Assembly: GCA_965223505.1 (NCBI GenBank)
Contig: CBDCWP010000021.1
Coordinates: 288,001-352,000 of the forward strand
Source of the DNA: Planctomycetota bacterium
GTDB lineage: Bacteria; Planctomycetota; PLA2; JAEUHO01
DNA: 64,000 bases
Direction: 5' to 3'
In this document: positions 1-64,000 of the stretch, piece after piece
How the letters are laid out: each line of letters opens with the position of its first letter
How positions within the stretch are numbered: the stretch's first letter is position 1
The notes under the pieces: model-generated
What the model was told of the DNA's origin: nothing
The model's database searches: none
What the model saw: only the letters and a program-made list of their open reading frames with translations
Program-made: the position numbers and the translations under genes

Positions 1-2
1 AA

Positions 3-308
3 ATCTCACGGTTCCTCGGCGAGGCCACCAACAACATCGCGGAGCTGACCGCCGTCCTGGAGGCCCTGCGGGCCGTCAAGCGACCCCGGCTCGCCGTTCG
101 CGTTCACACCGACTCCACGTACGTGCTGGGGGTGCTCGTGGAGGGCCACAAGGTCAAGGCCAACGCCGAGCTCGTGGCAAGGATCCGCGAGGAGATGAAG
201 CGTTTCGCGGATCTCCAATTCATCAAGGTACCCGCGCACGCAGGGGTCCCGGGGAACGAACGCGCCGACCGGCTCGCCGTCGACGCGATTCGCGACAAAT
301 CGCCATGA
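3..308 (+). CDS. rnhA: Ribonuclease HI, 5'-truncated by window edge
   Basis: The frame is open from the window start: ...ATNNIAELTAVLEAL...HTDSTYV...KVPAHAGVPGNERADRLA, matching the RNase H TNN.xEL, TDS.Y and HAG..GNE.AD motifs. Confidence 0.9.
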   Translation: MSRFLGEATNNIAELTAVLEALRAVKRPRLAVRVHTDSTYVLGVLVEGHKVKANAELVARIREEMKRFADLQFIKVPAHAGVPGNERADRLAVDAIRDKSP

Positions 309-395
309 AGACGGTGCGGACCGGCCCCGCCGTCGCCGGTGCTTTCGCTATGATGCGCTCGTAGGTCGCCCCCCAAGGGAAACGAGGAGAGACCC

Positions 396-1082
396 GTGTC
401 CGAAGAAACTGAAGCTGCTTCGACGCCCGCAACCGAGGCCGCGACGGAAGGGACCAGGCCCGACCGCGTCGTCGTGCGGCCTTACCCCAAGGTGATCTTC
501 TTCTGGATGACCTGGATCACGTCGTTGGTCGCCGGAATCATCACGAGCGCCGGAAGCGACCCGAAGCACCTCGGCACCGTGTGGATGTGCATCTTCGCGT
601 TCAACCTGATCGTGATCGCGTACGACTTCACCGAGATCATCTCGATCATGTTGTTGGCGCTGTTCGGTCTGCTGATCTTCGCCGGCCTGTACTTCGATTT
701 CCTGAGCTTCATCGGCGAGTTCTTCGCGAAGCTGCAGCTCGACATGAACCCGAGCTTCTACTGGACGATGTTCGGGCTGTTCTCGATCATCTACCTCTTC
801 GTGTTCCTCAAGACCCGATTCGACTACTGGGAGTTCCGCTACAACGAGGTCATCCACCGCCGGGGCGTGTTCGCGGACATCAAGCGCTACAGCACGGAAG
901 ACCTACGTTGGTTCAAGGAGATCCCGGACGTCCTCGAGCGCATCCTGTGCCAGTCGGGACGCATGATCCTGACGACGCCGCGCGAGACGCATCCGATCGT
1001 GATCGAGCACGTGGTCGGCATCAACCGGATCGACGAACAGGTCGCCGACATCCTCGGCGTCAAGCGCGTCACCCTGGGGTAG
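396..1082 (+). CDS. Membrane protein with about 4 TM helices and a C-terminal soluble (bPH-like) domain
   Basis: 228-aa ORF with GTG start after the GAGGAG RBS; several hydrophobic segments; typical codon usage. Confidence 0.75.
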   Translation: MSEETEAASTPATEAATEGTRPDRVVVRPYPKVIFFWMTWITSLVAGIITSAGSDPKHLGTVWMCIFAFNLIVIAYDFTEIISIMLLALFGLLIFAGLYFDFLSFIGEFFAKLQLDMNPSFYWTMFGLFSIIYLFVFLKTRFDYWEFRYNEVIHRRGVFADIKRYSTEDLRWFKEIPDVLERILCQSGRMILTTPRETHPIVIEHVVGINRIDEQVADILGVKRVTLG

Positions 1083-1110
1083 GCCCTGGCACGGTCCGAC
1101 TCGAGCGCGT

Positions 1111-2463
1111 TCACTGCGCCTTGAGCGTGCCTTTCAGATTGCGCGTCTGCGGCGAACCACGAACGCCTTGGATCAGGCGCTTGATGCGCACGTCCACGAG
1201 GTCGCCCTTCTTCACGAACTGCAGGAACCGGAGCAGGTCGTCCGAGTTCTTGATTTTCCAGGGTCCGAGCCCGACGACGATGTCTTGCGGCCGCAGCTTG
1301 ATCGACTCGGCCGGCCCTTCCTCGCGCAGGTCGGTGATGACGACGCCCTCGACGTCGTCGACGTCCTCGCCCACGAAGCCGAGGTGGTCGGCGCTGAGAC
1401 GCGCGGTCGGCACCTGCTCCTGTCCCACCGAGAACGGCGTGGGGATGACCTTGCCGGCGCGGCGCACCTTCAAGCTCAGCGGACCGGTCAGCGGCGCGGA
1501 CATCATCGCGACGCGCACGTCGTACAGCGTCGGCGTGGAGCGACCGTTGACCGCGAGCACCACGTCCTTCTCTCGAAGTCCCGACCCGCGAGCGGGGCCC
1601 TTGTTGTAGACCACCTGGACGAGCGCCTCGCCTGACTCGCCCTCTTCGAAGTCGACGCCGATCCAGTGCCCGTTGACCAGCCGGCGTTTGAACGCGGCGG
1701 CGATGAGCGAGCGCACGCGGTCCATGGGAATCGCGAAGCCGATGCCCTCGGCGCCCGTCGCGCGGTTGTAGATCGCCGTATTGACGCCGATCCAGCGGCC
1801 GGTGACGTCGATCAGGGGGCCGCCGGAGTTGCCGGGGTTGATCGCGGCGTCCACCTGGATGAAGTCGTCGAAGTGGTGGTTGCCGAGCTCGAGCCTGCGG
1901 TCGAGGCCGCTCACGATGCCCTTCGTCACCGTGATGCCGAGCTTGAACGGGTTGCCGACCGCGAGCACGGTCTCGCCGATCATCAGGTCGTCGGAGCGCC
2001 CCATCGGCAGGTGCGGGTAGCGCCGGCCGTCGCGGTCGATGAGCTGCAGGATGGCGAGATCGTTGGGAATGTCGACAGCCAGCGGACGGGCGGGGCGCTC
2101 GTACTGCTCGCCGTCCTCGTCCGTCAAGATCACGAAGATCTTGCTGGCCCGCTGCACGACGTGAGCGTTCGTAACGACGTACCCGTCCTGGTGGAAGATC
2201 GCGCCCGAGCCCAGGCCGCCTTCGCGCTCCATTGGGTCGCCGGCATAGACGCGGCCGCGCAGGAAGTCGTACCACTCGCGCCGCACGATCTGGGTCGTCT
2301 TGATCGCCACGACGGCCCCGCGCGTCTTCTGTACGGCCTTCGTGATCGCGTTCTCGCGCAGGTGCTTCTCGCCGTCGGCGCTCGCGTCGGAGGGCGGGAC
2401 GACGAGCACCACGAAGAGCAGGGGGCAAAGGAGGAGGGTGACGAGGTGTCGCTTGGTCAGCAT
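1111..2463 (-). CDS. HtrA/DegP-family periplasmic serine protease with 2 PDZ domains
   Basis: Signal peptide MLTKRHLVTLLL; TNAHVV, DLA and DAAINPGNSGGP triad motifs; PDZ-like C-terminus; AGGAG RBS before ATG 2463. Confidence 0.92.
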   Translation of the reverse strand: MLTKRHLVTLLLCPLLFVVLVVPPSDASADGEKHLRENAITKAVQKTRGAVVAIKTTQIVRREWYDFLRGRVYAGDPMEREGGLGSGAIFHQDGYVVTNAHVVQRASKIFVILTDEDGEQYERPARPLAVDIPNDLAILQLIDRDGRRYPHLPMGRSDDLMIGETVLAVGNPFKLGITVTKGIVSGLDRRLELGNHHFDDFIQVDAAINPGNSGGPLIDVTGRWIGVNTAIYNRATGAEGIGFAIPMDRVRSLIAAAFKRRLVNGHWIGVDFEEGESGEALVQVVYNKGPARGSGLREKDVVLAVNGRSTPTLYDVRVAMMSAPLTGPLSLKVRRAGKVIPTPFSVGQEQVPTARLSADHLGFVGEDVDDVEGVVITDLREEGPAESIKLRPQDIVVGLGPWKIKNSDDLLRFLQFVKKGDLVDVRIKRLIQGVRGSPQTRNLKGTLKAQ

Positions 2464-2596
2464 GCGAGGAACTCCTGACACGGGCGGACATAGCAGAATA
2501 CGTGTGCCGCGGGGCTGTTGATAGCGGCGCCGGCGCCTGTCCAACCCTCGAACGGCTGATTTTCGCGGTCCTGATAGGATCCACGGCCCGTTGCAC

Positions 2597-3547
2597 ATGA
2601 CCTCCAACCCCATCAACCCCGACGACTGCGACCGACGCGAGCCCGACGTGTTCGAGGAGCTCGTGCGCGTGCGCGCCGACGGAACACGCGCGGCGCTGGC
2701 GACCGTCATCTCGACACGCGGCAGCACGCCGGGCAAGGAGACCATGCGCCTGTTGGTGACGGAGAACGGCGAGTTCATCGGCACCGTCGGCGGCGGGTGC
2801 GTCGAAGCCGAGGTCGTCGATGCGGCGCTCGACGTGATCGAATCGGACGTACCCCAGCGCGTGACCTACCGGCTCACCGAGTCGGCCACGGGAACATCGG
2901 GGTTGATGTGCGGCGGAGAGATCGAAGTGTTCATCGAGCCGGTCAGCGCGCCGCAGCTCGTGCTCTTCGGCGCCGGACACATCAGCAAGGACCTGTGCGC
3001 CATCGCGACGCGCGCCGGGTTTCGCGTCACCGTCGTTGACGACCGAACGTCGTTTGCCAATCCGGAACGTTTCCCGCTGGCGCGGGCCGTCGTCGCTGGC
3101 GAGACCTTCGACGAGTGCTTCGAGACGCTTCGGATCACGCCCTCGACTTACTGCGTCGTCGTAACGCGTGGCCACAAGATGGACCTCGAGTGCACGGACT
3201 TCGCACTGCACTCGCCGGCGCAGTACGTCGGTCTGATCGGCAGCAAGGTCAAGGTGCGATCGATCCTCGGCAAGCTGCGCGACGCGGGCCGGCTGACGGA
3301 CATCGACCTCGCGCGGCTGCACGCCCCCATCGGCATCGACCTCGGCGGCGGGACGCACGGCGAGATCGCGGTGTCGATCGTCTCCGAGCTGATCGCCCAT
3401 CGCCGACGTTCGCTCGAAGGCCTGCGAACGAAGCGTATCGAGGCCGAGGACATGCGAGCACTGGCCGAACGGGTCCGCAAACGGGCCCCGAAGCCCGGCG
3501 GCGCGCCGAGTCCGACCCCAGGCGCCTCGCCCGGGGCGCAGCGCTAG
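2597..3547 (+). CDS. XdhC/CoxI family molybdoenzyme maturation factor
   Basis: ATVISTRGSTPG, GTVGGGCVE, GLMCGG, VFIEP, FGAGH, YVGLIGS, HAPIGIDLGG and EIAVSI motifs. Confidence 0.9.
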   Translation: MTSNPINPDDCDRREPDVFEELVRVRADGTRAALATVISTRGSTPGKETMRLLVTENGEFIGTVGGGCVEAEVVDAALDVIESDVPQRVTYRLTESATGTSGLMCGGEIEVFIEPVSAPQLVLFGAGHISKDLCAIATRAGFRVTVVDDRTSFANPERFPLARAVVAGETFDECFETLRITPSTYCVVVTRGHKMDLECTDFALHSPAQYVGLIGSKVKVRSILGKLRDAGRLTDIDLARLHAPIGIDLGGGTHGEIAVSIVSELIAHRRRSLEGLRTKRIEAEDMRALAERVRKRAPKPGGAPSPTPGASPGAQR

Positions 3548-3689
3548 CGAACCGCCGAGGGGGTCCGTTCGTTGGTGGCACAGGAGTGCTCTTTTCGCGC
3601 GGACGGCTCCGGGTCGGGTTGACCGTTCCTGGGGGCCTCGTTACCCTCCCAATCGGCCTGAAATCGACCCTAGAGGGGCCACACCTCCT

Positions 3690-4928
3690 ATGAACATCCG
3701 TCTTCTCGCGGCTGCCGTTGCAGTCGCTCTCATCATTCAAATCGCTCCCGGTGCCTGCGCGGACGTCATCCAAGAGATCGGCGAGCCGCCGCCGACGCCG
3801 CGAGAGGAGTTCGACGCCAAGAACGCGAAGCTCAAGGAGTTCAACTTCAAGACGGTCAAGGCCGGCGCGAAGTCCGTTTCCGCGGCGAGAGTCGAGGACG
3901 TTCACTTCTACGGAAGCCTCGGCGATGGCTACGAGATGGGGCTCGCTCACGCCAACTCTGGCGCGTTTCGTGAAGCAGCGATGGCGTTCGAAGCCGCCGC
4001 CGGCGAGCACAAGGACGAGAAACGCCAGTACATTCTCTACAAGCGCGTCCAGGCGTGGCGCGCCGCGGGAGAGGTCGAGCGGATCAAGCAGGCCGCCGAG
4101 GAGCTCCTCGCGGAGTTCCCCGATACGTACTACTTCTATCCGGCGCAGGAGCTGCGCGCGCGCATCTTCCTCCAGCAGCGCAAGGCCGGGGATGCGAAGG
4201 CCGCGTTGGAAGCCGTGACGTCGGCCGCGGGCATGAACGCTCGCGACTACTTCGAGGCGGAGCTGGCGAAGATCCGCTTCTTCGACGTTCCGAAGGCCGG
4301 CAACAAGAAGGACAAGAACGCGGAGATCGAGCGCAAGTACCGCGACCTCATCCGCCGCATCGACGCGCATCCCGCCAAGGAAGACGCCGTGATCCAGCGC
4401 ATGAAGGCGACGGTCGGCGTCAGCCAGGCGTTGGTCATGCAGCAGAAGCACGCCGAGGCGCAGAAGGAGCTCGAAAAGGTCGTCAACGACAACAGCGTGA
4501 AGGACAAGGCGCTGCTGGCGTCGGCCTACCGCGGGCTGGGTGACGCCATCTACGTGCAGGCGAAGATGGCCGACAAGGCGGCGGCGGGCGACCAGGAGAA
4601 GAAGAAGAAGGTCGTCGAGCAGCTCGAGGAGGCGATGCTGCACTACATGCGCGTCATCCTCCTCTACGCGCCTTCCGGCGAAGGACATGACGAGCTGCTG
4701 CCCTCGCTCACGTCGTGCGCGCGCGTTTGCGCCAATCTGTTCGTCATGGGTGGCGAGAAGGACGAGGCCATGGGCCGCAAGGCATACGGCTTCTTCCACA
4801 AGGCCTACAACATGATGGGCCGCGGTGAGGCGAAGCGGAAGCTCGGCGCGGAGGCGATGCAGATCAAGCAGGCGCTCGACGCGTTGCAGAACGGCGGCAC
4901 CGAAGAGAACGGCAACGGGAACAACTAG
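3690..4928 (+). CDS. Exported helical/TPR-like protein
   Basis: 412-aa ORF with a signal peptide, helical TPR-like segments (ASAYRGLGDAIY) and strong codon bias. Confidence 0.7.
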   Translation: MNIRLLAAAVAVALIIQIAPGACADVIQEIGEPPPTPREEFDAKNAKLKEFNFKTVKAGAKSVSAARVEDVHFYGSLGDGYEMGLAHANSGAFREAAMAFEAAAGEHKDEKRQYILYKRVQAWRAAGEVERIKQAAEELLAEFPDTYYFYPAQELRARIFLQQRKAGDAKAALEAVTSAAGMNARDYFEAELAKIRFFDVPKAGNKKDKNAEIERKYRDLIRRIDAHPAKEDAVIQRMKATVGVSQALVMQQKHAEAQKELEKVVNDNSVKDKALLASAYRGLGDAIYVQAKMADKAAAGDQEKKKKVVEQLEEAMLHYMRVILLYAPSGEGHDELLPSLTSCARVCANLFVMGGEKDEAMGRKAYGFFHKAYNMMGRGEAKRKLGAEAMQIKQALDALQNGGTEENGNGNN

Positions 4929-4963
4929 TCTCCCCAGAGGATGCTGACCGCGCAGGTCACCGC

Positions 4964-5707
4964 ATGTCGGCGAACCGGAACAACCTGAGCCTCCCGGTTC
5001 GCCTGTATCGCTTCGGCTACGAGCACGTCTATCGGTGGTTCAAGGGCGTCGTCACGATCCTGACCGGTCCGTTGTTTCGTGTACGCCGTGTGGGGCCGCG
5101 CACGAAGCTCCCGCCGGGCGGCATCATCATCTGCGCCAACCACGCCTCGTACCTCGACCCGCCCTTCATCCAGATGGTGGTCAGGCGCCGGCTCGTGTTC
5201 GTGATGACGAACGAGTTCTACAAGAAGCGGTTGGGCCGCTGGTTCTTCAAGCTCGTTGACGCGGTGCCGATCGGCTCGGGTCGAATGGCTCGATCCGGCC
5301 TCAAGCGCGCCATCGCACACGTGAGGCGCGGGCAAGCGGTCGGGATCTTCCCGGAGGGCCGCCTGACCCGGGATGGCAAGCCGAACAAGGCCCAGCGGGG
5401 CATCGCGATCGTGGCCCGGAGAACGGGCGCGACGATCTACCCGGCGGGCATCGCCGGATCGATGCGCGCCTGGCGGCACGGCGCGAAGCGACCGCGGCGG
5501 GCGCATGTTCGGATCAAGTTCGGTGCGCCCGTGCGCTGGGCCGACGGGCCGTGGACGCCCACCAGGGCCGATGAACAGGCGTTTGCGGACATGCTGCTCG
5601 CCCGCAGTCTCGAGCTGAAGGACTGGATCGAAACCAACGCTCCGAGCCCTTTCGACCCGCCTCGAACCGCGGCCGAGGCTCCGGCCGCCGAACGTTCAGA
5701 TTCTTGA
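4964..5707 (+). CDS. plsC: 1-acyl-sn-glycerol-3-phosphate (lysophospholipid) acyltransferase, PlsC family
   Basis: NHASYLD (HX4D) and IFPEG motifs. Confidence 0.88.
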   Translation: MSANRNNLSLPVRLYRFGYEHVYRWFKGVVTILTGPLFRVRRVGPRTKLPPGGIIICANHASYLDPPFIQMVVRRRLVFVMTNEFYKKRLGRWFFKLVDAVPIGSGRMARSGLKRAIAHVRRGQAVGIFPEGRLTRDGKPNKAQRGIAIVARRTGATIYPAGIAGSMRAWRHGAKRPRRAHVRIKFGAPVRWADGPWTPTRADEQAFADMLLARSLELKDWIETNAPSPFDPPRTAAEAPAAERSDS

Positions 5708-5770
5708 ACGGAAGGTCGATAGGACCCCGGCAAGACCGCACCAAACCGGCGGTTGGCCCGAGGTCAGTGA

Positions 5771-8700
5771 ATGTCGACCGATTCCAACATCGGCCAGATT
5801 CTGGTCGGGCGGTACCTCCTGCGCCGTCTGCTCGGGAGCGGTGCGCACGGACGGGTCTACCTCGCCGACGACCTGGGTCGCGGCGGTACGCGCGTCGCGT
5901 TCAAGCTGGTGGAGGGACTGGTCGGCGGCGGGCCGCGTGATCCCGCCGAGTCGATCCTGCGCTGGCTTCGCCACCCGAACTGGGCCGACGTTCTCGACGC
6001 GGGCGCCTGTGGGGCGCACGACTATTTCCAGGTCACGCGCTACGTGCAGGGACGGAGCCTCGACAAGCTCGCAGGGCCGCAACCGGTCGAGCTCGTCTGG
6101 CAGGTGCTGGAAGACGGCGCGCGGGTACTCCGCGCGCTGCACCAACAGGGGCTGATCCACTACGACGTCACGCCCGGGAACCTGCTGCTCGAGCCCGACG
6201 GCGACCGATCCGCTTTCGTGCTGACGGACGGCGGCCTGGCCCACGTAGGTCCGGTGCGTGGCGTGGCGCGCGGCACGCCGCAATACATGGCGCCGGAGGT
6301 CACCGAGGACCGGGGCCATGATCACCGCACCGATCTCTATTCGCTCGGACTGGTCGCATACCGCCTCGCGGTGGGACGCGACCCGTTCGAGGGGGGTGCC
6401 GGGGACGTGTTGGGACAGCGGCGGCGTTACGACTCACCTCGTGCGTCCGTCGTTCGTCCGGAACTTCCGCCGGAGCTGGACGACCTGATCGCGGATCTGC
6501 TGGCTCGGGATCCGAACGCACGTCCGTTTGACGGCAACGCCGTGCTCGATCGCGTTCGGGATGCGCGCGACGCGCAGGTGCCCGAGTTCACTGCGGTGGA
6601 GGGGCTCGCGGCCGCAAGCGGAGGCCCGTTGGTTGGTCGCTCTCGCCAGCTCGTCCGCTTCCGCCGGACGGTCCGTGAGCTCGCGCGGCACCTTCCGGCG
6701 GAATCCGAAGCGCGTGTTCGGGGACCCGTGTCGCATCTGACGGATCCGGTCGTGCTCGTCCGCGGTGCCCCAGGCGCCGGCACGACGCGGCTGGTGAGCG
6801 AGTTTGCGTCGCTCGCGCGGGATGACGAGCTGCCGGTGATGCTGGTCGCCGGGCGTGAACGAGCGCCTGACCGACGCGGCCCGCTGCGTCGACTCGTCGA
6901 CGGACTCTCGTCACTCGGATTGGGAGAGGACGAGAAACCGGAGAAGATCCGCTTGGATCTGCGCTCCAACGGCATGCAGCGCGAGGAAAGAGCGCACGCG
7001 GCGAACCGAGCGATCGAAGTCGTGATCCGCGAGGTCGAGCGAGCGGCGGAACGCACGCCCTTCGTGCTGCTGGTCGAAGACTTCGCCGACCTGCCTTCGG
7101 GGGCGAGGGAGGCGGTGCGCGTTCTGTCGAGGCACCTCCTTTCGCGCGCCGAGGAGCCGGGCCGGCACGACGCGTCACCGGTTTCGCTCGTCGTCGACCT
7201 CGGCGTGGCTTCTCCGGACTCGCTCTTGATCCCGGACGCCATGAACTTGCAGCGTCCGGTCATCGAGCTCGACGCGCTGCAGTACGGCGATCTGCAGACG
7301 ATGTGCGAGACGCGGTTCCCCGGGCTCACGATGGTCTCGGAGGACGTCGCACGGCTCTACGAGACGTGCGACGGAATGCCGTCGACGTTGGTCGCGGTGA
7401 TGAGCGAGGCCGGGCGTCGCGGAGACCTGAGGTACGACACCGGCCGCTGGCACTGGGACCTGTCGGCGCTCGACGCGTACGAGATCCGTCGCGGGCTGAC
7501 GCCGATGCATGCGGAGGCCCTGGGGCGGGCCGGACCGCGAACGAGGACGCTGTTGCAGCAGCTCGCGCTGGTGGAGTCCAACCTGGGGGAGCCCGTCGTT
7601 CGAGCGTTGTGCGAAAGAGCGGGGCTGGAGGAGATCCCCGCGACCACGCTGTTGTCGGTGCAGGCCCAGACGACGTCCGCGGCCTATGCGCTTGCCAACA
7701 AGTCGATTCGTGACGAGCTTCTCAGAACACTGACGGAGGACGAGGTCCTCGCACATGCCGAACGGCTGATCAAGACACTGGAGGCGCACGCGTCGCCGGA
7801 GACGGTGCTCGAGCGCGCGCGTCTCCTGGTACGCGTGGGACGAGGTGAGGATGCCGTCCGGCTGCTGCACGACGCCTGCGACGACCTGACGGTCGAGGAC
7901 CGACATGCGACGCAGTCGGTCCTTCGCACGGCGCTCGACGCCGACGAGTCCCTGGCACGGGGCGAGACACGCAACGCCATTGCAGCGCTGCTCGACCATG
8001 GCCCCGACGCCGTACACCTCGCGACGGCACTTGCTTCGACCGAAATCGCGCACGAGCGTTGCTCCAACGCAATCGCTATCGCGCAGACACTGCAGTCAGG
8101 CCAAAAATACCGTGACGCTCTTGACTTCCTGAAGAACGACATCGACCCCGGTGATTCGGCCATTGAAAGTAGCCTGCTGCACTGCATCAGGGCGCAAGTC
8201 TTGCTCGCGACCCAACAACTGGAACTCGCGCATGATGCGGTTCGTGAGGCGCGCCTCTGGATGAGAAGGGGGAGAAGCGCCCGACACACTCACCCGGGCA
8301 GAGTCTTCGCATACCTCGCGACGACCGCTCAGATGATGTTCTTTCGAGGCCGGTTGGACCGCGCGGCGCGGCTCCTTCGAAGAGCCACGCGCTACGCGGC
8401 GAAGGACGGCAGCCTCTTCAAGCGTGCGAGCGTTCTGAACAACCTCGCTATCACGCTGACGTCCAGCGGAAGGCCACGAGAAGCGCAGCGGTATTTCCAG
8501 AGGGCACTCCGCCTAATGCGGCTCATTGGTGACACCGATGGTGTGGTCTTCACCACACTAAACGTAGCCCGTTTGAACTACCTCGCTGGCGATCCATTGG
8601 GAAGCGCGTCGCTCTACAAACAATGCGCGGCGCTAGCGCAACGATATGCGCTGCACGTAACGGTCACGAAGGCCCTGCGCGCCTTGGCGCTGATCTTCGA

Positions 8701-11299
8701 CGAAGGCGGCAATCCCACGCTGGCGTTGTCCACGCTGACGCGGGCGCTTCGCACCGCCGAAGAGAAGGATCTGGCAGCGCGGAGCGCGCGACTGGCGTGG
8801 GACATCGCGCCGCTCGCAGCGGCGCTCGGCGAGAGCCAGGCGGCCCGCAAGGCGCTCGCCGTGTCCGCCCGATGCGCCCGGCAGCGCGTCACGACCGAAT
8901 GCCGGCCGATGCACTTCATCACGAGCGGCGTCTCGTCACTGCACGTCGGCAACCCGGCGCGCTTCCGCCGCAGGATCGAGCTGGCGGAGCGGCACCAGAC
9001 GGATCTCCTCGGCGAGAACGCGCCGCTCCTGCCCATCCTGCGCTCCGCGGCCGTCGCGCTCTCCCAGGGCAACTTCGCCCCGGACCTGTCGGCGCGGCCC
9101 GCCCCGCGCGAGTCGGGCCGACTGATCTACCGCGCCCTCGCATGGATGGCCCAAGCCGGGCGGAATCCGGCGCAGCTCTCGGTAGCCGACGCGCCGTACC
9201 TGGTGCACGATCGCGCGCGGGCCGGCTACCAGCCGGGATTCGAGCAGCGCATCGCCGTCGAGCTGTGCCTACACGTATTCACCTACTCTCGGGCTCCACT
9301 GCGCAGCGAGGCGATCGCCGACATCCGAGCGCGCGCCCAACGCGCCGGCGAGAAGATGATCCTCGCGAGGACGTGTGCGCTGTCCTCGGCCCTACAGGAC
9401 AGTCCGCTCACACCGGACGACGCCCGTCGCTTCTCGCAGGCCGTATCGCTGCTCGGTTCGATTCCCCGGTTCGTCGATTTCGGCTCGCACGGCCTTCCCA
9501 AGGAGTTCGACGTTGCGGTGCAACGTCACGCCGCGACGGTTCGACCGATCACGTCCGAGGAGACCGTCTCCGTCGAATCGCTACACGCGCTGGCGCATCG
9601 GCTGCTCGTCCACAGCGGATCGACGGACGCGCCGGACAAACGGCTCGCCTCGGCACTTCGACGCGTTCTCGAAGCCACGGCCCTCATGAAGGCCGGCGCG
9701 GACGTCGATGCGCTGCTGGCCGACATGACCCGCAACACGATCGAGATCACGGGCGCGGAGCGTGCCTGCGTCGTTCGATTGGAGGGCGACACCGAGCTGC
9801 AGATCAAGGTCGCGACGAGCGCGACGGAGCAGGATCACAAGGTCAGCATCGAGGACCTCTCGCACACCGTCATCCATCGCGTCATCGTCTCCCGCCAGGC
9901 GCTCTTGCTGCATGACGTGTTCGACGACGAGGAGCTCCTGGGGCGCCCGAGCATCACAGCCCTCTCGCTCCGCTCGATTCTGTGCGTGCCGATGCTGCGC
10001 GGCGAGACGCTCTACGGGGTGATGTACGCCGACAACACGTCAGCGGCCGGCTCGTTCGACAAGACCGACCTCGAGGTCCTGATGCTCTTCGCAGAGCAGG
10101 CAGCGGCCGCGCTCGAGACGATGCGCCTCGTCGCCGACGTCCAGGCGAGCATGGAGGAGCTCAAGGCCATGCAGGACCGGCTCGTTCGCGGCGAGCGACT
10201 GCGCGTCATCGGTGAGTTGAGCAGCGGCGTCGCGCACGAGTTCAACAACCTGTTGACCTCGATCCTCGCGCGCGTCCAGCTGATCAGCCTCAACCCGCTG
10301 AGCGTCGAGCTGAAGAACGACCTCGATCTGATCGAGAAGGCCAGCCTCGACGCCGCCGAGGTCGTACGCCGCCTCCAGAGCTTCAGCCGCTCCCAACGGC
10401 AGGCCGACTTCCGGCCCGTGAAGATCGAGGAGATGTGTTCGGACGCGGTCGAGTTCCTCCGTCCGCTCTGGGCGACGCGCAGGCGCCACGGACGCCCGGC
10501 GATCCGGGTTCAGGTCCGCTGCGAAGACGACCTCGACGTCGCCGGAGATCCGACGGAGCTTCGCGAGGTGCTCACGAATCTGATCAAGAACGCCCTCGAC
10601 GCGCTCGACGACGGCGGGGACATCACCGTCTCCGCCGCCGAGCGCGACGGTGAGATCCGCGTTCGCGTCGAGGACACGGGCAGTGGCGTCCCCGAGGAGC
10701 TGCTTTCGAAGGTGTTCGACCCCTTCTTCACCACGAAGGGCGAGCGCGGGACCGGGCTCGGACTCGCATTGAGCCAGCAGATCGTCGAACGACACGGCGG
10801 CTCGATGACGATCGACCGGGGAGCGGGCGGCGTCGGCACGCTGGTTTCGATCACGCTACCCAAGCTCGAAGACAGCGCGTCCCCCGTGCTCGCCGACACC
10901 GCGACCGAGGACACGTCCGAAGGAAACGGCTCCATCAAGGTGCTCGTCGTCGACGACGACGAGAGCGTGCGCGAGCCGCTCTGCGAGTATCTCGAGCTGT
11001 CGGGCTACGAGGTTCACGCCGCTCGAGACGGCAGCGAGGGTCTGCGCGCCGCTCCGGCCGTCTCCCCCGACATCGTGATCAGCGACGTCGGCATGCCGGG
11101 CATGGACGGTCTCGAGCTCTGCCGTCGACTGCGAGCGCTCTTGCCGGAGCTCCCGGTGATCTTGATCAGCGGATGGGCGAGCGGCATCAAGCCGGTGCAG
11201 GCTCGCCGGGCTGGGGCGCGCGCCCTGCTGGCGAAGCCGTTCGCCATGCAGCAGGTGACGGAGCTCGTGACCTCGCTCACCTCCGCGGCCCGCAATTGA
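5771..11299 (+). CDS. Multidomain hybrid sensor: Ser/Thr kinase-like + AAA-like + TPR + GAF + HisKA/HATPase + receiver
   Basis: LGSGAHGRVYLA, VAFK, HYDVTPGN, GTPQYMAPE; GAPGAGTT and LLVED; TPR (ASVLNNLA...); GAF (RSILCVPM...GVMYADN); AHEFNNLL, NLIKNALDA, FDPFFTTK, GTGLGL; REC VVDDD...DVGMPGMDG...KPF. Confidence 0.9.
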   Translation: MSTDSNIGQILVGRYLLRRLLGSGAHGRVYLADDLGRGGTRVAFKLVEGLVGGGPRDPAESILRWLRHPNWADVLDAGACGAHDYFQVTRYVQGRSLDKLAGPQPVELVWQVLEDGARVLRALHQQGLIHYDVTPGNLLLEPDGDRSAFVLTDGGLAHVGPVRGVARGTPQYMAPEVTEDRGHDHRTDLYSLGLVAYRLAVGRDPFEGGAGDVLGQRRRYDSPRASVVRPELPPELDDLIADLLARDPNARPFDGNAVLDRVRDARDAQVPEFTAVEGLAAASGGPLVGRSRQLVRFRRTVRELARHLPAESEARVRGPVSHLTDPVVLVRGAPGAGTTRLVSEFASLARDDELPVMLVAGRERAPDRRGPLRRLVDGLSSLGLGEDEKPEKIRLDLRSNGMQREERAHAANRAIEVVIREVERAAERTPFVLLVEDFADLPSGAREAVRVLSRHLLSRAEEPGRHDASPVSLVVDLGVASPDSLLIPDAMNLQRPVIELDALQYGDLQTMCETRFPGLTMVSEDVARLYETCDGMPSTLVAVMSEAGRRGDLRYDTGRWHWDLSALDAYEIRRGLTPMHAEALGRAGPRTRTLLQQLALVESNLGEPVVRALCERAGLEEIPATTLLSVQAQTTSAAYALANKSIRDELLRTLTEDEVLAHAERLIKTLEAHASPETVLERARLLVRVGRGEDAVRLLHDACDDLTVEDRHATQSVLRTALDADESLARGETRNAIAALLDHGPDAVHLATALASTEIAHERCSNAIAIAQTLQSGQKYRDALDFLKNDIDPGDSAIESSLLHCIRAQVLLATQQLELAHDAVREARLWMRRGRSARHTHPGRVFAYLATTAQMMFFRGRLDRAARLLRRATRYAAKDGSLFKRASVLNNLAITLTSSGRPREAQRYFQRALRLMRLIGDTDGVVFTTLNVARLNYLAGDPLGSASLYKQCAALAQRYALHVTVTKALRALALIFDEGGNPTLALSTLTRALRTAEEKDLAARSARLAWDIAPLAAALGESQAARKALAVSARCARQRVTTECRPMHFITSGVSSLHVGNPARFRRRIELAERHQTDLLGENAPLLPILRSAAVALSQGNFAPDLSARPAPRESGRLIYRALAWMAQAGRNPAQLSVADAPYLVHDRARAGYQPGFEQRIAVELCLHVFTYSRAPLRSEAIADIRARAQRAGEKMILARTCALSSALQDSPLTPDDARRFSQAVSLLGSIPRFVDFGSHGLPKEFDVAVQRHAATVRPITSEETVSVESLHALAHRLLVHSGSTDAPDKRLASALRRVLEATALMKAGADVDALLADMTRNTIEITGAERACVVRLEGDTELQIKVATSATEQDHKVSIEDLSHTVIHRVIVSRQALLLHDVFDDEELLGRPSITALSLRSILCVPMLRGETLYGVMYADNTSAAGSFDKTDLEVLMLFAEQAAAALETMRLVADVQASMEELKAMQDRLVRGERLRVIGELSSGVAHEFNNLLTSILARVQLISLNPLSVELKNDLDLIEKASLDAAEVVRRLQSFSRSQRQADFRPVKIEEMCSDAVEFLRPLWATRRRHGRPAIRVQVRCEDDLDVAGDPTELREVLTNLIKNALDALDDGGDITVSAAERDGEIRVRVEDTGSGVPEELLSKVFDPFFTTKGERGTGLGLALSQQIVERHGGSMTIDRGAGGVGTLVSITLPKLEDSASPVLADTATEDTSEGNGSIKVLVVDDDESVREPLCEYLELSGYEVHAARDGSEGLRAAPAVSPDIVISDVGMPGMDGLELCRRLRALLPELPVILISGWASGIKPVQARRAGARALLAKPFAMQQVTELVTSLTSAARN

Positions 11300-11300
11300 A

Positions 11301-11325
11301 AGCGGCCGGCGCGATGCCGGCCGCT
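11301..11325. terminator. Hairpin between convergent genes, probably a bidirectional terminator
   Basis: AGCGGCCGGC-GCGAT-GCCGGCCGCT, a perfect 10-bp stem between the stop at 11299 (+) and the stop at 11351 (-); no U-tract. Confidence 0.6.
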
Positions 11326-11350
11326 CTCCAGTCGATCGTTCGGCCCGATC

Positions 11351-11677
11351 CTAGTTGATCCACTCCCACTCGGTGGACTGGATGGCGTGCCACTTGCCGC
11401 CAACGGAGACGTGCAGGATGGTGCCATCCATGCCGGTGCCCGCGTTCAACGCCGGCACGCACTCGAGGTAGGTCTGGAGCTCGCCGGCGGTTACCGGAGC
11501 GCCGTAGACGTCGTAGACCTGGATGTCCTTGCCGGCGGCGCCGAGCACGGAGAGCGTGCCGAACGAGCCGGACCACTGGTACTGAACGCCCACCGGCTCG
11601 GGAGCCAGGTCCGCGCTCGCCGTGGTCGTAACAAGGCTGGCCGCAAGGACGACGGCCACAATCCCGAGGAACTTCAT
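11351..11677 (-). CDS. Small secreted protein (108 aa), predicted beta-rich
   Basis: Sec signal MKFLGIVAVVLAASLVTTTASA|DL; AGGAG RBS; typical codon usage. Confidence 0.8.
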   Translation of the reverse strand: MKFLGIVAVVLAASLVTTTASADLAPEPVGVQYQWSGSFGTLSVLGAAGKDIQVYDVYGAPVTAGELQTYLECVPALNAGTGMDGTILHVSVGGKWHAIQSTEWEWIN

Positions 11678-11788
11678 CGGTGCTCTCCTGGTGGATCTGA
11701 AGCGCTCCTTGCGCGTCAGGTGTTGAGATTCTTAAACAGTGGTCGATTTTTTTCAACATAGAACGTTGCAGAAAAACCACTTACGTCG

Positions 11789-14700
11789 ATGGCCGATGCA
11801 AACGCCCACGAAACAGCGGGCCGGGAAGGGCCTCGTAACCCCTTGCGGGCAATAGCCCTCCGGACGTATGCCTTTTCGATGCGCCGCTGCCGCCCGCTCT
11901 TGATCTGCTGTCGGCCGAGAGCCCGTAGGAGCCGCCGACGCGGTCGGCCGTGGTGGCTGAGGCGACGTCGCTTTCAGCTCAGGGTCACCATCCACGCGTG
12001 CGAAGTCACCGAGTACGGGGTGGTCATCACGTTCTCGCTCCTCCGTGCCATGTTCACGCACGGGCGCTTCCCTCGAGTGATCGCCTTTGAATACGACCCC
12101 TCCCTCCCGGCTCATCGGTTTGTGGCGAGCACGCTCCTGGCGACTGCCGATCCGACGCCAAATACTCTGGCTGAACTCAGGCGTAGCCCACCCCAACCGC
12201 AGGTGCCGACGCGCCCATCAACCAGTTGGTGGTACCGACGCGGCTTCATGCAGGAAGGCGTCGTGCGCTTGGGGCGCACTCTCGAGCGGAGACCCACACG
12301 TCGAGTCGCTTGGCTCGCAATAGTCCGCTTGCTTTCGACGCCGCAGCCCGCCTCACGACTCCGTTCAGACTTCGTCCGAATTGCGCGCAAGGCCGCGGGC
12401 GTCGTCGCAGAGACTGATGTCGTCCGAGTGTTTGGGCAGGATCTGATCCGATATCTGCTCAACGAAGGCGACCTCGACTTGCGCCGCTACCGTGATGCAC
12501 TCCGGAGTGTTGACGAAACCGAGCGGGACTATCTCCGTGCAGTAGTCGCGATCCTCAGTGCTCGACATGCTGTTTCAACCGCCAAGTCGCCAGCCGTAAG
12601 GCTCGTCGCTGCTTGGCGCGCCGAACGACGCTCGCGCCGAGCGGGACTGCTGTCACTGCAGGGGACCGCGCGCTCGTTTCGAAGGCGTATGGAAGGAGCG
12701 TACGAGGATGTCGCGCGAGTGATGGTCCGAAGCCACCGAACGAGGGCTCTGTTGCCGGAAGCGAGTCGATTCGTTTCGCCGGCCAATGACTGGCTGTTCT
12801 TCGCACTTCAGCAAGGGAGAACCCCCTATTCGCAGATTCGTGCGGCCATCGGCTGTCTTGCGGACGCGTGGCCGAATGCAAGAGTGCCAATTGGCGTCGC
12901 AACCGCACTCAGGTTGCGTGACTTGCGACGCTGCTTCCCTGGGTCAGCGGAGCGGCTCAGGTCGGTACTAGCTGAGCGATCGCTTCTGGACAACGAGTTC
13001 GCTCAGACGACTGCGCCTTCGGCTAGCGCCGCGAACGTCCTGCACATCCTCTCCGCCGGGATACTAGGTGAGCCTCTTCGACGTGCATTTCCGCTTGAAC
13101 CAGGGCACCTCGCCTTCTTACCGGCGCTATGGCGGCGCCACCGGCCGATGGGCCGGAACAGCGCTCGTGGAGGCACTCTCGATAGGAATGCGGCCGTAGA
13201 CCTCGCCTGCAGCCTAGTCATTCATGGGCAGCCCGTTGATCGCCAGCAGCGGAGAGTACTAGTCTCGGCACTTCGTAGCGAACGGCCGTGGTCCCGGCGG
13301 CTGATTGTTGGGATGGTTGCCTGCCGGATGCTCCTCAGAGAGGGCAACGTCCCACTCGCGGGCAAACAGCTCGTCAAGGCCAAGGACGCCTACGACGGGT
13401 TTCGTGCACTCTGTCGGCAACACGACGTCGAGAAACAACCGGATCTGCTCGACGACTACGAGTCGCACTGCACTCGCGTGCTGGAGGCCTTCACCCCTCG
13501 CGTCGCTCCCGGAAAGCACGTCGTCCGAACCCTCGAGCGCGTGATCGCGCGCCTACCGCGCCGCCGGCCCCGTCACCCGGGCCGAACGCTCGCAGCGCTC
13601 GACGCCGTCATCACCGCGGGCCAGTCCGCGCCGGATCAAGAGATCGACCAGCGGGTCGTGCGGGAACTCGCACGAATGCTGCGGGCCCGCGTCCTCTTCC
13701 ACTACGCCGCGGGACGCTACCTCTCGCTCGAACATCAACGACGACACACGCTCTCGACCTGGACGATGAGGCGGCTGGTCTGCGACGACGAGTTTCTCGT
13801 GAAGAAGGTCCGCCGCCGACCCGAGTTCTGGCGACCGGAGCAACGACGACCCGGAGGCGTCATCCGCTTCGCCGTCGGACGCGGTGTCGCGTGTCTGGCA
13901 AGGAAGTCCCCGTTCCGCAATCGCGAAGCCCGCGCCGTACGAACGGTCCTGCGCTTCCTGGCCGAGCGCCGGGAGAAGCCGCAGGCGCCTCTGACGGTGG
14001 CGAGGGACATCCGAGGCCGTCGAACGCGCGAGCCGCGCCCCATCGAGGGGCTGGTGGGGACCTCGCGTCCGTGGCGGCGCACGCTGCGAAACGTGTGGCG
14101 ATTCGCGCCGACGGACTGTTCCGTGATCGTCTTGGGTGAGACCGGCACCGGCAAGGAAGGCGTCGCCCGGGCGCTGCATCTGGCGTCCGAGCGCGCGCAG
14201 GGCCCCTTCATCACGGTCAACTGCGGGGCTGTCCACACCGAAACACTGGCCTCGACCCTCTTCGGTCACGTGCGCGGCGCCTTCACGGGCGCAGACCGCC
14301 CACGTCGCGGTCTCTTCGTCGCCGCGCATCGCGGCACGCTCTTCTTCGACGAGCTCAGCGAAATGCCCTACGACATGCAGACCGCTCTGCTGCGGGTGCT
14401 GGAAGAAAGGACCATCCTGCCGCTCGGTGCGACCAAGCCGCGCCGCATCGACGTTCGAATCGTGTCGGCGACCCACTCCGACATCGACGCCGCCGTTGCC
14501 ACAGGCCGACTGCGCTCCGATCTCGTCCATCGATTGGACGTCGCACGCCTGGTGCTCCCGCCGCTGCGCGAGCGCATGTCCGACCTGCCGTTGCTCACGA
14601 GCCATCTCCTCGCACGCGCCGAGATCGCCCAGACGATGCACATGGACGCGCTCGAAGCGCTGGCCCGCCACACGTGGCCGGGCAACGTACGAGAGCTGGA

Positions 14701-15046
14701 CAACGTGCTTCGCGCGGCCGCACTTCTCAGCGACGGCCCGGTCATCGAGCCGGCCGTCGTGGAGCACGTGCTCGACTCTCGGCGTCGCGCACAGGCGAGC
14801 GCCCCGCGTCTCGCGGCTCCTCTGACCCCGCGCGCGCGAGAGATCGTGCTTCGCATGGGGGATCGCTGGTGTTCGACCCCGGAGCTGGCAGCAGAGCTCG
14901 GCGTCTCACCCCGGACGATCAACCGCGAACTGGCCGAGATGCTGGATTCGGGGCTCGTAGAGGCTTTCGGCCGCGCTCGTGCGCGGCGCTATCGCGCCTG
15001 TCGCGATTCGTCGGGTTTCGGCGTCGCCCAGCCCGAAGTCCACTAG
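11789..15046 (+). CDS. Sigma54-dependent transcriptional activator (bEBP) with a long atypical N-terminus, GAF-like segment and C-terminal winged HTH; start codon uncertain
   Basis: GETGTGKE, VNCGA, LFGHVRGAFTGA, LFFDE, LLRVLEE, WPGNVREL; C-terminal ELAAELGVSPRTINRELAEM. Confidence 0.85.
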   Translation: MADANAHETAGREGPRNPLRAIALRTYAFSMRRCRPLLICCRPRARRSRRRGRPWWLRRRRFQLRVTIHACEVTEYGVVITFSLLRAMFTHGRFPRVIAFEYDPSLPAHRFVASTLLATADPTPNTLAELRRSPPQPQVPTRPSTSWWYRRGFMQEGVVRLGRTLERRPTRRVAWLAIVRLLSTPQPASRLRSDFVRIARKAAGVVAETDVVRVFGQDLIRYLLNEGDLDLRRYRDALRSVDETERDYLRAVVAILSARHAVSTAKSPAVRLVAAWRAERRSRRAGLLSLQGTARSFRRRMEGAYEDVARVMVRSHRTRALLPEASRFVSPANDWLFFALQQGRTPYSQIRAAIGCLADAWPNARVPIGVATALRLRDLRRCFPGSAERLRSVLAERSLLDNEFAQTTAPSASAANVLHILSAGILGEPLRRAFPLEPGHLAFLPALWRRHRPMGRNSARGGTLDRNAAVDLACSLVIHGQPVDRQQRRVLVSALRSERPWSRRLIVGMVACRMLLREGNVPLAGKQLVKAKDAYDGFRALCRQHDVEKQPDLLDDYESHCTRVLEAFTPRVAPGKHVVRTLERVIARLPRRRPRHPGRTLAALDAVITAGQSAPDQEIDQRVVRELARMLRARVLFHYAAGRYLSLEHQRRHTLSTWTMRRLVCDDEFLVKKVRRRPEFWRPEQRRPGGVIRFAVGRGVACLARKSPFRNREARAVRTVLRFLAERREKPQAPLTVARDIRGRRTREPRPIEGLVGTSRPWRRTLRNVWRFAPTDCSVIVLGETGTGKEGVARALHLASERAQGPFITVNCGAVHTETLASTLFGHVRGAFTGADRPRRGLFVAAHRGTLFFDELSEMPYDMQTALLRVLEERTILPLGATKPRRIDVRIVSATHSDIDAAVATGRLRSDLVHRLDVARLVLPPLRERMSDLPLLTSHLLARAEIAQTMHMDALEALARHTWPGNVRELDNVLRAAALLSDGPVIEPAVVEHVLDSRRRAQASAPRLAAPLTPRAREIVLRMGDRWCSTPELAAELGVSPRTINRELAEMLDSGLVEAFGRARARRYRACRDSSGFGVAQPEVH

Positions 15047-15129
15047 TTTTCCACAATTCTCCTTTTCGTGTGGAATCACAACTCTCGTCAAATGAATGAG
15101 TTGTGACCAATCGTCCACATGCGCCGGCT

Positions 15130-15144
15130 CGGCACGGCGAATGC
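15130..15144 (+). promoter_or_regulatory. Putative sigma54 (-24/-12) promoter
   Basis: CGGCACG-GCGA-ATGC gives GG-N10-GC, close to the consensus TGGCACG-N4-TTGC; it lies just downstream of the bEBP gene and points at the cyclase gene. Confidence 0.45.
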
Positions 15145-15380
15145 GAAATGGCGGGCGATGTCGATCAAACAGCCCTTTCGCGCCGCGCCGGTCACCTTTC
15201 GGGCGCTCGCGGTGCTGCTCGTCCACTTCACGGGGCGCGGCGTTCCGCCGCGGGCCCATCTGCCCCCTGACCTCCCTGGTTCGTGGGGGACGCTCGCCCC
15301 GGTCTTTCGCTCGGCACGACCCGTGGAACCGCAGACGAAAGCGCTGCCGCCGTTCCGCATTCCGTATAACGGCGCACCGC

Positions 15381-17501
15381 ATGCGACTCTCTCTGCGCAC
15401 GGTCCTCCTCGGTTCGTTGCTCGCGATCCTCGTAGCGACCGTGGGGACGGTGGCAGCCGTCTCCCACACCAACTCGAAGGACATGGTCGACGACCTTGCC
15501 GGCCATACGAAGCGGCAGACCGCCGACCGCATCCACGATCAGATCCGCTCCCTCCTCGACCGCGCCGTGCTCGTCAGCGACGTCAACGTGAACGAGTTCG
15601 AGGGTCGCAAGCTCAGCTACGAGTCCTTCGAGAGTGTGACCAACCACTTCTACGAGTCGATGGCGTTGGTGGAGGAGCTGAGCTACCTCTCGCTCAGCCT
15701 GCCGACGGGTGACTACTGTCACGTCGACCGCAAGCCCGGCGCGGAGAGGTTGGCGATCGTCACGCGCAGACGTCTGGACGACCACAGCCTGCTCCATCGG
15801 TACGAAATCGAGAACGGGAAGCGCAAGCTGCTGTACGAGACGAAAGACGAGTACGACCCTCGCGTTCGTCCGTTCTACAAGCAGGCAGCGGAAGCCAAAC
15901 GACGGATCTGGACCGACGTCTACGCCTTCTTCAACTCGCCGGAGCCGGACTATCCCGGATTGTCGCTTGCGACCCCCGTCTACGACCCGGACACGAAGGC
16001 GCTCGCAGGTGTATTCACCGCGGACTTCAACATGGTGGAGCTCGGGCGATTCCTCGAGGGGTTGCCCATCTTCGACAACGGAACGGCGTTTCTCGTCGAG
16101 GTCGACCGCCAGGGTGTCCGCCATGTGATCGCGCATCCCAACTCGTCTCTTCTGCTGAAGACGGAGCCGGACGAGAAAGGGAACGACCGATCCGTGCTGC
16201 GCCGCATCGACGAGATCGAGAGTCCTGTCGTACGCGCGTTTCTGGCGCAGGTGCCGTCACATGGAGACCGACACGAACACCTGCAGCGGCTCGAGTTCAG
16301 CGTCGGTGATGACGACTACGTCGGGGCATACGATCCGCTCGTCAGTCGTCACGGCCTCGACTGGCACGTCGCGATCGTGGTCCCCCGCGACGACCTGATG
16401 AAGCAGGCAGATCGAAACATCGAGACGACGCTGCTGATCGGCGCCTTGAGCTTGATCCTGGCGCTGCTCCTCGGGATCTACCTCGCGGGTCGCGTGTCGC
16501 GCCCCGTGCGCGCGCTCGTCGATCAGACCGAGAAGATCGCCAAGATGCGTCTCGACCCGGCGCCCGAGCCGAGCTCCCGGTTCGAGGAGATCGCGCAGCT
16601 CGGAGCGGCCATGGAGGAGATGAAGACGGGCCTGCGCTCGTTCGGCAAGTACGTTCCCGCGGACCTCGTGCGAGAGATGCTCGAGTCCGGCGCCGAAGCC
16701 AAGCTCGGCGGCGAGCGCAGCACGCTCACGATCTACTTCTCCGACATCGAAGGATTCACCTCGATCGCGGAGAAGCTCGATCCGGAAGATCTCGTCGCGC
16801 TCTTGGGCGAGTACCTCGAGGAGATGAGCCGCGGCGTCGCGTCGACCGGCGGGACCGTGGACAAGTACATCGGTGACGCGGTGATGGCGTTTTGGGGCGC
16901 GCCCAATGACGACCCGAGCCACGCACAGAACGCTTGCGCCGCGGCGCTCGAGAACCAAAGGCGGCTCGCTGTCCTCAGAGAGGACTGGCGGGCCCGGGGA
17001 CAACCGGAGCTACGCGCGCGAATCGGCATCAGCTCCGGCGAGGTGATCGTCGGCAATCTCGGAAGCGAGTCGCGGCTGAACTACACGGTGATCGGCGACA
17101 CCGCGAACCTTGCCAGCCGGCTGGAAGCGCTCAACAAGTTCTACGGGACGTCGATTCTGATCAGCGCGGCGACGCACGGACGTGTGAAGCGCGCGTTCGT
17201 CGCGCGGCCGTTGGAGCGCGTGACGGTGAAGGGCAAGGAGGAGGGCGGCGTCGTCTACGAGCTGCTGGGCGAGGCCGGAGCCGTCGACGACGACACGCTA
17301 CGACTCGTCGAAGCGGCCACGGTGGGACTGGAACGGTTTCACTCTCGAAAGTTCGAGGAGGCGATCACGGCGTACGAGGAGGTGTTGCGGCTGCGAACAG
17401 GCGATGCGCTCGCGACGCTGATGATCGACAGCTGCCGCGCGTACCTGGAAACGGCGCCCCCACCTGGATGGGACGGCGTCCGTCGCATGACGAAGAAATA
17501 G
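15381..17501 (+). CDS. Class III adenylate/guanylate cyclase with periplasmic Cache-like and HAMP domains
   Basis: Two TM helices; YDPRVRPFY (Cache); FSDIEGFT, DKYIGDAVMAFWG, YTVIGDTANLASRLE, VKGK. The Lys in DKY suggests ATP specificity. Start taken at MRLSLRT. Confidence 0.92.
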   Translation: MRLSLRTVLLGSLLAILVATVGTVAAVSHTNSKDMVDDLAGHTKRQTADRIHDQIRSLLDRAVLVSDVNVNEFEGRKLSYESFESVTNHFYESMALVEELSYLSLSLPTGDYCHVDRKPGAERLAIVTRRRLDDHSLLHRYEIENGKRKLLYETKDEYDPRVRPFYKQAAEAKRRIWTDVYAFFNSPEPDYPGLSLATPVYDPDTKALAGVFTADFNMVELGRFLEGLPIFDNGTAFLVEVDRQGVRHVIAHPNSSLLLKTEPDEKGNDRSVLRRIDEIESPVVRAFLAQVPSHGDRHEHLQRLEFSVGDDDYVGAYDPLVSRHGLDWHVAIVVPRDDLMKQADRNIETTLLIGALSLILALLLGIYLAGRVSRPVRALVDQTEKIAKMRLDPAPEPSSRFEEIAQLGAAMEEMKTGLRSFGKYVPADLVREMLESGAEAKLGGERSTLTIYFSDIEGFTSIAEKLDPEDLVALLGEYLEEMSRGVASTGGTVDKYIGDAVMAFWGAPNDDPSHAQNACAAALENQRRLAVLREDWRARGQPELRARIGISSGEVIVGNLGSESRLNYTVIGDTANLASRLEALNKFYGTSILISAATHGRVKRAFVARPLERVTVKGKEEGGVVYELLGEAGAVDDDTLRLVEAATVGLERFHSRKFEEAITAYEEVLRLRTGDALATLMIDSCRAYLETAPPPGWDGVRRMTKK

Positions 17502-17543
17502 CGTTCGGGCTCGGGCTCGCGACGTGGCAGTCCCAAACAGGGC

Positions 17544-18479
17544 CTAGCCGTCCGGCAGCGCCGCCATCGCCTTCTTGCGACGGCTTCGAATGAAGAAGAA
17601 GGCCACCGCCGCGATCAGCGCGATGCCGAAGAAGATCGTCCCGGTCAGGTCGCGCCAAAGCAGGTGGTACCAGGGGTCGGCCGTCTCCTCGAGCCGCGTC
17701 TTCCAGCGCGCATGCCACTGATCCACCGAGTGCTCCGTGCGCTTCCAGATCAGGTAGTCGAACGGTCCGTCGAATCCCTCCCCCTGCGGCGCGCCCTTGC
17801 CGTCGGCCACGTCCAGCAACACCGCGTGAAGCGCCGGCCAGCCGGCCTCGGCGATGAAGAACCGCACCCAGCTGCGCCCCTGCTGATACGCCAAGCCCGC
17901 GCGGCCGGCCTTGGCCGGGAATCGGTCGCGGATCTGGTCGAACGGGATCAGTCGGTCGAACGCCGCGGCGAAGTCCAGCGACGCGCCCGCGTCCACGGAG
18001 ATGCCGCCCCCGATCTCCTCCGCCAGTCCCTCCTCGAGCCACAGCGGGATCTCGCGGCGATGTCTGCCCGAGCGGCGCGCCCATGCCAGGTGAACCCACT
18101 CGTGCCGCAACACCGTGTTGGCGGAGCTGAAGGGCGTCGGCGGCTCGATGCGTTCGGCGCGCAGCACGATCAAGGACTTCGAGCTCACGCACACGCCGCC
18201 TGCCCATTCCGGGACGCCGCTGCCGGCCTCGGCACGCATTCGCTCGAGCCCGGATACCACCCAGATCGTGGCGGGGCCGCCGACGAACTCGAACCCGAGG
18301 CGCGTCTCGACCTCCTGACTGATGGCCGGCACGAGCCGCACGACCCGGGGACCGATATCGTCCAACCCCTCGTCCCACCTCACGGTATGGCCGTCCGCGG
18401 TCTGCATCTCGCCCGCAAACGCCGGCACGAGACCGGCGAAGAAAGCGAGGACGAGCAGCAGCAGGACGGTGGTTCGCAT
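17544..18479 (-). CDS. Peptidase MA-family zinc metallopeptidase-like protein, exported and C-terminally anchored
   Basis: Signal peptide; HEWVH (HExxH) followed by PLWLEEGLAE; C-terminal TM helix. Confidence 0.8.
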   Translation of the reverse strand: MRTTVLLLLVLAFFAGLVPAFAGEMQTADGHTVRWDEGLDDIGPRVVRLVPAISQEVETRLGFEFVGGPATIWVVSGLERMRAEAGSGVPEWAGGVCVSSKSLIVLRAERIEPPTPFSSANTVLRHEWVHLAWARRSGRHRREIPLWLEEGLAEEIGGGISVDAGASLDFAAAFDRLIPFDQIRDRFPAKAGRAGLAYQQGRSWVRFFIAEAGWPALHAVLLDVADGKGAPQGEGFDGPFDYLIWKRTEHSVDQWHARWKTRLEETADPWYHLLWRDLTGTIFFGIALIAAVAFFFIRSRRKKAMAALPDG

Positions 18480-18741
18480 GAGCGGCCGGGCATCGTACGC
18501 GTGGGGTGGGCGCGACGCGCGAAGGCCGCATGTTCAGCCCCCGCGACATCGGCGCGGGGTTCCATCGGACCACCAGCGATCCGAACCTGTTTCTTTCCAA
18601 TGAGTTACGGCCTGGAGGAACACTTCGGCGGGCGTGGGCATGGGCCGTGCGAGAGGCCGGCCCTGTCTTGCGAAGCTCTCGTGGGTGAACGAGAGCGGGC
18701 CGGAGACCTCCGACGGGACGAGAATCGCGAGGACTGGGGAT

Positions 18742-18769
18742 CGGGCCGGAGCCGAAAGGCTCCGGCCCG
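18742..18769. terminator. GC-rich stem-loop downstream of the usp gene
   Basis: CGGGCCGGAGCC-GAAA-GGCTCCGGCCCG, a perfect 12-bp stem. Confidence 0.6.
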
Positions 18770-18781
18770 CTTTCGTTCGGT

Positions 18782-19213
18782 CTAGAACCGCACGAGCAGC
18801 ACGTCGCACGGGGCCTTGCGCATGACGCGCTCCGCCACGCTGCCGATCAGCAGGTGGTCCAGCCGCGAACGGCCGTGGGTCCCCATCACGATCAGGTCCG
18901 GCTCGAGCTCCCGCACGGCCTCCAGGATCACCGTCGCCGGCTTCCCTTCCTTCACCATCGTTCCGAAGTCGTGCTCCGGGTGCGCCCGCGCTTCCTGCTC
19001 GAGCTTCTCCACCGACAGTTGCTTGATCTTGTCGATGTCCTTGCGGTGAGGGTAGATCCCGAACGCGCTCTCCGTCACGACCGGGAGCCACTCCACGACG
19101 TGAAACAACGTGATCTTGCCTTCGGGCGCGGCCACCCGCATCGCCGTCTGAAGGATGCGCTGGGAAGACTCCGCGAAGTCGAGCGGCACCAGGATGTTGT
19201 CAAAGCCCTTCAA
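18782..19213 (-). CDS. Universal stress protein (UspA family)
   Basis: ILVPLDF and DLIVMGTHGRS...LIGSVAERVMRKAPCDVL; TTG start with GGAG RBS. Confidence 0.93.
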   Translation of the reverse strand: MKGFDNILVPLDFAESSQRILQTAMRVAAPEGKITLFHVVEWLPVVTESAFGIYPHRKDIDKIKQLSVEKLEQEARAHPEHDFGTMVKEGKPATVILEAVRELEPDLIVMGTHGRSRLDHLLIGSVAERVMRKAPCDVLLVRF

Positions 19214-19256
19214 CGCACCGCTCCAACGTCAATCCGCCGCGCGCCAGTATCGCACA

Positions 19257-21098
19257 TCACTTGGGCGCAACGAGCCGGTCCCCCGCGACGACGCGACGCG
19301 CATTCAGAAAGTCCTTCACGGCCATCACGCGCCCGCCGGACGGCCGCACCCGCAGGATGCGCAGCACGCCCTCGGCACATGCCACGTCGATGCCCTCCTT
19401 CGATGCCGCCAGCACCGTCCCCGGCCGAACCTCGGTCTGCGTCTGCACGGCCTCGGGATCGACTTGCACGGCCCCCTCGGCCTCCGACGCCGTAGCCGGG
19501 GCGCCCGCCCCCTCCGCCAGCCTGGGATCGTCCGCAGGCGCGCACTCCGCGACGATCAACGGCAACGGCTCGTGCTTCACCTTGGGCTGCCACGCCGTCT
19601 GCGCCCCGGGCCAGCTCGTCACCGAACGAATCTGGTTGTAGACGTCGGCCGCCGGCGCGTCCCAGTCGATCACGCCGTCCTCTTTCGTGAGCTTGCCCAC
19701 GTACGTCGCGGCCTCGTGGTCCTGCTCACTCGGCTCGATCTCGCCGTCCAGGTACGAACCGAGTGTGCGCACGAGCAGGTCGGCGCCGACCTCCGCCAGC
19801 TTCACGGTCAGCTCGTCCGCCGTCTCTGTGCCGTTGAGCTTGATTCCACGCTGCGCCACCATCGGTCCGTGATCGAGCTCCTCGTCCATGACGAAGATCG
19901 TCACGCCCGACTTCTTCTCGCCCGCCCGAATCGCCGCTGCGACCGGACTCGCCCCGCGGTACTTCGGGAGCAGGCTCACGTGCACGTTCAGGCACCCATG
20001 CTTCGGAAGGTCCAGAACACCGCGCCCGAGCTTCTGCCCGAACCCCGCCGTGATGACCACGTCGGGGTTCTCGGCCTTGATCGCATTGCGCGACGTCATC
20101 CCGTTTACGTCGCCCGTTCGATGCAACGGAAGCTCGAGAATCTCCGCCTCCTTGGCGACCGGCACCTCTTGCTTGCGCCGTCCACGGCCCGACTTGCGCG
20201 GCGGCGGCGTCACGACCAGCAGCGGCTTGAAACCCGCGCCCACCAACGACCGCAGTGACGGAACGGCGAAATCGGGCGATCCCATGAACACGACACGGGG
20301 GCCGGCGGGCGCGTCCTCGATCTCGATGTGGTCGAGCGTGTCGGCGGCGAGGTCCTTGTCGACCTCGCCCTGAATCTCCAGGCCGGCTTCCCGCAAGCGA
20401 ACCTGGATGTCGTTCAGGCCCTCCTGCGTAACCTCGACCTTGCGTAGCTTCATCAGCTCCAACAGCGCGAGGAACGCGCCGATCACGTACGTGCGGTCGC
20501 GCTTCGCCCCGATCAGCTCCGTGAAGCTGAGCGCGCCGCCCTCCGACGTGAGGTGATCGAAGATCAACCCGACGAAGTGCGTGATCGGAAGCCGCTCCTT
20601 CGGCATGTGCACCGACTCGTCGTCGCCCGTCTCGCGCATGAGCCGCTGGAAGGCCTCGACGAGCACGAACAAGTCCACCTCGAGCGGATCCTCGGACCGA
20701 TCACGCTGCGCGGCGGGCTGCGTCACCTTCGCCTGACGCTTGTCCCGTTGTTGCGCGGCGCGTTCTTCGAGCTCCGCCGAGATGTGCTTGAAGTCGCGGT
20801 ACTCGATGAGCTGCCGCACGAGGTCGAGCCGCGGATCGATCTCCTCGACATCGACCTCGGTTTCGCGCGGCAGCAGCGCACGGCTCTTCATGACGAGAAG
20901 CTGACTCGCCATGACCAGAAACTCACCGGCCTGGTCGACGTCGAGGTCTTGTACCTGGTTGCGACAGATGTCGAGGAAGCGGTCGGCGATGCGAGCGATC
21001 GAGATCTCGTAGATGTCGACCTCCTCCTGTTGCACGAGGTGCAGGAGCAGGTCCAGGGGGCCTTGAAAAGCGGCTAGATCGACGCGGAGCTCGTCCAT
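19257..21098 (-). CDS. scpA-fmt: Fusion of ScpA (SMC kleisin, N-terminal about 250 aa) and methionyl-tRNA formyltransferase Fmt (C-terminal)
   Basis: FQGPLDLLLHLV..EVDIYEISI, EFLVMASQLL.MKSRALLP and FLALLELMK (ScpA) continue in frame into RVVFMGSPDFAVPSL, NVHVSLLPKYRGASP, MDEELDHG, ATYVGKLTKEDG.IDW (Fmt). Confidence 0.9.
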   Translation of the reverse strand: MDELRVDLAAFQGPLDLLLHLVQQEEVDIYEISIARIADRFLDICRNQVQDLDVDQAGEFLVMASQLLVMKSRALLPRETEVDVEEIDPRLDLVRQLIEYRDFKHISAELEERAAQQRDKRQAKVTQPAAQRDRSEDPLEVDLFVLVEAFQRLMRETGDDESVHMPKERLPITHFVGLIFDHLTSEGGALSFTELIGAKRDRTYVIGAFLALLELMKLRKVEVTQEGLNDIQVRLREAGLEIQGEVDKDLAADTLDHIEIEDAPAGPRVVFMGSPDFAVPSLRSLVGAGFKPLLVVTPPPRKSGRGRRKQEVPVAKEAEILELPLHRTGDVNGMTSRNAIKAENPDVVITAGFGQKLGRGVLDLPKHGCLNVHVSLLPKYRGASPVAAAIRAGEKKSGVTIFVMDEELDHGPMVAQRGIKLNGTETADELTVKLAEVGADLLVRTLGSYLDGEIEPSEQDHEAATYVGKLTKEDGVIDWDAPAADVYNQIRSVTSWPGAQTAWQPKVKHEPLPLIVAECAPADDPRLAEGAGAPATASEAEGAVQVDPEAVQTQTEVRPGTVLAASKEGIDVACAEGVLRILRVRPSGGRVMAVKDFLNARRVVAGDRLVAPK

Positions 21099-21333
21099 GC
21101 GCCCAGAGTCTACGCCCCCTGTTCCTCAGGCTTCGCTAAGCCCAACCCCCTTGAATTGGGGGCCGCCCGAGGGAACGACCGCAGGACCCCTTGTTCGTAT
21201 GGACGTAGGTGATCCGATGTGGGAAAACAAGCCCCGTCTACACCGCGCTTCGGGCGGAGGGATTGCAAGCCGAAGGCGTAGAATTGCGGGACAGCCGGAC
21301 GGCCGCCCCGGGGTGGGCTACGAAGGAGGCGAG

Positions 21334-21870
21334 GTGAGCTCGGTGATGCGAAGGATCCGGCTCTTCGCGATGGACGTCGATGGGACCCTCACGGACGGAA
21401 CCATCACGTACACCGCGGATGGCAGCGAGTTGAAGACGTTTCACGCTCGCGACGGCCAAGGCATCAAGCTCCTTCGACTCGCCGGCATCGTCCCGGCGCT
21501 CATCAGCGGGCGCACGTCCGCACACGCCGCACGCCGGGCCGCCGAGCTCGGCATCGAAGAGGTGCACCAGGGCGTGCACGACAAGGCCGCCGTCCTCGAC
21601 GCGTTGTGCGCGCGCATGGGACTCTGTTCCGGCGACGCCGGCTTCATCGGCGACGACCTCTCCGACATTCCGGCCATGCGTCACGCGGGCTTCTCCGCGG
21701 CGCCGGCGAACGCCGCCCCGGAGACGCGCGCCGCCGCGACGTTCGTTTGCTCCGCCGACGGCGGCATGGGCGCCGTTCGTGAAGCGATCGAAGCCCTGCT
21801 TCGTTCCCAGAACCGCTGGGACGACGTCCTGTCCATGCTCGACGCGGCCGCGCAGGAGGCGGGAGCGTGA
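21334..21870 (+). CDS. kdsC: 3-deoxy-D-manno-octulosonate 8-phosphate phosphatase (HAD family)
   Basis: MDVDGTLTDG, ISGR, GDDLSD and GGMGAVREAIE; AAGGAGG RBS before GTG 21334. Confidence 0.9.
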   Translation: MSSVMRRIRLFAMDVDGTLTDGTITYTADGSELKTFHARDGQGIKLLRLAGIVPALISGRTSAHAARRAAELGIEEVHQGVHDKAAVLDALCARMGLCSGDAGFIGDDLSDIPAMRHAGFSAAPANAAPETRAAATFVCSADGGMGAVREAIEALLRSQNRWDDVLSMLDAAAQEAGA

Positions 21871-24800
21871 AGCGCGTTCTCACCTTCCTTCTGCTCGCCG
21901 CCGTCGGGATCGGCGTCCTTCTGTGGAAGGCCGGCGATTGGAACGGGATCAGCCCCGAGGAGAGCGACTCGGGCTCGACGACGGAACGCGCCCGCGCACC
22001 GCGCACGGCCGTGACCGGCGACTCGGGCGTCCCCGTGCCCGATGCCGGCGTCACGTTCGGCAAAGGCAGACAGCTCGAGCTCGCCTCGGACGCCGAGTTC
22101 TTCACCTGGAGCGATCCGGAGGCGCCCGACGACATCGTCGAGATTCCGAACTTCATCCGCTACGAGTTCAAGACGGCAGACTTCGAGCCGCTGTCACGGG
22201 ACGACGCGGACCGCCTCGGCGTGCTGTGCCACGACGTCGTGCTGAAGACCTATCGCAATCCGCGCACCCGCGCGGAGGCGCTCGCGGTCAAGCAGGGCCG
22301 GCCCGGCGCGCGCAAGCGACTGTTGAGCCGTGTTTTCACGGCCTCCGAGGCCCGCGCCTACGGGCGCCTCGCGGAGCGCATCGGCGGCGCCGACGACGAG
22401 ATGGACCTGAGCAACGACTCGAAGATCCACCTGACGGGGAACGTCGAGGTCGAAGACCTCGACGAGGACGTCGTCATCACGGGTTCCGACTTGACGGTGA
22501 TGCCGAAGATCGAGTCCGCGTCCGGCGAAGGCCGCTTCGAGCTGGTCCACGACGGCTTCACCATCACCGGCGACGGCCTCGAGCTCGACAAACTCGCCGG
22601 CGACCGCACGCGCATCAAGATCAAGCAAAGCCCGATCTTCGACCTCAAGCGCGACGTGCGCGACAAGCAAGACCGCTCTGTGCTGGGCTTCGAGGAGGGG
22701 GCGTTCCGGCCGAGCTCCATTCGGGCCGAGGGCCACGCCATCGTCATGCGTGACGACTTCGGCAACCAGTCCCAGCTCGAGATCGAATTCCAAAGGCACG
22801 TTCGCGCCGAGCAGGAGGGCGGACGCAGCCTCCACGCTCATCGAATGGTGATGGTCGCGCGCAAGCCGCGCGAGGAGCGCGCGAAGGAAAAGGGCTGGCA
22901 CGTCGACGAAGTGCGCGCCACCGCGATCAAGAACGGCAAGGTTCGTCTGGAGTACGCCGACCAGTCCAACAAGGGAACGTCGCTGCTCTCGGTCTCGGCC
23001 TCACGGCTCAAGCACGTCATGCCCAAGAACGGGCGCTCGACGACGCTGTTGGAAGGCGGCACGGTCTTCGTGTTCCGCGAGGTCCCGCCGGGCGGCGTCG
23101 ACGATCGCTCGAACGGCATGGTTCACGTCTCGTGCCGCCGGCGTGCTTGGATCGGCCCCTACCGTGAGGGCCCGGTGCCCGAGGGGCTGAAGCGTGACGA
23201 GCTGCAACGCATCTCGTTGGTCGGAGACGCGCGCATCGAGCGGCACGGCTCGGTGCGCCGCTCGTTCCAGGACGTGATCTCGGGCGACGAGATCGAGTTC
23301 ATCTTCATGTCCGCGAGCGATCCCTTCACATCACGGCCCACGCGCGCGAATCGCACGGACGGCGAGGAGCCGGGCGGATTGATCGCGGTCGCGTTCACCG
23401 CGCTTGGCAACGTGAACGTCTCCGGCACGCGCGTGAACGGAACCACCGAACGGCTCGTCGCGCGGGCACTGCACACCGAACGGCCTTGGGTGATTGCGTC
23501 CGGACAGGCGACGCGTTTCCGGTTCACGGACATCCGCAACGACCAGCGGCTTCTCGGCGGACAGCCCGCCGTGCAGGCCGACGGAGCGACCGCCCCGGCC
23601 GCCTCCACGAAGGGCGAGTGGAAGCTTCGCTACTTGCGCGCCCGCCAAGACGTGATCGTCCAGACGAGCCTGGGCGGCCCCTCCTTCGGCATTCCGGCGC
23701 GTGTCACCGGCGAGGCCCTGGACTACGACGACCAGACCGGCCTCGCGCAGGTGACGGGGACGCCCGTGGCGCCGGCCTTCCTCTCCGCCGAGGCGGCGAA
23801 CGGAAAGCCCAACACGATTCATGCGCACACGCTCTCGCTTCGCCGCGGCACCGGTCAGGTGACGGCGAACGGCAACGTGCGCAGTGTCATCTTCGTGACG
23901 TCGAAGCGCGGCCAGGGCCCCAGCGGCATGCGCGCCGCGATGCGTAGCGCGCCGCCCAAAGAAGCCGCGGCGCTCGAGATCGAAACCGATCACGAGATCG
24001 ACATCCGAATGGTGCGAACACCCACGGCCATGCGAGCGCAGGAGGACGCGGAGCAGATCATCACCATCAACGGACCGCTCACCGCCGAGCTGCGTGCCAA
24101 CGACCTCACCGTTGACCGGATGCGCGCCCGCTCGATGAAGCTGAGCATGGTGCTCGCCTCGCCCGAGGCGGCGCAGGCCGCGCCCACGACGGCCCGCGCC
24201 GGTTTCGGCCATACCGTTCGCGGCAACGAGCCGACCCGCACCATCCCGGCAGCCGAGATGACCGAGGTCGAGATCGACGCCGCCGAGATCACCGCGAACG
24301 TGCTCACTGACGGCAAGCGCGTCTTCGAAGCGTTCGGCGGCGTCGAGCTTCGCACGGAGATGGGCCGGGTGCTCGGCCAGCGGATGGTGTTCGACGAGAG
24401 CGCGCGCGAAGTTCGGGTCACCGGCAGCGACCAGCACAAGGCGGAAGCCTGGTACGGCACGAGCGAGGCGCGCAATCACGTCGTGTCCGAACAGTTCGTC
24501 CTGCTCCTGGGAGACCACGGAGGCGAGCGCCTCGTCGCGCGCGGCAAGGCCGACGATCCGGTCGTTGCCCGCCTGTACCGCAAGAACCCCGAGACACCGG
24601 GCCGCACCGAGCACTACTTCGTCACGTGCTGGGCCAAGATCACGATCCTCCCCGAGCGGCTCGACGCCGAAGACGTTCGCGTCATCCGAACGATCACCGG
24701 ACAAGGCGCCGACACACAGGCTCGACTGCGCCTGTACGCCAAGCGGCTGCGCGTGACCGGCCGGCACTTCCTATCAGCGGAGGAGACCGATGTACGTCGT

Positions 24801-25055
24801 GTCGTTGCAAGCGGCAAGGACACCTATTTCGGCTCCGGGAGCGGCATCAAGGACGACACGCGGGTTTGGGGCTCGCGCTTCGACCTCGACGTGCCTCGAC
24901 AAGAAGCGACGATTACCGGAACACCGGACGAGGACGTGGTTTTCCAGCACAAGGACGAGGTTCACAGCGAGCAGTCGACGGTTACGATCGATCTCGCCAC
25001 CGGCCTCCCCAAGAACTGGAGAGCTGGAAGGGTGATCCGGAAGAAACCCAAATGA
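21867..25055 (+). CDS. Large membrane-anchored beta-rich protein, probably multi-repeat LptC/LptA (OstA-like)
   Basis: N-terminal TM anchor; repeated strand patterns (LTGNVEV, ALGNVNV, ANGNVRS, AFGGVEL, LDYDDQTG); GTGA overlap with kdsC, in the usual lptC position. Confidence 0.55.
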   Translation: MKRVLTFLLLAAVGIGVLLWKAGDWNGISPEESDSGSTTERARAPRTAVTGDSGVPVPDAGVTFGKGRQLELASDAEFFTWSDPEAPDDIVEIPNFIRYEFKTADFEPLSRDDADRLGVLCHDVVLKTYRNPRTRAEALAVKQGRPGARKRLLSRVFTASEARAYGRLAERIGGADDEMDLSNDSKIHLTGNVEVEDLDEDVVITGSDLTVMPKIESASGEGRFELVHDGFTITGDGLELDKLAGDRTRIKIKQSPIFDLKRDVRDKQDRSVLGFEEGAFRPSSIRAEGHAIVMRDDFGNQSQLEIEFQRHVRAEQEGGRSLHAHRMVMVARKPREERAKEKGWHVDEVRATAIKNGKVRLEYADQSNKGTSLLSVSASRLKHVMPKNGRSTTLLEGGTVFVFREVPPGGVDDRSNGMVHVSCRRRAWIGPYREGPVPEGLKRDELQRISLVGDARIERHGSVRRSFQDVISGDEIEFIFMSASDPFTSRPTRANRTDGEEPGGLIAVAFTALGNVNVSGTRVNGTTERLVARALHTERPWVIASGQATRFRFTDIRNDQRLLGGQPAVQADGATAPAASTKGEWKLRYLRARQDVIVQTSLGGPSFGIPARVTGEALDYDDQTGLAQVTGTPVAPAFLSAEAANGKPNTIHAHTLSLRRGTGQVTANGNVRSVIFVTSKRGQGPSGMRAAMRSAPPKEAAALEIETDHEIDIRMVRTPTAMRAQEDAEQIITINGPLTAELRANDLTVDRMRARSMKLSMVLASPEAAQAAPTTARAGFGHTVRGNEPTRTIPAAEMTEVEIDAAEITANVLTDGKRVFEAFGGVELRTEMGRVLGQRMVFDESAREVRVTGSDQHKAEAWYGTSEARNHVVSEQFVLLLGDHGGERLVARGKADDPVVARLYRKNPETPGRTEHYFVTCWAKITILPERLDAEDVRVIRTITGQGADTQARLRLYAKRLRVTGRHFLSAEETDVRRVVASGKDTYFGSGSGIKDDTRVWGSRFDLDVPRQEATITGTPDEDVVFQHKDEVHSEQSTVTIDLATGLPKNWRAGRVIRKKPK

Positions 25056-25459
25056 ACGTCGCCACCACCCTGGCGTTTCTCAGTCCCGGCCTCTTCGAGA
25101 TCATGGTGATCGGCGTCGTGGCCCTGCTCGTGTTCGGCGGGAACCTACCGGACGTGATGCGCAACGTCGGCCGCGCGTACGCGAAGTTCCGGCAGGGATT
25201 ACAGGACATCTCGAAGCCGGTGCGCGAAGAGATCCGACAGGTGCGGGAGCTGCCGCAAAGCGCGCCGATGCAGGGAAGCGACGGCGAGCGCCGCAACGAG
25301 GGCAATGAAGACCTCTACGCGCCGGATGAGACGCCGACCGACGACGCGGACGACAGCTCGACCTCGGGTGCGCCCGAGGAGGAAGCGCGCCGGCGTAAGG
25401 CTCAGGACGACGGCGAAGACACGTACGAAGGCGTCGCGGACGAACCGCCGCCGATCTGA
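25052..25459 (+). CDS. tatA: Twin-arginine translocase TatA/TatB family subunit
   Basis: PGLFEIMVIGVVALLVFGGNLPDVMRNVGRAYAKFRQG with an acidic tail; ATGA overlap with the upstream gene. Confidence 0.85.
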   Translation: MNVATTLAFLSPGLFEIMVIGVVALLVFGGNLPDVMRNVGRAYAKFRQGLQDISKPVREEIRQVRELPQSAPMQGSDGERRNEGNEDLYAPDETPTDDADDSSTSGAPEEEARRRKAQDDGEDTYEGVADEPPPI

Positions 25460-25485
25460 ACGCCGCGCTCGGTTTGCCGAGTCGG

Positions 25486-26043
25486 CTACTCCTCGGCCTC
25501 GGCCTCGGCGGCGCTCTGTTCCTGCTCGATCTCTTCGCTCACGCGGCGTTCGCCCGTGTCGAAGATCGACTGCCAACTGGTGTCGGACGAGACGTCGACG
25601 ACCTTGACGTTCTCCTGAAGCGCCTGCTGCACCTCTTGGACCTCGGAGACGAAGAAGAAGAGCGAGTTGCCGCACGTCTCGCGCAGGGCCTCGATGGCCT
25701 CGCGCGACGGCGGCTCGACGACCGCGAACGACCAACAGCGGCCGAAGCGGCCCACGGGGACGATCTGGTACTGGTACAGCGTCGACGCGGGCACGCCCTC
25801 GAGCAGACCGGCATCGAACCGGTAGTCGAATAGCGGCAGCACCGGCATCTGGTAGTGGGTCGCGACGGTCTTCGCGAGGTCCCACGCCGTCAGATGGCCG
25901 GCCTCGACCAGTACGGCGCCGAACGGCTCGTTCGACTCGTACGCGGCCTCGACAAGCTCGTCGGCTTGTTCCTGGTTCAGTACGCCCTGGGTGACCAGTA
26001 CGTCCCGCAAGCTGCGGCGGTGAAAGCGCTCAAAGGGGTCCAT
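25486..26043 (-). CDS. Stand-alone MshEN / T2SSE-N-like domain protein
   Basis: RSLRDVLVTQGVLNQEQ...EPFGAVLVEAGHLT...YQIVPVGR...AVVEP, resembling the N-terminus of PilB/GspE; no ATPase domain. Confidence 0.65.
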   Translation of the reverse strand: MDPFERFHRRSLRDVLVTQGVLNQEQADELVEAAYESNEPFGAVLVEAGHLTAWDLAKTVATHYQMPVLPLFDYRFDAGLLEGVPASTLYQYQIVPVGRFGRCWSFAVVEPPSREAIEALRETCGNSLFFFVSEVQEVQQALQENVKVVDVSSDTSWQSIFDTGERRVSEEIEQEQSAAEAEAEE

Positions 26044-26164
26044 CGAAACTCTCCGCGCTTCTTATCGACCACAGCGCGGCGCCGCGTGAACCCCCAGTTC
26101 GGGCGCTGCACGAACTTTGCACAGGCAGAGCTAAGTATCTGTTCTCAAGGTACTTAGAACCTCG

Positions 26165-28639
<2,475 letters not shown>

Positions 28640-28659
28640 TCACTGCAGCGATCTGCCTC

Positions 28660-28992
28660 TCATGCACCTCGCCCGTCCGTCTCCGGAACGAACTGCAGTC
28701 CGATGAGGACCACGTCCGGCAGGGCGACGCGCAACACGTCGAGAAGCCTGTCCTTGTGGAAGTGTGTGAGCTCGTCACGGAGCACCGACGATCGAACGCC
28801 GATCTCCAGAACACCTCCTTCGAGCCGTCGCAGCTCGGTTGCTTCGAGCCAAGCCGGTTCGCAAACATTCTCCCAGGCGCGGGCCACCGCGGTTCCGATG
28901 CGTTGCGAGGGGACGCCCATGTCACGCAGGACCTTCGAAACGAGGTCCCCTGCTCGCTGGGACTTCCGCACGGAGCGCCGGTCGCCCATCAC
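28660..28992 (-). CDS. dciA: DciA (DUF721) helicase-loading protein
   Basis: 110 aa; AWENV...LEGGVLEIGVRSSVLRDEL pattern; located between dnaN and gyrB. Confidence 0.8.
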   Translation of the reverse strand: MMGDRRSVRKSQRAGDLVSKVLRDMGVPSQRIGTAVARAWENVCEPAWLEATELRRLEGGVLEIGVRSSVLRDELTHFHKDRLLDVLRVALPDVVLIGLQFVPETDGRGA

Positions 28993-28994
28993 AC

Positions 28995-30092
28995 CTACTC
29001 CAGCGCAATCGGCATGATCACGTAGGTGTAGTCGTCGTGGTCGCTGAGCTTCCCCGGCGACTTGGCGTTCGTGAACTCGAACCGGATCTCGCTCGCCGGC
29101 TCCATGACCTTCAACGCGTCCTGGAGGAACAACGGATTGAACCCCACCGTCTGGGGCTGGCCGTCGTATTCGACCGGGACCTCCACCTTGGCCTCGCCGA
29201 CGTCGCGGGCGCGGCTGCGAATCACGAGCGTCTGCGGTTCGATGTGGAGCTCCACGGAGAGCGCGTCCCGGGTGGTCAGCAACGACGCGCGGCGAAGCCC
29301 CGAGGCGAAGTCGGCCGCCGTCGATCGAAACTCGTGATCGCTCTGCGCCGGAATGACGCCGTCCAACGAGGGGAACGACCCGTCGATCAAACGCGAGATG
29401 ATCAGGACGCCGCCCACACGGAACATGGCCTGCCGATCGGCAATCGCCAGCTCGATCTCCGCGTTGTCGCCTGAAACACGCTCGAGGAGCTGCAAGCCCT
29501 TGGGACCGACGATCGCCTGCACATCGCCGGATTTCCTTCCGAGGTCACCCGTCGCGCGGGCCAGGCGCCGCCCGTCCGTCGCCACCATTTGGATGTTCCT
29601 GCCGGAAATCTGGAACTGCACGCCGTGCAAGGCGAACCGGCCCGCCTCCTTGGCAGTAGCGAACGCCGTCCGTCGAATCATGTTTCGAAGGAGCTCCGCC
29701 GAGATCGTCGTTGCGCCCTTGTCGGGAAAGAACGGCAGCTGCGGGAACTCTTCGATCGACTCGCCCCGTACGTGAAAGTGCGAACGGCCGGTGTCCACCG
29801 AGAGTCCGCCGTCCTTCTCGAAGAGGGTCGTGGTTTCCTCGTCGATCTCGCGGACGATGGCCAGGAACCGCGCGGCCGAAATCACCAAGGCTCCGGACTC
29901 GGCGACGTCGGCATCAGGAATGTGATGACGAATGCCGACGTCGAGATCCGTTGCTTCGAGACTGAGTCCGGTCGTCGCATCCGCACGAATGGCCAGACAC
30001 TCGAGAATCGGCTTCGGACTCTTGTTGGCAGCAACGCTCGCTACGTAGGTCGTAGCCTCCAAGAGGACTTGTGTCGGAAGCGAAACTCTCAT
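28995..30092 (-). CDS. dnaN: DNA polymerase III beta clamp
   Basis: KPILE, LEATDLDVGI, MVATDGRRLA, SRLIDGSFP, GFNPLFL and YVIMPI motifs; 365 aa. Confidence 0.96.
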   Translation of the reverse strand: MRVSLPTQVLLEATTYVASVAANKSPKPILECLAIRADATTGLSLEATDLDVGIRHHIPDADVAESGALVISAARFLAIVREIDEETTTLFEKDGGLSVDTGRSHFHVRGESIEEFPQLPFFPDKGATTISAELLRNMIRRTAFATAKEAGRFALHGVQFQISGRNIQMVATDGRRLARATGDLGRKSGDVQAIVGPKGLQLLERVSGDNAEIELAIADRQAMFRVGGVLIISRLIDGSFPSLDGVIPAQSDHEFRSTAADFASGLRRASLLTTRDALSVELHIEPQTLVIRSRARDVGEAKVEVPVEYDGQPQTVGFNPLFLQDALKVMEPASEIRFEFTNAKSPGKLSDHDDYTYVIMPIALE

Positions 30093-30594
30093 GGTGTTTC
30101 CGTTCGTTCGAAGCCTTCAGACCGAACCCTGACGAGGGTTCCTTTCTATGAAGAAGAAAGACTGAATTCTGAATTGGGTAGTAGCCGAATTGGGTCGTGT
30201 CGCTTTGCGCAAACCCGCGTGGGCTGGGTCTCGGAAGTTTTTTCTCTGAAAGGGTTTACGGCACTCCGCATACGGCTCACGCGCCCGCCGGGGTCGACCC
30301 AATATTGTACGAATGCCGGTGGTCGCATCGAGGGATTTCAGCGCTCCGAAACCCGGCGAATCGTGGCTGGGAACCGCCGTTCTTGGCCTCTTCAAAACGC
30401 CGGCACCGGCACTGCCCGAGCTTTCCCACGCGAGACCACCGAAATGCGACATGGCCGCCCGAGCCCACGTCCCCCGGCGCTTGTGGAATGTCCTTGAACG
30501 GGGGACATAACTCCCCACGGCAAAGGGGGTTATAGGCATCTCGGTGTTGTGGAGAAGCGCGTGGAATCGCGCTTCGGGGTTGGGCGTGGGTGTC
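30093..30594. other. Candidate replication origin (oriC) in the dnaA-dnaN intergenic region
   Basis: 502-bp non-coding gap with lower GC; AT-rich tract at about 30140-30180; DnaA-box-like TGTGGAGAA (30548-30556) and TGTGGAATG (30482-30490). Confidence 0.65.
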
Positions 30595-32073
30595 CTAGGG
30601 GCCGGACGTCTCTCCGGGGCGGCTCCAGCCCGCCCCCAGGCGGTCCAGATGACGCTCGATGGCGGCCGCGAAACGCGGCTCCCGGTCGACCCGATCCTGC
30701 ATCTTCCGTACGGCGTAGAGGACCGTGGAGTGGTCCCGTCCGCCGAAGAAGTCACCGATCTCGTCCAACGAGTGCGACGTCGCGCGCCGGATGAGGAACA
30801 TCGCGGTCTGCCGCGGCTCCGAAACGCTGCGGCCGCGCTTCTTCGACCTCAGATCGGCCGGCTTGACCTGGTGGTGCGCGCACACGAGCTGGACGACCTT
30901 CTCGATCGTGACGGCATGCCGTCCGGAGTGCACGGCAGGCTCAAGCGCCTCTTTCGCGAGCTCGAGATCGATGCCCGTTCCCTTGACCTGCGAACAGGCC
31001 TGAACGCTGACCAGCGCGCCCTCGAGCTCGCGGATGTTGTTCCTGAAGTTGCTCGCGATGTACTCGACCACGTCGTTCGGGATCCGCGTCCCCTGGAGCT
31101 CCGCCTTGCGGTGGATGATCGCCATGCGCGTTTCCATTTCCGGCTGCTCGAGCTGCGAGACGAGGCCCCACTGGAAACGCGAGACCAACCGGTCCTCGAG
31201 ATTGGGGATCTCGGACGGCGCCGCATCGCTGGAAACGACGATCTGGCGGTTGCTCTGGTAGAGCTGGTTGAACGTGTGGAAGAACTCTTCCTGGGTGCGC
31301 TCCTTGCCCTGAAGAAAGTGGATGTCGTCGATGACGAGCAGGTGCACCGTCCGGAACCGATCGCGGAATGCCTGGTGGTCAGCGCGCTTGATCGCCGACA
31401 CGAATTCGTTGATGAACTCTTCGCACGAGAGGAAGCACACGCGATCGGACGGAAAGTTCTTCATGAACTGCCGGCAGGCGGCGTGCAGGAGATGCGTCTT
31501 TCCGAGCCCGACGGCGCCGTGGATGAACAACGGGTTGTACGCACGGCCCGGCTTCTCGGCCACGGCCTGCGCCGCCGCGTAGGCGACGCTGTTCGACGGG
31601 CCCTTGATGAAGTTCTCGAACGTATAGTGCTCGTTGAGCTGCAGCGGAATGTCGTCGGGACCCGATCCGACGAAGGGCGCCGGCTGATAGCCGGTCGGCT
31701 TCTTCTCCGCCGGTGGGGGCGGCGTGGTCGGGGCATGCGTGGGCGGCGGGGGCATGGCTGCGGCGTCCGACTCCGGGCCCGCTTCCGGCTCTTTGGCTTC
31801 GGCGACGGTCAGGTTGACCTGCACCGGAGCGTGATCGAGCTCGGACGCGACCTGAGTGATCGGCGTCATGAAATGCTTGCGCAGCCACTCGAGGTAGAAC
31901 CGATTCGGCACCCCGAGGACGAGACGGTTGTCGTGCCAGCGCAGAACGGACGTTCGTTCGAACCACGTCGTGTACTGCTGGCGCGAAACCCGCCGCCGCA
32001 ACGCGTCGTGGAGCTCCTGTGTTCTCGGGTGGCTGCTCACAGAACTGCCCGAAGTTCGATCACCGTGTTCCAT
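30595..32073 (-). CDS. dnaA: Chromosomal replication initiator DnaA
   Basis: YTFENFI.G.SN, YNPLFIHGAVGLGKTHL, LLVIDDIHF, QEEFFHTFN, RLVSRF, NIRELEGAL, GGRDHSTV. Confidence 0.98.
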   Translation of the reverse strand: MEHGDRTSGSSVSSHPRTQELHDALRRRVSRQQYTTWFERTSVLRWHDNRLVLGVPNRFYLEWLRKHFMTPITQVASELDHAPVQVNLTVAEAKEPEAGPESDAAAMPPPPTHAPTTPPPPAEKKPTGYQPAPFVGSGPDDIPLQLNEHYTFENFIKGPSNSVAYAAAQAVAEKPGRAYNPLFIHGAVGLGKTHLLHAACRQFMKNFPSDRVCFLSCEEFINEFVSAIKRADHQAFRDRFRTVHLLVIDDIHFLQGKERTQEEFFHTFNQLYQSNRQIVVSSDAAPSEIPNLEDRLVSRFQWGLVSQLEQPEMETRMAIIHRKAELQGTRIPNDVVEYIASNFRNNIRELEGALVSVQACSQVKGTGIDLELAKEALEPAVHSGRHAVTIEKVVQLVCAHHQVKPADLRSKKRGRSVSEPRQTAMFLIRRATSHSLDEIGDFFGGRDHSTVLYAVRKMQDRVDREPRFAAAIERHLDRLGAGWSRPGETSGP

Positions 32074-32459
32074 CCGCTATCGACTCCACGTTCCGCAGCT
32101 GGCGGAACGAAGAACGGCGCATCGTCTGTTTGCGAGCTCAGGTGCCACCGGCGTCACCGGTGAGACCTCAGCGCGCATTCCGAGACGAAACGTAGGTCAT
32201 GCTCTCCTGCCCCACGACTTTGGACGCCCCCTACCCCAGGTTCGCAAAAGTCGCACTCGCCCGCGCGGTGGAACCGTCTCGTGTCGCGGTGTTCATGACT
32301 GCCGTCAATGCACCATTCTCCATCGCGCGTCGGGGAAGGTACGGCTAGGAAACCTCGTCGTCAACGCCGGTTCTCGTTTGCGCTGTCCATGCAGGCGGAA
32401 CAATCCATCTCACTCAGAGGACCATACGACAGCCTGTGCCGGGCAGACTGGGGTGTTCC

Positions 32460-33617
32460 CTACGAAGGACGCGCGAGCGCGCGCAACCGGTTCACGACAC
32501 GCGCCAATGTAGCGGCGGCGTGCTTCACTTCTTCGATCGACGTGCCCTCACCGACACTGATTCGAATCGTCATTGCGGCCCGCCGCTTGCTGAAACCCAT
32601 CGCCAGAAGGCTGGGACTCGGGTCGGCGCCGCCCAACGCGCACGTACTGCCCGTAGCGACGGCAATTCCCTCGAGATCGAGGTTGATCATCGCCGCTTCA
32701 CCCTCGACACCGCCCAGCTCGAGTGTCATCAAACCCGGCAAACGGTGCTCGCCGTGGCCGACGAGGCTCCAGTCGTCGACGGCGCGCAACGCGTCGAGAA
32801 AGGTGTCGCCGAGCGCGTCATACGCCGCCGCCCGCTTCGCCTGTTCGGCGCACGCCTCTTCGAGGGCGACCGAGAACGCCGAGCAGGCCGCAACGTTCTC
32901 CGCACCGGGCTTGAGCGTCTCTTCCTGCGCCCCGCCGCCGAGTAGCCGCAGCAACTTGACACGGCGCCGCACGTACAGCGCGCCGCTGCCCGGCGGGCCG
33001 CCGAACTTGTAGCCCGAGAACGCCATCAGATCCGCGCCGAGGTCCGACACGCCGCACGGGATCCGACCCGGCGCGAGCGCGGCGTCGCACAGGAGCGGGA
33101 TCTTGCGTTCCCGTAGTGCCGCCGCCACCTCGGGGACCGGCATCAGCGTGCCCGTTTCGTGGTTCGCCGCCATGAGCGCCGCGACCGCGGCCCCTTCGTC
33201 GGTCGCGCGCACGAACTCGCCGGCATCGACGCGGCCCGTGCCGTCGACCGGCACGTGGACCAGCTCGAACCCGCGCATCGCGAGCAGATCGGCAGCTTCC
33301 AGCACGGCCGGATGCTCGACGGCCGACAAGACGACGCGCGTCGACACGGTGTGCCGCGCGTAGGCGGCGCCCTGGAGGGCGAGGTTGGCCGCCGTCGTGC
33401 CGCCGTCCGTGAAGACGATCTCGCGCGGACGCGCACCCAGTGTCTTGGCGACCCGCGAACGCGCCGCCTCGAGCCAGTCCTTCATCAGGCGGCCTTCGGC
33501 ATGGGCCGAGCCCGCGTTGCCGGCGCCGGCGTCGAACACGCGCTGGAAGGCCTCGCGCGCACTCGGAGACATCGGCGCGCAGGCAGCGTGATCGAGATAC
33601 AACCGCTTCTGAGGCAT
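32460..33617 (-). CDS. Cysteine desulfurase (IscS/NifS family)
   Basis: YLDHAA, VEHPAV, ANHETG, FSGYKFGGP (PLP Lys) and ATGSTC (catalytic Cys). Confidence 0.9.
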   Translation of the reverse strand: MPQKRLYLDHAACAPMSPSAREAFQRVFDAGAGNAGSAHAEGRLMKDWLEAARSRVAKTLGARPREIVFTDGGTTAANLALQGAAYARHTVSTRVVLSAVEHPAVLEAADLLAMRGFELVHVPVDGTGRVDAGEFVRATDEGAAVAALMAANHETGTLMPVPEVAAALRERKIPLLCDAALAPGRIPCGVSDLGADLMAFSGYKFGGPPGSGALYVRRRVKLLRLLGGGAQEETLKPGAENVAACSAFSVALEEACAEQAKRAAAYDALGDTFLDALRAVDDWSLVGHGEHRLPGLMTLELGGVEGEAAMINLDLEGIAVATGSTCALGGADPSPSLLAMGFSKRRAAMTIRISVGEGTSIEEVKHAAATLARVVNRLRALARPS

Positions 33618-33743
33618 GTGGATACTCTAGCCGTACGGGTTTTCCACGAACGCACAATGAACGGCGCGGCCGCTGAAATCAGCCGTTGTCGAACCGTCGT
33701 CCGCGTGGTTTCCACCGGATGTTCAACGCGGGAGGGACATCGC

Positions 33744-34391
33744 TTGTCGAACGGCGAGTCACGACGGGGCCGCAAGAGGGCGCCCAACGAGGTGCTCGTG
33801 GTCGACAATTACGATTCCTTCGCCCACAACGCGGTCGACTTGCTCATGCAGCTGGGCGCGCGCGTGTGCGTGCGGCGCAATGACGACATGACGATCGACG
33901 AGGTCGCGGCCGGGTCGTTCGCCGGGATCGTGCTGTCTCCAGGACCGGGGCGTCCGCGCGACGCGGGCATCTGTGTCGACGTCGTGCGGCGGCTCGGCGC
34001 GTTCACCCCGATTCTCGGCATCTGCCTCGGCCACCAGGCCATCGCGCGCGCGTTCGGCGGCCGCGTCGTACGCGCGCGGCAGCCGCTGCACGGAACGGCG
34101 ACGGACGTGGCCCACCGCGGCGCCGGGCTCTTGCGCGGGCTACCCCGACCGTTTCGAGCCGCGCGCTATCACTCGCTCGTCGTCGACCCCGAGCGCCTCG
34201 GGAAGGGCCTGGCGGTCACCTGCCGGTCGCCGGAGGGCGAAATCATGGGACTGCGGCACCGCCGGCATCCCGTCGAGGGTGTCCAGTTCCACCCCGAGAG
34301 CTATATGACTCCGGAAGGGCCCCGCATCCTGGCAGCGTTCCTGCGCAGAGCGGGTCTGCGTCCAAAGAGCGTTCAACAGGTGCTGAGGTAG
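33744..34391 (+). CDS. Anthranilate/aminodeoxychorismate synthase glutamine amidotransferase component (TrpG/PabA)
   Basis: VDNYDSF, LSPGPG, GICLGHQ, RYHSL and QFHPES; TTG start after GGAGG. Confidence 0.92.
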   Translation: MSNGESRRGRKRAPNEVLVVDNYDSFAHNAVDLLMQLGARVCVRRNDDMTIDEVAAGSFAGIVLSPGPGRPRDAGICVDVVRRLGAFTPILGICLGHQAIARAFGGRVVRARQPLHGTATDVAHRGAGLLRGLPRPFRAARYHSLVVDPERLGKGLAVTCRSPEGEIMGLRHRRHPVEGVQFHPESYMTPEGPRILAAFLRRAGLRPKSVQQVLR

Positions 34392-34402
34392 GATCCGAGC
34401 TC

Positions 34403-35281
34403 ATGACCACCACCCCCTTCTTCGACCGGCTCGAAGCCGTTCGCGCCGAGCGCAACACCACCCTCTGCGTCGGGATCGACCCGCGCCTCGAACGCATCCC
34501 CGACGAACTTCGCTCCGACGACGTCGAGGCGACACTGACCCGGTTCGGAATCGAGATCTTGGAGCTCACGGCGCCTCACGCCGCCTGCTGGAAGGCCAAC
34601 ATCGGCTTCTTCGAGGCGCACGGGCTGGCAGGCCTGCGCGCCTACGCGGCGCTCACCGCCGAAGCGCGCTCGAAGGGGCTGTTGCTGATCGGCGACGTCA
34701 AGCGCGGAGACATCGGGTCGACCGCTCAGGCCTACGCCAAAGCCCACCTGGCGCCCGGCTCGGACTTGGAGGTGGATGCGATCACCGTCAGCCCCTACCT
34801 GGGCGCCGACGCCCTCGCGCCGTTCATCGACGCGAGCGCCGCGAACGGCAAGGGCATCTACGTGCTCGTACGGACGAGCAACCCCGGCGCGAAGGACTTG
34901 CAGGATCGAGCGCTCGCCGCGACGGGCGCCCTGCTCCACGAGCAGACCGCGGCGCTGGTCGCCGAGCTGGGCGAAGCGACGGTGAGCGTGACGACCGGCC
35001 TCTCCTCGGTCGGCGCGGTGGTCGGCGCGACCGGACCCGACGCCGCGGCGGCCCTGCGCAAGAAGATGCCGCACACGCCCTTCCTGGTGCCCGGGTACGG
35101 GGCGCAGGGCGGCACGGCCGCGGACGTCGCGGTCTGCTACCGCGAGAACGGAAGCGGCGCGGTCATCAACGCATCCCGCTCGGTCACGCACCCGCCGGCG
35201 CCCGACGGCGACTGGCGCGCAGCGGTCGCGGCCGCCGCGCAAGCGGCCCAGGAGGACCTCTATGGCGCCTGCCTTGCTTGA
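34403..35281 (+). CDS. pyrF: Orotidine-5'-phosphate decarboxylase
   Basis: LCVGIDP, DVKRGDIGST, VRTSNPG, GAVVGAT, LVPGYGAQGG and NASR. Confidence 0.95.
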   Translation: MTTTPFFDRLEAVRAERNTTLCVGIDPRLERIPDELRSDDVEATLTRFGIEILELTAPHAACWKANIGFFEAHGLAGLRAYAALTAEARSKGLLLIGDVKRGDIGSTAQAYAKAHLAPGSDLEVDAITVSPYLGADALAPFIDASAANGKGIYVLVRTSNPGAKDLQDRALAATGALLHEQTAALVAELGEATVSVTTGLSSVGAVVGATGPDAAAALRKKMPHTPFLVPGYGAQGGTAADVAVCYRENGSGAVINASRSVTHPPAPDGDWRAAVAAAAQAAQEDLYGACLA

Positions 35282-36059
35282 ACCGGATCACAAGAGCGAG
35301 CCTTGGTACGTCCGGGCGTTTCGTTCGACCTATCTGCGCGTCTACGCGCACCGGGACGAGGACGAGGCCGAGCGCAACGCGCCGGCCATCGTGAAGCTAC
35401 TCGGTGTGGGCGTCGACGCGCGCGTGCTCGACGTCGCGTGCGGCGAGGGTCGCTACGCACGCGCGCTCCAACGCCGCGGCATGCGCGTCACCGGGGTCGA
35501 CCTGTCTCCCGAGCTGCTGCAAGAAGCGCGCGAGAAGGCGCGCGCGTTGCCCGGCGCGCCGCAGTACGTGCGCTGCGACATTCGGCGCCTGCCGTTCTCG
35601 CGCCAGTTCGATGCCGCGGTGTGCATGTTCACCTCGTTCGGATACTTCGGTGGACAGGCCGACGACGAGGCGATCTTCACCGGCGTCGCGCGCGCGCTCG
35701 TTCGCGGCGGGCGCTTCCTCCTGGACTTCCTGAACGCGCCGCAGGTGCGCGCGAACTTCGTCCCGTACGAGGAGCGTCGCGACGGTGCGTACTTGTTGAA
35801 GTTCGCCCGCCGCATCGAGGAGGACGCGCCCGGCGGCCCGTCGATCTTCAAGCGCGTCGAGGCGATCGACACCGTCGCGGGCGCTCTCGAAGCCGACTAC
35901 GAGGAGCGCGTACGGCTCTACACGTGCGACGAGATCGACACGATGTTGGCGGGCGCGGGTTTGCGGCCCGTCGGCGACCCGCTGGGCGACGTTCAGGGCC
36001 GGCCGTTCGACGAGAACGCGCCGCGCCTGGTGCGCGTGGCGGAACGCGTCGGGGTGTGA
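35262..36059 (+). CDS. Class I SAM-dependent methyltransferase, candidate bacillithiol N-methyltransferase (NmbA-like)
   Basis: VLDVACGEGR, GVDLS and FTSFGYF; immediately upstream of bshC. Confidence 0.8.
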   Translation: MAPALLEPDHKSEPWYVRAFRSTYLRVYAHRDEDEAERNAPAIVKLLGVGVDARVLDVACGEGRYARALQRRGMRVTGVDLSPELLQEAREKARALPGAPQYVRCDIRRLPFSRQFDAAVCMFTSFGYFGGQADDEAIFTGVARALVRGGRFLLDFLNAPQVRANFVPYEERRDGAYLLKFARRIEEDAPGGPSIFKRVEAIDTVAGALEADYEERVRLYTCDEIDTMLAGAGLRPVGDPLGDVQGRPFDENAPRLVRVAERVGV

Positions 36060-36068
36060 CGCGACGGC

Positions 36069-37688
36069 GTGCGCGTCGAACACCTCGCTCCGGACGACGG
36101 CCCCGCCATGGGGGCTTTCGCGCTCGCGCTGCGTAGCGGCGAAGGAGCGGCGCTGCGATTCCTCGACGCGCCCCCGCGCGACGACGCGACGTGGCGGGCG
36201 GCGCTCGACGAGGCGGCCGCGTGCGTGCGTCCGCTTCCACCGTCCTTGCTCGAGGCCGTCCTCGCCCGTCAAACGACGCTCGGCGCGGGGGCGCTTGCCG
36301 AGGCCAACGCGCGCCGGTTGACCGAGCCCGGCGTCCTGGCGGTTGTCACCGGCCAGCAGCCGGGGTTGTTCGGCGGGCCGCTGCTCACGTTCCACAAGGT
36401 GGCCGGCGCGATCCACCTTGCGCGCCGTCTTCACGCCCTCGGCGGCCCCGCGGTCATTCCCGTGTTCTGGTGCGCATCGGAAGACCATGACTTCGAAGAG
36501 GCCAACCGCGCCGCGGTTCTGGACCGCAAGGGCGAAGCGCGGTCGATGCGCGTCGACATCGAGGGCGACGGTCGGAGCATCTCGGACATCGACGCGCCGA
36601 AGGCAGCCGTCGACGCGGCGCTCGCAGAGCTCGAGGCATCGTTGCCCGACACCGAGCGCGGACGCGCCGCACTCGCGTTGGCGCGCTACGACGAGGGCGA
36701 CGACTTCGCGACCTGGACGGCGAAGACCCTGCTGCGCGTCTTCGGCGACAGTGGGCTCGTCGTCATCGAGCCGCGTGACCTCACCGCCGAGGTGGGTCCC
36801 TCGTGGGGTTGGCTGCTCGACCACGCCGAGACGATCTGCCAAGCCGTCGCGGTTCGCGGGGCCGAGCTGCGGGCGCACGACCTACCCGCGCCGCTGTTGC
36901 CGGGTGACGCTGACACCCCCTTGTTCTTCCGCGAGCGCGCAGGCTCGCGGCGCTTGCGCGTCGGCGTGGCAAGCGAGGCCGTGACCCTGAGGGACCAGCC
37001 GTCCTCGCTCTCCCGCGCGCAACTGCGCGACGTGCTTCTGAGCGAGCCCGAGCGAGGGAGCGGCAACGTCATCGGCCGGGTCTTCGTGCAGAACCGGCTG
37101 CTACCGGTCCTCGCCTACATCGCGGGTCCCACCGAGATCGCGTATCACGCGCAGCTTCGAGCGGCGCACGAGGCCGTGGGCATGCGGGCGCCATTGGCGC
37201 TTCCCCGTCCGGAAGGCACGTGGGTGGATGGAAAGAGCGCCGCGGCGGCGGACGCATTCGATCTCTCGATCGCGCAGGTGCTGCGCGGCGTGACGCCGGC
37301 CGTGCCCGACGACGACGTCGACGCGGCGCTCGCCGAGGCGCGCGAGACATGGCTCTCTCGGTGGCCGGCGCCGGTCGAGGGTCTCGCCGCGTCCGGTGGT
37401 CAGGGGGCCGAGGCGCTCGAGCGGATGCGGACGCGCCTGCTCGCGGCCTGGGACAAGAACGCGCCCCGTGTGCGTGACGCCTTCCATCGGGATCGCGGTG
37501 TGGGCCGCGATCGCTGGCACCGGCTCTCCACCGCGCTCTTCCCGCTCGGCGCGCGCCAGGAGCGGGTGCTGTCGCCGCTCTCGTTCATCGCCCGGTACGG
37601 CGTCGAGCCGATCCGGGAAGGGCTTCTGTCCCTCGACCCGCTCGCACCTGTTCACACCGTCGTTCGGCTGGAGAATGCTGCGTCATGA
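36069..37688 (+). CDS. bshC: Bacillithiol biosynthesis cysteine-adding enzyme
   Basis: VVTGQQPGLFGGPL..HK, VFWCASEDHDFEE, YIAGPTEIAY and QER motifs; 539 aa. Confidence 0.9.
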   Translation: MRVEHLAPDDGPAMGAFALALRSGEGAALRFLDAPPRDDATWRAALDEAAACVRPLPPSLLEAVLARQTTLGAGALAEANARRLTEPGVLAVVTGQQPGLFGGPLLTFHKVAGAIHLARRLHALGGPAVIPVFWCASEDHDFEEANRAAVLDRKGEARSMRVDIEGDGRSISDIDAPKAAVDAALAELEASLPDTERGRAALALARYDEGDDFATWTAKTLLRVFGDSGLVVIEPRDLTAEVGPSWGWLLDHAETICQAVAVRGAELRAHDLPAPLLPGDADTPLFFRERAGSRRLRVGVASEAVTLRDQPSSLSRAQLRDVLLSEPERGSGNVIGRVFVQNRLLPVLAYIAGPTEIAYHAQLRAAHEAVGMRAPLALPRPEGTWVDGKSAAAADAFDLSIAQVLRGVTPAVPDDDVDAALAEARETWLSRWPAPVEGLAASGGQGAEALERMRTRLLAAWDKNAPRVRDAFHRDRGVGRDRWHRLSTALFPLGARQERVLSPLSFIARYGVEPIREGLLSLDPLAPVHTVVRLENAAS

Positions 37689-38425
37689 GCGATGCCCATC
37701 CGTCCATCGACATCCTGGCGTTCGGTCCGCACCCGGACGACGTCGAGCTGTGCGCGGGCGGGCTCGTGCTCAAGGCGCGGGCGCAGGGCCGAAGCGTCGT
37801 CGTCGTCGACATGACGCGCGGCGAGGCCGGCACGCGCGGCACGCCCGAGACCCGCGAGCAGGAATCGGCGGCGGCATCGAAGCTCATGGAGCTGCACGCG
37901 CGCGAGAACCTGGGCCTTCCGGATGCGCGCGTCCAGGTCGACCTGCCGTCGCTCGAGAAGGTGACGACCGCGATCCGGCGCTGGCGGCCCAAGGTCGTCC
38001 TGTCGCCGTGCCTGCAGGACCGCCATCCCGATCACATCGCCTGTGCCGAGCTCGTGCGGCGTGCGTACTACGGGGCGACGATCGCAAAGGGACTCGGGAG
38101 CGAGCACGCCCCCCACCGGCCCGACGCGCTCATCCAGTACTTCGGACACCTCGAGCCGACACCTTCATTCGTCGTCGACATCTCCGACGTCTGGGAACAG
38201 CGGCTGGAGCTCGCGAAGTGCTACGCGTCCCAGCTGGACGTGAACGAGACGCTCCCGCGAACCAACATCGCGTCGCCTGACTTCATGCAACGCGTCGAAG
38301 CCCGTTACGCGTACTGGGGCGCCAAGATCGGCGCCAGGTACGGCGAGCCGTTCCTCGTCGACCGTCTCATCGCGCTCGACGATCCGGTCGAGACGTTTCG
38401 CAAGCGTGGTTGGCAGGTGCTGTGA
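37685..38425 (+). CDS. bshB1: GlcNAc-malate deacetylase (PIG-L family)
   Basis: PHPDDVEL, DMTRGEAGTRG, DRHPDH, YASQ and YGEPF; ATGA overlap with bshC. Confidence 0.9.
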   Translation: MSDAHPSIDILAFGPHPDDVELCAGGLVLKARAQGRSVVVVDMTRGEAGTRGTPETREQESAAASKLMELHARENLGLPDARVQVDLPSLEKVTTAIRRWRPKVVLSPCLQDRHPDHIACAELVRRAYYGATIAKGLGSEHAPHRPDALIQYFGHLEPTPSFVVDISDVWEQRLELAKCYASQLDVNETLPRTNIASPDFMQRVEARYAYWGAKIGARYGEPFLVDRLIALDDPVETFRKRGWQVL

Positions 38426-39543
38426 AGCTCGGCGTCGTCTGCTATCCGACCTTCGGCGGGTCCGGTGTCGTCGCGACGGAGCTGGGTCTCGGACTGGCGC
38501 AGCGCGGCCACGAGGTGCATTTGTTCTCGTACGCGCCCCCCGCCCGGCTCGACTCGTTCGACGAGCACATTCACATGCACGAGGTCGAGGTCTCGTCGTA
38601 TCCGCTCTTCAAGTACCCGCCGTACGACATCGCCTTGGCGTCGCGTCTCGCCGAGGTCGTCGAGGAGGCCGATCTCGACTTCGTGCACGTTCACTACGCG
38701 ATCCCGCACACGCTCGCGGCGCTGCTTGTGAAGGACATCCTCCGTCCGCGGCCCGTACCCGTCGTTACGACGTTGCACGGAACCGACATCACCGTGGTCG
38801 GGCAGGAGCGCTCGTACGAGCGCGTCACACGCTACGCGATCATGAACTCCGACATCGTCACGTCGGTGTCCGAGTACCTGCGCGCCGAGACCGAGCGCAT
38901 GTTCGACATCGACCGCGAGATCGCCGTCATCCCGAACTTCATCGACACCGAGCGGTTCCAGCCCGGCGGCGAACGTGTTCGCGGGTGTTTCTCCAAGGGC
39001 GCCGAGCGTGTACTCATGCACGTGAGCAACTTCCGGCCGGTCAAGCGAGCGGTGCGCGTCGTTGACGCGTTCGCCGAGCTCGCCGCCGACGTGCCGTCGA
39101 CGCTGGTGATGGTCGGCGACGGTCCCGAGCGCGCGCGTTGCGAGGCGCGGGTTCGCAAGCACGGGCTGCGTGATCGCGTGCGGTTCCTCGGCGCCCAGTC
39201 CGGTGTCGAACAGCTGCTGCCGGCCGCCGACGTCTTCCTGCTGCCGTCCGAATACGAGTCCTTCGGTCTCGCGGCGCTGGAGGCGATGGCGTGCGGCGTC
39301 GTGCCGATCGTGACGAACGCCGGCGGGCTTCCGGAGGTGATCCGGCACGATGTGGACGGTCTGCTCGTCCCCGACCCGCAGGTGGGCCAGCTCGGGTCGA
39401 TGACCCGCGATCTGTTGCTCGACGAAGAACGCCTGGCGCGAATGAAGGCGGCGGCGCGCGCGGCGGCGGTCGAGCGCTTCGATCGCCCCCGAATCGTCTC
39501 GCAGTACGAGTCCCTCTACGAGACGCTGTTGGCGGCACGCTGA
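38422..39543 (+). CDS. bshA: N-acetyl-alpha-D-glucosaminyl L-malate synthase
   Basis: CYPTFGGSGVVATELG, HVHYAIPH, TTLHGTDIT, HVSNFRPVKR and ESFGLAALEAM; GTGA overlap with bshB1. Confidence 0.94.
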   Translation: MKLGVVCYPTFGGSGVVATELGLGLAQRGHEVHLFSYAPPARLDSFDEHIHMHEVEVSSYPLFKYPPYDIALASRLAEVVEEADLDFVHVHYAIPHTLAALLVKDILRPRPVPVVTTLHGTDITVVGQERSYERVTRYAIMNSDIVTSVSEYLRAETERMFDIDREIAVIPNFIDTERFQPGGERVRGCFSKGAERVLMHVSNFRPVKRAVRVVDAFAELAADVPSTLVMVGDGPERARCEARVRKHGLRDRVRFLGAQSGVEQLLPAADVFLLPSEYESFGLAALEAMACGVVPIVTNAGGLPEVIRHDVDGLLVPDPQVGQLGSMTRDLLLDEERLARMKAAARAAAVERFDRPRIVSQYESLYETLLAAR

Positions 39544-39603
39544 GTAGGACGATCGGCGAACCCGGAATACCATCGCGCCACGAACCCGGAGATTCCCGTT
39601 CGC

Positions 39604-40449
39604 ATGGCCAAGAGCGATACCGCTTTCGACACCTACCTCAAGGAGATCCAGCAATACGACTTGCTGTCCGCCGACGAGGAAAAGGCGCTGGCGCGACGCA
39701 TCCAGAACCAGGACGTCGACCACGTAGACGCCATGATCGCGCGCAACGAGATGATTCGCGCCAATCTGCGGCTCGTCGTCTCGGTCGCGAAGCGCTACGG
39801 CGGCCGCGGTCTGACGCTCCCCGATCTCGTCGAGGAAGGCAACCTCGGGCTGGTGCACGCGGTGGAGAAGTTCGATCCGACCGTGGGCACGCGGTTCTCG
39901 ACGTACGGCACCTGGTGGATCAAGCAGGCGATTCGGCGCTCGTTGATGAACTCCGTGAAGACCGTTCGCATTCCGTCGTACCTGGTCGAGGAGCTGAACC
40001 GGTGGCGTTCGTTTGCGCGCAAGTTCCAACAGACGCACGGCCGCGAACCCGAAGAGGACGAGCTCGTCAAGGGCATGAACCCCCCGCCGGGCCGCCGCAA
40101 GCTGCTCCTGCGCCTCTTTCGTACGTCCGCGCCCGGCAACGCCTCCGTCTCCCTCGATCTCCTGTTCGAGACGGTCGACGCCGTCGTCGATCCGCGCGCC
40201 GAGCGTCCGGATCTCATCGACTTCGCCGCCTGGGAGCAGGACGGGCTCATGAAGCGCATCGACGACCTGCCTGAGCGCGAAGGCAAGATCCTGCGCCTGC
40301 GCTACGGGCTCGGCGACGTTGAGAGCCCGATGACGCTGCGCGAGATCGCAGCCGAGCTGGGCCTGTCGCGCGAACGCGTGCGACAGCTCGAACATGCCGC
40401 CGTGAAGCGACTGCGGCGTGAGATGGAAGGTCGCCCGAACGAGCGGTGA
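39604..40449 (+). CDS. RNA polymerase sigma factor, RpoD/RpoS family (group 2, no region 1.1)
   Basis: YLKEI..LLS..EE, NLRLVVSVAKRY, EGNLGL..AVEKFDP, FSTYGTWWIKQAI and TLREIA..LGLSRERVRQLE. Confidence 0.92.
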   Translation: MAKSDTAFDTYLKEIQQYDLLSADEEKALARRIQNQDVDHVDAMIARNEMIRANLRLVVSVAKRYGGRGLTLPDLVEEGNLGLVHAVEKFDPTVGTRFSTYGTWWIKQAIRRSLMNSVKTVRIPSYLVEELNRWRSFARKFQQTHGREPEEDELVKGMNPPPGRRKLLLRLFRTSAPGNASVSLDLLFETVDAVVDPRAERPDLIDFAAWEQDGLMKRIDDLPEREGKILRLRYGLGDVESPMTLREIAAELGLSRERVRQLEHAAVKRLRREMEGRPNER

Positions 40450-41663
40450 TGAACGCCGCGCTCGATCCGTTTCGACCGCTGGACGTCGTCGAGGCGAGCG
40501 ACATCGCGCACGTCTACGTGCACTACCCGTTCTGCGAGCGCAAGTGTCCCTATTGCGACTTCAATTCGCACGCGGGGCGCGACGCGGAGATCGACCGCTA
40601 CATCGACGCGCTGACGACCGAGGCGCGCGGGTGGCGCGCCCGAACGTCGGTGCAAACGCTGTTCGTCGGTGGCGGCACGCCGACGCATGCAAGCGCGGCC
40701 GCCCTGGATCGGTACCTGTCCGGCGTGATCGAAGCGCTGGGCGCGTCCGCGATCGAGGAGCTGACGATCGAGGCCAACCCGGGCTCGCTCGACCGCGAGA
40801 AGATCCGCGTGCTGAAGCGTGCCGGTGTGAATCGTGTCAGCGTGGGCGTGCAAAGCTTCGACGACCGCCATCTGCGGACGTTGGGGCGCATCCACGACGG
40901 CGCGGAGGCCGTGCGCGCCATACGCATGCTTCGCGAAGAAGGCATGCCGCGCGTTTCGCTCGACCTGATCCTGGCGACGCCGGGGCAGTCGTTACGCGAT
41001 CAGTCCGCCGATCTCGCGCAGGCCGTTGCGCTCGAGCCGGATCACATCAGCGCGTATGTCCTCACCTACGAAGAGGGCACCGCCTTTACACGCATGATGC
41101 GCGAAGGGCGCCTGCCCGCGCCCGAGGAGGAGCGCGAGCTCGATCACCTCGGGCTCGCGGTCGAGCGGCTCGAGGACGCGGGGTACCGGCGGTACGAGAT
41201 CAGCAACTTCGCGCGCCCCGGCGAAGAGAGCCGCCACAATCTCGCGTATTGGACCTATGCGGACTGGATCGGTCTCGGCGCCGGCGCGCACAGTCACGTC
41301 GGCGCGTGGCGATGGAAGAACGTCGACGATCCGGCTCGCTACACGGACGCAATCGAACGGGGCGGCGCGGCCGTCGTCGAGCACCAGCACATCGCTGCGG
41401 AGGATCGCCTCTTCGAGGCGTTGATGATGGGCCTGCGGCTGATCGACGGCGTTTGCATCGACGACGTGGTGGCGCGCACGGGTCTCGATCCCCGGTCTCG
41501 CTACCCGTCGCAGCTCGCGCAGTTCGCGTCGATGGGACTCTTGCGGACGTTCGAGGGGCGGGTCGCGCTCACGACGTCGGGCCTCGACGTCGCCAACGCC
41601 GTCATTCGTTCGTTCCTGCCACAAGTCGTGCCGTCGCCGACCTCGACACCGTCGGCTAGGTAG
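40446..41663 (+). CDS. hemW: Radical SAM heme chaperone HemW (HemN-like)
   Basis: YVHYPFCERKCPYCDFNS, GGGTP, EANP, GVQSF, YEISNF, HNLAYW and GAGAH. Confidence 0.9.
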   Translation: MMNAALDPFRPLDVVEASDIAHVYVHYPFCERKCPYCDFNSHAGRDAEIDRYIDALTTEARGWRARTSVQTLFVGGGTPTHASAAALDRYLSGVIEALGASAIEELTIEANPGSLDREKIRVLKRAGVNRVSVGVQSFDDRHLRTLGRIHDGAEAVRAIRMLREEGMPRVSLDLILATPGQSLRDQSADLAQAVALEPDHISAYVLTYEEGTAFTRMMREGRLPAPEEERELDHLGLAVERLEDAGYRRYEISNFARPGEESRHNLAYWTYADWIGLGAGAHSHVGAWRWKNVDDPARYTDAIERGGAAVVEHQHIAAEDRLFEALMMGLRLIDGVCIDDVVARTGLDPRSRYPSQLAQFASMGLLRTFEGRVALTTSGLDVANAVIRSFLPQVVPSPTSTPSAR

Positions 41664-42126
41664 GCTGAAAGCGCCCCTCGACGTACGACGTACCCTTCGG
41701 CGAGAGCTGATAGAGACCGCGCCGGCTGCCCTCCTGGAGATGCCCCAGCTTGCGCTTGAGAATGCCCAACGCGTTGTGGAGGTTCTTCGGGCGATCCAGA
41801 GAGAGCTTTTGGAAGCACCAAACGATGTCCTCCCCGGACACCTCCCGCCGGCCTTGCACGCTTTGGAGGTAATAGATGAAGAGCAAGATGCGATCTTGAA
41901 TGGCGCCGCGGCCCTCGCGCACCGGCCGGGCCGCGTAGAACGACTCGAGCGACTCGGGCGAGCTCACCTCGTCCTCTTCGCTGTCGACCGTCTCGCTGCC
42001 GACCGCGCTCTCCAGGAACTTCCGGAAGCGCTTGACCTGCTTCTCGACGAAGTCCTCGGTCCCGGCGAATTCGAGGTCGACCCCCTCCGCCGTGAATCGG
42101 AAGACCGTCTGCGGATCTTCGACCAT
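41656..42126 (-). CDS. Hypothetical protein, possibly with a C-terminal winged helix
   Basis: 156 aa; GGAGG RBS and upstream TACAAT; ends GLYQLSPKGTSYVE. Confidence 0.7.
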   Translation of the reverse strand: MVEDPQTVFRFTAEGVDLEFAGTEDFVEKQVKRFRKFLESAVGSETVDSEEDEVSSPESLESFYAARPVREGRGAIQDRILLFIYYLQSVQGRREVSGEDIVWCFQKLSLDRPKNLHNALGILKRKLGHLQEGSRRGLYQLSPKGTSYVEGRFQPT

Positions 42127-42272
42127 CGAACCCTCCGTTTCGGATTGTAGGCGCCATTGCAGGGGCGGACGGGAACGCAGAAACGGCGCTGATTCGAAGA
42201 CCGCGACACGCTACGCTGGGGCGGTGGAATCCGGCGAGAGCCGGCGATGGAAGGAAGACGGCGCGGCTGCCG

Positions 42273-42746
42273 TTGCGTGGGGATGTCGATGTGAGAACGC
42301 GATTGGAAACGATCCGAGTCGAACGAAGTGTGATTGCCGACGCGCTCGCGATTCACGGCGAGGCGAGGACCGCCGAGCTGGAGCGCGACCCATGCGGCTT
42401 CCTGCTCGGGACCGGGGAGGGGCGAGCGGCAGCCCTGGTCGAGCTGATCGTCGGCTCGAACACGCGCTACGCGCGCGAGACGGGGTTCTCGCTCTCCGCG
42501 ACCGAGCATCGCATCATCGCGGAGAAGGCCCGGCCTGCCGGCCGCCGCGTCGAGGGCCTGTGGGTCGTGCACCGCGACGGCCCCGCTCGACCGAGCCGCA
42601 TGGACCGCGAGACGCTCACGACGTTCGCCGCCGACGGCGGACCGTCACTCCTGCTCGTCGTGGGAATGGGGTCCGGCACGTCGACCGTGGTGCGCGCGTA
42701 CCGATGCCGAGACGATCAGGTGCAAGAGGTGCGCATCCGGACGTAG
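42273..42746 (+). CDS. JAB/MPN (Mov34)-like protein, degenerate
   Basis: PCGFLLG and VEGLWVVHRDGPARPSRMD resemble the JAMM motif E..HxH.....PS..D; start uncertain. Confidence 0.6.
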   Translation: MRGDVDVRTRLETIRVERSVIADALAIHGEARTAELERDPCGFLLGTGEGRAAALVELIVGSNTRYARETGFSLSATEHRIIAEKARPAGRRVEGLWVVHRDGPARPSRMDRETLTTFAADGGPSLLLVVGMGSGTSTVVRAYRCRDDQVQEVRIRT

Positions 42747-42789
42747 CCAGGTCCGGCCGTCTGTCCGGCCGGTCCCGTCGACGCGGCGA

Positions 42790-43899
42790 CTACTTCTCCT
42801 TCTTCTCGGCGGCTTCCTTGGACTTGCGCAGGCGCTGGAGCATCTCCTCCAGCATCTTGATCCGCCGCTCGAGCTGCTCCTCGTCGGGGCCGCCCATGCC
42901 GGGCCCCCCCATCGGTCCACCCATCCCGGGAACGCCGCGGCCGAATGGCGCAGCGCCGCGCTCGAGCTCCTTGCGGATCTCGGGCGGGATGGCGTCCTCG
43001 CGCTCCTTTGCGGCTTCTTCGCGGGCCTTGCGCGCATCCAACTGCTGTTTCAGCTCGTCGGCGTGCTTGCGCATCTCTTCCGCGCGCTTCTGCAACTGCT
43101 CCGCCATCTCGAGCGCCTGCTCCGGTGACATCGGGGCGCGGCCGCCCATGCCCATGCCGCGGCCGAAGCCGCCCATGCCGGGGGCGCCCATCCCCATGCC
43201 GCTGCCGCGGCCGAACGGGCCGTGGCGAAGCATTCCGCCGCGGCCGAACCAGCGCCGTCCCTGGCGGCCTTGCGGGACCTCGCGCCAGCCGGAGCCGTCG
43301 TTGACGAAGGTGCGGACCTGGTGCTCGGCGTGCATTCCGCCGGGACCGAACGGGCCGCCCCGCGGACCCATGCCCGGGAAGCCCCCCATCGGACCGTGGC
43401 CGCCCATCAGGCCTCGGAGCATCTCTTCCAGGTGCGGCGACGTGCCGTCACCGAACATGCCGAAGGCGCCCGCGTCGCCACGGCCGCAACGCGGGCAAGG
43501 CTCGTCCTTGGCGCCGCCCTCTCCCAAGGCTCGACCGCGCGGACCCATGGCGTCACGCATGAACTTCCGAATCAACTTCTGAAGGGCCGCCGGGTCGACG
43601 TCTTCACCGAAGAATCCTTCGAGCCCCTTGTTGAACGGGATCGCCGCGTCGCCCTCGATGAGATCCTCGAGGTCGAACTCCTGCATCTTGCCGTCGGGCC
43701 CCAGGATCTTGATGCGGCCCCTGATGACGGTCTTGTCGTTGACGGTCTTGCCGTCCTTCGATTCGATCTCGACCTCTCGACCCTTCTCCGCCTCCGTGGG
43801 CTCGACCTTCTTCTCTCCCTCCTCGTCGGCGAGCGCCAACGACGGTGCGAGAGCGAGCGCCCCCACGAGCAACAGGGCGTACGTCTTGATTCGTCGCAT
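42790..43899 (-). CDS. Exported Gly/Met/Pro-rich low-complexity protein with a coiled coil
   Basis: Signal peptide MRRIKTYALLLVGALALAPSLALA|DEE; GGPGMGG-like tracts; C-terminal coiled coil. Confidence 0.75.
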   Translation of the reverse strand: MRRIKTYALLLVGALALAPSLALADEEGEKKVEPTEAEKGREVEIESKDGKTVNDKTVIRGRIKILGPDGKMQEFDLEDLIEGDAAIPFNKGLEGFFGEDVDPAALQKLIRKFMRDAMGPRGRALGEGGAKDEPCPRCGRGDAGAFGMFGDGTSPHLEEMLRGLMGGHGPMGGFPGMGPRGGPFGPGGMHAEHQVRTFVNDGSGWREVPQGRQGRRWFGRGGMLRHGPFGRGSGMGMGAPGMGGFGRGMGMGGRAPMSPEQALEMAEQLQKRAEEMRKHADELKQQLDARKAREEAAKEREDAIPPEIRKELERGAAPFGRGVPGMGGPMGGPGMGGPDEEQLERRIKMLEEMLQRLRKSKEAAEKKEK

Positions 43900-44032
43900 C
43901 GGTCTTCTCCATCGCAGTTCGGTTGCGGCTCGGAGCGGGCTCATTCGCTGCAGGACATCGGGCCGCCGTCTTGCCTTCCTACGCCCCGCGCGTCCCGACC
44001 GTTGGGCCCAAAACCCCCGTCCGGGGTCCGGA

Positions 44033-44755
44033 TCAGCGGCCGACCAGCAGCCGGTCGCCCAGGATCGGGGGCAGACCCGCGTCGATGATGGTGCGCGCGG
44101 CGGCCTCGATGTCGTATTCGACGCGGCGCATTTCGAGCACACGTGCGTCCGGATCGTAAATCCCGAAAGCCGCCCGTGGATCTTCGTCGCGGGGTTGGCC
44201 GACGCTACCGACGTTGGCGATCGCGAGGCGATCCTCCATCTCGACGGTGTCGTCGATGGTGTACGTCACGGGCGTCCCGTAGAAGAACGTGACGGGAATG
44301 TGGCTGTGGCCGACGAAGCCTGTGCGCGTCGTCCAGCGCCTGGAACGACAGATACGCATCGTAAGGCGTTTGTAAGTAGTCGAAGCGGTCGGGGTCGTGG
44401 ACGGTTCCGTGAGCGAGCGTGATGTCGCGGACGAGTCGCCAGGGCTCGAGGGATCCCAGCCACTTCACGTCCTTGCGGCCGAGCTCATTGCGCGTCCAGT
44501 GAATCGCCGCCCGCGCCCTGCTGATTGAAGTAGTTGAGCGAAAGCCGCCCGGCGACGCCCCAGTCGTGGTTGCCGGCGACCAGGAAGGGGTCCAGCTCGC
44601 GCACCATGTCGATGACGGGCTTCGGGTCGGCGCCGTACCCGACGAGGTCACCCAGGCACAGATATCCGTCGACACCCTCGCGCTCGAGCGCGGCCCGTCA
44701 CGGCCTGCATCGCTTGCAGGTTGCTGTGGATGTCACCGAGAACGCCGTACCGCAA
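44033..44755 (-). pseudogene. Metallophosphoesterase (calcineurin-like) interrupted by three frameshifts; pseudogene or assembly error
   Basis: GDIHSN, then CLGDLVGYG..AGNHD, then AHG, then GHSH..NVGSVGQPRD occur in successive frames, with shifts near 44695, 44517 and 44330. Confidence 0.8.
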
Positions 44756-44816
44756 CTTCGCTCCGACCGCCTTGCAGCTAGGGCGACAACGGTGTCGCCG
44801 CTACGGGTCCCCTGAT

Positions 44817-45497
44817 CTACGTCCGCGGCTCGACCGGCCGCACCAACGCGAGGGTCAAGAGCAACAGCCCCGCGGTGGCGGCGGAAGTATAGCCCAGCGT
44901 GCTGAGTGCTCCTCCGGTGTCCCGAGGGCCCGGCAGCCAGACGGCAATGGCCGCTCCAACCTTGCCGCCGCCGAGAGTGCTCCATGGCAGGTGGCCGATG
45001 ACCCACAGCGCGAGGACGGCGATCGTCGTCGCGACGGCGTTCCACCTCGTACCGAGCAGCACGACCCACGCCCCCACCATGCCGCATGCACATATACTTG
45101 TAGTTAGCAAGTAATGAAGCGAAGGAAGGCTCACGGCGCCTGTGGCGCTTGTGAGCAGCGCGACGCCGGTGGCGGCGACCACGCCGGCAGCCGTGCCCCC
45201 GACCCAGCGCCCAAGCACGCGGCCGAAGGGGCCTGGCCGCGCGGCATCTGCCGCGAGCGCAAATCCAGAGTCGCCGTCTTCCTCTTGCAGGCGTCCCAGA
45301 ACGGCGAGTGTCACGAGAACGCCGAACAGCTGGCTCGTGCCGACCACGAGGTCGCGCGCTTGGTCCTCCGCACGTTCGATGGCGAGGATCGCAAGCGTAG
45401 TCGCGAACCACCCGGCGAAAGCCCCCACGCCGAGCAGCAGCCATGCGAGCGCGCTCGTGACAGCCTCTCGAAGCGTCGACCTTGCGTATGCCCACAT
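44817..45497 (-). CDS. Multi-TM membrane protein (ABC-2 permease-like)
   Basis: About 6 hydrophobic segments from MWAYARSTLREA; RP..FGRVLGRWVG pattern. Confidence 0.6.
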   Translation of the reverse strand: MWAYARSTLREAVTSALAWLLLGVGAFAGWFATTLAILAIERAEDQARDLVVGTSQLFGVLVTLAVLGRLQEEDGDSGFALAADAARPGPFGRVLGRWVGGTAAGVVAATGVALLTSATGAVSLPSLHYLLTTSICACGMVGAWVVLLGTRWNAVATTIAVLALWVIGHLPWSTLGGGKVGAAIAVWLPGPRDTGGALSTLGYTSAATAGLLLLTLALVRPVEPRT

Positions 45498-45540
45498 GAG
45501 TTCGATGTACCAGCGAACACCGACCAGGTCGACGGGCGAT

Positions 45541-45556
45541 TGTTCCCCGGGGAACA
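45541..45556. promoter_or_regulatory. parS-like 16-bp palindrome, copy 1 (TGTTCCCCGGGGAACA)
   Basis: Perfect palindrome with parS-type TGTT..AACA ends, about 235 bp upstream of parB. Confidence 0.75.
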
Positions 45557-45577
45557 TTCGCCGGCATGATTCGACGA

Positions 45578-45593
45578 TGTTCCCCGGGGAACA
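45578..45593. promoter_or_regulatory. parS-like 16-bp palindrome, copy 2 (TGTTCCCCGGGGAACA)
   Basis: Identical copy starting 37 bp after copy 1; extends to the 20-bp palindrome GATGTT...AACATC. Confidence 0.75.
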
Positions 45594-45791
45594 TCCGGCC
45601 GCCGTCCCAGCCGATCTATCACGGTGGGGGGGGTTGCGGGAGCCTGGAAGGGAAGGGACCTGAGCGTGGGTCCGTGGCGCAGCCCTTGTGGCTGCCCAAC
45701 CGTGCAGTTGCGCAGCCAGCACACAGTCGGGGAGTTGGCCTACATTGGGTTGGCGACCGACGACGACGTCTTTGAGACCGGAGCAAGAACC

Positions 45792-46682
45792 GTGAAAGCG
45801 AAGCGATTGGGTAGGGGCCTGAGCGGCCTCATTCACCGTACCGAGAAGCCGGCCTCCGGCGAGAAGGTCGTCACGCCGCCGACGCCCAGGCCGGAACGAT
45901 ACCGTGGCCCCGTGCGTGAGCTCTCGCCGGATGAGATCCGTCCGAACCCGTTTCAGCCGCGGGCGAGCTTCGACGTCGGCGAACTGGAGGAGTTGAAGCA
46001 GTCGATCGCCGAGCACGGCATCCTGCAGCCCCTCGCGGTCCGCACGGCGGAGCCCGGCTACGAGGTCATCGCCGGGGAGCGTCGGTTGCGAGCCGCCCGC
46101 GAGCTCGGCCTCGCCAAGGTGCCGGTGCTCGTGCGCGCCGCCACCGACGAAGAGATGCAGACGCTGGCGCTGGTCGAGAACGTGCAGCGTGTCGATCTCA
46201 ATCCGATCGAAAAGGCGCGGGCCCTGAAGGCGATGATGCGCAACTTCAGCTTGACGCAAGAAGACGTAGCCGAGCGCGTTGGCAAGGCGAGAACGACGAT
46301 CGCCAATCTCGTCCGCATCCTCGACTTGCCCGACGTGATCCAGTCAATGGTGGAGGACGGTCAGCTCTCCGCCGCGCACGCGCGGGCGATTCTCCAGGCC
46401 GAGGGCGTCGAGCGTCGGGTGAAGCTCGCCGAGCAGGCCGTGCGAGCCGGCTGGTCCGTTCGCGAAGTCGAGCGACGTGCACGCAAGGGGCCGACGGTGG
46501 GGGCCCGTCGCAAGAGGGGTGTCGAGGCGGACCCCTATGTCGCGGACCTCGAGAACCGCTTGCGGCAGGCCCTGAGCACGCGGGTCAAGATCCGCAAGAA
46601 GCGCGAAGGCGGCACGATCGAGGTGAGCTACCACAACGCCGATGATCTGGATCGGTTGCTCGAGATCCTCGACGCCAGCTAG
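45792..46682 (+). CDS. parB: Chromosome partitioning protein ParB/Spo0J
   Basis: LGRGL ParA-binding peptide, PNPFQPR, GILQP, IAGERR (CTP-binding), ENVQR.DLNPIE, HTH and SVREVE; GGAG RBS before GTG 45792. Confidence 0.95.
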   Translation: MKAKRLGRGLSGLIHRTEKPASGEKVVTPPTPRPERYRGPVRELSPDEIRPNPFQPRASFDVGELEELKQSIAEHGILQPLAVRTAEPGYEVIAGERRLRAARELGLAKVPVLVRAATDEEMQTLALVENVQRVDLNPIEKARALKAMMRNFSLTQEDVAERVGKARTTIANLVRILDLPDVIQSMVEDGQLSAAHARAILQAEGVERRVKLAEQAVRAGWSVREVERRARKGPTVGARRKRGVEADPYVADLENRLRQALSTRVKIRKKREGGTIEVSYHNADDLDRLLEILDAS

Positions 46683-46735
46683 CGCGCTCCTGGGGTGATG
46701 CTAACAGAGTACGAACAGAAGCCAGGGGAAGCCGA

Positions 46736-48106
46736 TTATTTGCCGCCCCCGTCGTCCTTCGGATCCAAGGGGTCGCCGTCTTCGGCGCCGTCGTCCTCGT
46801 CGCCGCCCGCGTCGTTCTTGGGCTCCGGCTTCTCCGGCTCTTCGACGCGCAGCGCGTCACGCTCGAGCGTGGCGAGCTTCTCTTCCTTCGCGGTCACCTC
46901 GGCCTTGTGCTCGGAGGGCGCGTTCGTCGTCACGAGCGCGCCGTCGCGATAGACGAGCACCTTGACGATCTCGACGGGCACCTGCAAGAAGTCGAGCACG
47001 CCGCGCAGCTCGCCGGTGTCGCTGCTGACCTCGGGATCCGACCGCCAGATCTTGGACGACCAGATGCGATCGAGCGTCTCCAGCGACGCATCGTCGATGA
47101 GCTTGCCGACGGGCGTGAAGTCGTAGTCGAGGCTCGGGGACGGCCGACGGCAAACGATGAACTGGGACGGGTGGTCGTACTCGGTCGCGTCGCCGTGCCA
47201 GGCGGACACGATGCCTCGATCGTGGGGGATGCGGTTGCGGGACTCCTCGAGCAGCAAGCTGCCCTGATCCTTGTCCTTGGTGAACTCGATGTGCTGGGTG
47301 GCGTTGAAGGCCTCGGCGCCGCGCGTCGTCTGCGCCCCTGCGCGCAGCCAGTGCTCGAACGGCTCGACGTCGTCGCCCTGCTCGCGCTTCATGAAGAACG
47401 CCGTGCCGTCGTACTCGCCCGCGACAGCTCGCTCGAGAAACGCCTTCGTCCAGTTGGGCGCATCCGTTGCGTACAGGCGCAGGTGCAGATCACCCCGCGT
47501 GGTGCGAAGCACGACGGTCTCGGCGCCGTCCGGCTCCTTGGGCTTGGGCAGATGCTCCTGCTCCCAGGCCCGGTTCTCCTCGAGCCAGTGGATGAACTGG
47601 CGTGTCACGGTGGGGAACCCCGCCGGCTTGAAGTTGGCCCAGTTGAGCTGGAAGTCCGGGAAGTCGTCACGAATCTCCGTTAGGTGTTTGATCGCCTTCT
47701 CGTAGTGGGGCGAGCGCTTGTCGAAATCGAGCGTCGTCTTCATCGACAGGATGTGATCGGCGAGCGTGCGCGCGAGGCGCCAGCGCACGTGCGGCTCGAG
47801 GGCGTCCGGCAGCGTCTTCGCCTGCTCTTCGAGGAACTTCTCGAGGTTGCGGACATAGCGCTCGCGCTGTTCGCCGTAGATGCCGTACGGATCCTGGAAG
47901 ATCGGATCCTGCATCTGGTCCGGCTCGTACTTCTCGCGCAGCGCCGCGTACTTGTCCCAGCGCTCGGCAGCCGCCTCTTCTTCGATCTCCTGGAACAGGA
48001 GAAAGCCCACGACGCCGGCCGCGACGACGACCAGGCCGATCGCGGTCCACTTGATCTTCTTGGCTTGGGAGGCCTTGGCCTCCGCCGCGCCCTGCTCGGA
48101 CTGCAT
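46736..48106 (-). CDS. Membrane-anchored protein with a divergent cyclophilin-type PPIase domain
   Basis: N-terminal TM; VVLRTTRGDLHLRLY..DAP....FL..A..GEYDGT.F, H.RGIVSA and SQFIV...P.LD..FTPVGK. Confidence 0.7.
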   Translation of the reverse strand: MQSEQGAAEAKASQAKKIKWTAIGLVVVAAGVVGFLLFQEIEEEAAAERWDKYAALREKYEPDQMQDPIFQDPYGIYGEQRERYVRNLEKFLEEQAKTLPDALEPHVRWRLARTLADHILSMKTTLDFDKRSPHYEKAIKHLTEIRDDFPDFQLNWANFKPAGFPTVTRQFIHWLEENRAWEQEHLPKPKEPDGAETVVLRTTRGDLHLRLYATDAPNWTKAFLERAVAGEYDGTAFFMKREQGDDVEPFEHWLRAGAQTTRGAEAFNATQHIEFTKDKDQGSLLLEESRNRIPHDRGIVSAWHGDATEYDHPSQFIVCRRPSPSLDYDFTPVGKLIDDASLETLDRIWSSKIWRSDPEVSSDTGELRGVLDFLQVPVEIVKVLVYRDGALVTTNAPSEHKAEVTAKEEKLATLERDALRVEEPEKPEPKNDAGGDEDDGAEDGDPLDPKDDGGGK

Positions 48107-48111
48107 GGGGA

Positions 48112-49359
48112 CTACGCTCCTGCGGGCGCCGTGGAGCTGTCACGCTCCCGGTCCGCCACGGTGTTCGGATGGTCGGGGAGCGGGATGAACGAGTGGAGGT
48201 GCTCCAGGTTTCCCGCGCCCTTGATGACGTTGCGTGCGACCACGACCCGTTGGATCTGGTTCGTACCTTCGTAGATCTGCGTGATCTTGGCGTCGCGCAT
48301 GTACTTCTCGATGGGGTAGTCGCGCATGTAGCCGTAGCCGCCGAAGAGTTGGACGGCGTCGGTCGTCACGCGCATGGCGACGTCGGTCGCGAACAGCTTG
48401 CACTGGGCGGCCAGCTTCGTGACGTTCTTCACGCCTGCGTCCGCCGCGCGCGCGGCCGTGTAGACGAGCTGGCGCGCCGCCTCGACCTGGGTCGACATGT
48501 CGGCGAGCATGCCCTGGATCATCTGGAAGTTGGCGATCGACTGCCCGAACTGCTCGCGCTTCATCGTGTACGCCGTGGCGTAGTCGAGCGCCCCCTGGGC
48601 CAGGCCCATGGCCTGCGCCGCGACGCCGGGCCGGGCGTTGTCCAGCGTCATCATCGCGTGCTTGAAGCCCATGCCGGCGCGGCCGCCCAGCAGGCGGTCC
48701 TTCGGGACGCGGACGTCGCGGAAGTGGGTCTCGACGACCGGCACGCAGCGGATGCCCATCTTGTCTTCCGAGCGGCCGATGGTGAATCCGTCATCGCCCT
48801 TCTCGACGATGATCGCGCTGATGCGCCGGCTGCGCGACGTGGGGTCGGTCACGGCGAACACGCTGTAGAGATCCGCCGCGCCGCCGTTGGTCGTCCACTT
48901 CTTGTCGCCGTTCACGACCCAGTGGTCGCCGTCCTCTTCGGCGCTCGTGCTCAGGCCGCCGGCGTCGCTGCCGGCGCCGCGCTCCGAGAGGCAGAAGGCG
49001 CACAGCTTCTCCCCGGCTGCGATCTGCGGCAGGTACTTCTGCTTCTGTTCTTCCGTCCCGCCCAGGAGGATCGGAAACGATCCCAACGCATTGACCGCGA
49101 AGAGCACGCCGACGCCGCCGCAAACGCGGGAGAGTTCTTCGACGACGACGCACAGGTCGAGGACGCTGCCGCCGCTGCCGCCGTAGTTCTCGGGAATCCA
49201 GACGCCGAACAGCCCGGCGTCACGCAAGGCTTCGAGGAACTCCCACGGGTATTCCTGAATCCGGTCGTAGTGCGCGGCGCGCGGGCGGATGACGCGTTCG
49301 GCGACCTCGCGTGCCCGCTCTTTCCATTCGACGGTCTCTTGGCTCAGCAGCTCGTCCAA
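48112..49359 (-). CDS. Acyl-CoA dehydrogenase
   Basis: AFCLSERGAGSD, NGDKKWTTNGG, KMGIR, REQFG, QLFGGYGY and KITQIYEGTNQIQR. Confidence 0.95.
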   Translation of the reverse strand: MDELLSQETVEWKERAREVAERVIRPRAAHYDRIQEYPWEFLEALRDAGLFGVWIPENYGGSGGSVLDLCVVVEELSRVCGGVGVLFAVNALGSFPILLGGTEEQKQKYLPQIAAGEKLCAFCLSERGAGSDAGGLSTSAEEDGDHWVVNGDKKWTTNGGAADLYSVFAVTDPTSRSRRISAIIVEKGDDGFTIGRSEDKMGIRCVPVVETHFRDVRVPKDRLLGGRAGMGFKHAMMTLDNARPGVAAQAMGLAQGALDYATAYTMKREQFGQSIANFQMIQGMLADMSTQVEAARQLVYTAARAADAGVKNVTKLAAQCKLFATDVAMRVTTDAVQLFGGYGYMRDYPIEKYMRDAKITQIYEGTNQIQRVVVARNVIKGAGNLEHLHSFIPLPDHPNTVADRERDSSTAPAGA

Positions 49360-49686
49360 AGGGACACCTCCCGATCCGGCGGCTGGCAGAACGAGCCGCG
49401 GCTGTCACGTGACCTGCCAGACAGGTCCATTGAGAGGCGCGTGAGTATAGGAGGGCGCGCGGCCTGGCCCCAGGCGAGCAGGGGGTGCTGGAACGCTGGG
49501 AATTCGGCGCCGCACGGCCCCTACAGGCCGTACGGCGACGGTAGGGCGCCTCGACCGAGGCGCTCGGAAGAGATGGGCGCGGCCCGGCCGCTCTCGGGAA
49601 CGGGCGGCCGGATCACCCGAAGTGGGGGCGGTCAGACGCTCGGAGTCAAGCGCCGGGTCCTAGGGCCTCTCTTCTCGTTCGGCGAG

Positions 49687-50097
49687 TCAGGCGGCCGTCG
49701 CGGCCGGAAGCCGCTGCCGCTTGCTGAAGCCCTCTTCGAGGTGGTGCCAGTAACGCACTTCGCTTTCGCCGCGTCGCCAACACAGATAGACGATCTCGCC
49801 GTCGACGTCGCCGTAGAAGTCGATCCCGCCGTTCTCATAGTCCTTGACCGTGGCGCCGAGGGACTCGACCTCCTCGATCAGGTTCTGGAATCGGTCGAGA
49901 ACCCTGGCGACGTCCTCGTCGCGCCTGCGCAGCTCGAGCTCACGGTTGGCGTCGTTCTCGCCACGAGCCTTTTCGGCCTCGAAGGCCTGCAGAGCGCGGT
50001 TGACGTCCGCGTAGGTGTCCACGATGTCATCCGCAATTCGGGATACGAGGGGCAACATGCGGTTGGCCTCGTCAGGGGTGAAGATCTTGCCTTTCAT
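49687..50097 (-). CDS. DUF2203-like protein
   Basis: FTPDEANRMLP...VKD...G.IDF......VYLCW..GE..V.YWH..EEGF..R pattern. Confidence 0.75.
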   Translation of the reverse strand: MKGKIFTPDEANRMLPLVSRIADDIVDTYADVNRALQAFEAEKARGENDANRELELRRRDEDVARVLDRFQNLIEEVESLGATVKDYENGGIDFYGDVDGEIVYLCWRRGESEVRYWHHLEEGFSKRQRLPAATAA

Positions 50098-50706
50098 GGC
50101 TGTGCTCCAGGTGGACGACCGTGGAACCGCAAGATCCGTACCGGAGAGTGCGGCAGAATCGGCCGCCATGACCATGGCGGGCCGACCTGGCCACGAAGGC
50201 CGTGCAATGGGGCTCTCGCCCCGCCACGACCAACTCCGTGGGGTCGGACGTACGGAAGCCTTGCGGGCTCCTCACTTGTTTAGACGTATCCGTGGGCTCG
50301 CCGGATACGGAATTTCGTGTTTTGTTCGCATCCCCTGTCCAGGTTCGACGAAGCGCTTGGCACGCGGCGGTAACGACGTAACCCCCGTTGCCACAGAACC
50401 CTACGCTCGCGGGGTGGCCCTGTTTGGGTTGGGCAAAATGTGTGCAAGACACCTGGCCGACCCCGGCGCAGGTACGCGTGGTCCCCGATCGAGGACACCC
50501 AATTGATCGTTTCGTGCGGTCTCGCGCCCGCGCATCGAGCGAAGTTGGGCGTGCGGATCGGCACGGAGCCCCGTTCGACCGGGAAACCCCCGGCGGTGAG
50601 CTTGGACCCTGCCCCGGCGAACCCTATGTTCTTGGGTTCGCTTGTGTTTCGCCGCCCCTTGGTGGGGGCGCGGGGCGCGGCACGCCGGTTAGGGAGAGCC
50701 CCCGTA

Positions 50707-51711
50707 GTGGACGACAAACTCCGCTCCATCCAAGAGTACGTCTATGCCAAGTACATCGAAGGCAGCGGTGCGCCTCCGATCGACGAGGTGGACGCCGTCG
50801 CGTACCTCGAGCAGTACTTCGCGCACGAGGACCGCGCCAACGACCCCGACTGCTTCTATGTCGGGATCATCTGCTTCGAGCTCGGCTACGAGATGGAAGA
50901 GCGCCAAGAGGAGTTCTTCCGGAAGGCGAAGTACTACCTCGAGCGCCACCGCGCGCTGACCGGCGAAGAGTGGGACGCGATCGACGACCGTCTGCTCGAC
51001 CTCGACGAGTACTTCGCCGAACGCGGCATCGAAGTCGAGTCGGCGCCGTTGCCCGAGCAGGCCGAGCCGCCGATGGCGCCCGTGGGCGTCAAGGAGATCG
51101 AAGATCACGGGCCGATGATGTTGGTCGCCGGTGGCAGCTTTCTCTTCGGCCCCGAGAACCAGAAGGTCAACGAGCCCGCGTTCTACATCGACAAGTTCCC
51201 CGTCACGAACCGCGAGTACGAAGCGTTTTGTCGCGCAACCGGCTATCGCTTTCCGAAGTACTGGGGCGACAAGCGATTCAACAACCCCGAAGCGCCCGTC
51301 GTCGGCGTGAGCGTTGCCGACGCGCAGAAGTTCAGCCGCTGGGTCGGCAAGCAGCTGCCGTCGGAAGCGCAGTGGGAAAAGGCGTGTCGAGGCATCGATG
51401 GACGGGTCTACCCGTGGGGCGATGACGACGTGACCGACGAGCGCGCGTGCCACGGACAAGATCCGGCGGAAGGCGGAACGCACCCCGTCACCGACACGAC
51501 GGAATCCGACAGCCCCTACGGCGTTCGGGATCTCGTCGGCAACGTGTGGGAGTGGACGTCGTCCACGCTCAACGACATCGAGACGGTCAACGTGATCAAG
51601 GGCGGTTGCTACAACGATCCGCCCGGGCTGCTGGTCTCGCACCTTCGGCTGGAAGCGGTGCCGAAGGACAAGTTCGAGACCATCGGCTTTCGGTGCGTGA
51701 AGAGCGCTTGA
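50707..51711 (+). CDS. Formylglycine-generating-enzyme (FGE/SUMF1) fold protein with an N-terminal helical domain
   Basis: FYIDKFPVTN..Y, PVVGVS, LPSEAQWEKACRG, YPWG, DLVGNVWEW and IGFRC; GTG start after GGGAGAG. Confidence 0.85.
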   Translation: MDDKLRSIQEYVYAKYIEGSGAPPIDEVDAVAYLEQYFAHEDRANDPDCFYVGIICFELGYEMEERQEEFFRKAKYYLERHRALTGEEWDAIDDRLLDLDEYFAERGIEVESAPLPEQAEPPMAPVGVKEIEDHGPMMLVAGGSFLFGPENQKVNEPAFYIDKFPVTNREYEAFCRATGYRFPKYWGDKRFNNPEAPVVGVSVADAQKFSRWVGKQLPSEAQWEKACRGIDGRVYPWGDDDVTDERACHGQDPAEGGTHPVTDTTESDSPYGVRDLVGNVWEWTSSTLNDIETVNVIKGGCYNDPPGLLVSHLRLEAVPKDKFETIGFRCVKSA

Positions 51712-52598
51712 GCGCGCCCGGCCCCGTCGCGGTGGGGCTGATTCGACCGTTCACCCTGCTCGCGCCCGCGGTCGGCGTCGTGACCGGCGCGCTCGTCGCG
51801 AAAGGCGCAGGCGCCTCCGGTTGGCATTGGCCTCCGGTGGTTTGGGGTGTCGTGTCCGCCATGTTCGCCACGGCGGCGAGCAACACCTGGAACCAGGCGT
51901 TCGACGCGCCTCTCGATCGCATCAACAAGCCCCGGCGTCCCATTCCGGCGGGCCGCATCTCGGCGCGCAACGCGCTGGCGCTCGGCCACGCCATGGCCGC
52001 CGCGGCGCTCGTGTGCGGCTGGTTCGCGTCGGTGCCGTTCTTCGTCTGCGTCGCCGTGGGCGTCGTCGCCACGTGGATCTACAGCGCGCCGCCGCTGCGC
52101 ACGAAGCGCCTCGCGCTCGGCGCGCTGCTGACCATGGCGATCCCGCGTGGACTGCTCGTGCCGGTCGCCGGATGGGGCACGCTGGCGCCCGTCGACACGC
52201 CGGATCCGTGGGCGCTGGGCGCCGTGACCTTCCTCTTCGTGCTCGGCGCGTCGGCGACCAAGGACTTCGCCGACATCGAGGGCGACCGGGAGCACGGCTG
52301 CCGCACGCTCCCCGTCCTCCTGGGCCCGGCCCGGGCGGCGCGGCTCATTGCGCCGTTCTTGATCGTCCCGTTTCTGCTGTATCCGTTGTTCGCAGCTGCC
52401 GGGTGGCTGACGGCGCCCATGCTCCATGTGGGCGTGCTCGCAGGCGTGCTTTCGGCGCTGGGCGCGGCGGCGGCATTCGCTCTGCTGCGCGATCCCGCGG
52501 CGCTGGCGCGTCGCGGCGGCAATCACCCGGCGTGGGCGATGATGTACCTGCTCATGCTCGGCGCGCACGCCGGGAGCGCGCTCGCCTACAACGTCTGA
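51708..52598 (+). CDS. UbiA-family prenyltransferase
   Basis: LIRP.T, NQAFDAPLDRINKPRRPIPAG, YSAPPLR.K and KDFADIEGD..HG.RTLP; multiple TMs; TTGA overlap with the upstream gene. Confidence 0.88.
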   Translation: MSAPGPVAVGLIRPFTLLAPAVGVVTGALVAKGAGASGWHWPPVVWGVVSAMFATAASNTWNQAFDAPLDRINKPRRPIPAGRISARNALALGHAMAAAALVCGWFASVPFFVCVAVGVVATWIYSAPPLRTKRLALGALLTMAIPRGLLVPVAGWGTLAPVDTPDPWALGAVTFLFVLGASATKDFADIEGDREHGCRTLPVLLGPARAARLIAPFLIVPFLLYPLFAAAGWLTAPMLHVGVLAGVLSALGAAAAFALLRDPAALARRGGNHPAWAMMYLLMLGAHAGSALAYNV

Positions 52599-52626
52599 TC
52601 GAACGACCCGTCGACCAGGGGCGCCA

Positions 52627-54414
52627 CTACTCCTTGCCCAGGCGCTCGAGTACGAAGTTCAGCGCCAGGCGCTGGGACGCGATCGTCCCCGAGAGGTTGC
52701 CCGCTTCCTGGAAGTAGTGCCCCATGGCATGCAGCACGCGTCCGTTGCCGTGTTCGAAGGTCACGACGACCGCGCCGTTGCCGCGCAACAACACGTCGCG
52801 CAGGTACGCGCTTTCGATCAGGACCTTGACCTTCTTCTCGTTCTTGATGAGCACGTCGTACGAGGACTGCTCGAGCCACCAGCGCGCCTTGGCCGTTCGC
52901 AGGAACACGCCCTTCAACAGCGGGTCGTTCTCCCGGCCCTTTGCCGGCGCGATGTCGATGATGTACTCCTTCGCGAGCGGTGCCGTCGATCCGCGCGTGC
53001 GCACGTAGCCCGGCAACGCGTGCACGAGCACGTGATCGATGCCCCAGTCCGTCGTGAAGAGGTAGCCGCCGTTCTTGACGAAATCGCGAACTCGTTTCGC
53101 GATGCGCTTCGTATGACGCGGCGGTAGCGCCTCGCCGCAGTTCCAGAAGAGGCACTTGTAGTCCTCGAAGTCGACCGCCTGCTTCGAGATCAGGTGATAC
53201 GGATCCTTCTTCGTGTACGGGAGCTCGAGCGCATCGAGCACCTTGTGCATGTGATCGAAGGCGCCGCTGATGACGAGAATGTCCTTCTTCTTGATGCGCT
53301 TGAGGTAGTCGCCGCGTCCCGCGCCGCCGCGGCCGACCAGTGACCGCACGATGTCCGCGGCGCGTTTATTGACCGCGTCCTTGCTGCCGTCGGTGAACTT
53401 CTTCTCGAGGTCGGCCTGTTTCGGCACGTTCGGCTGCACCGGCTTGCTGCGCGGCCGGAGCAACAGATGCCGCGGCGCGAGCCCGATGTCGACCGGCTGC
53501 ATTTTGTCCAGCGGTCCGTCGGGTTCGGGCAACGGCGGGTCGTCGCGATCCGACTCGAGCTTCTGGTCGAGCGGGCTGGGCTCGTCCGGGATCTCGGGCG
53601 TCTCGGGGAGCTCCGAGTCCTCGGTGAGCATCTCCGGCAGCGACTCGTGCGGCTCCTCGAACCCGACGTCGTCGTCCGGCGAAACCATGGCCGCCTTGAA
53701 CGAGTGGCTCTTGCCGTCGTTCGCGGGACCTTGATTGGTGGGGATCAACATCAGGATGACGAAGATCAGCGCGTGGACGGCGCAAGAGATCATGAAGAAC
53801 GGCGCGCGTTTGAGCTGCTGGTAGAGCTCGTCGCCGAAGTTCTGCTGCCGGGCCATCAAGCGCGTCACGGCCTCGCTGTGCTCGCTCGTCTCCGTGGTCG
53901 CGGCTGCGGCCGCGGCGGGGGCCGTGGGCTGGGTCTGCTTGGCAGGCCGCTTCTTGGGTTGCGGCTTGTCGGCCCTCGGAAGCGTGGGCGTCTGCCGCGC
54001 GGTGGGGCCGGCGGTCGTCGACGCCGCCGTGGGGGCGTCTGCGCGCCGCGGGGCCCGGCGCGTCTCGGGCTCCTTGACCTCGAACGTGGCGGCCGGGGCG
54101 CCCTCGTCATACCCGCCGAACACGGGCGCTGCATCCGCCCCCGGCTCCTGGGGCAGCATGCCGGCGAGCTGAATCCGGGCGTTCCCGACGGCGATGGCAT
54201 CGCCGACCCGAAGGCGGCGCTGCAGCCCCGCGGCCCCGTCGAGCTGGTCGATCAGCACGGTCGAGCCCTCGCGCCGCAGCGCCAGCTCGCGCCGGCCCCA
54301 GCCGGCGTCGGCGAGCGTGAAGTCCGCAGTCGGATCCGAGCCGAGCAGCAGCTCGCGCTTCTCGGTCCGAATCTCGTGCGTCTCGCTTCCGACGGTGATG
54401 CGCAGGACGATCAA
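52627..54414 (-). CDS. Single-pass membrane protein: FHA-like N-terminus, Pro-rich linkers, C-terminal class-I GATase-like domain
   Basis: ELLLGS...ADFTL and LRVGDAIAVG (FHA-like); TM SCAVHALIFVIL; FVKNGGYLFTTDW; TTG start with GGAG RBS. Confidence 0.6.
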   Translation of the reverse strand: MIVLRITVGSETHEIRTEKRELLLGSDPTADFTLADAGWGRRELALRREGSTVLIDQLDGAAGLQRRLRVGDAIAVGNARIQLAGMLPQEPGADAAPVFGGYDEGAPAATFEVKEPETRRAPRRADAPTAASTTAGPTARQTPTLPRADKPQPKKRPAKQTQPTAPAAAAAATTETSEHSEAVTRLMARQQNFGDELYQQLKRAPFFMISCAVHALIFVILMLIPTNQGPANDGKSHSFKAAMVSPDDDVGFEEPHESLPEMLTEDSELPETPEIPDEPSPLDQKLESDRDDPPLPEPDGPLDKMQPVDIGLAPRHLLLRPRSKPVQPNVPKQADLEKKFTDGSKDAVNKRAADIVRSLVGRGGAGRGDYLKRIKKKDILVISGAFDHMHKVLDALELPYTKKDPYHLISKQAVDFEDYKCLFWNCGEALPPRHTKRIAKRVRDFVKNGGYLFTTDWGIDHVLVHALPGYVRTRGSTAPLAKEYIIDIAPAKGRENDPLLKGVFLRTAKARWWLEQSSYDVLIKNEKKVKVLIESAYLRDVLLRGNGAVVVTFEHGNGRVLHAMGHYFQEAGNLSGTIASQRLALNFVLERLGKE

Positions 54415-54589
54415 GCTGGACGAGCTCCCCGCACCCTTGGATCGGCAGCGGGCCTGTGCGGCGAAAGTGACGCCGCTGCCATTCCTATTGAACGCACCAA
54501 AGCGTAGCAAGGCTGCAGCGAGCCCCGAGATTCACGCAATTCCCCGTCGACCCGGCCTCGCAGGCCGGGGCCTGGGGCCTTCGGCCCCG

Positions 54590-55663
54590 TCAGCTCCGGC
54601 GGCGTCCCAGGTCCGCCAAACCGCCGATGAACGGCAGGATGAACGCGTAGTGCCGGCTCCAGAGGGTGTAGCCGGCCGCCTCGAGCCCCCCCTGATGCGG
54701 CGTCAACGTCAGGAAATACGGCTGTCCGCGGCCGTGGTGATAGACCGCCAGGACGACGCCGATGACGACGGCGAACATCAGGAACGCCGCCAGATGGCCG
54801 GTCCAGCGGCCGCATCCCAGCAATCCCATGACGCCGAGCGCGAAGACGAACAGCATCATCGTCTGGGGAATCGAGGCGAGGAGCACGTCCAGGCGCAGCC
54901 AGAAACCGCGCGGGAGCCAGCTCTGCAGCGTGGGGTGCACGTAGTACGTGTACGCCTCGTTCGAGCTCAGGGTCACCGGTAGATCGATGTAGGAATCGAT
55001 CGTTCCGAACGCCTGACAGCGGTACGCCGTCGGATCTTCGCCCGCGGCTTGCAGCGTCGAGCTCGGCAGCGGCATGAAGAGCAGGCTTGCCAGCAGACAC
55101 AAGACGAGCAGCAACACGAGGCGCGAAGACGAACCCTCCGGGTTCCGCATGAGCAGCGCGCCCGCCGTCAGTGTGCCGGTGAGCGCGAAGAGCAAGATGT
55201 AGAGCTCGTCGCCGGATGGGGTGAACGCGACGAAGGCGAGCGCGCCCCAGATCGTCGCCCACGTGCCGCGCGAGCGGCCGGCCGGAAGAAACGCCGCCGT
55301 CAGGAACGCGATGGCGATCAGGCTCAGGCCCACGCAGATGCCGTGCGGCCGTGTCCAGCCCAGCTCGAAGTTGCCGTCGGCGCCTTGGAAGACCTCCCAT
55401 GGCCAGCCCATGTTCTCCGCTCCGAGGACGCGGTGCGCGAAGTCGGGATTGAACTGCGCGAAGAGCGCGAAGGTCGTCAGCAGGAATCCGCACCCGTAGT
55501 AGAAGCGCGGCGCGGCGAACGGCGCCGCGATCGCGCCGAACACCCTGCGGGTCCGTCCACGTTCATCGTCCGCGGCGCCCTCGCCGCCGTCCATCGTCGT
55601 CGCGGGCTGGAACGGCTCCGTGCCGACACTCGGTTCCAGGTCGAAGGGACTCGTGCCCGTCAT
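54590..55663 (-). CDS. Polytopic membrane protein of unknown function
   Basis: 357 aa with multiple TMs and an NPDF...NMGWPWEVF motif. Confidence 0.7.
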   Translation of the reverse strand: MTGTSPFDLEPSVGTEPFQPATTMDGGEGAADDERGRTRRVFGAIAAPFAAPRFYYGCGFLLTTFALFAQFNPDFAHRVLGAENMGWPWEVFQGADGNFELGWTRPHGICVGLSLIAIAFLTAAFLPAGRSRGTWATIWGALAFVAFTPSGDELYILLFALTGTLTAGALLMRNPEGSSSRLVLLLVLCLLASLLFMPLPSSTLQAAGEDPTAYRCQAFGTIDSYIDLPVTLSSNEAYTYYVHPTLQSWLPRGFWLRLDVLLASIPQTMMLFVFALGVMGLLGCGRWTGHLAAFLMFAVVIGVVLAVYHHGRGQPYFLTLTPHQGGLEAAGYTLWSRHYAFILPFIGGLADLGRRRS

Positions 55664-56562
55664 GCCTGCACCTCCGTGGGCACGCGCCGGCGAAGGTCGG
55701 AGAGGCCGAAGCAGCCGAGCAGGAAGAGCAGGACGCCGTGCTCGATCGAGGAGGACCAGAGCTGCCGGGCGAACGCCTGCACGTCCGGGTCCGGGCTCGT
55801 CGCCGTCTCGAAGATGTCGACCGCGAGGGGCATGACCATCGCGACGATGAGCACGACGAACGTCCAGAAGAGGAACGTCCTGCGCTTGAACCCGACGAAC
55901 GCCATGAACCCGACGATCGCCGCCCCGAACATCAACAGCTGCGGCGCAATGACCTTGGCGGCGTAGCGAGGGGAGTAGCCACGTTCGACGCCCAGGTCGT
56001 CACCCTGCACCCACATCTGCACGTCCTCGAAGAAGATCTTCAGTCGTGCTTGGTCCGGACCGACGTTCATCACCTCGAACCCGACGGCGTGCTGCACGAC
56101 GAGAAAGAACGCCCCGATTCCCGCCAGCACGCGGCCGCGTTCCCAGCCACCTTTGGTAGGCGCGGTCGCGAGCCCCGCGCCCAGCACGATCAACGCGGCG
56201 AACTCGCCGAGGTTGAACCGCTGAATCGTGAATCCCGCATGCGCACCCGAGCAGTGGACGATCAGGATGATCGCGAAGATCAGCACGCCCACCGCGCGAA
56301 GGTAGTACTGCCGGGTGAACGCCATGGCCAGCGCCCAGATGCCGGCGGCGACCCACATGAGAAACACGACCTTGACGAGCCAATCCGACGTCCCTCGGGC
56401 AAACATCTCCCACGGCCACATGTTGCCCTTTGCCCCGAAGGACGGGTTCGCAGTGAGGAACGTCGCGAAGATCATCAAGAAGCCCGTCACCGCCAGCGCC
56501 GGCGACGTGCGGTCGTCTTCCGGCTCGGTCATGACAGGCGGCGTTTCGAGCGGCTGCGACAT
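55660..56562 (-). CDS. Polytopic membrane protein of unknown function, probable paralog of the downstream gene
   Basis: 300 aa with multiple TMs and an NPSF...NMWPWEMF motif; ATGA overlap. Confidence 0.7.
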   Translation of the reverse strand: MSQPLETPPVMTEPEDDRTSPALAVTGFLMIFATFLTANPSFGAKGNMWPWEMFARGTSDWLVKVVFLMWVAAGIWALAMAFTRQYYLRAVGVLIFAIILIVHCSGAHAGFTIQRFNLGEFAALIVLGAGLATAPTKGGWERGRVLAGIGAFFLVVQHAVGFEVMNVGPDQARLKIFFEDVQMWVQGDDLGVERGYSPRYAAKVIAPQLLMFGAAIVGFMAFVGFKRRTFLFWTFVVLIVAMVMPLAVDIFETATSPDPDVQAFARQLWSSSIEHGVLLFLLGCFGLSDLRRRVPTEVQA

Positions 56563-56613
56563 GGAGCGTCATTTGAGCAAGCCCCTGCGGGCCCGCCAAG
56601 CGCATCCGGAGAA

Positions 56614-57156
56614 TTACCGCAGGCGATCGTAGGCAGCTCGCAGGCGTTTGAACTTCTGCTCTGCCAGCGCCTGAAACTCGTCGTCGAGATGGGCGACTTT
56701 GTCGGGGTGGCAGGTGAGGGAACGTTCGCGAAATGCCTGGTCGATTGCGGCTTCGTCAGCAGTCGCGCCGATGCCGAGGACCTCGAGCGCCTCGGCGATG
56801 CTCATCCTCTCGTCGCCTTCCGCCGCGTCGGTTTCGTCCGACGGCGACGACGCCGGGTCTCGAGGCGGCAGCTCCGGCTCGGGGACCTCGTGCACGCGAT
56901 TTGCGTCGGCCGGTTCGCCGGTGACCCAAGGAGGGCGTCGTTCCTCCGGCGGAACGTGCCGCGGAGGCGGCTTGCCGGGCGGTGCGTAGCGGCCCTCGCC
57001 GTGGGGAATCAGCCGCAGCTTCTTGTGGCAGCCCGGGCACAGGAACTCGACGAGCGGGCCGCCGGCCGCGGCGCGCCGGGGGCGCAGGATGCCGACGCCC
57101 GCGACCTCGGACGACGTGTACGGACGCGAGCATCGGGGGCAGGAGCCGATCTCCAT
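56614..57156 (-). CDS. J-domain protein with an N-terminal CxxC...CxxC zinc-ribbon
   Basis: CPRC...CPGC; C-terminal ALEVLG...AFRERSLTCHPDKV...KFKRLRAAYDRL (HPD). Confidence 0.85.
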   Translation of the reverse strand: MEIGSCPRCSRPYTSSEVAGVGILRPRRAAAGGPLVEFLCPGCHKKLRLIPHGEGRYAPPGKPPPRHVPPEERRPPWVTGEPADANRVHEVPEPELPPRDPASSPSDETDAAEGDERMSIAEALEVLGIGATADEAAIDQAFRERSLTCHPDKVAHLDDEFQALAEQKFKRLRAAYDRLR

Positions 57157-57321
57157 GCGCGGAATTCTAGCCCACACGGACGCGCCCACGGCTTGACGAT
57201 CGGCGCGATTGGGCCAACATCTCGGGTTCGTCGGCGGAGAGACCCGCCGGCGGTGAGTCCCGAAGCCCCTGAGCGGTCGGCCTCGAACACCTCGGGGGGC
57301 GGGCGCGTCGAAGGGAAAGCC

Positions 57322-57447
57322 ATGAAGATCCGCACACGCAACACCACGAAGAAGCGGGCCAAGGTCGGGTTCCGCGCGCGCATGCGGACCAAGGCCGGTC
57401 GCAAGATCGTCAACCGTCGCCGTCGCCTGCGCGGCACGTTCCCGTAG
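57322..57447 (+). CDS. rpmH: 50S ribosomal protein L34
   Basis: 41 aa, MKIRTRNTTKKRAKVGFRARMRTKAGRKIVNRRRRLRGTFP, containing the L34 core GFRARMxTKxGR..RRR; not called as a separate ORF in the track. Confidence 0.85.
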   Translation: MKIRTRNTTKKRAKVGFRARMRTKAGRKIVNRRRRLRGTFP

Positions 57448-57547
57448 GCGCGAGTCCCGGGCCCGCGCGCCACGCACGCACCGGCACGATTCGAAGGCGT
57501 CCGTCGCGCCGCGATTCCCTCTTGGGGTACGCTCGCAGCGAGGTCGC

Positions 57548-58528
57548 ATGAGCGCTCGAGACGGGCAGACGAGTCGCAGAGGGTTCTTGAAGGGCGCCGC
57601 TGCCGCCGCCGGCGCGGCGGTCTACCTGCCGGCCGTCGCCGCCGCGGAGCCGGACCGCGCTGCCATGCCGATGCGTACGTTCGGCAAGACCGACTGCAAG
57701 GTGTCCTTGTTCGGTCTGGGCTGCTATCCGCTCGGCGCGCTGCGCGATCCGGACGAAGGGTCGGCGCTCGTCGTGCGCGCGCTCGATGGCGGCTGCAACT
57801 ACATCGACACGGCTCCGAGCTACAAGAACGGGAACAGCGAGCGCCGCGTCGGCAACGCGCTCCGGCAGCGCAAGCGCAGCGACGTCTTCCTGGCGACCAA
57901 GACGCTCGAACGCACGGCGGACGGCGCGCGCCGGGAGCTCGAACAGAGCCTGAAACGGCTGAAGGTCGACGCGGTCGATCTCATCCAGATCCACGCCGTG
58001 CGAACGGAGTCCGATCTCGCACGCGTGCTCGACTTGAAGCGCGGGCCGCTCCCGGGCCTGCTGAAGGCGAAGGAAGAGAAGCTGGTCCGCTTCATCGGCG
58101 TCACCGGTCACACCGACCCCACCGTCATGCGCAAGACGTTCGAGGGGTGGGGGTTCGACTCGATCCTCTTTCCGCTCAACTGCGTCGACCCCAATCACCG
58201 CACCAAGACCGATCCGCCGGAGCGACTGTCGTTCGTCGAGGAGACCTTGCCCGCCGCCGTGAAGAATGGTCTGGCACGCGTCGCCATGAAGGTCTTCGCG
58301 TCCGGGCGGCTGCCGAAGAAGGGCATCAGCGCCGAGCAGTGCCTGCGCTACACCTACGGTCTCGACATCGCGACGTGCACCGTCGGCTGCAAGACCGAAG
58401 CGGAGGTCGATCTCGCCTTGGGCGTCGCGAAGGCGTTCAAGCCCCTCTCCGCCGAGGCGTCGAAGGCGCTCGTCGAGTCGACACGCCCGTACCGGGGCAA
58501 GTCGACCGAGTGGTACAAGCGCGCGTAG
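57548..58528 (+). CDS. Aldo/keto reductase with a Tat signal
   Basis: SRRGFLK twin-arginine motif; NYIDTAPSY, FLATK, SLKRLKVD.VDL.QIH and IGVTGH. Confidence 0.9.
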   Translation: MSARDGQTSRRGFLKGAAAAAGAAVYLPAVAAAEPDRAAMPMRTFGKTDCKVSLFGLGCYPLGALRDPDEGSALVVRALDGGCNYIDTAPSYKNGNSERRVGNALRQRKRSDVFLATKTLERTADGARRELEQSLKRLKVDAVDLIQIHAVRTESDLARVLDLKRGPLPGLLKAKEEKLVRFIGVTGHTDPTVMRKTFEGWGFDSILFPLNCVDPNHRTKTDPPERLSFVEETLPAAVKNGLARVAMKVFASGRLPKKGISAEQCLRYTYGLDIATCTVGCKTEAEVDLALGVAKAFKPLSAEASKALVESTRPYRGKSTEWYKRA

Positions 58529-58622
58529 CGGGAGCGAGCCCGTCGATTCGCGGCAAAGCCCCCGTGAAGCGGTACCCTGCGAATCGTCCGCGAGAAGGGC
58601 CTCGCGGTCTGGAGGCGACCCC

Positions 58623-59657
58623 GTGCAACGCGCCATCGTGACCTTCATCCTTCTCATCGTCGTCATCGTGGCGTTGCTCGTCGCGTTCGGCGTGTTCGAG
58701 TCTCCCGAAGAAGCGCCCCCGAACGGCGGCGAGGAGCCGAACGAAACCGGCGCCACCGAGAACGGCACCGAGAGCGGCTTGCGTCCCACCACGCCGACGG
58801 AGATGCCCGACGCGGAGCTGCTCGACCTGGACAGCCCGTCCAAGGTCCTCTTCATCTCTCGCCGCCCGATGACCGCCAACAAGTACATGACGAACCAGTG
58901 GCCTTCGATTCCGGGTCTGAGCTTCCAGTCCTGGTACCTGTACGACGAACGCTCGACCGAGAGCGTCGTCCACGACATGGACCCGCTGACGTCCGCGCCG
59001 ACCGCTTCGTTGCTCGCCGACGAAGACTTCGATCTGCTGGTCATCGACAACTTCGATCCGGCCAAGTTTCCCGACACCTTCTGGAGTCGCGTGAAGGAGC
59101 GCGTCGAGAGCGGAAGGATGGGCTTGCTCGCGCTGGTCCAGCTGCCGCTGCGCGACGACGGGACGAAGACGGAGCCGTTGTTGGAGCATCAGTTCCTCAC
59201 GCACCCGATCGTCAAGACGCTCATGCCGGTCAAGTCGGCGAAGCAGGTGCGCGGCGATCCCACGACGGGACTCATCGCCGGCAGCTTCCGCAAGCGCCGG
59301 CCCTTCAAAGTCTCCGAAGCGGGGCAGCGCCACATCGCGACGCGGCTGACCGAGTGGCCGACCTGGAGTCCCCGGATCTGGGAGGCGTGGGGCGAAGGCA
59401 AGGGGGCCTTGACGACGATCTTCGGCTATCCGGTCGAAGAGGTGGCCGACGGAGCGAGAGTGCTGCTCTCCATCGACGGTGGCGGCGAGCCGGACGTGCC
59501 GGTCGTGATCGTCGGGGACGAGAGCAAGGGCGCTCGCGTGATGTGGGTGGGAACCCCCGAGTGGAGCTGGGAAGCGCACTTCGACGCGACGAAGTCGAAG
59601 CGCATGGCGACGGTCGTTCGCAACATCACCGTCTGGGCCGCGGGGGCCCGGAAGTAA
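58623..59657 (+). CDS. Membrane-anchored exported hypothetical protein
   Basis: N-terminal TM, Pro/Glu linker and alpha/beta domain; typical codon usage. Confidence 0.7.
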   Translation: MQRAIVTFILLIVVIVALLVAFGVFESPEEAPPNGGEEPNETGATENGTESGLRPTTPTEMPDAELLDLDSPSKVLFISRRPMTANKYMTNQWPSIPGLSFQSWYLYDERSTESVVHDMDPLTSAPTASLLADEDFDLLVIDNFDPAKFPDTFWSRVKERVESGRMGLLALVQLPLRDDGTKTEPLLEHQFLTHPIVKTLMPVKSAKQVRGDPTTGLIAGSFRKRRPFKVSEAGQRHIATRLTEWPTWSPRIWEAWGEGKGALTTIFGYPVEEVADGARVLLSIDGGGEPDVPVVIVGDESKGARVMWVGTPEWSWEAHFDATKSKRMATVVRNITVWAAGARK

Positions 59658-59660
59658 CGC

Positions 59661-62600
59661 CTACTCGCCCTGCGTCCGGCGCTTGGCGCGGCGCACCACG
59701 ATGTCGAGCCAGCCGCGTTCGTCGAGCGGCTCGAAGTACGGATCGGCCCTCACCTCGGCTTCGAGGTGCGGCGCCCGCACCAGGGCCTCCTCGAGCGCGC
59801 GCGCCGCGGGCGTGAGCCGGTTCAGCGCCGCGTAGGCCTGTGCGAGATGCAGGAAGGGATCCGCGTCGTGCTGGTCCGGCGCGAGGAGCAGCGGCCGTCG
59901 CAGCAGCATCAACGCCTCCTGCGGGCGGTCGCGCTTGAGCAGGACGTAGGCCAACGGATCCAACGTCTCGACGCGCGGCTCGTCGCGAACGCGTTGCTCC
60001 AGGTGCACGGCCCGCCGCGCTGCGTCCTCCGCGAGCGCGAGGTTGAAGTCCACACGCGCGCGTAGAAGAGCGACGGTTCGCAGAACGAATGCGTCCCCCG
60101 GCGCCCTGAGAATGGCGCGGCGGAACGCGGCTTCGGCAAGGGCGTCTTCGCCGTCGGCGGCGTGCACCTGTCCGCGCAAGGCGTCGAGCTTCGCGCGCGC
60201 GTACGTCCGGAGGTCGTACTTGGCCTCTTCGTAGTTGCGACGCGCGATGATGCGGACCACGGTCTCCTGCGCGCGCACGGCGTCGGTGTAGCGCCCCGCT
60301 CGGGCGAACACGTCGGCGCGCCGTGACGCCGATGCGTAGTCGGCGATTCCGTCGACCGGCGCCAGACGGCGAATGTAGCGCTCGACCGTCTCCGCGGCGC
60401 GCGGGCGAGCGCCGTCGCGCTCGTCGCGAAGCACGAGCGCGATCTTGAAGAGATACACGTCAGGAAACAGCGCGAGCGAGCTCGACTTGTGCGCCGATTC
60501 GAGCACCTTGCCCAACACGTCCGAGAGCGTCTCGTCGTCGGCGGTTCGAAGCTGCGCGAGAATGCGGCTCGCCTCCGGCGTCAGTACGTGATAGAGGCCC
60601 TCGGCGGTGTGCTCCAGATAGGGGAGCGGCGCAGGGGCGCGCGCCGCCGAGCCGACGCCGCCGGCGAAGAGCATGGAGCGCTGACGATCCGCCGCTTTCG
60701 TTGCGTACGTCGCCATCTGCGGGAGGAACAACAGCGCACCGAGCGCTTCGATGGACGCTTTCGACTTCGTTCTCATCACGCCGTACGCGAGCGCGCCGGC
60801 TCGATGCACGAACGGCTTCGTCGGCGCGCTGTCCGGATCGAGGTTCGCGGTGACGCCGTAGTACGTCTGCAGCTCGCTTTGCAGCGCGCCCAGCAACGCC
60901 TTCGCGGCGGCGGCGTCCCCCTCGACCCCGACGGCGCCGGCAACGAGCCACTGCAACATGCCGTCCTGGTTCCAGCCTTCCGGCGTCTCGGCCGCCGGAT
61001 TTGCGGGCGCGCCCTGGACCGACGTTCCGTACAACCAGGCGGCGAGCCGGCTACGGGCCTTCGGGCGCACGCGGCCGATCAACATGCGCGCGGCGACGAG
61101 TCGCACGCCGATCTGCACCAACGGGTCGAGTGTGGTTTCGACGACGGCGCTCTCGATCTTGTCCCACGGCTGGAAGCGCAAGGCACGCAACACGTCCTGG
61201 GCGAGGCCGACCTCGTCGTTCTCGGTGCTGTCGGCCAGCGCTTTGCCGTTACGCGCGAGTACCAGGATCGGCAGCAGGAGATCCGCGAGATCGGGAGCGC
61301 CCGGGTGATCGAGGGAGGCCACCGCGGTGAGCCACGACTTGCGTGCGTTCGGTGCGAGCAGGCGGCGCCAGAACGCCGTGATCTCGTCGCCGCGGTGTCG
61401 CCATCGACCTTCCAGGACGTCCGTTACGGGACCGAGGAACCGCGGCTCCTTGTCCAGTGTCGCCGCGATCGACAGCGCGAAGTCGACGGCCGCGTTCACC
61501 GCCGCCTCACCGCGCACGTCTTTGAGCTGCCGCAGCCACGCCTCCTGGCTGCGCGGGTGATCCGCCTGTTCCCAGACCTCGCGCACGTAGCGCACCGCGC
61601 GCTGCGGGTCTGTCACGACCCACGCGATCAACAGCGCCTCGCGTGCCTGGTCGAAGCGCGGCGCGACCGCTTCGAGCAACGCCTGGGTGCGCTCGGTGCG
61701 AACGTCGCGCCGTCGCGGGTCGGCCACGATGGCAAGCGCCGCTCGCTGCAGCGGCCAGCGGGGCTCGGCCAACGCGCGCTCGAGCAGTGTCCATCCGAGG
61801 TCGTCGATCGGTTCCCCGACGACGGGCGCGAGCCGCAGATCGGCGCGCTGGTAGGCGTCGGTTCCTTCGCGAAAGAGATCTTCGATGAGGATCGCGCGCG
61901 CCTCGGGCTCGGGGCGCCGTTCGAGCACGTCGATGGCGCGCAGCCGCAGCTCGACGGCCTCGGCATGAAGCGTCTCCCGTAGGAGCGGCAGCGCCCAGGA
62001 GGCGGGCTCTCCCACGAGCGCGTTCACGATGTCGAGCTTCAAGTAGACGGGCGCGTCGCTCGCCAGGATCTTGCGCGCGAGCCCTTCGTCACCGACGCGC
62101 TTCCAGCGGCTCAGGACCTCGCTTGCTTCCAATCGCAGGAAGCGCTGTCGGAACGGCAGCTTTGCGCGCGCCGCCTCCGTCTCGGCGTCGCCCGGCGCGA
62201 TCAGCTCGTGCAACACCGGCAGCGCCAGCTCCGGACCGAGCTCGCGGATGAGCACGATGCCGTGGCGCGGATAGAAGAACGCGCCGGCCTTGAGCCGCGT
62301 GAGGACGGGTTCGATGATCGGCGCGCCGAAGTCCGGCAGCCGCAGACGCAGCTTGTGCTCGGGAATGGCCGTGTCGAGATACGGGTCCATGTCCACCGGC
62401 CGCGCGATCCAGTCCACCATGCGTTCGAGCGCCCACGTGCGGTCCTCGTCCGTCGCGTCGGCGTGCTCGTACAGCGTGAGCGCCGCGTCGATGGCGATGC
62501 GGCGCAGGTGCACGCTGTCGTAGCCGTACTGCGGCGCACCCAGTGCCCAGCGGCGCAGCCCGGCGATGAAGTCGCCGCTGCCGTTCTCGAGGATCAAGAG

Positions 62601-63347
62601 GCGCAGTGTCTTCGGATCGGCGCCGACGCCCGGCTGTGCGAGCAGGTGCGATGCCTCCGATCGAACGGCGGCGGTGCGTCCGTGCAGATAGCCGTCCCGC
62701 GCCAGCGCGAGAACCGCGGCGCCGCGGTCGCCCGTTCGCAGGTGCGAACGAAGTCGATACGCGTGAAGGGACGACTCGCGGTCGGTCGGAAGCTCGCAGC
62801 GCGCCGTCACGGCTTCTGCCGCCTCCGACGCGAAGAGCGATCGCAGCGCCGCGGCGCGCACGCCTGACACGTCGTCGCGCGCCAGCGTTTCGAGCGCGCC
62901 GACCGCATCGATCGTGCGTCCGCGCCCCAGGCCTTCGGCCGCGATCATGCGCAGCACCGGACGGCGCTCCTTCGCCGCGCGAAGGAGCAGCAGGTCGGCC
63001 TCTTCGTGGTCGCTCACCGAGACGATCTGCAACAGGATCGGAAGCGCGCTACGCGGCACGCCGCCCCTGGCGAGTCGCGTCGCGACGGCCTGCAACCCGA
63101 CGTCGTCGAGCAACACGAGCAGCTTGCGCGACCACTCGAAGCCGTCACGAAACGGCGGCGAGCACAGGACGGTGATGGCGCTGTTGGCGAGCGCGCGCTC
63201 CGTCTCCGTCGGGACGACCGCGGCGATGCCTTCGGGAACGGGTCCGTAGGAGACCGCGTCGTCGTCAGCGCGCGCCGGTTGCGCACCGAGCGTGGGCAGC
63301 AGCGCGAGCAGCACGCCCCACAATCCGAGAGCGCGACGCACGATCAC
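59661..63347 (-). CDS. Large exported HEAT/TPR-repeat protein
   Basis: Signal peptide ending AQPARA|DDD; HEAT-like (VRAAALRSL) and C-terminal TPR segments; GTGA overlap with nnrD. Confidence 0.75.
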   Translation of the reverse strand: MIVRRALGLWGVLLALLPTLGAQPARADDDAVSYGPVPEGIAAVVPTETERALANSAITVLCSPPFRDGFEWSRKLLVLLDDVGLQAVATRLARGGVPRSALPILLQIVSVSDHEEADLLLLRAAKERRPVLRMIAAEGLGRGRTIDAVGALETLARDDVSGVRAAALRSLFASEAAEAVTARCELPTDRESSLHAYRLRSHLRTGDRGAAVLALARDGYLHGRTAAVRSEASHLLAQPGVGADPKTLRLLILENGSGDFIAGLRRWALGAPQYGYDSVHLRRIAIDAALTLYEHADATDEDRTWALERMVDWIARPVDMDPYLDTAIPEHKLRLRLPDFGAPIIEPVLTRLKAGAFFYPRHGIVLIRELGPELALPVLHELIAPGDAETEAARAKLPFRQRFLRLEASEVLSRWKRVGDEGLARKILASDAPVYLKLDIVNALVGEPASWALPLLRETLHAEAVELRLRAIDVLERRPEPEARAILIEDLFREGTDAYQRADLRLAPVVGEPIDDLGWTLLERALAEPRWPLQRAALAIVADPRRRDVRTERTQALLEAVAPRFDQAREALLIAWVVTDPQRAVRYVREVWEQADHPRSQEAWLRQLKDVRGEAAVNAAVDFALSIAATLDKEPRFLGPVTDVLEGRWRHRGDEITAFWRRLLAPNARKSWLTAVASLDHPGAPDLADLLLPILVLARNGKALADSTENDEVGLAQDVLRALRFQPWDKIESAVVETTLDPLVQIGVRLVAARMLIGRVRPKARSRLAAWLYGTSVQGAPANPAAETPEGWNQDGMLQWLVAGAVGVEGDAAAAKALLGALQSELQTYYGVTANLDPDSAPTKPFVHRAGALAYGVMRTKSKASIEALGALLFLPQMATYATKAADRQRSMLFAGGVGSAARAPAPLPYLEHTAEGLYHVLTPEASRILAQLRTADDETLSDVLGKVLESAHKSSSLALFPDVYLFKIALVLRDERDGARPRAAETVERYIRRLAPVDGIADYASASRRADVFARAGRYTDAVRAQETVVRIIARRNYEEAKYDLRTYARAKLDALRGQVHAADGEDALAEAAFRRAILRAPGDAFVLRTVALLRARVDFNLALAEDAARRAVHLEQRVRDEPRVETLDPLAYVLLKRDRPQEALMLLRRPLLLAPDQHDADPFLHLAQAYAALNRLTPAARALEEALVRAPHLEAEVRADPYFEPLDERGWLDIVVRRAKRRTQGE

Positions 63348-64000
63348 ACGTCTTTCCGCGCGCCCGGACGCACCCGTTCGGCGAGCGCACGCGGGATCGC
63401 GGCGGCGATCTCGGTTGCCAGGACGCCCCGGTCGGTCGTCTGCGCCAACAGGTCCGCGGCGGCGCCGTGAACGTGCACGGCCAGACAGGCCGACGCGAAC
63501 GCGTCCAGTGCGTTCGCCTCCATCTGCGCGATCAGCGCCCCGATGACACCCGCCAACACGTCGCCCGTTCCGCCGCTCGCGAGCACCGGCCCACCGGTAC
63601 GGTTCCGAAACATGCGTGTGCCGTCGGTGACGATGGTTCCGGGGCCCTTCAGGACCGTGACGGCGCCGGAGGCCTGTGCGATCTGAACCGCCGCCGCTTC
63701 GCGATCGGTCTTCACCGCCGCCGACGTGACGCCGAGCAGCCGCGCGGCTTCGCCTTCGTGCGGCGTGAGCACGGTCGGTCCCGGCCGCTCCTTCAGGGCT
63801 TCGAGGCGCTCGTTCCACGCGAAGAGTCCATCCGCATCCACGATCAGCGGACGTTGCGCGTCGTGCGCGAACTCGCGCACGACGCGCAACGTCGTCGCGT
63901 GACGCCCGGCGCCGGGCCCCAGCACGACCGCGTCCCACTGTGCAACCAGCGTGCGCAGCGACTCGAGCGCGGCTTCGCCCAGGCCGCCCTCGGCGTTTTC
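63344..64000 (-). CDS. nnrD: ADP-dependent NAD(P)H-hydrate dehydratase (YjeF C-terminal domain), 5'-truncated
   Basis: AVVLGPG, VDADGL, VLTPHEGEAARL, VLKG, LASGGTGDVLAG and HGAAAD; frame open to the window edge. Confidence 0.92.
   Translation of the reverse strand, partial: ENAEGGLGEAALESLRTLVAQWDAVVLGPGAGRHATTLRVVREFAHDAQRPLIVDADGLFAWNERLEALKERPGPTVLTPHEGEAARLLGVTSAAVKTDREAAAVQIAQASGAVTVLKGPGTIVTDGTRMFRNRTGGPVLASGGTGDVLAGVIGALIAQMEANALDAFASACLAVHVHGAAADLLAQTTDRGVLATEIAAAIPRALAERVRPGARKDV

Follow-up and report, generated by a model that had tools for sequence, protein, structure and literature searches.

Organization of the locus

The window, a stretch of 64,000 nucleotides from a Planctomycetota contig, carries on its minus strand a gene in which the SMC kleisin ScpA and methionyl-tRNA formyltransferase (Fmt) occupy a single reading frame. 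The ORF list and the translation of the window give one ATG-to-TGA frame at 19257..21098, with 613 codons and the TGA stop at 19257–19259, as the first-pass annotation of this DNA had described. Three Pfam domains lie in this frame, and stop-free relatives of full length were found. The codon composition of the gene (GC3 of 0.87, GC2 of 0.40) is like that of the real genes of the window. Long spurious frames are a known feature of high-GC DNA. Its neighbours are a downstream Usp gene and a divergent gene for a HAD-type hydrolase. Neither scpB nor def is adjacent, in agreement with the initial description; both are present elsewhere in the genome, scpB (ScpB, 167.9 bits) on contig C44 and def on contig C39. 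The smc partner was found on contig C1 (SMC_prok_B, 938 bits).

The dnaA gene is located at 30595–32073, about 9.5 kb from the fusion gene, with dnaN and gyrB nearby, and relatives keep this neighbourhood. The proposal that the fusion lies about 9 kb from oriC could not be confirmed, as the origin was not located. Allowing one mismatch, the DnaA-box 9-mer was found 3 times where 1.9 matches are expected; a count of 3 was reached in 35 of 100 shuffles and represents no enrichment, and the minimum of the cumulative GC skew falls at about 42–46 kb and not at dnaA. No Rfam family reached its gathering score in the whole window.

Properties of the ScpA module

The ScpA module comprises residues 1–235 (20394..21098, minus strand) and was delineated from (i) the Pfam profile; (ii) sequence matches to the PDB entries 3w6j, 4i98 and 3zgx; and (iii) an AF2 model. 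Pfam SMC_ScpA (PF02616) aligned to residues 21–234 over profile positions 1–230 of 232, with 110.4 bits against a cut-off of 24.6. The 110 bits of the fusion compare with 97–125 bits in three unfused relatives. None of the four NCBIfam equivalog models for full-length ScpA reached its cut-off. In ScpA, the N-terminal helical domain binds the SMC neck and the C-terminal winged-helix domain binds the SMC head cap. Both domains were recognized in the fusion protein. The conserved GPLDLLL of the helical domain is contained in the motif FQGPLDLLL at residues 11–19, in which Gly13, Pro14, Leu15, Leu17, Leu18 and Leu19 are invariant among 99 relatives (see below), and residues 1–82 match the sequence of chain C of 3zgx. 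The winged-helix domain is indicated by coverage of the profile up to position 230 of 232, and in the AF2 model it consists of helices 172–185 and 202–217 and strands 221–226 and 230–235, with pLDDT values of 83–92. The motif FLALLELMK occupies residues 209–217, and the segment from Phe209 to Leu215 (FLALLEL) is invariant in the 99 relatives; over the whole of ScpA more than 50 columns are invariant. The middle part of ScpA is partly disordered in the model. The near-full profile, together with the two motifs, confirms the complete ScpA that had been recognized at first reading.

The association with ScpB was modelled using residues 1–266 and two copies of ScpB. The model score was 0.64, compared with 0.26 for the best control; the mark that was applied is reached in 116 of 157 solved complexes and in 2 of 215 mismatched pairs. 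At least 60% of the contacts agreed between runs, the pLDDT of the partner was at least 81, and the modelled contacts on ScpA involve residues 12–15, 55–63 and 96–128. Passing the mark reports likeness to known complexes, not binding, and the prediction may reflect memory of the solved structures 3w6j and 4i98.

The fusion protein thus resembles the canonical ScpA of Smc-ScpAB from Bacillus, Geobacillus and Streptococcus (3w6j, 3zgx and 4i98) in its full SMC_ScpA profile and in its sequence matches to the N-terminal and ScpB-binding regions, but differs by the presence of a 347-residue Fmt at the C-terminus, behind a 31-residue acidic linker. The absence of an adjacent scpB also contrasts with other loci, where scpB follows scpA at 40–530 nt in 19 of 80 cases, mostly labelled Verrucomicrobiota or Deltaproteobacteria.

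Properties of the Fmt module

The Fmt module was said to begin at about 20300, and this proved to be exact: the sequence PRVVFMG occupies residues 267–273, and the codon of Pro267, at the ancestral Fmt start position, is 20298–20300. The N-terminal catalytic domain extends over residues 267–465 (19704..20300, minus strand), and the C-terminal domain over residues 466–613 (19260..19703, minus strand). Formyl_trans_N matched residues 292–446 with 120.1 bits, and Formyl_trans_C matched residues 469–601 with 74.2 bits against a cut-off of 21.1, using 133 residues for 99 profile positions. The NCBIfam equivalog model for fmt, TIGR00460, covered residues 268–605 (model positions 2–308 of 315) with 236.3 bits against a cut-off of 201.5.

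In E. coli Fmt, Asn108, His110 and Asp146 are the catalytic Asn-x-His and Asp of the formyltransferase fold, and an Fmt-specific basic loop of the N-terminal domain, containing Arg42, reads the acceptor end of the initiator tRNA. Alignment to the E. coli enzyme (PDB 1fmt/2fmt; E-value of 4.3e-56) places Asn371 (codon 19986–19988), His373 (19980–19982) and Asp409 (19872–19874) of the fusion protein over these three catalytic residues, so that the NxH and D motifs are retained as had been claimed. The basic loop PRKSGRGRRKQ aligns with DRPAGRGKKLM of E. coli, with Arg305 (codon 20184–20186) over Arg42. His373, Asp409 and the triplet Gly304-Arg305-Gly306 show no variation among the 99 relatives, and at least 90% of them conserve Asn371. 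Judged by its sequence, the Fmt half is complete and catalytically equipped.

As read off the printed alignment, the two-domain Fmt of the fusion shares about 40% identity with E. coli Fmt across 232 residues. Unlike the E. coli enzyme, it has no start codon of its own, is preceded by a kleisin and does not belong to a def-fmt operon, and its C-terminal domain is interrupted by about 35 residues of low complexity. At least half of the 99 relatives have gaps in this variable insert (approximately residues 522–558), for which the pLDDT values are 52–58, with 95–98 in the surrounding parts.

The fusion in relatives and in independent assemblies

The three-domain architecture was found in 99 protein clusters of 580–649 residues, with 49–84% identity and 99–100% coverage. 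In the family to which the window belongs, ScpA and Fmt matches lie in one open frame of 584–910 residues in 26 of 29 species genomes, and all 16 genera of the family are represented. The remaining three genomes are incomplete at this point; in G365 and G404 the gene is cut by contig ends, and the third is G324. The fused state separates the families, with 29 genomes on one side and 11 unfused genomes of the sister family on the other. The lineage is known from metagenome bins only.

In principle, the observed frame could stem from an indel introduced by sequencing or assembly where two genes meet, or one of its halves could be decaying; separate, adjacent genes do occur in the sister family, and the high GC content favours spurious frames. 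This explanation has a negligible probability. The fused frame recurs in many assemblies, both in the 26 of 29 family genomes and in the 99 protein clusters, functional residues are invariant in both halves, the scores exceed the family cut-offs, and the GC3 and GC2 values are those of real genes. Furthermore, three runs of a single sample, which may be the window's own source, yielded independent contigs that showed no differing letters and no indels over 19200–21200, with one bin uncovered in run X3. Run X4, from a second sample, gave only short and partly unlike pieces in 16 of 30 bins and carries no weight here. ScpA-Fmt is a genuine, vertically inherited fusion, and neither an assembly error nor the product of a recently lost stop codon.

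The first-pass annotation knew of no fusion of this kind, and no description was found in the literature that we searched. A search of 1.84 billion representative proteins gave 51,773 hits, of which the best 150 included a single full-length two-module protein, P0061, which belongs to the same clade. P0109 is a fragment with parts of both domains, and P0104, P0121, P0122, P0126 and P0130 were taken for fragments of the same fusion, judged by the query ranges that they cover. No second, independent ScpA-Fmt fusion was seen among these best 150 hits. Genome G033 of family f34 was considered as a candidate for an independent fusion, as its two matches lie in the same frame, but was rejected because its junction consists of a TAG, one codon and a GTG start. 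The longer Fmt hits among the best 150 numbered four: two were fused to Def, one was a duplicated Fmt and one had an N-terminal extension.

Linker and start of the Fmt module

The linker (residues 236–266; 20301..20393, minus strand) contains 10 Asp/Glu and 2 Lys/Arg in 31 residues, and is thus acidic as first reported. In the relatives its length is 27–45 residues, and it contains 27% Asp/Glu and 7% Lys/Arg; its sequence is poorly conserved, apart from a semi-conserved stretch D-(L/A)-A-A-x-x-(L/I)-(D/E). The constraint on the length (30–32 residues in 85 of the 99) and this semi-conserved stretch count against a purely neutral tether. At the same place in unfused relatives the C-terminal tail of ScpA is rich in Asp, Glu and Pro. 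In the AF2 model of the fusion protein (pTM of 0.62) the block-mean pLDDT of residues 241–260 is 46–53, as compared with 64–93 for ScpA outside its disordered middle part and 95–98 for the Fmt blocks outside the insert and one loop.

The exposed, acidic and low-confidence linker fits a cleavable tether, and cleavage, or alternatively an internal start for Fmt, would release free ScpA and free Fmt and thereby abolish the problem of stoichiometry that is discussed below. Residue 267 is Leu, Val or Ile in 13 of the 99 fused proteins, and such codons sometimes serve as starts. However, residue 267 is Pro in 81 of the 99, which implies that the old fmt start codon is gone and speaks against an internal start surviving where the ancestral one stood; the translated linker of protein P0001 contains no Met. 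A start at the invariant Met272 would delete the first β-strand of the Fmt fold (residues 269–273 in the model), and no cleavage motif could be named for the linker. We therefore consider the release of two separate proteins improbable.

The presence of Pro in place of the initiator Met had been taken as an argument that no stop codon was lost between two genes. The argument holds against a recent loss or a sequencing error, but the origin of the gene still most likely lies in two separate, adjacent genes, which overlap by 4 nt in the sister family.

Copy number of scpA and fmt

The genome from which the window derives is 92.5% complete and gave a single ScpA match and a single fmt match above the cut-off. 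A weak second fmt match on contig C10 was discarded; it is a protein of 208 residues that was read as PurN-like by its length and its HPSLLP motif and not as a true fmt. No second ScpA locus was seen in the 29 family genomes. An extra, stand-alone fmt is present in two genomes of one genus (g3), which could mean that the fusion does not supply enough Fmt in every case, or could reflect contamination of the bins.

Origin of the fusion

The class consists of two families only. In 10 of 11 genomes of the sister family, scpA immediately precedes fmt on the same strand, and the proteins are 33–40% identical to the fusion. At all five junctions that were read, the TGA of scpA overlaps the fmt start, in the form ATGA (1) or GTGA (4). 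These pairs (e.g. L024–L028) resemble the fusion in gene order, strand and the Asp/Glu/Pro-rich tail of ScpA, and their Fmt starts with (K/R)-hydrophobic-V-F-x-G, similar to the beginning of the fused Fmt; they differ in being two genes in different frames with a stop/start overlap. In genus g13, scpA and fmt are in one frame and separated by one stop. The stop after scpA was kept in all 18 loci that were fetched outside the window's family. A looser arrangement, with scpA followed by fmt, was found in 15 of 59 other sampled Planctomycetota genomes, belonging to 11 other families; this pairing beyond the class hints that co-expression may itself be selected.

The sister family suggests that the ancestor of this one uncultured Planctomycetota family had a translationally coupled scpA-fmt pair, from which the fusion would have arisen by a frame-joining indel just upstream of the overlap, removing both the scpA stop and the fmt start. 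With a stop/start overlap of 4 nt, one such indel is enough to fuse the two genes. At the outset, separate genes in relatives had been named as an observation that would speak against the fusion. Separate genes are indeed found in the sister family and in other classes, but not in the window's own family; since they lie outside this family, they date the fusion and do not refute it.

Functional interpretation

The fusion is probably a tolerated and fixed one, made of two independent modules on a flexible tether and derived from an overlapping scpA-fmt pair, rather than a purpose-built link between condensin and translation. A tolerated, lineage-specific fusion was one of the two readings offered originally, and it is favoured by the fixation in one family (all genomes but the three incomplete ones out of 29) and by the status of the gene as the sole scpA and fmt of its genome. 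The ScpA part would bridge the SMC dimer and carry the ScpB dimer, while the Fmt part would hang off the C-terminal winged-helix domain of ScpA and formylate Met-tRNAfMet whether the molecule is SMC-bound or belongs to a free pool, each module acting independently of the other. The architecture, its conservation, the single copy and the overlap of the ancestral genes are shown by these data; that the modules are independent and the fusion nearly neutral is what we infer from them. The fusion would be locked in because it is the only copy of both genes.

A precedent for a functional kleisin with a C-terminal appendage is ScpA-YFP of B. subtilis (the tag being C-terminal by its name). According to that study (PMC6125636), growth and chromosome compaction are fully supported when this protein is the only ScpA of the cell, expressed at its native locus, and about 43% of the molecules are mobile throughout the cell. 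The natural fusion differs from this artificial construct in that YFP is an inert reporter of about 27 kDa, and Fmt is a probably essential enzyme of about 38 kDa. The same study gives approximately 30 Smc dimers in slow-growing B. subtilis cells. Since Fmt serves all translation initiation and SMC subunits are that scarce in B. subtilis, equal amounts of the two modules appear costly, unless ScpA is made in large excess.

Alternatively, in line with the other original reading, in which condensin is physically joined to the translation-initiation machinery, the coupling could be adaptive, with Fmt tethered to Smc-ScpAB for formylation at the nucleoid, or with the amount of kleisin or closed rings tied to translation capacity and growth rate. 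The persistence of the fusion across 16 genera, at identities down to 49%, would fit such a role, as would the constrained length and partly semi-conserved sequence of the linker and the conserved dnaN/gyrB neighbourhood. Scp­A-then-fmt pairing in 11 further families, and translational coupling of the genes in the sister family, point in the same direction, and co-expression is therefore older than the fusion. Yet a single indel in the 4-nt overlap suffices to make the fusion, and the sole copy of two probably essential genes is hard to undo, so that persistence needs no benefit. No confident contact between the modules is predicted (low pLDDT of the linker, pTM of 0.62), and if the advantage were strong, further independent fusions might be expected, whereas the best 150 hits hold no second case. 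Fmt is also found fused to Def, its other common neighbour, as is to be expected if fusions are driven by neighbourhood alone. On balance we regard an adaptive coupling as unlikely. Less likely still, by a little, is the bolder proposal that kleisin and Fmt form a functional unit throughout the class, in which the genes were first coupled in translation and later welded, and the cell's entire capacity for formylating initiator tRNA rides on Smc-ScpAB or on a regulated free pool of ScpA. If true, such a unit would link translation-initiation capacity to chromosome organization, and we know of no description of such a link in any organism.

The Def-Fmt fusions provide a further comparison. The usual bacterial operon is def-fmt, and Def would thus be the upstream neighbour of Fmt. 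Like ScpA-Fmt, the Def-Fmt proteins P0140 (508 residues) and P0202 (483 residues) carry an N-terminal partner on Fmt, but Def acts in the same formylation/deformylation pathway, whereas ScpA has no known tie to it. For inferences of the 'Rosetta-stone' type the tolerated fusion calls for caution: an overlap between operon neighbours and one indel can yield a fusion, and a conserved fusion alone is therefore no evidence of shared function.

As a natural experiment, a whole bacterial family apparently lives with a 38-kDa enzyme on the winged-helix domain of its only ScpA, which bears on the freedom of the SMC head-kleisin interface and on the minimum of Fmt with which a slow-growing cell can manage. 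In public database records the fused proteins are labelled only as methionyl-tRNA formyltransferase, so that surveys based on gene names would count ScpA as missing from these genomes.

The fused reading frame

The scpA-fmt fusion gene (19257..21098, minus strand) runs from ATG to TGA as one open frame of 613 codons, with a GC3 of 0.87 and a GC2 of 0.40, and its composition matches that of real genes of the window. The kleisin domain (Pfam SMC_ScpA) spans residues 21–234 and profile positions 1–230 of 232, scoring 110.4 bits (cut-off 24.6). The methionyl-tRNA formyltransferase (Fmt) half is covered by Formyl_trans_N (residues 292–446, 120.1 bits), Formyl_trans_C (469–601, 74.2 bits) and the NCBIfam fmt equivalog TIGR00460 (268–605; 236.3 bits, cut-off 201.5). 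The motifs from which the first-pass annotation had read a ScpA–Fmt fusion were recovered by translation: FQGPLDLLL at residues 11–19, FLALLELMK at 209–217 and PRVVFMG at 267–273, with the Pro267 codon at 20298–20300. The intervening linker (residues 236–266) holds 10 acidic and 2 basic residues among its 31.

An Ala/Glu/Pro-rich, low-complexity insert lies within the Fmt C-terminal domain (residues ~522–558; 19431–19541, minus strand); at least half of 99 fused relatives have gaps there, and the model gives it low confidence. NCBIfam NF001751 (PRK00478), a 505-position 'segregation/condensation protein A' model, matches residues 4–111 and places the ScpA N-terminal region at model positions 161–273, so extended forms of ScpA exist elsewhere too.

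Copy number and conservation

The genome (5.15 Mb, 44 contigs, 92.5% complete) was examined for further copies, as the first-pass annotation had proposed, and the fusion is its only ScpA match and its only fmt match above cut-off. A weak second fmt match, a 208-aa protein, was set aside as PurN-like, as judged from length and motif rather than a family scan. The genes for SMC (contig C1, 938 bits), ScpB (C44) and peptide deformylase (def, C39) are all present and unlinked to the fusion, in line with the earlier remark that neither scpB nor def is adjacent.

When 5.8 billion clustered proteins were searched, 99 clusters of 580–649 aa with all three domains were recovered (coverage 99–100%, identity 49–84%), the named members being 'methionyl-tRNA formyltransferase [Planctomycetota bacterium]'. 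In the window's own family (f1; 29 species genomes, 16 genera), 26 of the 29 genomes carry the ScpA and Fmt matches within one open frame of 584–910 aa, on a single contig and strand. The other three are incomplete at the locus: two end at contig ends (G365 and G404) and in G324 the match comprises residues 1–192 only. In G403 one TGA was flagged inside the match, yet both domain matches share one 608-aa frame, which puts the TGA right at the alignment's end. No second ScpA locus was found in any of the 29 genomes. Contigs of three runs from one sample span 19200–21200 (one bin missing, run X3) without a differing letter or indel; they add little, because the window itself may derive from that sample. 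The fusion is not an artefact; we regard the artefact reading as extremely improbable.

Two bins of one f1 genus carry an extra, stand-alone fmt (L133, G365:C153:3103-4029; L134, G406:C106:3922-4848), with TIGR00460 scores of 234 and 224 bits and 32–36% identity to the fused Fmt. These genes follow a purN-like gene at a distance of ~2 kb and may represent a paralogue or bin contamination.

Probable origin from an overlapping gene pair

The class of this genome comprises two families among the genomes compared, f1 (29 genomes) and its sister f2 (11 genomes). In f2, scpA directly precedes fmt, in the same orientation, in 10 of 11 genomes; in the eleventh, scpA alone was seen at the threshold used. 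At the five f2 junctions that were read, the TGA of scpA and the fmt start share a four-base overlap, ATGA in one case and GTGA in four, which is the classic arrangement for translational coupling. The first-pass annotation had taken separate genes in relatives as a sign against the fusion; such relatives do exist in the sister family, whereas the window's own family carries the fused form in 26 of 29 genomes. In genus g13, a single stop separates scpA and fmt, which share a frame. Loss of one base or gain of two just upstream of the overlap would join the scpA frame to that of fmt and abolish the stop. At the old fmt start position the 99 fused proteins have Pro (81), Leu (7), Val (4), Ala (3), Ile (2) or Thr (2). 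The tails of unfused ScpA proteins are already Asp/Glu/Pro-rich, and the linker would most simply be the former ScpA tail, judging from these sequences.

Distribution of the gene pairing

The phylum sample of 61 genomes contained two with the fusion (both f1) and 59 others. Among the latter, scpA is followed by fmt on one strand with the matches at most 300 nt apart in eight (f2, f34 (two), f27, f28, f25, f55 and f50) and with a gap of 620–1540 nt in seven (f24, f6 and f20, two each, and f35); the genes are far apart or on different contigs in 40, and Fmt alone was seen at E ≤ 1e-15 in four. The stop after scpA is kept in all 18 loci fetched outside f1. The Fmt match overlaps this stop or starts at most 45 nt from it in 11 of these loci, the gap is 426–561 nt in five, and it exceeds 1 kb in two.

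Prokaryotes at large were scanned with two ScpA peptide patterns, using one genome per species. Of the best 80 loci, four were fused, four had fmt 0.7–2.8 kb downstream, 19 had scpB 40–530 nt downstream, one had scpB on the opposite strand at a distance of 5.8 kb, and 52 had neither gene within the fetched DNA. Labels of the scpB-linked loci were mostly Verrucomicrobiota or Deltaproteobacteria; loci labelled Pirellulales or Gemmataceae had neither scpB nor fmt after scpA.

The whole protein was also scored against 1.84 billion representative proteins. Among the best 150 matches, the only full-length two-module match was P0061, from the same clade, and no independent ScpA–Fmt fusion was present; the others were P0061 fragments or single Fmt proteins. 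Four longer Fmt matches among these 150 were two Def–Fmt fusions, a duplicated Fmt and an Fmt with an N-terminal extension. The Def–Fmt proteins, distant Fmt homologues (P0140, 508 aa; P0202, 483 aa), combine Pep_deformylase with Formyl_trans_N and Formyl_trans_C, so Fmt has also been fused to a usual operon neighbour. In line with the first-pass annotation, which knew of no such fusion, full-text searches of freely accessible literature found no description of a ScpA/kleisin–formyltransferase fusion; the fused proteins are public and named only as Fmt. Both modules belong to well-known families and the combination is new.

State of the two modules

The closest solved structure is E. coli Fmt (1fmt/2fmt; E 4.3e-56), with whose Asn108, His110 and Asp146 the fusion residues Asn371, His373 and Asp409 align, and with whose Arg42 Arg305 in the basic loop aligns. 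We take the former three to be the catalytic residues and the Arg305 loop to be the one that reads the tRNA. Among solved structures, the ScpA half matches pieces of ScpA (3w6j, 1.4e-24; 4i98; 3zgx). Across 99 aligned fused relatives, the invariant positions comprise over 50 ScpA columns together with Fmt His373, Asp409 and Gly304-Arg305-Gly306, and Asn371 was at least 90% conserved. The ScpA profile score (110 bits) falls within the 97–125 bits of three unfused relatives and by this comparison gives no sign of decay. Both halves look functional.

The AlphaFold2 model (mean pLDDT 84.4, pTM 0.62) pictures two globular modules joined by a tether. Block pLDDT was 95–98 in Fmt, except for the insert and one loop, and 64–93 in ScpA, where the stretch 120–140 is disordered; in linker residues 241–260 the block mean drops to 46–53. 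A predicted complex of ScpA (residues 1–266) and a pair of ScpB chains from this genome scored 0.64 (best control 0.26), passing a mark that 116 of 157 solved complexes and 2 of 215 mismatched pairs reach; at least 60% of contacts agreed between runs and partner pLDDT was at least 81. This result denotes likeness rather than binding, and may be a memory of structures, because ScpA–ScpB complexes have already been solved.

Working of the fusion protein

The data demonstrate one frame with two intact modules, present as the sole copy and long conserved, and an overlapping gene pair as the ancestral arrangement. We favour, with good confidence, a reading in which the modules work independently and the fusion persists without a needed benefit. 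The ScpA module would close the SMC ring and hold ScpB, while Fmt would dangle from the ScpA C-terminal winged-helix domain and formylate initiator tRNA. C-terminal cargo on ScpA is tolerated, as PMC6125636 reports for B. subtilis ScpA-YFP, which as the only source of ScpA, made from its native locus, sustained growth and chromosome compaction in full, and ~43% of the tagged molecules are described there as freely mobile throughout the cell; a comparable free pool of the fusion could thus reach ribosomes and tRNA. With both genes, each probably essential, present only in the fusion, reversal would call for a stop and a start to arise anew at the same time, so that persistence needs no benefit.

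Several observations sit poorly with a purely neutral tether. In 85 of the 99 proteins the linker measures 30–32 residues (range 27–45), and it contains a semi-conserved D-(L/A)-A-A-x-x-(L/I)-(D/E) stretch; the scpA-then-fmt pairing recurs, without explanation, in 11 further families; equal amounts are forced on a scarce structural subunit (a slow-growing B. subtilis cell has ~30 Smc dimers, according to PMC6125636) and an enzyme of every initiation; and two bins of one genus have the extra stand-alone fmt. These points keep alive an adaptive coupling of ScpA and Fmt, which we consider unlikely, and the release of separate proteins by processing or an internal start, which seems to us quite improbable. 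The fusion most likely involves no new mechanism; it is clean and well dated, and a useful natural experiment.

Genomic neighbourhood

The fusion gene is flanked by a downstream Usp gene and a divergent HAD-type hydrolase gene. The HAD/KdsC-like ORF (21097–21870, plus strand) aligns with relatives only from about residue 85 in most of 13 matching loci, and its start is probably near 21346, which would leave a divergent intergenic region of ~250 bp adjoining the start of the fusion gene. Among 15 family loci, the Usp neighbour was found in 14 (in the exception, L054, the DNA ends soon after the gene), the HAD gene in 13 and an LptD_N-like gene in all 15. The cluster of dnaA (30595–32073), dnaN (28995–30092) and gyrB (26165–28612), all on the minus strand, lies 5–11 kb from the fusion gene; gyrB and dnaN lie 5–10 kb away in loci L052 and L055, and the neighbourhood is kept in family members with long enough contigs. 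No origin was located in support of the proposed distance of ~9 kb from oriC: the window shows no enrichment of the DnaA-box 9-mer, and its cumulative GC skew reaches a minimum near 42–46 kb rather than at dnaA. The position of the fusion is shared synteny and no evidence of function.

Elsewhere in the window, an 1842-aa multidomain signalling protein is encoded in one frame (5771–11299, plus strand), with Ser/Thr kinase, AAA_16, TPR, GAF, HisKA/HATPase and receiver domains, and a 1085-aa ORF (11789–15046, plus strand) falls outside the composition filter.

Follow-up and report, generated by a model that had tools for sequence, protein, structure and literature searches.

Organization of the parB locus

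The window, i.e. the whole 64-kb stretch of DNA analysed here, carries a parB gene of 296 aa on the plus strand (45792..46682), which is separated from a membrane-protein gene on the minus strand by a divergent intergenic region of 294 bp (45498..45791, unstranded). Two parS-like palindromes with the same 16-mer, TGTTCCCCGGGGAACA, which the initial annotation had described, are located in this region, at 45541..45556 and 45578..45593 (both unstranded), 37 bp apart from start to start and 199-251 bp upstream of parB. The word has a guanine at position 1 and cytosines at positions 4 and 6 and is shared upstream of parB in relatives, and the symmetry of the second copy reaches 20 bp (GATG...CATC). 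These two exact copies were also the only ones found in the window when up to three mismatches were allowed; shuffled sequences gave a mean of 0.22 matches and 2 of 100 shuffles reached two. A consensus scan of positions 45400-46800 found neither a sigma-70-like promoter nor a terminator.

Comparison of TGTTCCCCGGGGAACA with parS showed that 12 of the 16 positions agree and that both sites depart from the canonical sequence, TGTTNCACGTGAAACA, at symmetric position 6. The bases read at positions 1 and 6 (G1 and C6) confirmed that the outer guanine of parS and the inner cytosine of NBS, the site of Noc, are combined in one site.

The two window copies were the sole TGTTCCCCGGGGAACA words at zero or one mismatch in the whole assembly (5,154,780 bases in 44 contigs). 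The canonical pattern TGTT[CT]CACGTG[GA]AACA had no match at zero or one mismatch in this assembly, which is 92% complete, so that further sites could be missing; when two mismatches were allowed, the pattern returned four scattered non-palindromic words and both TGTTCCCCGGGGAACA sites. A standard parS scan thus misses the site, as had been predicted. A restriction-site effect as the origin of the CCCGGG core was rejected because the conserved unit is the entire 16-mer at a single locus.

The origin-region markers gyrB (26165-28612), dnaN (28995-30092) and dnaA (30595-32073) lie on the minus strand at 26165..32073, and the cumulative GC-skew minimum of the contig (C21) is found at 320-330 kb, i.e. 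at 32-42 kb of the window. The genome scan located TGTTCCCCGGGGAACA only at parB, 13.5 kb from dnaA, and canonical sites near the origin were absent; two 16-bp palindromic sites are clustered near oriC, in line with what the initial annotation had anticipated. Another contig carries a weaker second gene with a DnaA ATPase domain (G000:C42:122105-122578, 83.7 bits). Three adjoining genes at 36069-39543 of the window have BshC, PIG-L deacetylase (BshB-like) and GT4 glycosyltransferase (BshA-like) domains; together they resemble a complete pathway of the bacillithiol type, here in a planctomycete.

Features of the ParB protein

The start of parB at GTG 45792 was favoured because homologues align from residue 1 and a GGAG lies 8 nt upstream; the gene caller had placed the start at the alternative GTG 45702 (326 aa). 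The protein matches the Pfam families ParB_N (PF02195, 3.8e-31), HTH_ParB (PF17762, 5.4e-34) and ParB_C (PF23552, 1.3e-11), the last being the dimerisation domain, and its translation contains the GERRLRAA and VENVQR motifs of the N-terminal CTPase domain of ParB. It thus has the three domains of a chromosomal ParB, and no other gene of the assembly encodes ParB_N together with a full HTH_ParB. The nearest homologues that bear a name are labelled as Planctomycetota MAGs. A parA gene immediately upstream of parB in one operon is the usual arrangement, although not a universal one. Here the upstream neighbour is the divergent membrane-protein gene, and ParA-like AAA_31 genes are located on contig C30, other than the parB contig.

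The best PDB match in our phmmer search was Caulobacter ParB (6t1f_A, PDB 6T1F; E 1.2e-47), to which the alignment is ungapped. This alignment pairs R167, L173, D178 and A195 with positions 173, 179, 184 and 201, the residues of the RTAG code, so that the assignment of R167 and A195 as the equivalents of R173 and G201, and the resulting code R-L-D-A, held. The recognition helix GKARTTIAN contains R167 and T168, the codons of which are at 46290..46295, and the codons of A194, A195 and H196 (GCC GCG CAC) are at 46371..46379, all on the plus strand. A195 lies in LSAAHAR and is encoded by GCG at 46374-46376, where the equivalent position of Caulobacter ParB has a glycine.

Site classes in the Planctomycetota order

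The collection contains 40 species genomes of the order, 38 of them with a ParB at E <= 1e-30. We compared 43 parB loci, 27 from the window's own family, 11 from the sister family and five from elsewhere in the phylum, and found one to five palindromes within a few hundred bases upstream at nearly all of them. The class GTTyCCCGGGrAAC was present at 13 of the 43 loci, window included, the class GACTCCCGGGAGTC at 7, the canonical class GTTyCACGTGrAAC at 15 and the class TTTCCACGTGGAAA at 4; two loci (L020 and L032) combined a CCC half with a CAC half and two had no site within the fetched stretch.

Genome-wide scans showed that each of the 40 genomes has one to five palindromes of one class adjoining parB, with two exceptions: one site of G013 lies on a small contig nearby, and G001, which belongs to the GACTCCCGGGAGTC class, has one extra site, with a CACGTG core, on another contig. 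Symmetric CCCGGG and symmetric CACGTG sites (GTT...AAC type) occurred together in none of the 40 genomes, and ten lone asymmetric matches elsewhere in them look like background. When 401 genomes sampled across the phylum were scanned, clustered CCCGGG sites were confined to the window's family (G000 and 8 of the 16 sampled); isolated CCCGGG matches were found in 22 other genomes of the phylum, a number close to the about 20 genomes in which the reversed control pattern matched.

Two to five copies of the GACTCCCGGGAGTC class lie beside parB in 7/7 genomes of two genera, and the rest of the order lacks this class (L017 in G001, L018 in G004, L021 in G022, L023 in G017 and L042-L044 in G042-G044). 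The TGTT/AACA arms are altered too in this class, the first helix of its ParBs is altered to GKARTSISN and residue 195 is a serine, an alanine or a glycine.

The TTTCCACGTGGAAA class, in the sister family (L036 in G034, L039 in G032, L045 in G031 and L047 in G028), has the site CTTTCCACGTGGAAAG, in which G1 is replaced by a thymine. The Arg173 equivalent is lost at all four loci (Ser, Ala, Pro and Pro), and L048 (G030) also has a proline at this position, with no site found. The loss of the Arg173 equivalent together with G1 is the clearest case of site classes following the DNA-contact residues of ParB.

Half-and-half sites, which read CCC on one side and CAC on the other, are repeated next to parB or clustered at L020 (G012), L032 (G019) and, in a Chloroflexota genome, G471:C33:8848-10816. 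The ParB of L020 has Ala195 and that of L032 has Ser195. Such sites accompanying Ala or Ser ParBs look like evolutionary intermediates or like the outcome of dual reading.

Co-variation of ParB residues 195 and 168 with the site

Comparison of residue 195 with the site core showed an alanine at 12, a serine at five and a glycine at three (L031, L033 and L043) of the 20 loci with a CCCGGG core, and a glycine at 18 and an alanine at one (L022) of the 19 loci with a CACGTG core. The Gly195 ParBs of L031 and L033 are accompanied by three or four CCCGGG sites. The ParB of L022, which reads GGAQAR and has three canonical CACGTG sites, is the nearest relative of the window ParB in the tree (support 91/95). 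All five Planctomycetota loci from outside the order keep CACGTG. The initial annotation had suggested surveying AHAR ParBs for CCCGGG sites; the expected association was seen as a non-Gly residue with CCCGGG at 17/20 loci, but it failed in the other direction, since Ala also occurs with canonical sites, at L022 and in three genomes described below (G429, G519 and G476). Ala195 is neither necessary nor sufficient for CCCGGG sites, and residue 195 appears to track the site core largely, not strictly. In the family ParB tree, the basal branching of which is without resolution, the CCCGGG label needs four changes, and well-supported branches make at least three of these unavoidable.

The 120 nearest homologues in a large protein collection have an alanine (88), a serine (21) or a glycine (11) at position 195. 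GAHAR is the common form among them and AAHAR is found in the window ParB alone, which is therefore not identical to the recurrent SGAHAR form, as it reads SAAHAR. As background only, an alignment search on universal ParB motifs gave 80 metagenome ParBs (38-49% identity), which are distant ParBs and not family members; 73 have Gly, four Ser and three Ala. The seven non-Gly loci were without an informative nearby site, except for L129 (Ser, canonical parS). A search of genome contigs for related loci with the single window ParB protein found no relative.

Position 4 of the site was compared with residue 168 at the 13 GTT...CCCGGG loci. It is a cytosine at seven loci, all seven with Thr168, and a thymine at six, none with Thr168 (five Ala and one Pro); the window pairs Thr168 with C4. 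Residues 168, 194 and 196 co-vary as well. The column-wise mutual information between ParB columns and the site core was dominated by shared ancestry and pointed to residue 168.

CCCGGG sites in Chloroflexota and other lineages

We scanned GTDB, with one genome per species, for pairs of CCCGGG-type sites spaced 10-40 bp apart. The scan returned 60 loci: seven from the window family, each adjacent to parB, 26 from as many Chloroflexota MAGs, 24 from two Terriglobia MAGs and three singles from other lineages. No ParB was found within 1.5 kb of the Chloroflexota site pairs. At three of the four Chloroflexota loci examined (L136-L195, e.g. L157:1501-1551), TGTTTCCCGGGAAACA is in tandem between a conserved gene for a 413-aa NYN-domain protein and a methyltransferase gene.

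In five Chloroflexota genomes that were searched, the main ParB was xSGAHxR in 5/5, i.e. with an alanine at the equivalent of position 195, at 41-44% identity to the window ParB, and each genome had two or three GTTTCCCGGGAAAC sites, canonical sites being absent. The class sample of 101 genomes contained 91 with a ParB, of which 85 have Gly and six Ala. Three of the six Ala ParBs are of the form xGAHxR and occur with CCCGGG sites among the matches listed; again among the matches listed, G471 has one CCCGGG and two half-and-half sites, the other three Ala ParBs (SEAHAR and SEAQAR; G429, G519 and G476) have a single canonical site each, and at least 44 genomes with a Gly ParB keep CACGTG. The seven GAH ParBs cluster together in the FastTree phylogeny (support 0.996), and their clade joins SEGHAR/TEGHAR ParBs of genomes with canonical sites through a weak parent node (0.416); a separate clade (1.0) unites the three SEA ParBs. 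Taken together, the sequences suggest that a Chloroflexota clade pairs xGAHxR ParBs with TGTTTCCCGGGAAACA sites independently of Planctomycetota, and without canonical parS.

A dnaA gene was found in four Chloroflexota genomes. A distance of 18 kb separates the site pair from dnaA in two of them (G418 and G419). In the other two, G420 and G422, the sites do not share a contig with dnaA and lie 0.68 Mb or more away from any contig end. The site pair of G419 is 474 kb from parB, and G418 and G419 each have a third site about 1 kb from a ParB-like paralogue (L201 and L202).

The 24 Terriglobia loci (L137-L188), from two MAG records, consist of a dispersed repeat of about 110 bp with two TGTTCCCCGGGGAACA words, usually 35 bp apart, and conserved flanks (TTTGTACGTACA...GTACAAAA...CATTTTGCA). 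This repeat could be a mobile element, a REP-like element or a dispersed set of ParB/Noc-like sites. A Polyangiaceae MAG record (L193) has five tandem GGTTyCCCGGGGAACn words with a period of 41 bp and no ParB within 1.5 kb.

Comparison with known ParB and Noc systems

According to the parts of PMC7383237 on which we draw, R173 and G201 are invariant in ParB orthologues, G201 being absolutely conserved. In the Caulobacter structure described there, Arg173 bonds G1 and residue 201 faces base -6, with which G201 makes no base-specific contact, and the arginine of Noc at 201 bonds G-6. In the same parts, parS-specific variants tolerate C, S or T at position 201, dual-specificity variants carry mostly T or S, and scanning showed that binding to parS, or to both sites, persists with small polar residues at 201; alanine is not mentioned in these parts.

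The window system has in common with Caulobacter ParB-parS (TGTTTCACGTGAAACA; PDB 6T1F; PMC7383237) the same three domains, the GERRxR and ENVQR motifs, a palindrome frame of 16 bp whose outer arms, TGTT/AACA, are identical, retention of the Arg173 equivalent and the origin-proximal placement of the sites. It differs from it by its CCCGGG core instead of CACGTG, by Ala in place of Gly, and by having two sites only, directly upstream of an orphan parB with the parA-like genes elsewhere. With Noc-NBS of Firmicutes (TATTTCCCGGGAAATA; PDB 6Y93; PMC7383237) it shares C6 in the CCCGGG core and a protein change at the same position, 201. However, the window ParB has R, L, D and A where the Noc code is Q173, K179, K184 and R201 (QKKR), its site has an outer guanine rather than an adenine, and its genome has two sites rather than many dispersed ones and no second ParB paralogue. 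The inner cytosine would thus need to be accommodated without an arginine.

Engineered intermediates between ParB and Noc offer another comparison (PMC7383237). Laboratory variants with R173 and an altered residue 201 prefer parS/NBS hybrid sites, and dual-specificity variants with Ser or Thr201 bind both sites, just as natural Ser195 and Ala195 ParBs accompany hybrid or half-and-half sites. The laboratory hybrids combine Arg201 with a permissive lysine at 179 or 184, whereas the natural forms have Ala or Ser201, Leu179 and Asp or Glu184. A search of a collection of open-access papers found no description of these site strings or of Planctomycetota or Chloroflexota parS variants.

The ParB/parS pairs used as orthogonal labels generally come from multi-replicon genomes or from ParB/Noc paralogues. 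The divergence of the window type lies instead between orthologous single chromosomal systems of related genera; like the toolboxes (ParB-INT/ANCHOR type, mParSpot and ParSite; PMC11109969 and PMC11798528), it involves related ParBs with distinct palindromes.

Interpretation

We consider it probable, from the comparison of sequences, that the palindromes are the chromosomal parS of the single ParB and that the lineage moved to the CCCGGG core with the helices of ParB changing along with the sites. TGTTCCCCGGGGAACA is taken as the putative cognate parS because it has the form of parS, is unique in the genome, is located at the origin, is found upstream of parB across genera and belongs to a set of site classes that follow the contact residues. 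We infer from this that ParB binds the two palindromes, and the direction and strictness of its preference and the role of each residue are deduced in the same way. The architecture would be that of an ordinary ParB-parS system, and the new variant would reside in its specificity elements. The initial annotation had proposed a co-evolved pair with new specificity; the lineage-specific cognate-like sites and the co-variation of non-Gly residues with C6 in two phyla agree with this proposal, but not with its one-residue form, in which A195 reads the inner cytosine.

The two palindromes would serve as nucleation and clamp-loading sites of the single ParB, adjoining parB near oriC. The lineage would have shifted from the near-universal TGTTNCACGTGNAACA to the CCCGGG core, with ParB changing in both DNA-reading helices: in the second, a small residue followed by Ala-His at 194-196 would replace x-Gly-His, and the first would gain Thr168. 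The methyl group of Ala195 may shift or relax the preference at base pair 6 from A:T toward C:G, without the arginine of Noc, as the alanine side chain would meet the thymine methyl of A6:T-6 and not the guanine of C6:G-6. Fine adjustment at position 4 of the site would fall to residue 168. Such a change could have spread because the parS copies number only one to five and all adjoin parB, which allows the site to change jointly with the protein. A preference that is shifted or relaxed, and that depends also on residues 194, 196 and 168, seems likeliest because Ala is neither necessary nor sufficient, because the recurrent form is Gly-Ala-His and because half-and-half sites exist; a clean single-residue switch is less likely. 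The half-and-half sites (L020, L032 and G471) suggest that position 6 is read in a relaxed or dual manner, and fit less well with a specificity that is both new and strict.

A broader reading, which we put forward only tentatively, is that this one order contains at least four mutually selective ParB-parS pairs (CACGTG, CCCGGG, GACTCCCGGGAGTC and TTTCCACGTGGAAA) with a code other than that of Noc, and that C6 re-evolved in Chloroflexota. The code would then consist of a small residue followed by Ala-His at 200-202 for C6, of Thr174 for C4 and of the loss of Arg173 for T1. The half-and-half sites with Ser or Ala ParBs would be living intermediates, and the split would have become possible through a centromere reduced to a few sites next to parB.

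Neutral drift of the sites is rather unlikely as an explanation. It would require that any ParB tolerates C6, that the sequence of two sites drifted and that the ParB substitutions are unrelated lineage markers, as the exceptions in both directions between residue 195 and the core, the very low copy number of the sites and the missing base-specific contact of G201 in the Caulobacter structure (PMC7383237) would allow. However, CACGTG is kept in at least 44 Chloroflexota genomes with a Gly ParB and at 5/5 Planctomycetota loci outside the order, the change from glycine to alanine at one position goes with the change from adenine to cytosine at one base in two phyla, and both half-sites and all copies are altered in concert.

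A strict one-residue code is unlikely: Ala195 alone would confer an orthogonal specificity for the inner cytosine, and the pair would ignore canonical parS. The non-Gly residues accompanying C6 at 17/20 CCCGGG-core loci and in the Chloroflexota GAH clade fit it, as does the lack of a canonical site in the genomes with CCCGGG sites. The one-residue match claimed in the initial annotation is nevertheless contradicted by Ala with canonical sites in L022 and in the Chloroflexota SEA ParBs (G429, G519 and G476), by Gly with CCCGGG in L031, L033 and L043, and by the Ala and Ser ParBs at half-and-half sites (L020, L032 and G471); the binding of parS or of both sites by variants with small polar residues at 201 (PMC7383237) also argues against it.

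That the palindromes serve not as a centromere but as operators for some other regulator, or only in the autoregulation of parB, is very improbable. Such a role would suit their position within a divergent promoter region, and that of the Chloroflexota pair between the NYN-domain and methyltransferase genes, far from parB; it does not account for the 12/16 positions in agreement with parS, the genome without any other parS, the proximity of the sites to the origin, or the way site classes follow the DNA-contact residues of ParB, including the loss of the Arg167 equivalent with G1.

The codon at 46374-46376 was compared with Logan contigs of three runs of one study, which may be the source sample. 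Both sites and the Ala codon were recovered with 0 differences at a depth of 2-7, in pieces covering 45480-45834 and 45815-46700 (X1), 46030-46700 (X2) and 46339-46489 (X3). A sequencing error is made less likely by the 88/120 nearest homologues that also have Ala at the 195 equivalent; that the Ala codon or the sites are artefacts of assembly or sequencing, for which the low coverage of this MAG (depth 2-7) could speak, is scarcely credible given this recurrence, the identity of independently built contigs from the three runs and the presence of the identical site in other genera.

Implications

Few DNA motifs of bacteria are as conserved as parS. Scans with canonical parS will return "no parS" for the lineages described here, and compact orthogonal DNA tags would be gained if the pairs are selective. 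The planctomycete and Chloroflexota genomes provide natural counter-examples to the invariance of R173 and G201, with matching site changes alongside. Apparent intermediates are found among these natural cases, and a second phylum offers a convergent repeat. The question of how a protein can change along with a DNA target that is essential, without loss of function, has so far been addressed by mutational scanning, and may now be tested directly on these natural pairs.
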